In this document: one piece after another, positions 1 through 12,280 of the stretch
Layout: each line of letters begins with the position of its first letter
Numbering within the stretch: the stretch's first letter is position 1
Source of the DNA: Promethearchaeota archaeon
GTDB lineage: Archaea > Asgardarchaeota > Lokiarchaeia > Sigyniarchaeales > SOKP01
Assembly (NCBI GenBank): GCA_011364925.1
Contig: RDOA01000071.1
Coordinates: 1-12,280, forward strand
Reading direction: 5' to 3'
Length of the DNA stretch: 12,280 bases
Position numbers and translations under genes: made by a program
Notes under the pieces: model-generated
The model's input: only the letters and a program-made list of their open reading frames with translations
The model's database searches: none
Told to the model about the DNA's origin: nothing

Positions 1-2
1 AT

Positions 3-1379
3 TCATTTCTTCTTATTTGCATTTACAATTTATTAATACAGTTTGGATTTGATTTCTATTTTATTCTATTGATTTTAAGCCTAGTCACTCATTTCTTAGC
101 ACTACTTGATAAATTTACATTAAAATTTCTAAAAAGCGCATCGAATTTCTTCATAAGCTTTTCTTGGATAATACTAATTGGGTTTTCAATATTATTCTAT
201 ATTAATTGGATTATTATGTTCTATATCCAGCTAATACCAATTGTTATCCTTCTCCTGATAATTCAATTCGTTTACTTGTTTAGATTATTGAAGGATTGGA
301 AATTTGTTAAATCAAATATGCCAAAAATAAGAAGCCTACTTGTAAAATTAGTATATCTTGATTTCATTTCATGGCCATTGTATTATTTGAGTATCGAAAT
401 TTTCATAACTTTAAATTTAGTTCTTTTATCTTTAGTTATTTTACTTGTATTAACATTCTTAGATAAATACATTAAAGCCGTATCAGAGAAGATTAGAAAG
501 TCTTTAAGAGTTATTAGCTACATTTTAGTTGAAGTTTTGCTCTCTTGCGATGTGTTCTTTGCGTTAGAGTTATTTGTAAAGCCGAATTTAATCCTCAATC
601 TGAGCGTTTCGATGTTTTTCTTTATGTTTGTAAATATCGTATTATTTAAACCGTTTAAACGTAAGAAAATAAGTTCCTTCCTCTATACTGCAGCAATGTT
701 CCTGCTATTAAGCATAATCACCTTCAATTTAACTTTATCCGGTTGGAGTTTCTCGTGGATTTTTATTGGGAGTATTTTATACCTATTTATTTTTATGTTG
801 GAAGAATTAAAGGCGTTCTTTAATAACATCTTGGATAATTTAAGGTTATTGTACATAAACCTAAAGAATGCACTGCTCGGAGCATATTATTCGCTTATTA
901 GCTTCTTAAAAAGAAATCTAAAAGTTATAGAGATTATTCTCTGCATGTTTGCGGGTGTAATCGTAGGATTATTGTTTTCAGATAAAGTTTTAGGTCTATT
1001 AAGATGGGATCATTCGTCACTCTTAGGAGCAGCGGCTACTGGAATTTTGATTTCCTTGCTCCCAACTAAGAAAACTGATGATATAGACATTACTTTTAGG
1101 AATAGAATGCAACGCTTTATAACTCTTTGGGTCAGTTTCACGGTTTTTGTCTTTGCTCTTATATTACCATCAATTACTTCAATTATTTTCGGTATAATTC
1201 TGATACTTTCATCCATAATTATATTGGGAGCAATAGTGGCAATTTACATATACAGGATTGAAAAAAAGCAGAAGATATCTATAAAATGGAGGTTTTATAC
1301 ATTAATTATTCTGTTCGTTCTTGTGGGTATATGGGTCGTGTTATTAGTTGTATTTTACTTTTATGAGGTTGCAGCCTAA
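3..1379 (+). CDS. C-terminal part of a large polytopic membrane protein (5'-truncated by the window edge)
   Basis: The frame of ORF 69..1379 is open back to position 3, so the TTG at 69 is probably not the true start. It has many hydrophobic helices and stops at TAA 1377-1379. No family recognised. Confidence 0.8.
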   Translation, partial: SFLLICIYNLLIQFGFDFYFILLILSLVTHFLALLDKFTLKFLKSASNFFISFSWIILIGFSILFYINWIIMFYIQLIPIVILLLIIQFVYLFRLLKDWKFVKSNMPKIRSLLVKLVYLDFISWPLYYLSIEIFITLNLVLLSLVILLVLTFLDKYIKAVSEKIRKSLRVISYILVEVLLSCDVFFALELFVKPNLILNLSVSMFFFMFVNIVLFKPFKRKKISSFLYTAAMFLLLSIITFNLTLSGWSFSWIFIGSILYLFIFMLEELKAFFNNILDNLRLLYINLKNALLGAYYSLISFLKRNLKVIEIILCMFAGVIVGLLFSDKVLGLLRWDHSSLLGAAATGILISLLPTKKTDDIDITFRNRMQRFITLWVSFTVFVFALILPSITSIIFGIILILSSIIILGAIVAIYIYRIEKKQKISIKWRFYTLIILFVLVGIWVVLLVVFYFYEVAA

Positions 1380-1385
1380 AAAATT

Positions 1386-1547
1386 TCAGGTTAAATTCTT
1401 CTTTCTCCATTCTTTTAGAAATTTTTCGTATTTACTTTTAGGAATTCCAATTGAATTCACGAAATCCTTTTCCAATTCTTCTTCTTTATCTGAATTGTTA
1501 TTACGAAAGGCTAATTCCCAGTCGAAATACGATTCTGATTTTGACAT
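1386..1547 (-). CDS. Small protein, 53 aa (MSKSESYFDWELAFRNNNSDKEEELEKDFVNSIGIPKSKYEKFLKEWRKKNLT); paralog of 1673..1843
   Basis: Manually translated, ATG at 1547 and TGA at 1386-1388. Shares S-[YF]-[FY]-DWE-xx-FR, NSIG and W-xx-KNL with the neighbouring small ORF. Confidence 0.8.
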   Translation of the reverse strand: MSKSESYFDWELAFRNNNSDKEEELEKDFVNSIGIPKSKYEKFLKEWRKKNLT

Positions 1548-1672
1548 GTTAATCTAATTAAGCAAAAAAAATTATAAAAAAGTCTTTTATATAGAATATA
1601 TACTAATATGTTCATTCAAAACTTAAGTTTAAGAATTAGAGTTTTATTAAAAATTTTGAACAAAAATATATC

Positions 1673-1843
1673 TTAAAGATTTTTGTTCTTCCACTTTTTT
1701 ACTTGTCTTCTAAAGTCAGCGTCTGTCATTCCAATTGAATTTAAGTTGCTTTTTTTCACTGATTTTATTTCTTCTTTCTCAATAAAATTGTGAGCTCTGA
1801 ACTGATGTTCCCAATCGTAAAAAGACACTACTTTTGATGACAT
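1673..1843 (-). CDS. Small protein, 56 aa (MSSKVVSFYDWEHQFRAHNFIEKEEIKSVKKSNLNSIGMTDADFRRQVKKWKNKNL); paralog of 1386..1547
   Basis: Manually translated, ATG at 1843 and TAA at 1673-1675. Motifs are conserved at the protein level with the adjacent small ORF. Confidence 0.8.
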   Translation of the reverse strand: MSSKVVSFYDWEHQFRAHNFIEKEEIKSVKKSNLNSIGMTDADFRRQVKKWKNKNL

Positions 1844-1972
1844 AATTACAACTTAACATTAAACAAAAATAAACAGAAACAGACTGGTAATTTTCTAAAT
1901 ACCTACTCATAAATTGGCATTAGAGAGTGTGAAATATCAAAAAAGGAGGATATTAAAATAATGAGGATATAA

Positions 1973-2926
1973 CTATTTAGCACTTTCAATGTTGATCTTT
2001 CGGCTAGTGATCTTGACTCCTGCATTTCTAATTTTATTTATAGTGTTATCCACAAGTTGTTCTGCTTCAGATGCTTTTTTCAAACCAGTTATCACCATTT
2101 TACCGGAAGAAAACAATATAATAGTAACATTTGGACTCCCGCTTTTCATGACTAATCCTGGAAATCTCTCGGCATTGAATTCGGCACCCTCAATATTCTG
2201 AGCGATATAATTTAGATCTAATTTCTTGTCGATTTCCATAGAAACCGTTATAATATGCTTTATATTTTTCCGACGCTGTAATACTTTTATTTTTTTATAA
2301 AATTCTTGTAAAGATACTTTTAATTCATTGTAGGAATCTGTTATTTTAGCATGCTCTTCTTCGGAAACCGAATCCATTTCATCTATATACAAAGCTTTGA
2401 AAACATAGGGATTAGATTTCAATTGAGATTCAAAATCAATGCAAAGAGATTTGATTACTTCTTCAATCGCTTTAGTTATTTTCTGATCCAACAATACACT
2501 TATCATCAACATTTCTTTATTTCCACGAGCCCACTCCGAGCGAAGTTCAAAATAATAATTAAAGGATGATACTGTGCTAGATTGGTACTGAAAAAACTTC
2601 TCTGTAAAGGATTGAGTCATAACATCTAAAAGGCTTTCTTTCTCAATATTATTAAGAGCATCCTCGGGATATGCGTAAAATAGATTCGGTCCAGATTTCC
2701 TTTTAAAAAAAGTGAGCGCTATACTAGTCTTTGTCACAATTTTAGCTTCAGGAATTAAAATGAGAGTGTAAGAAACTTCAGGATCAAGAAGCTCATCATC
2801 AACATAAGCTTTACTTATAGGAAACTTAGCCCCATTTTTGTGTACCCTTAATATTTGATTTCGCAAGCTTATACTTCCATATTTTTGTGCTTCTTGGATC
2901 AATTTCTTTCTATCCCTTTCTTCCAT
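1973..2926 (-). CDS. Multidomain protein: putative AbrB-like N-terminus, longin/uDENN-like middle domain, C-terminal single TATA-binding-protein (TBP) repeat
   Basis: The C-terminal ~95 aa (LDLNYIAQNIEGAEFNAERFPGLVMK...IILFSSGKMVITGLK) match one TBP repeat. The middle segment (IALTFFKRKSGPNLFYAYP) resembles the start of a uDENN/longin domain. The N-terminal domain call is tentative. Confidence 0.8.
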   Translation of the reverse strand: MEERDRKKLIQEAQKYGSISLRNQILRVHKNGAKFPISKAYVDDELLDPEVSYTLILIPEAKIVTKTSIALTFFKRKSGPNLFYAYPEDALNNIEKESLLDVMTQSFTEKFFQYQSSTVSSFNYYFELRSEWARGNKEMLMISVLLDQKITKAIEEVIKSLCIDFESQLKSNPYVFKALYIDEMDSVSEEEHAKITDSYNELKVSLQEFYKKIKVLQRRKNIKHIITVSMEIDKKLDLNYIAQNIEGAEFNAERFPGLVMKSGSPNVTIILFSSGKMVITGLKKASEAEQLVDNTINKIRNAGVKITSRKINIESAK

Positions 2927-2960
2927 AATTTCTATGATTCATCACCTGCAAAGCATAATA

Positions 2961-3032
2961 TGAAATATTCATTTATAAATATATTGAAATATTTATTGAA
3001 CATTTTAATGAACAATTTTTAGAAATATTTTA
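2961..3032. promoter_or_regulatory. Divergent promoter region: TATA-like TTTATAAA (2972-2979) within an in-phase array of degenerate 12-bp repeats
   Basis: Units tgaaatattcat (2961), tgaaatatttat (2985), tgaacattttaa (2997), tgaacaattttt (3009), agaaatatttta (3021). The array lies between divergent genes starting at 2926 (-) and 3073 (+). Confidence 0.4.
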
Positions 3033-3072
3033 AAGGATGAAAGAGAAAATTAAATTTGAATAGAAATTTTTA

Positions 3073-3627
3073 ATGTATATTATGGAACAAAATAACGAAG
3101 CTAAAGCTTTAAATGTTCGAGACTGGATGATTCTTAGCACTACAATGATAGGTGCGGTTCTAACAATCCTCGCTTTAATTTGGCAATCGCATCCTTCTAC
3201 AGGTATTGTGTCCGCAACTTTCTTGTTAATGCTTTCTTTTGTGTTTTTTGTTAATTCTGTATCGAGTAATTCTAGAGCTAATTTCGAAGCTAAGGCAGGA
3301 AAAATGTCGGAAAAAAAAATTAGAAGGTTCGTTACCTTTGCCGAGTATTCTTTTGGGTTTGGTTTCACTTTGGTCATTAACGGTTTTTCTATCCTCGGTT
3401 ATGAATATCTTTTAGAATTTATGGGACGACAGCTTTATGTATTAATTTTACCAATAGCGTTTTTACTTACAGCATGGATAATAATCGTAATCTACAATTC
3501 AATTAGCTATTCTGGAAAATTTCTAAAAGGACTAAGAAGTACAAAGCGGAATCTTTGGACACTCTTAGAAATAATTTGTTTAGTATTTATAGCACTTGAT
3601 TTTTTTGGAATTATTTTAATTCCTTAA
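3073..3627 (+). CDS. Hypothetical membrane protein (about 5 TM helices)
   Basis: 184-aa ORF with alternating hydrophobic helices and basic loops. It ends 16 nt before the GyrI-like gene. The start may be the ATG at 3082. Confidence 0.8.
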   Translation: MYIMEQNNEAKALNVRDWMILSTTMIGAVLTILALIWQSHPSTGIVSATFLLMLSFVFFVNSVSSNSRANFEAKAGKMSEKKIRRFVTFAEYSFGFGFTLVINGFSILGYEYLLEFMGRQLYVLILPIAFLLTAWIIIVIYNSISYSGKFLKGLRSTKRNLWTLLEIICLVFIALDFFGIILIP

Positions 3628-3643
3628 ATGTAATTACAATGAA

Positions 3644-4276
3644 ATGATGAATATGCCAGCGAAAGTAGATTTCAAGAAAAACATGAAAGAATGTTATCAG
3701 TCGAGTTCTAAGGAAGTTGTATTAGTTGATGTGCCCGAAATGCAATTCTTAATGATTGATGGAATGGGATCTCCAGGAGATTCAAAAGAATATCAAGATG
3801 CTCTTGCTACTCTATATCCAATTGCCTTTAAAATCAAATTTTTAAGCAAGGCAAAAGGAAAGGATTACGTAGTTCCTCCTTTAGAAGGATTGTGGTGGGC
3901 AGATAATATGGACGATTTTGTTGAGGGAAACCGAGACAAGTGGAAATGGACGATGATGATAATGACTCCAGATTGGATAGATGTTGAGACATTTAAAAAA
4001 GCAATAGAAGAAACAAAAATTAAGAAACCCGAACTTTCAGATTTACTGCTAAAACTTAGATTTGAAAAATATAAAGAAGGGAAAGCAGCTCAAATTATGC
4101 ACATTGGTCCATATTCAGAAGAGGGTCCCACAATCCAGAAAGTCCACGATATTATCAAGAAAGAAGGAGGTAAATTCGATGGCCATAAAAATAAACACCA
4201 TGAAATTTATCTTAGTGACCCGAGGAAAGTTAATCCAGTAACTATGAAAACTATTATACGACAACCCTTTATTTAA
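3644..4276 (+). CDS. GyrI-like small-molecule-binding domain protein
   Basis: Family motifs VDVPEMQFLMIDGMGSP, YVVPPLEGLWW, W-x-WTMMI-x-x-P, QIMHIGPYSEE, HHEIYLSDPRK and KTIIRQP. Confidence 0.9.
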   Translation: MMNMPAKVDFKKNMKECYQSSSKEVVLVDVPEMQFLMIDGMGSPGDSKEYQDALATLYPIAFKIKFLSKAKGKDYVVPPLEGLWWADNMDDFVEGNRDKWKWTMMIMTPDWIDVETFKKAIEETKIKKPELSDLLLKLRFEKYKEGKAAQIMHIGPYSEEGPTIQKVHDIIKKEGGKFDGHKNKHHEIYLSDPRKVNPVTMKTIIRQPFI

Positions 4277-4289
4277 CATTTCTCATGAA

Positions 4290-4309
4290 TTTTTTTTTAT
4301 TTTTTTTTT
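4290..4309 (+). terminator. Oligo-T archaeal-type terminator
   Basis: Long T runs just downstream of the GyrI-like stop codon. Confidence 0.5.
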
Positions 4310-4397
4310 ATCTTGAAGCATATTAGTATTTAATTCTCCCTATTTCCTTGCACGCTTAGTTTCAATACCCTTAAATATCCTTTTTCTTATTGGGTGA

Positions 4398-4715
4398 ATG
4401 GACATGAAAAAAGAAATCCTAACTATTAAGGGAATTAACACAGATCAAGTAATTGAGGATTTTTGTAATTATTTTGGCTCATATGCTAAAAAAGTGTTTT
4501 CTAATGAGAGTGTTCGCGTAATTGTGGTAGAAATGTTCTTTTTTAGAATTAAGAATGATGTAGCTGCTACTGTTATTTTTGAATTGAGAGGTCAAGACAT
4601 CATGGATGTTCATATTATTGTAGCTGGGGGTAGTGATATGATGGGTTTCACATTCGGGGTATATAAATCTATGATCAAAAAGATACATAAATTTTTTGAA
4701 AGGTTTGGAGTTTAA
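4398..4715 (+). CDS. Hypothetical protein, DUF6054-like
   Basis: 105-aa ORF. The pattern E-x-FFFR...ATVIF...VHIIVAGG...FG resembles DUF6054 as I recall it; not verified by search. Confidence 0.6.
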   Translation: MDMKKEILTIKGINTDQVIEDFCNYFGSYAKKVFSNESVRVIVVEMFFFRIKNDVAATVIFELRGQDIMDVHIIVAGGSDMMGFTFGVYKSMIKKIHKFFERFGV

Positions 4716-5019
4716 AAAAAATCTAAAATTTAGTGACTAAATGTGAAATAGCCACGATGTGAAAATTGCGAACAGAAAGTTCACCCTTCAAAATCAGTTA
4801 AGCAATGTTGTGATTTAAATTTACAGATTATCTTTTTATCCTTAAATGAATTACAGGATTTATCATTCTATTATAATTCTAATTATAATATAATACATGT
4901 TGCAATTTTGTAATGGTAATAATAGAATTAGAAAATCAGGATTGAGTTAAATGTAATGTAATATATCTTTAAATGAGAATAATAATCAAACTCATAAATC
5001 TTACATAGAGGGATTGTTT

Positions 5020-5463
5020 ATGAACCGTACTACTCGCTATCAAGGGGCTGTTATTCTTAATGACCAAATATTACTAATCAAACAGCGCTATTATAAAGAT
5101 GGACGTGAATACTGGATGTTACCAGGCGGAGGACGAGAGGAAGGAGAAACCGAAGAAGAGTGTATCAAGAGGGAGATTAAGGAAGAGACTAATCTCGATG
5201 TGCTCGTTGAGAAATTACTGCTAGATCTACCAGGGAAAAAAGATAATTTTTATCCGTTCTATAAAACTTATTTATGTAAACCGTTAAATGATAACGCACA
5301 ACCAGGATCAGAACCAGAATTGGAATCTGGGTTGGATCTCGAGATAGTAGAGGTGGGGTGGTATGATCTACATAGTGAGGCTAATTGGCCTACTGATCGT
5401 ATTTTTAAGCGTTTTTTTTATCCTACTTTGAAAAAAGTTCAAAAGATATTAGGTTATAGATAA
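5020..5463 (+). CDS. Nudix hydrolase
   Basis: Nudix box in W-x-LPGGGREEGETEEECIKREIKEETNL. The ATG at 5020 is preferred over the TTG at 5014. Confidence 0.92.
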   Translation: MNRTTRYQGAVILNDQILLIKQRYYKDGREYWMLPGGGREEGETEEECIKREIKEETNLDVLVEKLLLDLPGKKDNFYPFYKTYLCKPLNDNAQPGSEPELESGLDLEIVEVGWYDLHSEANWPTDRIFKRFFYPTLKKVQKILGYR

Positions 5464-5505
5464 ATCCTAAAATAATTCAAAGATTGTATATTAATCGATT
5501 AAATT

Positions 5506-5517
5506 TTAAAGGAAAAA
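5506..5517 (-). terminator. U-rich tract after the candidate ncRNA
   Basis: The minus strand reads CCC-TTTTTCCTTT immediately after the 3' strand of the closing helix. Confidence 0.45.
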
Positions 5518-5520
5518 GGG

Positions 5521-6249
5521 ATCGAAGAAGTTGCAATGAATTCCTAAAGGCTAATGCGTGGTATTTTGGCAATGTAATAGAAGATTGTTCAACAAGTTCG
5601 AAAACTTATAGTCCAATCTGTATCCGAAGATACATCAGGCTCCCATAGAAGCTTGATTTACCAATTTCCACGCAATTAAGCGTATCAATTGATAATACTA
5701 CATTGTTTGCGATACCTCTTCCAATGACCATACTCTCAGGCGTAATCGGATGGAAAAGGCAATGAAATCCCCGAAGGAATTAATTGCGAGATATTGCGAA
5801 TCCTTACGAAGTAAGGAAAGTCTTCACTTAATGCGTTCAAACAATTGGTTTTGAAACCTTTTGTAAGAACCACTCCGGAGATTTAATCGAAATTGCTAGC
5901 ACAGTTCGATTTACCGAATTCTACCCGTTAGGATATTATCCAGTAGCATCTCATGAAGGGTGCGATATCTTTTCCGATGATCACGCATTTAAGCATGATT
6001 AGAGAAGATGCTGATACCCGAAGGTTCATTGCTAGTATTTCATTCCATATTTCTATAAAATGTCTCAATGAGCAACTTATTTTTAATCATTCGTCCGAGA
6101 ACCAATGATATGAATTTATATCCGAGGATATAATCTCTCCGTTAAGGAAAGAAAGTTTTACCTGTTTGTTATACCAGAGGTATTCCAATGGGCTATATCA
6201 TTGAGAGTAAATACCACTTCTCGATATTCACACCGTAAGGTATGAACAT
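5521..6249 (-). ncRNA. Candidate large structured non-coding RNA (about 705-730 nt), family unrecognised
   Basis: No ORF in the six-frame track. Minus-strand UUCG tetraloops cap stems at 5592-5609, 5619-5634, 5766-5781 and 6016-6025. Further hairpins lie at 5801-5817, 5922-5935, 5980-5999, 6116-6133, 6134-6152 and 6224-6249. The ends pair (6216-6225 with 5521-5531), and there are several long-range 7-9 bp helices. Confidence 0.75.
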
Positions 6250-6251
6250 TA

Positions 6252-6277
6252 TATATTTACATCGGATAGTATTTAAA
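6252..6277 (-). promoter_or_regulatory. Candidate TATA box(es) for the ncRNA
   Basis: Minus-strand TTTAAATA (6277-6270) predicts a start near 6248, the base of the first hairpin. The alternative TAAATATA (6259-6252) predicts a start near 6229, close to the closing helix. Confidence 0.45.
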
Positions 6278-6391
6278 TGGGACTATTAAGGGATTATTAT
6301 AAAATTTTGTCGCTAGGTTAAAATCAAAATTTTTTTAAGTCGGATTTACTCGTAACAAATCATAAATAGGTCAGTAATATATCTTTACCAT

Positions 6392-6871
6392 ATGACGCTC
6401 ACATTTTTTGATGGAATGTTCCTATTTATAGCAATTCTTTTGAATGTATTAATAAGCATCATTTTCATTGCGAGGTATCGTGGTCCAGAAGAGCTAGAAC
6501 ATAAAATTGGATATATTGTAATTGCGTGTGCGATTCCATTAGCTTTGATTCTAGTAAATTACATTTTAATTGGTGCAGAAATATGGATTATTATCTATGT
6601 TGTTATCATTATTGGTTTTTTGATCGTTGAAACAATTTTGGACTACATCCTCAAACTCGCCTTCCGAACAAACCTAAAAATCGTAGTGCCTTTTGTTATT
6701 TTCTATTATATCGCATTTTGGGGCTTGTTAGCCATCTCGTTTGTTATTAATTTGGTGTTTGGTTTCATCGTGTTTGGTGCATTTATGATAAGTATAGCGA
6801 TTACAATCTACACTCATAAAAAGGATAAGGACAGAATGACTTTAAAAAAAGAGGATCAAACTAGCGATTAA
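6392..6871 (+). CDS. Hypothetical membrane protein (about 5 TM helices)
   Basis: 159-aa hydrophobic ORF. TATA-like CATAAATA at 6361-6368 fits a leaderless transcript. Its stop codon directly abuts the polB2 stop codon. Confidence 0.8.
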   Translation: MTLTFFDGMFLFIAILLNVLISIIFIARYRGPEELEHKIGYIVIACAIPLALILVNYILIGAEIWIIIYVVIIIGFLIVETILDYILKLAFRTNLKIVVPFVIFYYIAFWGLLAISFVINLVFGFIVFGAFMISIAITIYTHKKDKDRMTLKKEDQTSD

Positions 6872-9292
6872 TTATCCATTCTCTAAAAAACTAGCTAAGT
6901 TCTTCTGATTATATCTCCTCAGAACATTAGACTTAATCGACTCTTCGAGTTCAGGGAATTCAAATGGGAAAATGTTCTCGAAAGCTCTTTTCAGCAACTC
7001 AACGTATTTCTTTTTATCGTATTGGTGTTTCTTATTGTCATAAAGATGAGAAAGGATAACTTTCCTCTCAGGAAAATCTGGATCAGCCTCCGCATTAAGG
7101 ATAATATATCGAACATTTTTACCAGGAGACACTACGACGCCTGATCTCTCTAATTGTCTTGCGGCAACAGCCTGGTACGAGTTGACTTTATACTTTTTCG
7201 GCGTACGCGAGATTCTTTGGCGAATTGTAAGTTCATCTCGCGAAATTTTGCCTGTTTCTATTTTATCAATGTATCGATAGAACAAATTCTTTGCTTTCGG
7301 TATTCTTTTCATGAATTCATCGACAGTAGTTGCGCCTTTGAAGATATCGATAAACGCGTATTGGGCGTCTTTTATTATTTTTGGTGCGTCTCTACGGCGA
7401 ACTTCGATTCCTCGCACTTTTACTTCTCCATTGCTTTTGATACCCCAGTAATGGCTAAGAGCTGGGATGTCTGGTTCTGCGCGCGAGGGAAGAAAAGCAA
7501 TAACATTATAGCGTCCATCCCAGCTCATCGGAATACCAGTGGTTTGAGATATTTCATTGGCAATTTGTTTTGTTACTTCCTCGAACTCCTCAGGAGATCT
7601 GTTTTGTATGTCCTTAAGCCAAATCGAATCGACAATTCCATGAACAATTTTACAACCATGTCCTTCAGCAATTTCAGCTGATCGCATAAGAAATTCTCTA
7701 GCAAAAGCGCAAACGGTCTGATGTGCTTCAATCTTCCCAAAACGGGCGTTTTTGAACCCTAAATAGCCGAAACTTACGACAAGCACCCACTTAAGAGCGA
7801 TATCCACAAAGTTATAGCGAACACTTCCGGTTTTTCGCACATATTCTTTGTACTTTAGTCTTTTTTTCAATGGTAGACTTATTGATTTTGAGATTATGCC
7901 TTGTCTTTTTGTACAGATGTGGAAATCCAACCCAGGAACTTTTATGCCGGTGCCGTCCTCTTTGCAACATTTGCAGTTAACAGTTTCGGAAGAGACATTA
8001 AAAGTCGCCATTAAGGATGGATACATGGAAGAAAAATCTAGCTCTACTACTTGATCATAAACTCCAACAATAGGCTCGTAAATGTGTCCGCCACGATCGC
8101 TTTTAATTAAGTCCATTCCAGTATTGAAGCCTTCGGGACTCTTCTTGAAAGGAGGAATCAGATGATCAAGTTTGTAAGCATTATAATACTGTATTGATTG
8201 AAGTGCGCCCCCGATAGTAATGCGACTCAATCTTTGGAGGGGAATTCGTGATATTCGCGCAACTTCAATAACTCCGGGGATATTACCTTCAGAAAAATGG
8301 AGGCTCGCGTATGTTGCTGTGTCTAAATGTATTCTACCGGTTAAATAGACTTGAGTTTTAGACCTTTGCCTGATTATACCATAAGACATGTAGTGGTCCG
8401 AACCTCCAGAAAGCTCAAAGATTCCGTTTGCTAAAGGTTTTTTATCTCGAGATAGGTAAAGGTCTTTCGTTATTCGGTATTTGGAGGCTCGAGAAACCAA
8501 ATATGGAAAGAGAAATTCGTCTCCATTTTGCGTAAGGATAATATCAGGATCAAGGCGCTCGATTACTTTACTTATTGTTCTTATGGTTTCTGCCTCGCTT
8601 ATCTTCTCGATTTGTATTCTACGCTTTTTATACCCATCCGCTCGAGGAACATTATCTTTATCGTTTTCTACTACTGCAATTTCAGCATAGACAATAGGAT
8701 CGTTGTAATACGGTTTGATCCCTTGGTATTGAATTTTCACATCTAGCCAAACAGCTCTTAATGGAGGTAAATCGTAGAAGAGTTTTTCGTTATCGTCTTG
8801 TAAATCTATAGAAACGAGGCGTAAAATATTCGACTCCCTTCTTTTGCCTTTTTCCACTTTGATTTCAAATTGGCAATAAGACATGGGAAAAAGGTCATTA
8901 ACATAAAAGTACATCTGAACAATGGGCAGATCTGTGTTGTATAAAGTAAAGAGTCCAATTTCATCAATTTCTTTAATTGTTTTTTTAAACACTGAAGGCT
9001 TTTCGACAGTGACGCCAAGTATTCTCGACTTCTCGTGATCTTCCAGCTTCACGTACTTTTCGCAGATTCGCACCTTCTTTACGTTTTGATTCTGCGTTAA
9101 AATGTATTGCATTCTTTTGAAGTCGTTCCCAACATCTACATCATTTTTGGGAACTGCAAAGAATTCAGGAGAAAATTTGTGGAAGATTCTTATTACTTTC
9201 TGCTCTTCTTCAGTTTTTACCCAAAGGATAACCCCTTCGCTATATGTAGATACATCTAAGAGCCACCCTTTGAAAGCTATTTGCGTGTCCAC
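6872..9292 (-). CDS. polB2: Family B DNA polymerase, PolB2 (Dpo2) group
   Basis: Motif A LDFSSMYPS, PolB2-type motif B KWVLVVSFGYLG, motif C HGIVDS in place of YGDTDS, and KVRGIEVRRRD. ExoII is degenerate (NGDEFLFPYL). Also N-terminal GWLLD, a CxCC...C cluster and a C-terminal PIP-like QKNLASF. GTG start. Confidence 0.93.
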   Translation of the reverse strand: MDTQIAFKGWLLDVSTYSEGVILWVKTEEEQKVIRIFHKFSPEFFAVPKNDVDVGNDFKRMQYILTQNQNVKKVRICEKYVKLEDHEKSRILGVTVEKPSVFKKTIKEIDEIGLFTLYNTDLPIVQMYFYVNDLFPMSYCQFEIKVEKGKRRESNILRLVSIDLQDDNEKLFYDLPPLRAVWLDVKIQYQGIKPYYNDPIVYAEIAVVENDKDNVPRADGYKKRRIQIEKISEAETIRTISKVIERLDPDIILTQNGDEFLFPYLVSRASKYRITKDLYLSRDKKPLANGIFELSGGSDHYMSYGIIRQRSKTQVYLTGRIHLDTATYASLHFSEGNIPGVIEVARISRIPLQRLSRITIGGALQSIQYYNAYKLDHLIPPFKKSPEGFNTGMDLIKSDRGGHIYEPIVGVYDQVVELDFSSMYPSLMATFNVSSETVNCKCCKEDGTGIKVPGLDFHICTKRQGIISKSISLPLKKRLKYKEYVRKTGSVRYNFVDIALKWVLVVSFGYLGFKNARFGKIEAHQTVCAFAREFLMRSAEIAEGHGCKIVHGIVDSIWLKDIQNRSPEEFEEVTKQIANEISQTTGIPMSWDGRYNVIAFLPSRAEPDIPALSHYWGIKSNGEVKVRGIEVRRRDAPKIIKDAQYAFIDIFKGATTVDEFMKRIPKAKNLFYRYIDKIETGKISRDELTIRQRISRTPKKYKVNSYQAVAARQLERSGVVVSPGKNVRYIILNAEADPDFPERKVILSHLYDNKKHQYDKKKYVELLKRAFENIFPFEFPELEESIKSNVLRRYNQKNLASFLENG

Positions 9293-9294
9293 TT

Positions 9295-9567
9295 CTATTC
9301 TTTTCCTTTTGTTATTTCCTCTAATTCTCCAATCTTTTTTTCCAATAACCCAATTTTTTTCTCTTGCTCAATTGCAAACGATATGAAAAGGATTTCAGAG
9401 AGCATTGGACGAGCGCTTAGACTGCCAGCGTCGGCGTGAATTCTAGCGAAATTCATCAGTTTATCAAAAACTTTTTGATCCTCTGGTCTCAATGCTCTTT
9501 TGAAATCTTTCCAGCTTTCAATCTCGTGCTCTAACGCAGGCCTAAAAGCAGGCACTGTCCGACCCAT
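9295..9567 (-). CDS. Small PolB2-associated helical protein (arCOG07300-like)
   Basis: Signature MGRTVP-x-FR...W-xx-FKRALR-x-ED-xxx-FD-x-L. It ends 2 nt before the polB2 start codon, the usual gene context for this family. Confidence 0.85.
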   Translation of the reverse strand: MGRTVPAFRPALEHEIESWKDFKRALRPEDQKVFDKLMNFARIHADAGSLSARPMLSEILFISFAIEQEKKIGLLEKKIGELEEITKGKE

Positions 9568-9756
9568 ATTTTACACATTTAGTATTGTTTCAGTATCTCG
9601 GTAAAAAGTCTTTCAAAAAATTTAAAGAAAAATACCTTCGAAATTTTCTAATTTTCATTTTGAAAGAAATAGTGTAAGTAAATCCGCACAACAAAAATTC
9701 GTTCGTTTTTCGAAAAATAAAGATATAAATTGGAGATATTTTGATACAGTGATATA

Positions 9757-10494
9757 ATGGTTGATTTAAACATACTTCTTAATTTCATTGGGATGATCTT
9801 TGAAACTTTCATCATTGTGATTTCTGTAGTTTTACTAGTGCTTATCATTAAAAAATACTTAATTAAGCGTCACAATCTAACTCGGTTGCTTCTAATCATT
9901 TTCATTTGTTATCTGATAGCAATTGTGTTTTCTTGGTTATCGAAAGTATTTGTTTTTGCCCAAATAGGCGTAGTTCAAGATGGATCTATTGTTGCTTGGA
10001 TGTATAATCTAGTCAAAGATTTTAGGTTAAGCGAATTCTTTGTAACGATCGCTATTTTCTTATCCTACGTCTTAAAAGTTAATGTATTTGAGAAGGGATA
10101 TAATACGTTACAAAAATATGTTGTAATAGTATTTGGTATATTCGCTTGTGTTTATGTATTGTTTATCTATGAAAGCGGAAATACATTATTAGACATAATA
10201 GCGTTCTTAATCGTTTTCGTATACATGGTTATGGTTTACGCACCCTTTTTACGAAGATCAATAGAAGCATATCGTAGAACTGATGAAAAGGTATATAGAC
10301 AAGCATTTTTATCGTTAGCGGTTATGTCTTTAAGCTTTATGTTAATATTTCTCAATTTCGCCATCGATCGGGTATTGATCTTTTTGGGAAGTCCTGGATT
10401 TACTGTATTTTATTTTCTAGCGTGGATTTCAGCGATTGTTGGGATTTTTGGAACGTACTATGGGTATATAAAACCAAAAGCTAGTGAAAAATAA
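9757..10494 (+). CDS. Hypothetical 7-TM membrane protein
   Basis: Seven hydrophobic segments can be counted in 245 aa. There is no retinal-binding Lys in helix 7. Confidence 0.8.
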   Translation: MVDLNILLNFIGMIFETFIIVISVVLLVLIIKKYLIKRHNLTRLLLIIFICYLIAIVFSWLSKVFVFAQIGVVQDGSIVAWMYNLVKDFRLSEFFVTIAIFLSYVLKVNVFEKGYNTLQKYVVIVFGIFACVYVLFIYESGNTLLDIIAFLIVFVYMVMVYAPFLRRSIEAYRRTDEKVYRQAFLSLAVMSLSFMLIFLNFAIDRVLIFLGSPGFTVFYFLAWISAIVGIFGTYYGYIKPKASEK

Positions 10495-10518
10495 ATACTA
10501 ATTTTCTTTCTTTTTTTT

Positions 10519-10929
10519 ATGGTTGAAGATCTAAAAAACTGGCACGCACCTTGTGGAATTTATTGTAAAAGATGTCCTGGAGTTCAAGCGTATAATTGTA
10601 AAGGGTGCCGAACCCAAGAAGGTCAAATTTTGAAATTTCCAGTATGTAAGACATTTCAATGTGTAACTGAGAAAGGTCACGAATTCTGCTACGAATGTAA
10701 CGATTTTCCATGCGAGAAGTTACAGACAATTGTAAATTTCGAGATTTTTTTGCCTCACAATTCTAAGATCTACAACCTGTTGATGATCAAGAAATTGGGA
10801 CTTTCTAAATGGAATGAGATTTGTGAGGAAAAGTCAGATCTTTATTATATGGGAAAAAAAATCCAATATGGTGGAGATCCTCTAACACTAGAAGAGAAGG
10901 ACCCTAAATTTTATAAAAAGAAGGAATAA
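10519..10929 (+). CDS. Cys-rich metal-binding protein, DUF3795-like
   Basis: Pattern APCG-xx-C-xx-CP...CKGC...C-xxxx-C...KG-x-EFCYEC-x-DFPC. Confidence 0.85.
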   Translation: MVEDLKNWHAPCGIYCKRCPGVQAYNCKGCRTQEGQILKFPVCKTFQCVTEKGHEFCYECNDFPCEKLQTIVNFEIFLPHNSKIYNLLMIKKLGLSKWNEICEEKSDLYYMGKKIQYGGDPLTLEEKDPKFYKKKE

Positions 10930-10935
10930 GGATAT

Positions 10936-11070
10936 TTATTGTTTCGCTTTCCACTCCTTATAGGCCTTTGTCATATTACCGCAATGGATTGCTTTTTTAC
11001 CCGTTTCTTTTTCAAATTTTTCTTGTAATGCCTTTTCAGCTCCAGCAGCGGGAGCTTTCTTTTTTGCCAT
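10936..11070 (-). CDS. Small Lys/Ala/Glu-rich protein, 44 aa (MAKKKAPAAGAEKALQEKFEKETGKKAIHCGNMTKAYKEWKAKQ)
   Basis: Manually translated, ATG at 11070 and TAA at 10936-10938. It fills the gap between the RadA-like gene and the DUF3795-like stop and has protein-like composition. An AGGAG lies about 10 nt upstream of the start. Confidence 0.75.
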   Translation of the reverse strand: MAKKKAPAAGAEKALQEKFEKETGKKAIHCGNMTKAYKEWKAKQ

Positions 11071-11149
11071 AATTTTCAAACTCCTTTTTATTATGTTTAA
11101 TCAATTATTTCTAATTTTCGATGTATACAGATTCTTATTTAAACCTTTC

Positions 11150-11932
11150 TTAAAGATTGATCCAACAGTCTAACGTCGCATTTTTTGTGGAACTTGCTAA
11201 GTTTCTTTTAGGAACGCGCGGTTTCCACTTTAGAAGGCGGTTTTCCGGCAAGTAGGGGTGTTGAACAAGAACGTACTCTGTATATCGCTCGTCTTCGTTT
11301 ATCATTACTAATACACTTCCGAAATGGGAAAGAATCTTTCCACCATTAGGCCTGTAGAGCGAAAATTCGTTTAAAGGCGCAGTTAACACGATTAGAGGTT
11401 TTGTTTTGAAGAGAATTGTCTTGATCCCGTTAATCGCTCGAAGTAAATCCTCAAAAGTCTGCTTTTCGTAGCTCTGAAATAATGTAGTAATACCAGATAT
11501 CAAAACAACTTTTATCTGCTCAAGTTTAGAGAGTCTATTCTCTAAAAGCTCTACCATTTGATCCCAAGTAAACGCGCGAGCAATCAAAATATTCTCTAAT
11601 ACTTTTTTAGGCGAGAGATTTTGAAAAACTGCGAACTTACTTACATCATACGGGTTGAAACGGTTGTTTGCATCAATGAGCGCAACTTTAATATTCTCTC
11701 CGAGACCACCATTATTAAAAGATTTTTGAGCCATAACAGCAGTGGTCAACAAAATGTTCGCACACTTCTTTTTGTCACCATAAAGGAGATGTATCAGGTC
11801 TTTTTGAAGGCCTCCGCCGCCTAATAGTTCATCTAGCGTTGTATCTCCACTTGGAACTGAAGGAATTCCTTTGTTTTTGTTATATACATTTAACCCCGAT
11901 TTGAAAGACATCAAATAAGATATTGTTCGCAT
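11150..11932 (-). CDS. RecA/RadA-fold protein with degenerate ATPase motifs (PolB2-associated, ImuA-like)
   Basis: RadA core motifs SGDTTLDELLGGGG, ALIDANNRFNP and LENILIARAFT-xx-Q. Walker A is eroded (YGDKKKCAN) and the Walker B Asp is lost (VVLISG). There is no N-terminal HhH domain. Confidence 0.88.
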   Translation of the reverse strand: MRTISYLMSFKSGLNVYNKNKGIPSVPSGDTTLDELLGGGGLQKDLIHLLYGDKKKCANILLTTAVMAQKSFNNGGLGENIKVALIDANNRFNPYDVSKFAVFQNLSPKKVLENILIARAFTWDQMVELLENRLSKLEQIKVVLISGITTLFQSYEKQTFEDLLRAINGIKTILFKTKPLIVLTAPLNEFSLYRPNGGKILSHFGSVLVMINEDERYTEYVLVQHPYLPENRLLKWKPRVPKRNLASSTKNATLDCWINL

Positions 11933-11969
11933 AAAATAAAGTTGGGTTACTCCGACAATTTTCTAAAAT

Positions 11970-12224
11970 TTGCTTATGAAGTATATTTATCTTCTAAAGT
12001 ATATGCTTCAGCGAGTATCATTGTTCTCTTTAAATGTAAGGGTGTTTTATGGAGACGGGGAGAGGAGAGTAAAAGTAAAAATAAAAGTGGACGATTTCGC
12101 TCGAGCTTTTGAATCGCCGACAAAAATAATAGAAGTGACTGTTGAGCTTTCCAAGGATTTAATCTTAGCTTCTTCGTCCAAAAATCAAGGGAAAATGATC
12201 ACTATATCAAAACTTTATAACTAA
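11970..12224 (+). CDS. Possible small hypothetical protein (start uncertain, perhaps GTG at 12042)
   Basis: Open frame only; no motif recognised. Confidence 0.25.
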   Translation: MLMKYIYLLKYMLQRVSLFSLNVRVFYGDGERRVKVKIKVDDFARAFESPTKIIEVTVELSKDLILASSSKNQGKMITISKLYN

Positions 12225-12280
12225 TTCTAGCAATAATTAATATTAACACATTTTATTTAATCAAAAACGGAAAATATGAG

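Follow-up and report, generated by a model that had tools for sequence, protein, structure and literature searches.

A Lokiarchaeal gene family joins a folliculin-type longin to a predicted dimerization module and an optional single TBP lobe, downstream of a candidate autoregulatory operator

The window analyzed here (the whole stretch of 12,280 nucleotides from a Promethearchaeota archaeon) carries on its minus strand, at 1973..2926, a gene for a 317-amino-acid protein of three domains. The N-terminal module (residues 1–62; 2741..2926, minus strand) consists of a helix followed by β1-β2-α-β3 and is a putative DNA-binding domain. It precedes a longin (residues 65–218; 2273..2734, minus strand) of the folliculin/NPRL2/SMCR8 type, assigned from fold and motifs, and a single TBP lobe (residues 222–317; 1976..2263, minus strand) from repeat 1 of the Lokiarchaeal TBP. 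The original prediction of a three-domain fusion with one TBP repeat is borne out by fold matches and by a database search, which recovered the same architecture in 55 other full-length clusters (316–324 amino acids, 55–93% identity, one TBP repeat). Among the matches listed in this search are also at least 64 relatives without the TBP repeat, nearly all of about 220 amino acids. The named sources of the matches are Lokiarchaeota, Promethearchaeota and related Asgard labels.

Independent contigs, drawn from two studies, run across the junction at 2263, which together with the 55 clusters rules out an assembly chimera. The open reading frame has a dN/dS of about 0.2 (N-terminal module 0.10, longin 0.20, TBP lobe 0.22; 33–34 pairs of nine genes with dS near 1). 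Because the architecture recurs, the junction is spanned and dN/dS is low, the open reading frame is a real, conserved gene of one Asgard lineage. A decaying singleton TBP part is likewise ruled out, by the dN/dS of the lobe, which is under selection, and the number of clusters. The gene is single-copy in 22 of the 42 genomes of the genus and is fused to the TBP lobe in nine.

The conserved neighborhood comprises PolB2, a GyrI-like gene, a 181-aa membrane protein and two microproteins. The two microproteins are paralogous (56 and 53 aa; 1673-1843 and 1386-1547, minus strand), lie directly downstream of the gene and keep their synteny in relatives, where the region upstream of them is likewise conserved; contig C48 carries a third copy. 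A PolB2-like polymerase, a 90-aa partner (DUF8156 in relatives) and a RadA-like gene occupy 6872-11932 (minus strand) and are also syntenic in relatives. Between 5464 and 6391 lies a 930-bp gap of raised GC without a long open reading frame; an Rfam search of the window returned no match, in this gap or elsewhere.

The fold of residues 65–218 is that of a longin, with 6nzd_H as the closest structure, ruling out that the middle domain is something other than a longin; a search of the longin sequence against the PDB with HMMs gave no match. A GP motif (G79-P80, nt 2687-2692, minus strand) stands at the start of strand 2 and an arginine (R134 in WARG, nt 2525-2527, minus strand) in the loop that connects strands 4 and 5, both in 56 of 56 fused proteins. 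The GAP-type longins FLCN, SMCR8 and NPRL2 and the Asgard GP/Arg longins carry a GP motif and a conserved arginine (PMC12290439), and share with the domain described here the longin fold and the GP motif; R134 may correspond to the arginine finger of FLCN and SMCR8. Residues 65–218 are thus a folliculin-type longin, of the small-GTPase-regulator type. The longin predicted for the middle of the protein is in this way confirmed by fold and GP motif; the TBP lobe follows it directly, without the cDENN and dDENN of DENN proteins. Unlike FLCN, SMCR8 and NPRL2, the longin lacks a DENN or winged-helix part and is attached instead to a putative DNA-binding dimer. The conserved gene neighborhood contains no partner longin gene. 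Elsewhere the genome encodes Rag-, Arf- and Rab-like GTPases and, on contigs C49 and C70, two paralogous longins, one followed by an uncharacterized C-terminal region and the other by a small-GTPase-like domain.

The N-terminal module is the best conserved part of the protein. It has an invariant loop, H-x-N-G-x-K-F, and its most conserved residues are exposed basic or polar loop residues. When two full-length copies were modeled together, the dimer score was 0.54 against 0.00 for the best control. Of solved homodimers, 20 of 30 attain this mark, as does 1 of 23 single chains; contact agreement between runs was at least 89% and pLDDT at least 78. This prediction agrees with the homodimerization proposed originally and places the interface in the N-terminal module, at residues 5–61 (pairs 35-35', 56-56' and 24-54'); every contact named falls within residues 2–61, with strand 2 pairing with 2', 3 with 3' and 1 with 3'. 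The model names no confident contact between the two TBP lobes or the two longins, a silence that is evidence neither way. Residues 1–62 are thus predicted to form an intertwined homodimer with swapped outer strands and strand 2-2' pairing. Such a contact pattern fits a dimer of β1-β2-α-β3 units, as in cradle-loop barrels of the RIFT form (PMC4802759).

By topology, we infer that the module is cradle-loop/AbrB-superfamily-like. It shares with the AbrB/MazE/SpoVT swapped-hairpin barrels and the RIFT barrels a small intertwined β-barrel homodimer, predicted here; the AbrB swapped-hairpin unit has four strands (PMC3326315), whereas three (RIFT-like) plus an N-terminal helix are predicted for the module. 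The AbrB-like domain suggested earlier finds a topological counterpart in the predicted dimer but no profile match to PF04014. The module matched no Pfam family, with no significant hit to PF04014, and no PDB entry in a profile search. Foldseek, VIA and Atlas searches with the monomer model returned no family for it, nor did ESM Atlas features; hhalign against Asgard PF04014 domains gave a probability of 0.2, within the range of shuffles, with a shallow profile. PF09853 was not found in any of the 41 genomes searched. Because no match to PF04014 is significant, the DNA-binding assignment is based on topology, basic residues and a co-inherited motif.

Among 251 genomes sampled from the phylum, the module occurs in 18, all in the family of the window; two further families of the same order have distant versions, and the module is Lokiarchaeia-specific. 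It is also mobile, since it is fused to other domains at L017:2254-3285 (minus strand), at L018:3325-4638 (plus strand) and in P0249. The partners in these three proteins include a weak acetoacetate-decarboxylase-like match, an unassigned domain and a longer longin protein.

Upstream of the gene, a TGTTCA-N6-TGTTCA direct repeat (2997..3014, minus strand) forms a candidate autoregulatory operator, for which 0.01 occurrences are expected by chance. A putative TATA box (TTTATAAA, 2972..2979, minus strand), assigned from position and conservation, lies 53 bp upstream of the start codon and 35 bp downstream of the first TGTTCA box. The boxes are found in nearly all orthologues, fused or unfused, at different loci. 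They number two to four, including degenerate copies, 11–12 bp apart. The first box usually stands 34–35 or 44–46 bp before the TATA box, so that helical phase is kept. Box variants read TGTACA, and each box is a near-palindrome, TGWWCA, which suits a two-fold symmetric dimer.

In the 3.9 Mb genome of the window the repeat is the only intergenic site of its form, also with a weight matrix; this search for a wider regulon covered paired boxes and found no other intergenic pair. Exactly one match is present in 17 of the 42 genus genomes, and 16 of these 17 precede this gene (reversed-pattern control: 1). A match occurs in 16 of 22 genomes with the gene and in 1 of 20 without, counts that are not independent, as the genomes compared are kin. 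A motif present once per genome and following one gene is the pattern of an autoregulatory operator and points to the protein as an autoregulatory transcription factor, although another factor could bind the TGTTCA motif. The arrangement resembles that of MraZ, whose own promoter carries direct repeats one helical turn apart. In archaea, the activators EarA and Ptr2 bind repeats upstream of the BRE (PMC5512572), but the boxes described here extend, with the last degenerate one, as far as the BRE position, so that the protein may either activate or repress.

The TBP part of the protein is a single Pfam stretch that ends with the stop codon after residue 317, without an adjacent second half. Residues 223–316 match yeast TBP 69–160 and adopt the TBP lobe fold. 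The two phenylalanines noted originally are indeed kept (F255, nt 2162-2164; F272, nt 2111-2113; minus strand). The positions of the DNA face, which we take from TBP–DNA structures through an alignment with plant TBP, are better conserved than the helix surface (entropy 0.86 vs 1.61, p 0.003), and F255, K261, T268, F272, K276 and T280 are each found in 88–97% of lobes. Conversely, both dyad asparagines are replaced (K223, 94%, and S315, 77%, at yeast positions 69 and 159), and G281 is kept in 44% of lobes as against 98–100% of TBP repeats. The stirrup reads FNPE(K/R), of repeat-1 type, instead of YEPE, the acidic repeat-2 stirrup that binds TFB. Judged from these residues, the lobe keeps its outer, kinking end but not the elements joining the two halves, which argues against a rebuilt saddle and makes an alternative TBP unlikely. 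It is more likely that the lobe adds DNA grip beside the TATA box than that it rebuilds a second TBP. Any DNA affinity would be weak, because the net positive charge is lost (mean -1.1, against +5.9 for TBP repeat 1) and so is the lysine at the position of N266. Conservation of a hydrophobic face would be compatible with protein binding as well.

The genome has its own intact TBP (G000, contig C20), to whose repeats 1 and 2 the lobe is 52% and 32% identical, respectively. Compared with this protein and other archaeal TBPs (1MP9, 2Z8U), the lobe is one repeat without dyad asparagines or a TFB-type stirrup, and it is fused, optional and faster evolving. In a tree of TBP repeats, built from a short alignment and with many open forks, the fused lobes form one clade (100/99) within Lokiarchaeal repeat 1 (96/95), and a topology that places them with repeat 2 is rejected (p-AU 0.003). 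In a tree of the N-terminal 215 residues all fused proteins fall in one clade (100/98), nested among unfused proteins, and unfused proteins also sit inside it. On its simplest reading, this tree suggests one gain of the lobe and at least two losses. One loss is seen at the syntenic locus of G015; another is a clean in-frame deletion of 80 residues within a 90% cluster that holds ten members of 241 aa and three of 321 aa. Because the lobe has been lost repeatedly, with a deletion coexisting with full-length forms, it is optional.

No family of stand-alone half-TBPs was found as a donor. The only repeat-1 lobes found to stand alone are two singletons, P0368 (104 aa; L061:1963-2277) and P0400 (117 aa). 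In G023 a TBP gene is split into two open reading frames (L023:3711-4397), possibly by a frameshift or assembly error. Many members of the genus have a second or third divergent two-repeat TBP paralogue (L062-L069). The canonical TBP gene of the window genome belongs to a series of genes on one strand (L001:4122-7019) that also includes two small-GTPase-like genes and one of 162 aa.

Lone TBP domains are known from haloarchaeal TbpA, Thermococcales monopartite proteins, RNase HIII and DNA glycosylases, and two isolated fusions of TBP domains to possible DNA-binding domains have been noted (PMC3597702). These proteins likewise contain a solitary, independently folding TBP domain, and TbpA is likewise derived from the TBP of its host. 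Monopartite proteins are defined as stand-alone and under 150 aa, whereas the present 317-aa protein belongs to a conserved family in which the TBP domain is joined to a longin and a dimer module; such a fusion is not among the TBP architectures described in the parts of the article consulted (PMC3597702). We found no description of an Asgard TBP–longin or other TBP fusion, nor of a TBP lobe inserted in tandem Lrp regulators, in a literature search that covered mainly open-access papers. The parts are known (lone TBP domains, GAP-type Asgard longins); the combination is new as far as this search goes, as is the TGTTCA direct repeat in helical phase upstream of the gene's TATA box.

A second host of the lobe is a set of about 90 clusters of tandem Lrp/AsnC regulators (400–440 aa), in which one TBP repeat lies between two Lrp units (L014:1142-2428, L013:3218-4468, L015:2608-3891, L016:2138-3409; P0122-P0214). 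Tandem Lrp relatives of 318 aa lack the lobe, including the copy of the window genome on contig C70. In the repeat tree the Lrp-inserted lobes also derive from repeat 1, so the lobe has become attached to two unrelated regulator families. Both kinds of fusion carry an optional repeat-1 lobe on a DNA-binding regulator (a putative one in the longin family), but in the tandem Lrp proteins the host is different, the insertion is internal and the DNA face is less conserved. The trees support neither a common nor a separate origin of the two sets of lobes. Among the 42 genus genomes, nine have the longin fusion and ten a lobe-containing open reading frame of 420–435 aa, of which four were verified as Lrp fusions. 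No genome has both, which may only reflect kinship.

The reading we favor, at about even odds, is that the protein is a lineage-specific autoregulating transcription factor with a longin input and a tethered one-sided TBP lobe. The predicted dimer of residues 1–62 would bind the two to four TGWWCA boxes, 11–12 bp apart on one helix face directly upstream of its own BRE/TATA. The folliculin-type longin would be the input domain, probably contacting a small GTPase or another longin/roadblock protein. One sub-lineage gained a lobe copied from the first repeat of its own TBP. Positioned next to the TATA box by the dimer on its operator, this lobe would act as a tethered one-sided minor-groove binder whose two phenylalanines wedge into AT-rich DNA, thereby competing with the real TBP or pre-bending DNA for it. 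The lobe would tune the regulator, be dispensable and rebuild no TFB-recruiting saddle. The insertion of a related lobe in a second, clearly DNA-binding family speaks for this mechanism. Against it stands that a regulator with its own promoter as sole site has no evident output.

The lobe may instead be a protein-binding decoy, an unlikely reading in which its concave face binds the DNA-binding face of the real TBP or a TBP-binding factor, making it an anti-TBP or a local recruiter. TBP dimerizes through its DNA-binding face. Consistent with such a role, the concave face is conserved although net charge fell, TBP can dimerize (PDB 1vok is titled as a dimer), and Ptr2-type activators on repeats upstream of the BRE can recruit TBP (PMC5512572). 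However, the conserved set holds basic residues that contact phosphates in TBP (K261, K276, R/K254), and save for the two singletons the lobe occurs only on DNA-binding-type proteins.

That the lobe folds but serves no function, as a tolerated passenger, is quite improbable. At least two losses, a lobe deletion segregating within one cluster and evolution much faster than that of TBP repeat 1 are what a passenger would show; a dN/dS of 0.22 at dS near 1, the selective retention of exposed DNA-face residues and the keeping of the same lobe by a second family are not. Similarly doubtful is that the protein is no transcription factor at all, its N-terminal module serving only to bring two longins together into a GTPase-regulating pocket while another factor binds the repeat. 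Eukaryotic longin GAPs do need two longin domains (PMC12290439), and searches by sequence and by fold linked the module to no known DNA-binding family. The motif nevertheless occurs in front of this gene only, and where the module is fused to other domains, related boxes lie upstream at L017 (TGTTC/GAACA boxes) and L019, though not at L018. The exposed basic or polar nature of the most conserved module residues also speaks against this alternative, which leaves the TBP lobe unexplained. Finally, a saddle rebuilt from the dimer's two lobes as a signal-responsive alternative TBP, as originally proposed, is highly unlikely: the predicted dimer brings two lobes together and both phenylalanines are retained, but the dyad asparagines and the repeat-2 stirrup and ancestry are missing, the glycine is kept in fewer than half of the lobes, the longin linker and the C-terminal tail would, given the match to yeast TBP, both occupy the saddle center, and the lobe is repeatedly lost from a lineage whose genome has an intact TBP.

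If the lobe is part of an autoregulating transcription factor, a broader and rather improbable extension is that Lokiarchaeia made half a general transcription factor a mobile effector module of gene-specific regulators, with a folliculin-like GAP domain passing small-GTPase state directly to a promoter-bound dimer acting on TBP loading. The significance of the family is limited by its narrow distribution, in one genus, and by the optional lobe. The family nonetheless allows recent TBP fission and re-use to be traced, in two regulator families, bearing on the origin of lone TBP domains and on whether one tethered TBP lobe can bind DNA, with natural variants with and without the lobe as built-in controls. 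Small GTPases and longins are numerous in Asgard archaea, and here a GAP-type longin is coupled to a putative DNA-binding dimer. With a defined candidate operator, the link from GTPase to transcription is testable with one protein and a 60-bp probe. If true, it would be a one-protein link from eukaryote-type GTPase signaling to transcription initiation in an Asgard archaeon.

Follow-up and report, generated by a model that had tools for sequence, protein, structure and literature searches.

A tandem-trimer gene of Lokiarchaeia encodes a large, structured and probably circular non-coding RNA of a new family

A non-coding RNA gene that is almost certainly both real and novel lies on the minus strand, from about 6249 to 5520, of the window (the whole stretch of 12,280 nt analysed) from a Lokiarchaeia (Promethearchaeia) genome, here G000. 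The gene is a tandem trimer of a diverged unit of ~250 nt, which constitutes the entire gene in relatives. Its RNA, of about 730 nt, is transcribed from its own conserved promoter and is present in metatranscriptomes within the limits of the gene only. It is probably circular, a genuine EndA/RtcB ring. Our overall reading, a stand-alone non-coding RNA gene of a new family together with ring biogenesis, appears likely; it concerns identity and biogenesis, not function.

The gene occupies a gap between a Nudix gene (5014-5463) and a gene for a 159-aa membrane protein (6392-6871). A sequence-only reading of the window had described this gap as free of ORFs and GC-rich, and both descriptions hold: no stop-free frame exceeds 60 codons on either strand, the longest having 60, and the GC content is 37% compared with 21-25% in the adjoining intergenic DNA. 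A decayed protein gene was rejected on these frame lengths and on a maximum of 57 codons in the rolled-out ring. Eight minus-strand hairpins had been proposed, and we found each at its given coordinates. The UUCG loops had been said to point one way; TTCG occurs nine times on the minus strand and three times on the plus strand. The minus strand folds far better than its shuffles (-236 kcal/mol, z -10.98, 20 shuffles), the plus strand less so (-188 kcal/mol, z -3.96, 20 shuffles). The proposed pairing of 6216-6225 with 5521-5531 forms with one looped-out base, but 6223-6217 is not the 5' end, as hairpin P1 precedes it. The attribution to an Asgard genome (Promethearchaeota, Lokiarchaeia) was correct. 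The large structured RNA of that reading stands; it consists of three related units and is not one unique sequence (table 1).

The upstream TATA-like box and the downstream U-tract of that reading are both present. Farther upstream lies a second conserved block, which probably binds a factor or serves as a second BRE/TATA; in G112 and G115, an 11-nt insertion, corresponding to one helical turn, lies between this block and the TATA box. In 48 of 56 elements, 54-57 nt separate the TATA box from the GAGAAG core; the spacing is 33-34 nt where P1 is missing and 76-77 nt where P1 is expanded. P1 is absent from G036 and G072. A pyrimidine or U tail comes after the 3' end in the homologs inspected.

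Table 1. Features of the RNA gene and of its predicted product in the window
Feature	Position	Strand	Evidence or remark
Upstream promoter block	6283..6312	-	CGAC box and TAATAAYCCYTTAATAG-type motif; near-invariant in 20 aligned homologs
TATA box TTTAAATA	6270..6277	-	Invariant in aligned homologs; predicted transcription start near 6250
5' leader hairpin P1	6224..6249	-	Outside ring; conserved, with one-sided and compensatory changes
Processing stem, top strand C-GAGA-AG/U-GGU (/, inferred cut)	6213..6223	-	Ring junction in RNA run X6; motif table of 56 elements
Processing stem, bottom strand ACU-UCUU-CGA/U (/, inferred cut)	5521..5532	-	Junction and positions
Oligo-U terminator-like tract	5508..5517	-	Sequence; U tract proper 5517-5513
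Predicted mature circular RNA, 695 nt	5522..6216	-	X6 junction; alternatively 5521-6215 (one ambiguous base)
Unit 1: P1, core, four-hairpin domain, GAAA-capped P4, P5 strand	6001..6249	-	CM R2 match 5997-6223, 183.9 bits (training-set member)
Unit 2, diverged copy	5750..6000	-	CM R2 match 5748-5975, 57.7 bits, E 1.6e-11 (outside training)
Unit 3, diverged copy without P4	5520..5749	-	CM R2 match 5520-5724, 61.4 bits, E 2.4e-12 (outside training)

Three public metatranscriptome runs from two studies (X6, X8, and X11) cover 5510-6264 only, on contigs that carry no strand. In X6, the contig depth is 7,000-27,000 over the gene and zero in the other 25 bins, depths that do not give the true level or the ends of the RNA and that come from runs picked because they contain the locus. 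All 30 bins are covered in DNA run X1. Runs X12-X20, with small shares, were excluded from the coverage analysis, and polB2 and the other neighboring genes were not counted as silent for want of RNA coverage. The earlier proposal of a stand-alone, independently transcribed large structured RNA is supported by this gene-confined coverage, by the promoter spacing, by covariation and by the lack of any Rfam match.

No Rfam family, OLE, ROOL and GOLLD included, matched the element in the window at E values up to 5 or seven homolog loci at E values up to 3, and the novelty of the RNA is kept. The sequence-only reading had found no resemblance to rRNA, SRP RNA, RNase P RNA or group I/II introns; the motifs that define 5S rRNA, SRP RNA, RNase P RNA and these introns are unconserved among the homologs. 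That the RNA is really a housekeeping RNA in disguise, whether SRP, RNase P, 5S, C/D guide, Y RNA or omega-RNA, and perhaps in permuted form, is highly improbable, even though its core is a three-way junction of 5S-like topology, the Lokiarchaeia family is known here to permute its 5S gene and the G000 assembly yielded no SRP RNA. The RNase P RNA gene of G000 (RF00373) sits on contig C27 (131.5 bits), and its CR-I motif occurs in 0 of 56 elements. A separate permuted 5S gene at C53:22727-22894 led us to reject an expanded 5S, and the loop C motif CCGAAC of 5S rRNA (RF00001) is found in 2 of 56. For archaeal SRP RNA (RF01857), the window has no match, AGCAG is present in only 9 of 56 elements, and a separate SRP RNA exists in the carriers G091, G096, G103, G104, G127, G090, G120, and G122, of which four have the trimer. 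Box C, counted anywhere in the RNA, appears in 5 of 56 elements, and terminal C/D boxes are unconserved. The Ro60 motif of Y RNAs occurs in 0 of 56, and no TROVE/Ro60 gene (PF05731) was found in G000. Concerning omega-RNAs, no tnpB adjoins the RNA gene, which is also the only sequence of its kind detected in the G000 genome. Moreover, the RNA is missing from near-complete genomes, being absent behind polB2 and undetected by either covariance model (CM).

Self-cleaving ribozymes and introns were likewise rejected, with hammerhead motifs in 4, group I P7 in 3 and group II domain V in 0 of the 56 elements; no RVT_1 reverse transcriptase was found in G000. The RNA might still be a ribozyme of some undescribed class.

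The stable RNA genes of these genomes have peculiarities of their own. The 5S gene of G000, on the plus strand of C53, is permuted and closed by a canonical bulge-helix-bulge (BHB); cutting and joining restores loop C. Other 5S genes of the family (L115, L116, L121, and L123-L128) are also circularly permuted with canonical BHB flanks. The permutation point lies after CCGAACCCGGAA in G000 and before CCAUCCGAAC in most relatives, and the Rfam cut-off for 5S rRNA is passed in only 2 of 135 family genomes. Neither Rfam nor BLAST/nhmmer, run with an SRP RNA from the same genus, revealed an SRP RNA in G000, a genome rated 100% complete; this is probably an assembly gap, or the gene may be permuted. 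The SRP RNA of this genus, as seen in G125 (L079:1500-1780), does not reach the Rfam cut-off and appears to have UGGC in place of a GNRA loop in helix 8. ARAGORN detected only 12 tRNA genes in G000, several of them doubtful, which suggests that many are non-canonically interrupted or unassembled.

The evidence for the ring is one contig of one run. This 141-nt contig of X6 (depth 1469) runs from 6164-6215 directly into 5521-5609, joining A5522 to U6216 in the RNA sense. The joined sequence is absent from the genome, and DNA run X1 has no listed joint of this kind. From this junction, we infer cuts between 6217 and 6216 on the top strand and between 5522 and 5521 on the bottom strand of the closing helix, so that P1, the GAGAAG strand and the tail are left out of the ring. 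The junction omits the top strand of this helix but retains the bottom strand and two further nucleotides, which is the staggered geometry of an EndA cut. It is rather unlikely that the RNA is real and abundant yet linear, the junction then being a template switch of the reverse transcriptase, a library ligation of processed ends or a minor turnover by-product. Such an origin would suit a joint whose depth is about 10-20% of the local depth and a motif that is not a canonical BHB, and an X8 contig extending to 6229 shows that unprocessed 5' sequence exists. However, this joint is the sole one listed in the RNA runs, it is exact to one base, it falls at both sites predicted from the homologs and the ends that it joins are opposite ends of the terminal helix, not free 5' and 3' ends.

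The homologs point to how a ring could be excised. Their consensus is GAGA-AG/N-RGU for the top strand and NCU-UCUY-NN/N for the bottom strand (/, inferred cut). The bottom CU can slip by three bases, from AG to RG, bulging three bases out. The first two pairs of the slipped helix are possible in 55 of 56 elements and the third in 46, in a table in which the G000 row is unit 1's own 3' end; the pairing of the processing helix across homologs is partly built into the search anchors. In the homolog consensus, the cuts on the two sides of a 4-bp helix would lie exactly behind the second nucleotide of each bulge. In G000, an extra C on the bottom strand introduces an A-C mismatch, leaving three of the four helix pairs at the cut observed. 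There is no outer helix as in a canonical BHB, the flanking bases being mostly C opposite C, and therefore only a relaxed motif of the BHL/HBh' type is possible. The unslipped closing helix of 7-8 bp is the predicted ground state.

The G000 genome encodes two EndA catalytic-domain genes and RtcB; a Pab1020-type ligase was not found in it. Asgard EndA is reported as an (alpha-beta)2-type enzyme, with an L1 loop linked to relaxed substrates (PMC5829648), and by analogy the G000 EndA pair could plausibly cut a relaxed motif. As the permuted 5S gene has a canonical BHB, the EndA/RtcB route is plausibly in use in G000. The maturation scheme that we propose has a good chance of being right: a 3-nt slip in the closing helix would present a relaxed bulge-helix-loop, the (alpha-beta)2 EndA would cut the slipped helix, and RtcB would seal the ends. 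Cutting and sealing would remove the 5' hairpin and the U tail to leave an exonuclease-proof ring of 695 nt.

The trimeric organization was recognized with CM R2, trained on single-unit genes and first units. Unit 1 is nearest to the single-unit (type A) genes of relatives. Folded singly, units 1, 2, and 3 give z scores of -6.0, -6.1, and -3.9, and their mutual resemblance has z values of 4-6. There is strong support for a strand swap in which pairing between the 5' strands of unit 1 and the 3' strands of unit 3 closes a single nested fold. The long-range P5, between the unit 1 strand and the 3' strand of unit 3, is paired in 96 of 96 cells, against 63 of 84 for the local P5 alternative of unit 3; like the covariation counts below, these figures come from kin that are not independent and are supporting counts, not probabilities. 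In G000, G-C is swapped for A-U in this long-range P5. Cross-pairing is also seen for the P1 strands of units 2 and 3, in 93 of 96 and 83 of 84 cells. The nested fold is favored over the tandem one by 9 kcal/mol in G000 and by 12-16 in six close trimers, and thus by 9-16 kcal/mol in seven of eight trimers, G127 being thermodynamically neutral between the two. G096 has a single unit in which unit 1 is fused to unit 3's 3' end, and this gene looks like a collapsed trimer.

The homolog search and covariation check proposed for this RNA gave positive results. BLAST detected homologs in 33 of 135 family genomes and a CM of the promoter and 5' end in 58; the unit model added G118, for a total of 59 of 135. 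The matches are limited to three genera of one Lokiarchaeia family, and no homolog was found in 125 sampled Asgard genomes outside it. A weak class-level match in G155, antisense inside an ORF, was spurious, and a Leptospira pattern match (L043) was due to chance. Viral contigs gave no true match; six pattern matches, two of them inside ORFs, were non-members, and none scored with the CM. We found no description of the RNA family in the literature searched, most subscription papers lying outside the reach of that search.

The genes, mostly one per genome, have a common layout: upstream block, TTTAAATA, usually P1, GAGAAG strand, variable interior, P5 hairpin, CUUCUY strand and U tail. Promoter and core are constant, while the interior ranges between about 210 and 710 nt. 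Without P1, four size classes can be distinguished: A (about 210-245 nt), B (300-355 nt), D (640 nt), and C (700-710 nt), to which the G000 copy belongs. Type D genes (L029:985-1622 and L040:3980-4617, about 640 nt) combine several A-type hairpin modules and a B-type module on one core, which suggests that A and B arose from a larger form by reduction. Genome G067 carries two full single-unit genes in tandem behind polB2 (L037:979-1861), 512 nt apart and each with its own promoter. G046, from another genus, has a trimer closely resembling that of G103 (L013), and G104 has two trimer loci (the second being L053), each adjoining a polB2; for these odd trimers, bin contamination is as likely as transfer.

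Conservation of the fold is visible in each of three homolog alignments. In the type B alignment, 96.1% of the cells are paired, 16 pairs are changed on both sides, none of 500 shuffles comes as high and slid controls are 35-42% paired. Consensus energies in the sense and antisense directions are -62/-23, -74/-39, and -184/-111 for the three alignments. Helical pairs with G-U variants exceed those with A-C variants about 4:1 (31/8, 31/7, and 60/14), in line with the earlier argument that strand-biased G-U pairs betray selection on the RNA. Among 46 elements, the sense strand has 93 GNRA and 40 UNCG loops, and the antisense strand 12 and 0. The P4 loop is GAAA, GCAA or GUAA in 23 of the 46, varying within GNRA. 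By these comparative measures, the structure is under selection at the RNA level.

At least 25 genomes, from two genera, have the RNA gene immediately downstream of polB2 and co-oriented with it. In the window, PolB2 (806 aa), its 90-aa partner and a RadA-like protein (6872-9567 and 11150-11932, minus strand) form a known archaeal damage-tolerance module, split here by two unrelated genes. This neighborhood could mean that the RNA is a component or regulator of the PolB2/PPB2/inactive-RadA module, which we regard as very unlikely: the RNA is transcribed from a promoter of its own, a gene of opposite orientation separates the two in G000, G127, and G090, and polB2 persists without the RNA. Five near-complete genomes of the same genus have polB2 with no RNA behind it; they are scattered over the PolB2 tree and imply at least four changes. 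Most copies inspected in genus g12 are at unrelated loci. From these g12 positions and the five RNA-free sister genomes, the link to polB2 looks historical and the RNA dispensable.

The 159-aa membrane protein was rejected as an OapA-like partner, close orthologs being present in only seven genomes, two of which (G004 and G005) have no RNA. Encoded on the plus strand, it has no Pfam match and belongs to a paralog family represented in 68 of 135 genomes; in five genomes, close orthologs of it adjoin the RNA on one side or the other. Elsewhere in the window (1973-2926, minus strand), a 317-aa protein consists of a single C-terminal TBP repeat fused to an unrecognized N-terminal domain.

For the function of the ring, we tentatively favor a dispensable but abundant structural RNA that may serve as a scaffold or sink, because it is abundant, dispensable and probably exonuclease-proof, and because its core is conserved, its interiors can be exchanged and its GNRA loops differ within that motif. 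Such a ring would fold compactly through helices capped by GNRA and UNCG loops, alone or with proteins, and the trimer would be the covalently fused form of an assembly built, in single-unit relatives, from separate copies. Less probable, and on balance unlikely, is a selfish or near-neutral element in which a strong promoter and a tRNA-splicing substrate yield a stable ring of no benefit to the host, the element moving or duplicating as DNA. The patchy distribution, with clean absence behind polB2 in the five sister genomes, the several different loci, the tandem duplicate of G067, the trimers and the interchangeable interiors could all be accommodated in this way. However, the gene is mostly single copy, no RVT_1 was found in G000 and no ribozyme motif in the RNA, and viral contigs contain no true match. 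Furthermore, the units keep P1 and the top strand and are therefore not rolling-circle copies of the ring, and selection also acts on helices and tetraloops distant from the cut site.

Viroid-like circles and retrozymes are highly folded, non-coding and circular, of similar size, and have a genomic DNA copy. The Lokiarchaeia RNA differs from them by its host promoter, its mostly single copy and the lack of a conserved self-cleaving core or Rfam ribozyme match. The maturation proposed for it resembles that of the circular SRP RNA of Thermoproteus tenax (Plagens et al. 2015, PMC4731332) and of other BHB circles (PMC12918454, PMC12558985), in which a terminal stem joins the ends, cuts of the EndA type are staggered and ligation into a stable ring follows. 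BHB-derived archaeal circles include tRNA introns and pre-16S/23S rRNA (PMC12918454, PMC12558985). Unlike these housekeeping RNAs, introns and intermediates, the Lokiarchaeia ring would derive from a dedicated gene and a relaxed motif with no outer helix, and unlike the T. tenax circle it has no SRP helix 8. Circular C/D box sRNAs, which are Rnl-dependent (PMC9014305), and circular omega-RNAs (PMC12558985) are likewise archaeal non-coding circles; the Lokiarchaeia RNA has neither the conserved C/D boxes and, in G000, the Pab1020-type ligase of the former nor the adjoining tnpB and similar second sequence of the latter.

The comparison with OLE, ROOL and GOLLD made in the sequence-only reading is apt for size, ornateness and abundance; no homology to them was found. 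These RNAs also belong to the 600-800-nt class, have many multiway junctions and are of unsettled function (Kretsch et al. 2025, PMC12286853). ROOL is very abundant yet non-essential, and all three form homo-oligomers (PMC12286853), which the internal trimer of the Lokiarchaeia RNA recalls. Unlike these bacterial or prophage RNAs, it is archaeal, chromosomal, built from repeats of a ~250-nt unit and probably circular, and it has no conserved adjoining partner gene such as oapA.

These genes may represent a new class, a possibility that we put forward with reserve: chromosomal archaeal genes whose sole product is a large, ornate, covalently closed and self-assembling RNA made by the tRNA-splicing machinery. 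In the literature consulted, archaeal circles are introns, rRNA intermediates, guide RNAs and repaired housekeeping RNAs. A ring gene of this new class would widen the role of the tRNA-splicing pathway in Asgard archaea, within a family whose permuted 5S gene likewise has sites of the EndA type; the new part is the RNA family, the cut-and-join chemistry being known. If this is true, the RNA would be among the most abundant of these Lokiarchaeia, its trimer would be a genetically fused, strand-swapped oligomer, and a functional circular non-coding RNA would exist in the archaeal lineage closest to eukaryotes. The natural series of single unit, alternative interiors, D-type hybrid, trimer and clean loss lends itself unusually well to asking which core of ~110 nt matters and in what way large ornate RNAs grow by duplication.

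What the first reader, a model, noticed from the sequence alone, without database searches (positions are those of the whole stretch)
5558..6217. Crossing long-range helices imply a multi-pseudoknotted, ribozyme- or scaffold-like core
Seen in sequence: perfect long-range complements at 6209-6217/5558-5566 (9 bp), 6202-6209/5731-5738 (8 bp), 6176-6183/5712-5719 (8 bp), 6025-6032/5759-5766 (8 bp), 6033-6039/5694-5700 (7 bp), 6043-6048/5750-5755 (6 bp) and 6006-6012/5945-5951 (7 bp). The partners cluster in segments that lack strong local hairpins (6176-6217, 6025-6048, 5694-5766). Several pairs cross, for example 6202/5731 with 6176/5712, and 6033/5694 with 6043/5750. Inference: a compact pseudoknotted tertiary fold, as in large ribozymes or RNA-only assemblies. 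Some individual helices could be chance matches.
Basis: partly seen in the sequence, partly recalled or inferred. Interest (0 to 1): 0.7.

Follow-up and report, generated by a model that had tools for sequence, protein, structure and literature searches.

The report
Abundant modular Asgard RNA, possibly circular

Summary
All seven complements exist exactly as listed, but 7-mers of this kind are common by chance (35 observed, 22±6 in shuffles). Across 12 type-I long forms (the window plus 11 homologs), three are not conserved, and these create the crossings. None occurs in the folding ensemble of any of the 12.

The underlying object is real and more interesting. Window 6247→5513, minus strand, encodes a ~735-nt structured RNA with:
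- its own archaeal TATA box, 31 nt upstream of a conserved 5' hairpin in 44 of 46 copies (30 nt in 2);
- a U-run terminator;
- three tandem paralogous ~245-nt units, all matching one covariance model.

Covariation is strong: 42 of 56 pairs show double changes, and 0 of 500 shuffles reach the observed values. Every covarying helix is nested, including a ~700-nt leader–trailer closure.

No Rfam family matches, and canonical RNase P RNA is elsewhere. The RNA was found only in two genera of one Promethearchaeota family, as 1-, 2- or 3-unit forms.

In mangrove metatranscriptomes its contigs reach depths of 10,000–37,000. One contig joins 5521 to 6215, implying a 695-nt circle. Its function is unknown.

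The scan had already noted the three-unit layout in another genome.

The parts
6284..6343 (-). Conserved region upstream of the promoter. It holds two CGAC-W-TAAA boxes (+ strand TTTTTTTAAGTCGG at 6330-6343 and TTTTGTCG at 6305-6312, with a ~20-nt variable spacer) and TATTAAGGGATTATTA at 6284-6299. Presumed regulatory DNA.
   Evidence: It is conserved in 46 copies whatever the upstream gene (consensus, alignments). No transcriptome contig covers it, which is weak evidence. Its role is inferred.
6270..6277 (-). Archaeal TATA box (TTTAAATA on the minus strand).
   Evidence: It starts 31 nt (44 of 46 copies) or 30 nt (2 of 46) upstream of the P0 hairpin, followed by a less conserved spacer and then conserved RNA. 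That places the start site near G6247 (inference from the usual archaeal TATA-to-start spacing).
5513..6247 (-). Predicted primary transcript (~735 nt).
   Evidence: MFE is -236 kcal/mol with z = -9.1 on the minus strand, against -188 and z = -4.5 on the plus strand. All 26 copies tested fold more stably on this strand. All significant covariance-model hits are on this strand.
6224..6249 (-). P0, the 5' leader hairpin (6249-6239 with 6234-6224).
   Evidence: 9 pairs, 98% paired across 69 sequences, with U.G / C-G / U-A exchanges. It lies outside the head-to-tail joined form.
6216..6223 (-). 5' strand (CGAGAAGU) of the leader-trailer closing helix P1g.
   Evidence: It pairs with 5531-5523. Probability is ~1.0 in the 12 type-I long forms (one window position 0.52) and 0.85-0.93 in L007. 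In single units, C-G / U-A / A-U exchanges occur at the outer pair.
5523..5531 (-). 3' strand (ACUUCUUCG) of P1g; the helix can extend to A6225-U5521.
5521..6215 (-). 695-nt processed form whose ends are joined head to tail (3' U5521 or A5522 to 5' G6215 or U6216): a circle, or at the least the mature ends.
   Evidence: One metatranscriptome contig (run X1, 141 nt, word depth 1469, 52 nt on the shorter side, 1 ambiguous letter, 0 mismatches over 5521-5609) reads 6164-6215 and then 5521-5609. No such junction exists in any fetched DNA (43 probes).
5992..6223 (-). Unit 1. P2 6215-6209/6040-6034; P4 6206-6198/6071-6063; P5 6193-6186/6168-6160; P5a 6183-6179/6175-6171; P6 6152-6146/6140-6134; P7 6133-6127/6122-6116 (loop CUCG here, UUCG in most copies); P8 6109-6100/6095-6086; P9 6062-6054/6049-6041 (GAAA loop).
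   Evidence: The covariance model scores 214 bits, E 1e-57. Helix coordinates come, covariation, and P4/P9 support.
5752..5975 (-). Unit 2. P1 5975-5971/5756-5752; P2 5970-5965/5794-5789; P5 5945-5938/5919-5912; P3 hairpin 5787-5776/5771-5759 (UUCG loop).
   Evidence: The covariance model scores 43 bits, E 4e-12 with filters off.
5514..5750 (-). Unit 3. P2 5716-5712/5564-5560; P4 5705-5696/5579-5570; P5 5695-5687/5666-5658; P5a 5684-5680/5673-5669; P7 5633-5629/5624-5620 (UUCG loop); P8 5619-5603/5598-5582.
   Evidence: The covariance model scores 52 bits, E 2e-14.
6025..6032 (-). 5' strand of the long-range helix P3g (GCAAUGAA). Its partner is 5540-5533, a span of ~500 nt.
Evidence: 8 of 8 pairs in all 12 type-I long forms, with one compensatory change (A-U here, G-C elsewhere) and G.U variants. 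Probability is 0.72-1.0 in all 12.
5533..5540 (-). 3' strand of P3g (UUCAUUGC).
6003..6008 (-). Candidate inter-unit helix Hc: 6008-6003 with 5722-5717 (unit 1's 3' P1 strand with unit 3's 5' P1 strand).
   Evidence: There is a C-G / U.G / U-A series among the homologs, but predicted probability varies from 0 to 0.94. This is tentative.
5513..5517 (-). U-run (UUUUU) after the closing helix: the presumed archaeal terminator.
   Evidence: 36 of 43 copies have a run of 4 or more T within 22 nt after the P1 3' strand. Its function is inferred.

Best explanation
Window ~6247 to 5513 (minus strand) is a stand-alone gene for a new, lineage-specific, highly structured non-coding RNA of Promethearchaeota (Loki-type Asgard archaea).

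How it is made:
1. It is transcribed from its own TATA promoter (6270-6277) and ends at a U-run.
2. It folds into three tandem, paralogous ~245-nt units. Each unit is a P2/P4-closed multi-helix junction with UUCG- and GNRA-capped hairpins.
3. The whole is tied together by nested long-range helices: a leader-trailer closure (6223-6216 with 5531-5523) and 6032-6025 with 5540-5533.
4. The leader (P0 hairpin plus the 5' closing strand) and the U-tail are removed at the 3' end of each strand of the closing helix, and the ends are joined into a 695-nt ring (shown by one contig; mechanism inferred, most likely an endonuclease plus RtcB).

What it most likely does (inference only): it acts as a very stable, very abundant multivalent scaffold or decoy, with each unit presenting the same binding surface. 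That would explain why natural forms carry one, two or three units.

The confidence given (0.8) is for the identity and architecture: RNA gene, minus strand, three units, nested helices. The ring is at about 0.6 and the scaffold function at about 0.3.
For: Gene and strand:
- There is no ORF of 60 aa or more in 5464-6391, and GC is raised there.
- The minus strand folds better in 26 of 26 copies, with z = -9.1 against -4.5 for the plus strand.
- TTTAAATA sits at -31 or -30 in 46 of 46 copies, and T-runs follow the 3' end.

Structure:
- On a plain MAFFT alignment, 28 of 56 consensus pairs show compensatory changes.
- On 69 distinct sequences, 92.3% of cells are paired against 81.2% in shuffles. 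42 of 56 pairs have double changes. The covariation score is 0.29, against 0.15 in shuffles (0 of 500 reach it) and 0.04-0.07 with slid partners.
- P4 and P9 are supported by many sequence variants.

Three units: model hits at 6250-5992 (214 bits), 5975-5752 (43 bits, E 4e-12) and 5750-5514 (52 bits, E 2e-14). Natural length classes are 262-290, 345-403, 671-678 and 738-746 nt.

Long-range nested helices.

Stand-alone gene: the neighbours differ between lineages. There is one locus per genome, except two in G013, a 9%-contaminated bin.

Not a known RNA: no Rfam match at gathering or E-value level. RNase P RNA is on contig C27, and SRP RNA lies elsewhere in carrier genomes.

Expression:
- Contigs of four RNA libraries from two studies cover 5521-6230, with summed word depth up to 31,500 (X1) and 37,000 (X3).
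- X1 holds only 175 million letters in all. A 3.9-Mb genome at that depth would need ~6e10 letters, so carried-over DNA cannot explain it.

Ring: the 6215-to-5521 joint is absent from all fetched DNA. RtcB and two EndA-type genes are present.
Against: - Function is wholly inferred. No conserved protein partner was found next to the gene.
- The head-to-tail joint rests on one contig in one run, laid at 90% likeness. End-to-end template switching on a very abundant RNA, or an unseen DNA duplication, could mimic it.
- The two cut sites flank a ~10-bp helix, not the 4-bp helix of a canonical bulge-helix-bulge site.
- Contig data cannot give the strand, the exact ends or reliable abundance.
- The large covariation count was made on an alignment fitted to the model, and the sequences are related, so the shuffle statistics overstate significance.
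- The choice between in-unit and swapped P1 pairing in the three-unit form is not resolved; Hc probability ranges from 0 to 0.94.
- Nested-only folding and helix-stack scans cannot see short pseudoknots or tertiary contacts.
Confidence: 0.8

Rival explanations
1. One reading: the seven listed long-range helices form together, giving a multi-pseudoknotted ribozyme-like core.
For: The complements are exact. Three of them persist at 6-9 pairs in the homologs, and 6209/5558 shows G-C and A-U variants at one position. The RNA is large and compact enough for tertiary structure.
Against: - The three helices that create the crossings are not conserved.
- Every arm is taken by an in-unit or nested helix with covariation.
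- All seven have probability ~0 in the 12 type-I long forms.
- No crossing stack covaries.
- Shuffles give ~22 complementary 7-mers against 35 observed.
Confidence: 0.05
2. The RNA is real and linear, and the head-to-tail joint is an artefact (reverse-transcriptase end-to-end template switching, a chimeric contig, or a rare DNA tandem duplication in a strain).
For: Only one contig in one of four runs shows it, laid at 90% likeness. There is no canonical bulge-helix-bulge site at the cuts (sequence). No Rnl3-type ligase was found.
Against: - The contig's depth of 1469 is about a tenth of the local summed depth, high for template switching.
- The shorter side is 52 nt with only 1 ambiguous letter, so a 31-mer repeat cannot explain it.
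- The piece matches the window without mismatch.
- No DNA locus carries the junction.
- Circular stable RNAs are common in archaea, and not all have BHB sites (PMC12558985, section 4.2).
- Even as a switching artefact, the joint would still mark true RNA ends at 6215/6216 and 5521/5522.
Confidence: 0.35
3. It is the 3' untranslated region of the upstream PolB gene, or a cis-regulatory element of it.
For: PolB lies upstream on the same strand, 99-176 nt from the RNA start, in 21 of 49 unique loci, and one small ORF further off in 4 more. In close relatives the element abuts the PolB stop codon.
Against: - A conserved TATA box sits at a fixed distance, preceded by a conserved upstream region.
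- About half of the loci have other upstream genes (HSP20, an unknown 125-aa protein, GNAT) and no PolB within 8 kb.
- In this window a plus-strand ORF separates PolB from the RNA.
Confidence: 0.03
4. It is a DNA-level element (replication origin, miniature transposon, integration site or decayed gene), not an RNA.
For: The closing strands look like terminal inverted repeats. The element has sharp borders. A small ORF sits on different sides of it in different genomes.
Against: - The strand asymmetry (G.U on the minus strand, A.C on the plus) cannot arise in duplex DNA.
- There are compensatory changes in ten helices.
- It is single-copy in the genome.
- Its depth in RNA libraries is huge.
- Indels are not multiples of three, and no ORF is conserved.
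Confidence: 0.02
5. It is a catalytic RNA: a self-processing ribozyme, or the RNA subunit of an enzyme.
For: - The 5' cut falls exactly at the foot of a conserved helix.
- The sequences of P0, P1 and P2 are far more conserved than pairing alone requires.
- It is large, compact and abundant.
Against: - No known ribozyme family matches.
- Most invariant positions lie in helices and stable tetraloops, not in junctions.
- The unit number varies from one to three, which suits a scaffold better than a single active site.
- Nothing was tested biochemically.
Confidence: 0.1

Closest known systems
Archaeal stable circular RNAs and leader-trailer processing of pre-rRNA (EndA cleavage at bulge-helix-bulge sites, then ligation by RtcB or an Rnl3 ligase; PMC12558985 section 4.2; leader-trailer helices, PMC11404451 by its title and abstract)
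   Same: A helix between a 5' leader and a 3' trailer brings the ends together. The cuts fall 3' of each strand of that helix, which is the same two-fold topology as a BHB site. A head-to-tail joined product is seen. RtcB and EndA genes are present.
   Different: It is not an rRNA, tRNA intron, C/D-box RNA or omega RNA. The helix between the cuts is ~10 bp, with no pair of 3-nt bulges. It is a separate single-copy gene with its own promoter.
Large orphan structured RNAs of bacteria (OLE, GOLLD, ROOL, HEARO; recalled from my own knowledge, all in Rfam)
   Same: Hundreds of nucleotides long, many covarying helices, narrow phylogenetic range, no coding capacity, function not evident from context.
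   Different: No sequence or structure match. It is archaeal, built of tandem repeated fold units with a variable unit number, and probably circular.
Multivalent repeat RNAs that bind several copies of one protein (CsrB/RsmZ-type sponges, ToxI antitoxin repeats; recalled from my own knowledge)
   Same: The same structured module repeats in tandem within one transcript, with copy number varying between lineages.
   Different: The units here are ~245 nt, each with ~10 helices, not short hairpins or 36-nt repeats. No partner protein gene is adjacent, and binding is untested.
The ~250-nt circular RNA of a Heimdall-group Asgard archaeon, noted earlier in this scan (e1-5550651)
   Same: An undescribed Asgard RNA of about one unit's length, reported as a closed ring in environmental RNA data, with variable accessory genes beside its gene.
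   Different: Model R1 found no match outside one Promethearchaeota family, so homology is not shown. No spare copies of the RNA's tail flank the neighbouring genes here.

Membership tests
Archaeal RNase P RNA (RF00373) | Match to the family covariance model, including the P4 pseudoknot and conserved regions CR-I and CR-V, as the genome's RNase P RNA | tested here: not met
   There is no hit in the window even at E up to 10. The genome has a canonical copy on contig C27 at 114689-115012 (131.5 bits). The AAGGAAAGTC string at 5812-5821 that resembles CR-I lies on the non-transcribed strand.
Archaeal SRP RNA (RF01857) | Match to the family model (Alu and S domains) | tested here: not met
   There is no hit in the window. 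SRP RNA is found on other contigs in 33 of 41 genomes of the genus, including genomes that carry this RNA (G002, G013, G014, G005, G007, G023).
Any Rfam 15 family (includes group I and II introns, OLE, GOLLD, ROOL, HEARO, small ribozymes) | A covariance-model score at or near the family's gathering threshold | tested here: not met
   There are no matches at gathering scores in the window. Only chance-level hits appear at E up to 10 in 5300-6500 and at E up to 1 in ten diverse member loci.
BHB-processed archaeal circular RNA | A head-to-tail junction in RNA data | tested here: met
   One contig in run X1 joins 6215 to 5521. This is a single observation.
BHB-processed archaeal circular RNA | Two 3-nt bulges carrying the cut sites, separated by a 4-bp helix | tested here: not met
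   The cuts (after U6216 and after U5521) flank a helix of ~10 bp with one bulged U. No alternative 4-bp arrangement was found by inspection.
BHB-processed archaeal circular RNA | The enzymes are present (EndA, RtcB) | tested here: met
   RtcB is on C101 (560 bits). Two tRNA-intron-endonuclease genes are on C29 and C22. No Pab1020/Rnl3-type ligase was found.
   The crossing helices are not conserved. A scan for antiparallel stacks finds covariation only in nested helices.
   This needs in vitro transcription and Mg-dependent assays.
Stand-alone archaeal ncRNA gene | Its own promoter at a fixed distance, a terminator, expression, and independence from neighbouring genes | tested here: met
   The TATA box is at -31 or -30 in 46 of 46 copies and T-runs follow in 36 of 43. 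RNA-library contigs reach depths in the thousands. Neighbours are heterogeneous. The promoter and terminator are inferred from sequence, not mapped.

The most novel reading that the evidence does not exclude
An Asgard-specific, ring-shaped, multi-domain RNA that ranks among the most abundant non-ribosomal RNAs in mangrove-sediment transcriptomes. It would be the RNA core of an unknown ribonucleoprotein machine or self-assembling RNA particle, matured by a new, non-BHB leader-trailer cut-and-join pathway.
Probability: 0.2. Interest if true: 0.92.

Novelty: categorically new. Interest (0 to 1): 0.78.

Why it matters
- **New RNA class.** New large structured RNA classes are rare, and almost none are known from archaea beyond rRNA, RNase P and SRP RNA.
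- **Abundance.** This one belongs to the archaeal group closest to eukaryotes. By rough contig depth it takes a few percent of the letters in two mangrove metatranscriptomes.
- **Built by duplication.** It shows one RNA fold being duplicated into two- and three-unit molecules, a rarely documented way of building large RNAs.
- **Maturation.** If the ring is confirmed, its maturation at a long leader-trailer helix without a canonical BHB site would point to an unrecognised archaeal processing route.
- **Practical use.** The covariance model gives a marker for these organisms in transcriptomes. The RNA is a concrete target for pull-downs and cryo-EM in Loki-type enrichment cultures.

Tried and rejected
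- **RNase P idea.** A string like CR-I (AAGGAAAGTC) was seen, but it is on the wrong strand and a canonical RNase P RNA is elsewhere.
- **SRP idea.** RF01857 finds nothing in this genome, which looked suggestive. It does find SRP RNA elsewhere in most relatives that carry this RNA.
- **Single-pair mutual information.** The output was dominated by clade effects, with many isolated or parallel 'pairs', so only helix-like stacks were used.
- **P4 and P9 on the model-fitted alignment A4.** Registers drift there because the model lacks those helices. This was replaced by a per-sequence duplex search.
- **First probability measure for P1g.** It was invalid because of a bulge offset, and was redone.
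- **Partner-protein search.** The unknown 125-aa protein upstream in one lineage has no match in this genome. The other neighbours share no function.
- **Spare copies of the RNA's tail or head in the window** (idea from note e1-5550651): only chance-level 10-12-mers were found, and a weak model hit at 9534-9670 (E 0.015) was not pursued.
- **Cover of the flanks.** No contig of the four RNA runs lay on 4800-5457 or 6304-7600. For contig data, missing cover proves nothing, so it is not used for the transcript's borders or against co-transcription with PolB.
- **Literature searches** found no description of this RNA. The library is not complete.
Full report
**Setting.** The window is an AT-rich (~31% GC) archaeal contig. 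It carries a TBP-domain gene (1973-2926, minus), GyrI-like and NUDIX genes, and a family B DNA polymerase (6872-9292, minus). Related contigs are titled Promethearchaeota/Promethearchaeia MAGs, a few labelled Hod- or Hermodarchaeota, so this is a Loki-type Asgard archaeon. Between the NUDIX gene and a 159-aa membrane ORF lies a stretch, 5464-6391, with no ORF of 60 aa or more on either strand and GC raised to 38-40%.

**The observation.**
- All seven complements are exact.
- As a class they are only mildly enriched. There are 35 complementary 7-mers in 5558-6217 against 22.3±5.8 in dinucleotide shuffles, and the 8- and 9-mers lie within reach of 6-13% of shuffles.

**Homologs and strand.**
- The region is single-copy in its 3.9-Mb genome.
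- It is conserved at 79-84% identity, with sharp borders (window ~5514 to ~6345), in relatives.
- Profile and pattern searches of genome and metagenome collections gave 49 unique copies.
- All 26 copies tested fold more stably on the minus strand (mean -93.9 against -73.6 kcal/mol).
- For the window, the minus strand gives -236 kcal/mol with z = -9.1, and the plus strand -188 with z = -4.5.
- Positions that read A.C on the plus strand read G.U on the minus strand, and many loops read C(UUCG)G or GNRA on the minus strand.

**A gene with its own signals.**
- On the minus strand, TTTAAATA (window 6277-6270) starts 31 nt (44 of 46) or 30 nt (2 of 46) upstream of a conserved 5' hairpin.
- It is followed by a less conserved spacer and preceded by ~70 nt of conserved sequence with two CGAC-W-TAAA boxes, whatever gene lies upstream.
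- The RNA ends with CUUCUYG, two to four bases, and then a U-run in 36 of 43 copies.
- The usual archaeal TATA-to-start distance puts the start near G6247 (inference).

**Structure.**
- A plain MAFFT alignment of 14 single units gave 56 consensus pairs, 28 of them with compensatory double changes.
- A covariance model built from it (R1) found 77 matches, all on the RNA-sense strand.
- On the 69 distinct sequences, 92.3% of cells pair (81.2% after shuffling, 31-46% with slid partners). 42 of 56 pairs have changes on both sides. The covariation score is 0.29, against 0.15 in shuffles and 0.04-0.07 when slid. 0 of 500 shuffles reach any measure.
- That alignment is fitted to the model and the sequences are related, so the numbers flatter the structure. 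The independent alignment shows the same helices.
- Two further helices have many sequence variants at a constant place: P4, with a CAAUG/CAUUG core of 7-12 bp, and P9, a hairpin usually capped by a GNRA loop.
- A unit thus has P1 and P2 (closure, with the P3 hairpin forming a three-way junction), P4 (with P9 forming a second three-way junction), and a multi-helix junction of P5/P5a, P6, P7 and P8.

**Three tandem units.**
- With filters off, R1 matches the window three times on the minus strand: 6250-5992 (214 bits), 5975-5752 (43 bits, E 4e-12) and 5750-5514 (52 bits, E 2e-14).
- Whole-genome searches give the same three hits and nothing elsewhere.
- Natural RNAs fall into length classes of 262-290 nt (one unit), 345-403 (one unit with an insert), 671-678 (two units) and 738-746 (three units).
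- A first-stage note on another genome reads the same three-unit layout (e1-5574210). I reached this reading before seeing that note.

**The seven helices revisited.**
- Across the 12 type-I long forms, 6202/5731, 6033/5694 and 6043/5750 lose pairs in nearly every homolog. The other four persist.
- None is in the MFE, and each arm is occupied by an in-unit or nested helix. All seven have probability ~0 in all 12 long forms.
- Their origin is clear:
  - 6209-6217 is unit 1's 5' P2 strand and 5558-5566 is unit 3's 3' P2 strand.
  - 6025-6032 is unit 1's P3 strand and 5759-5766 is unit 2's P3 partner strand.
  - 6176-6183 and 5712-5719 share the GGUAU/AUACC words of P5a and P2.
  - 5694-5700 belongs to unit 3's P4.
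- Paralogous arms are complementary across units, and such cross-unit pairs necessarily 'cross'.
- A scan of all column pairs, and of all antiparallel stacks of 3 or more, found covariation only in nested helices.
- This does not exclude short pseudoknots or tertiary contacts.

**Real long-range helices.**
- The 5' GAGAAG pairs with the 3'-terminal CUUCUY strand (window 6223-6216 with 5531-5523, span ~700 nt). Probability is ~1.0 in the 12 type-I long forms and 0.85-0.93 in the divergent L007.
- 6032-6025 pairs with 5540-5533 at 8 of 8 in all 12 type-I forms, with one compensatory change (A-U here, G-C elsewhere) and probability 0.72-1.0. These two strands are the two halves of the single-unit P3 hairpin, as if units 2 and 3 had been inserted into its loop.
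- 6008-6003 with 5722-5717 shows a C-G / U.G / U-A series, but its predicted probability varies. I rate it tentative.
- All of these helices are nested.

**What it is not.**
- No Rfam 15 family matches the window or ten diverse members.
- RNase P RNA is on another contig.
- SRP RNA is found elsewhere in relatives that carry this RNA.
- It is not bound to PolB. PolB is upstream, 99-176 nt away on the same strand, in 21 of 49 loci (and behind one small ORF in 4 more). Other lineages have HSP20, an unknown 125-aa protein or a GNAT gene instead, and downstream genes are mostly convergent.

**Distribution.**
- R1 finds it in 21 of 42 genomes of the genus (10 of the 12 high-quality ones), at one locus each, except two in G013, a 9%-contaminated bin.
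- In an even sample of 151 genomes of the phylum, it appears only in this genus (9 of 12, or 10 of 13 with the window's own genome) and one sister genus (4 of 4). It was not found in 13 genomes of four other genera of the family, nor in 125 genomes of 26 other families (strict filters).

**Expression.**
- Metatranscriptomes from mangrove, soil and rhizosphere samples hold the stretch.
- Laid on 4800-7600, contigs of four RNA libraries from two studies cover 5521-6230.
- Summed word depth reaches 31,500 in X1 and 37,000 in X3.
- X1 holds only 175 million letters, so genomic DNA at such depth is impossible: 3.9 Mb times 15,000 is about 6e10 letters.
- Depth times length suggests that this RNA and its close variants take a few percent of the letters of X1 and X3. 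This is a rough figure, because contig depths are flat and sum over strains.
- Loose ends and variant letters show several co-occurring relatives whose hairpins differ in compensating ways.

**Head-to-tail junction.**
- One X1 contig (141 nt, depth 1469) reads 6164-6215 and then 5521-5609, with one ambiguous letter and no mismatch on the longer side.
- In RNA sense, the 3' end U5521 (or A5522) is joined to G6215 (or U6216), giving a 695-nt ring or head-to-tail multimer.
- The 5' cut lies just after the leader strand of the closing helix (CGAGAAGU|GG). The 3' cut lies two bases after the trailer strand (CUUCUUCGAU|CCC). Each cut is thus at the 3' end of one strand of a ~10-bp helix.
- That is the two-fold topology of a bulge-helix-bulge site, but without its 4-bp helix and 3-nt bulges.
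- No fetched DNA carries the junction.
- The genome has RtcB and two EndA-type genes, and no Rnl3-type ligase was found.
- Archaeal circular RNAs without BHB sites are documented (PMC12558985, section 4.2).
- Because one contig carries this claim, I put the ring at about 0.6. Even if it were a template-switch product, it would still mark mature ends and removal of the P0 leader.

**Function.**
- Nothing in the neighbourhood points to a partner.
- The best-conserved sequence is in P0, P1, P2 and the P3 loop, that is, the processing end. The unit bodies keep their helices but not their sequence.
- Together with the variable unit number, the high abundance and the likely ring form, this favours a stable multivalent scaffold or decoy. 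That is inference, at about 0.3.
- A catalytic or self-assembling role is not excluded.

**Verdict.** The pseudoknot reading does not. The object behind them is a new RNA family of real interest.

Noticed in passing
window 6392-6871 (+), compared with L002, L037, L058, L093 and with L007, L021, L061: The same ~150-159-aa membrane ORF lies between PolB and the RNA gene here and in L007, L021 and L061. In L002, L037, L058 and L093 it lies just downstream of the RNA's 3' end. In both cases it is on the strand opposite to the RNA. So either the ORF or the ~840-bp RNA gene cassette has moved more than once.
   Followed up: partly
window 5464-5517: The ~50 bases just beyond the RNA's 3' end (also the 3' flank of the NUDIX gene) match short stretches at 82-87% identity in other genomes. 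These include a second site in G024 and a genome of another family (G040), away from any copy of the RNA. Unexplained.
   Followed up: no
whole genome G000: The archaeal SRP RNA model RF01857 finds nothing in this 100%-complete genome. It finds sub-threshold matches (45-85 bits against a 96.5-bit cut-off) in 33 of 41 genomes of the genus. The SRP RNA of this group is divergent from the Rfam model, and here it is either unassembled or missed by the first filter.
   Followed up: partly
G000 C29:17820-18044 and C22:22320-22568: There are two separate tRNA-intron-endonuclease-domain genes (200- and 212-aa open frames). This suggests a two-subunit splicing endonuclease, a type known (from my own knowledge) to accept relaxed BHB substrates.
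   Followed up: no
L025, L052, L076, L085: The two-unit (671-678 nt) forms of the RNA sit directly downstream of an HSP20 gene and next to a thioredoxin-reductase-like gene. Together with the PolB neighbour elsewhere, this is a faint stress-related flavour, not tested.
   Followed up: no
G013 C179 and C46 (L003, L015): One genome bin holds two diverged copies (79% and 83% identity to the window) of the PolB-plus-RNA locus. With 9% estimated contamination, this is more likely two strains in one bin than a duplication.
   Followed up: no
window 9534-9670 (-): Model R1 gives a weak match here (11.5 bits, E 0.015) in the spacer after the PolB gene's start. It is probably chance.
   Followed up: no
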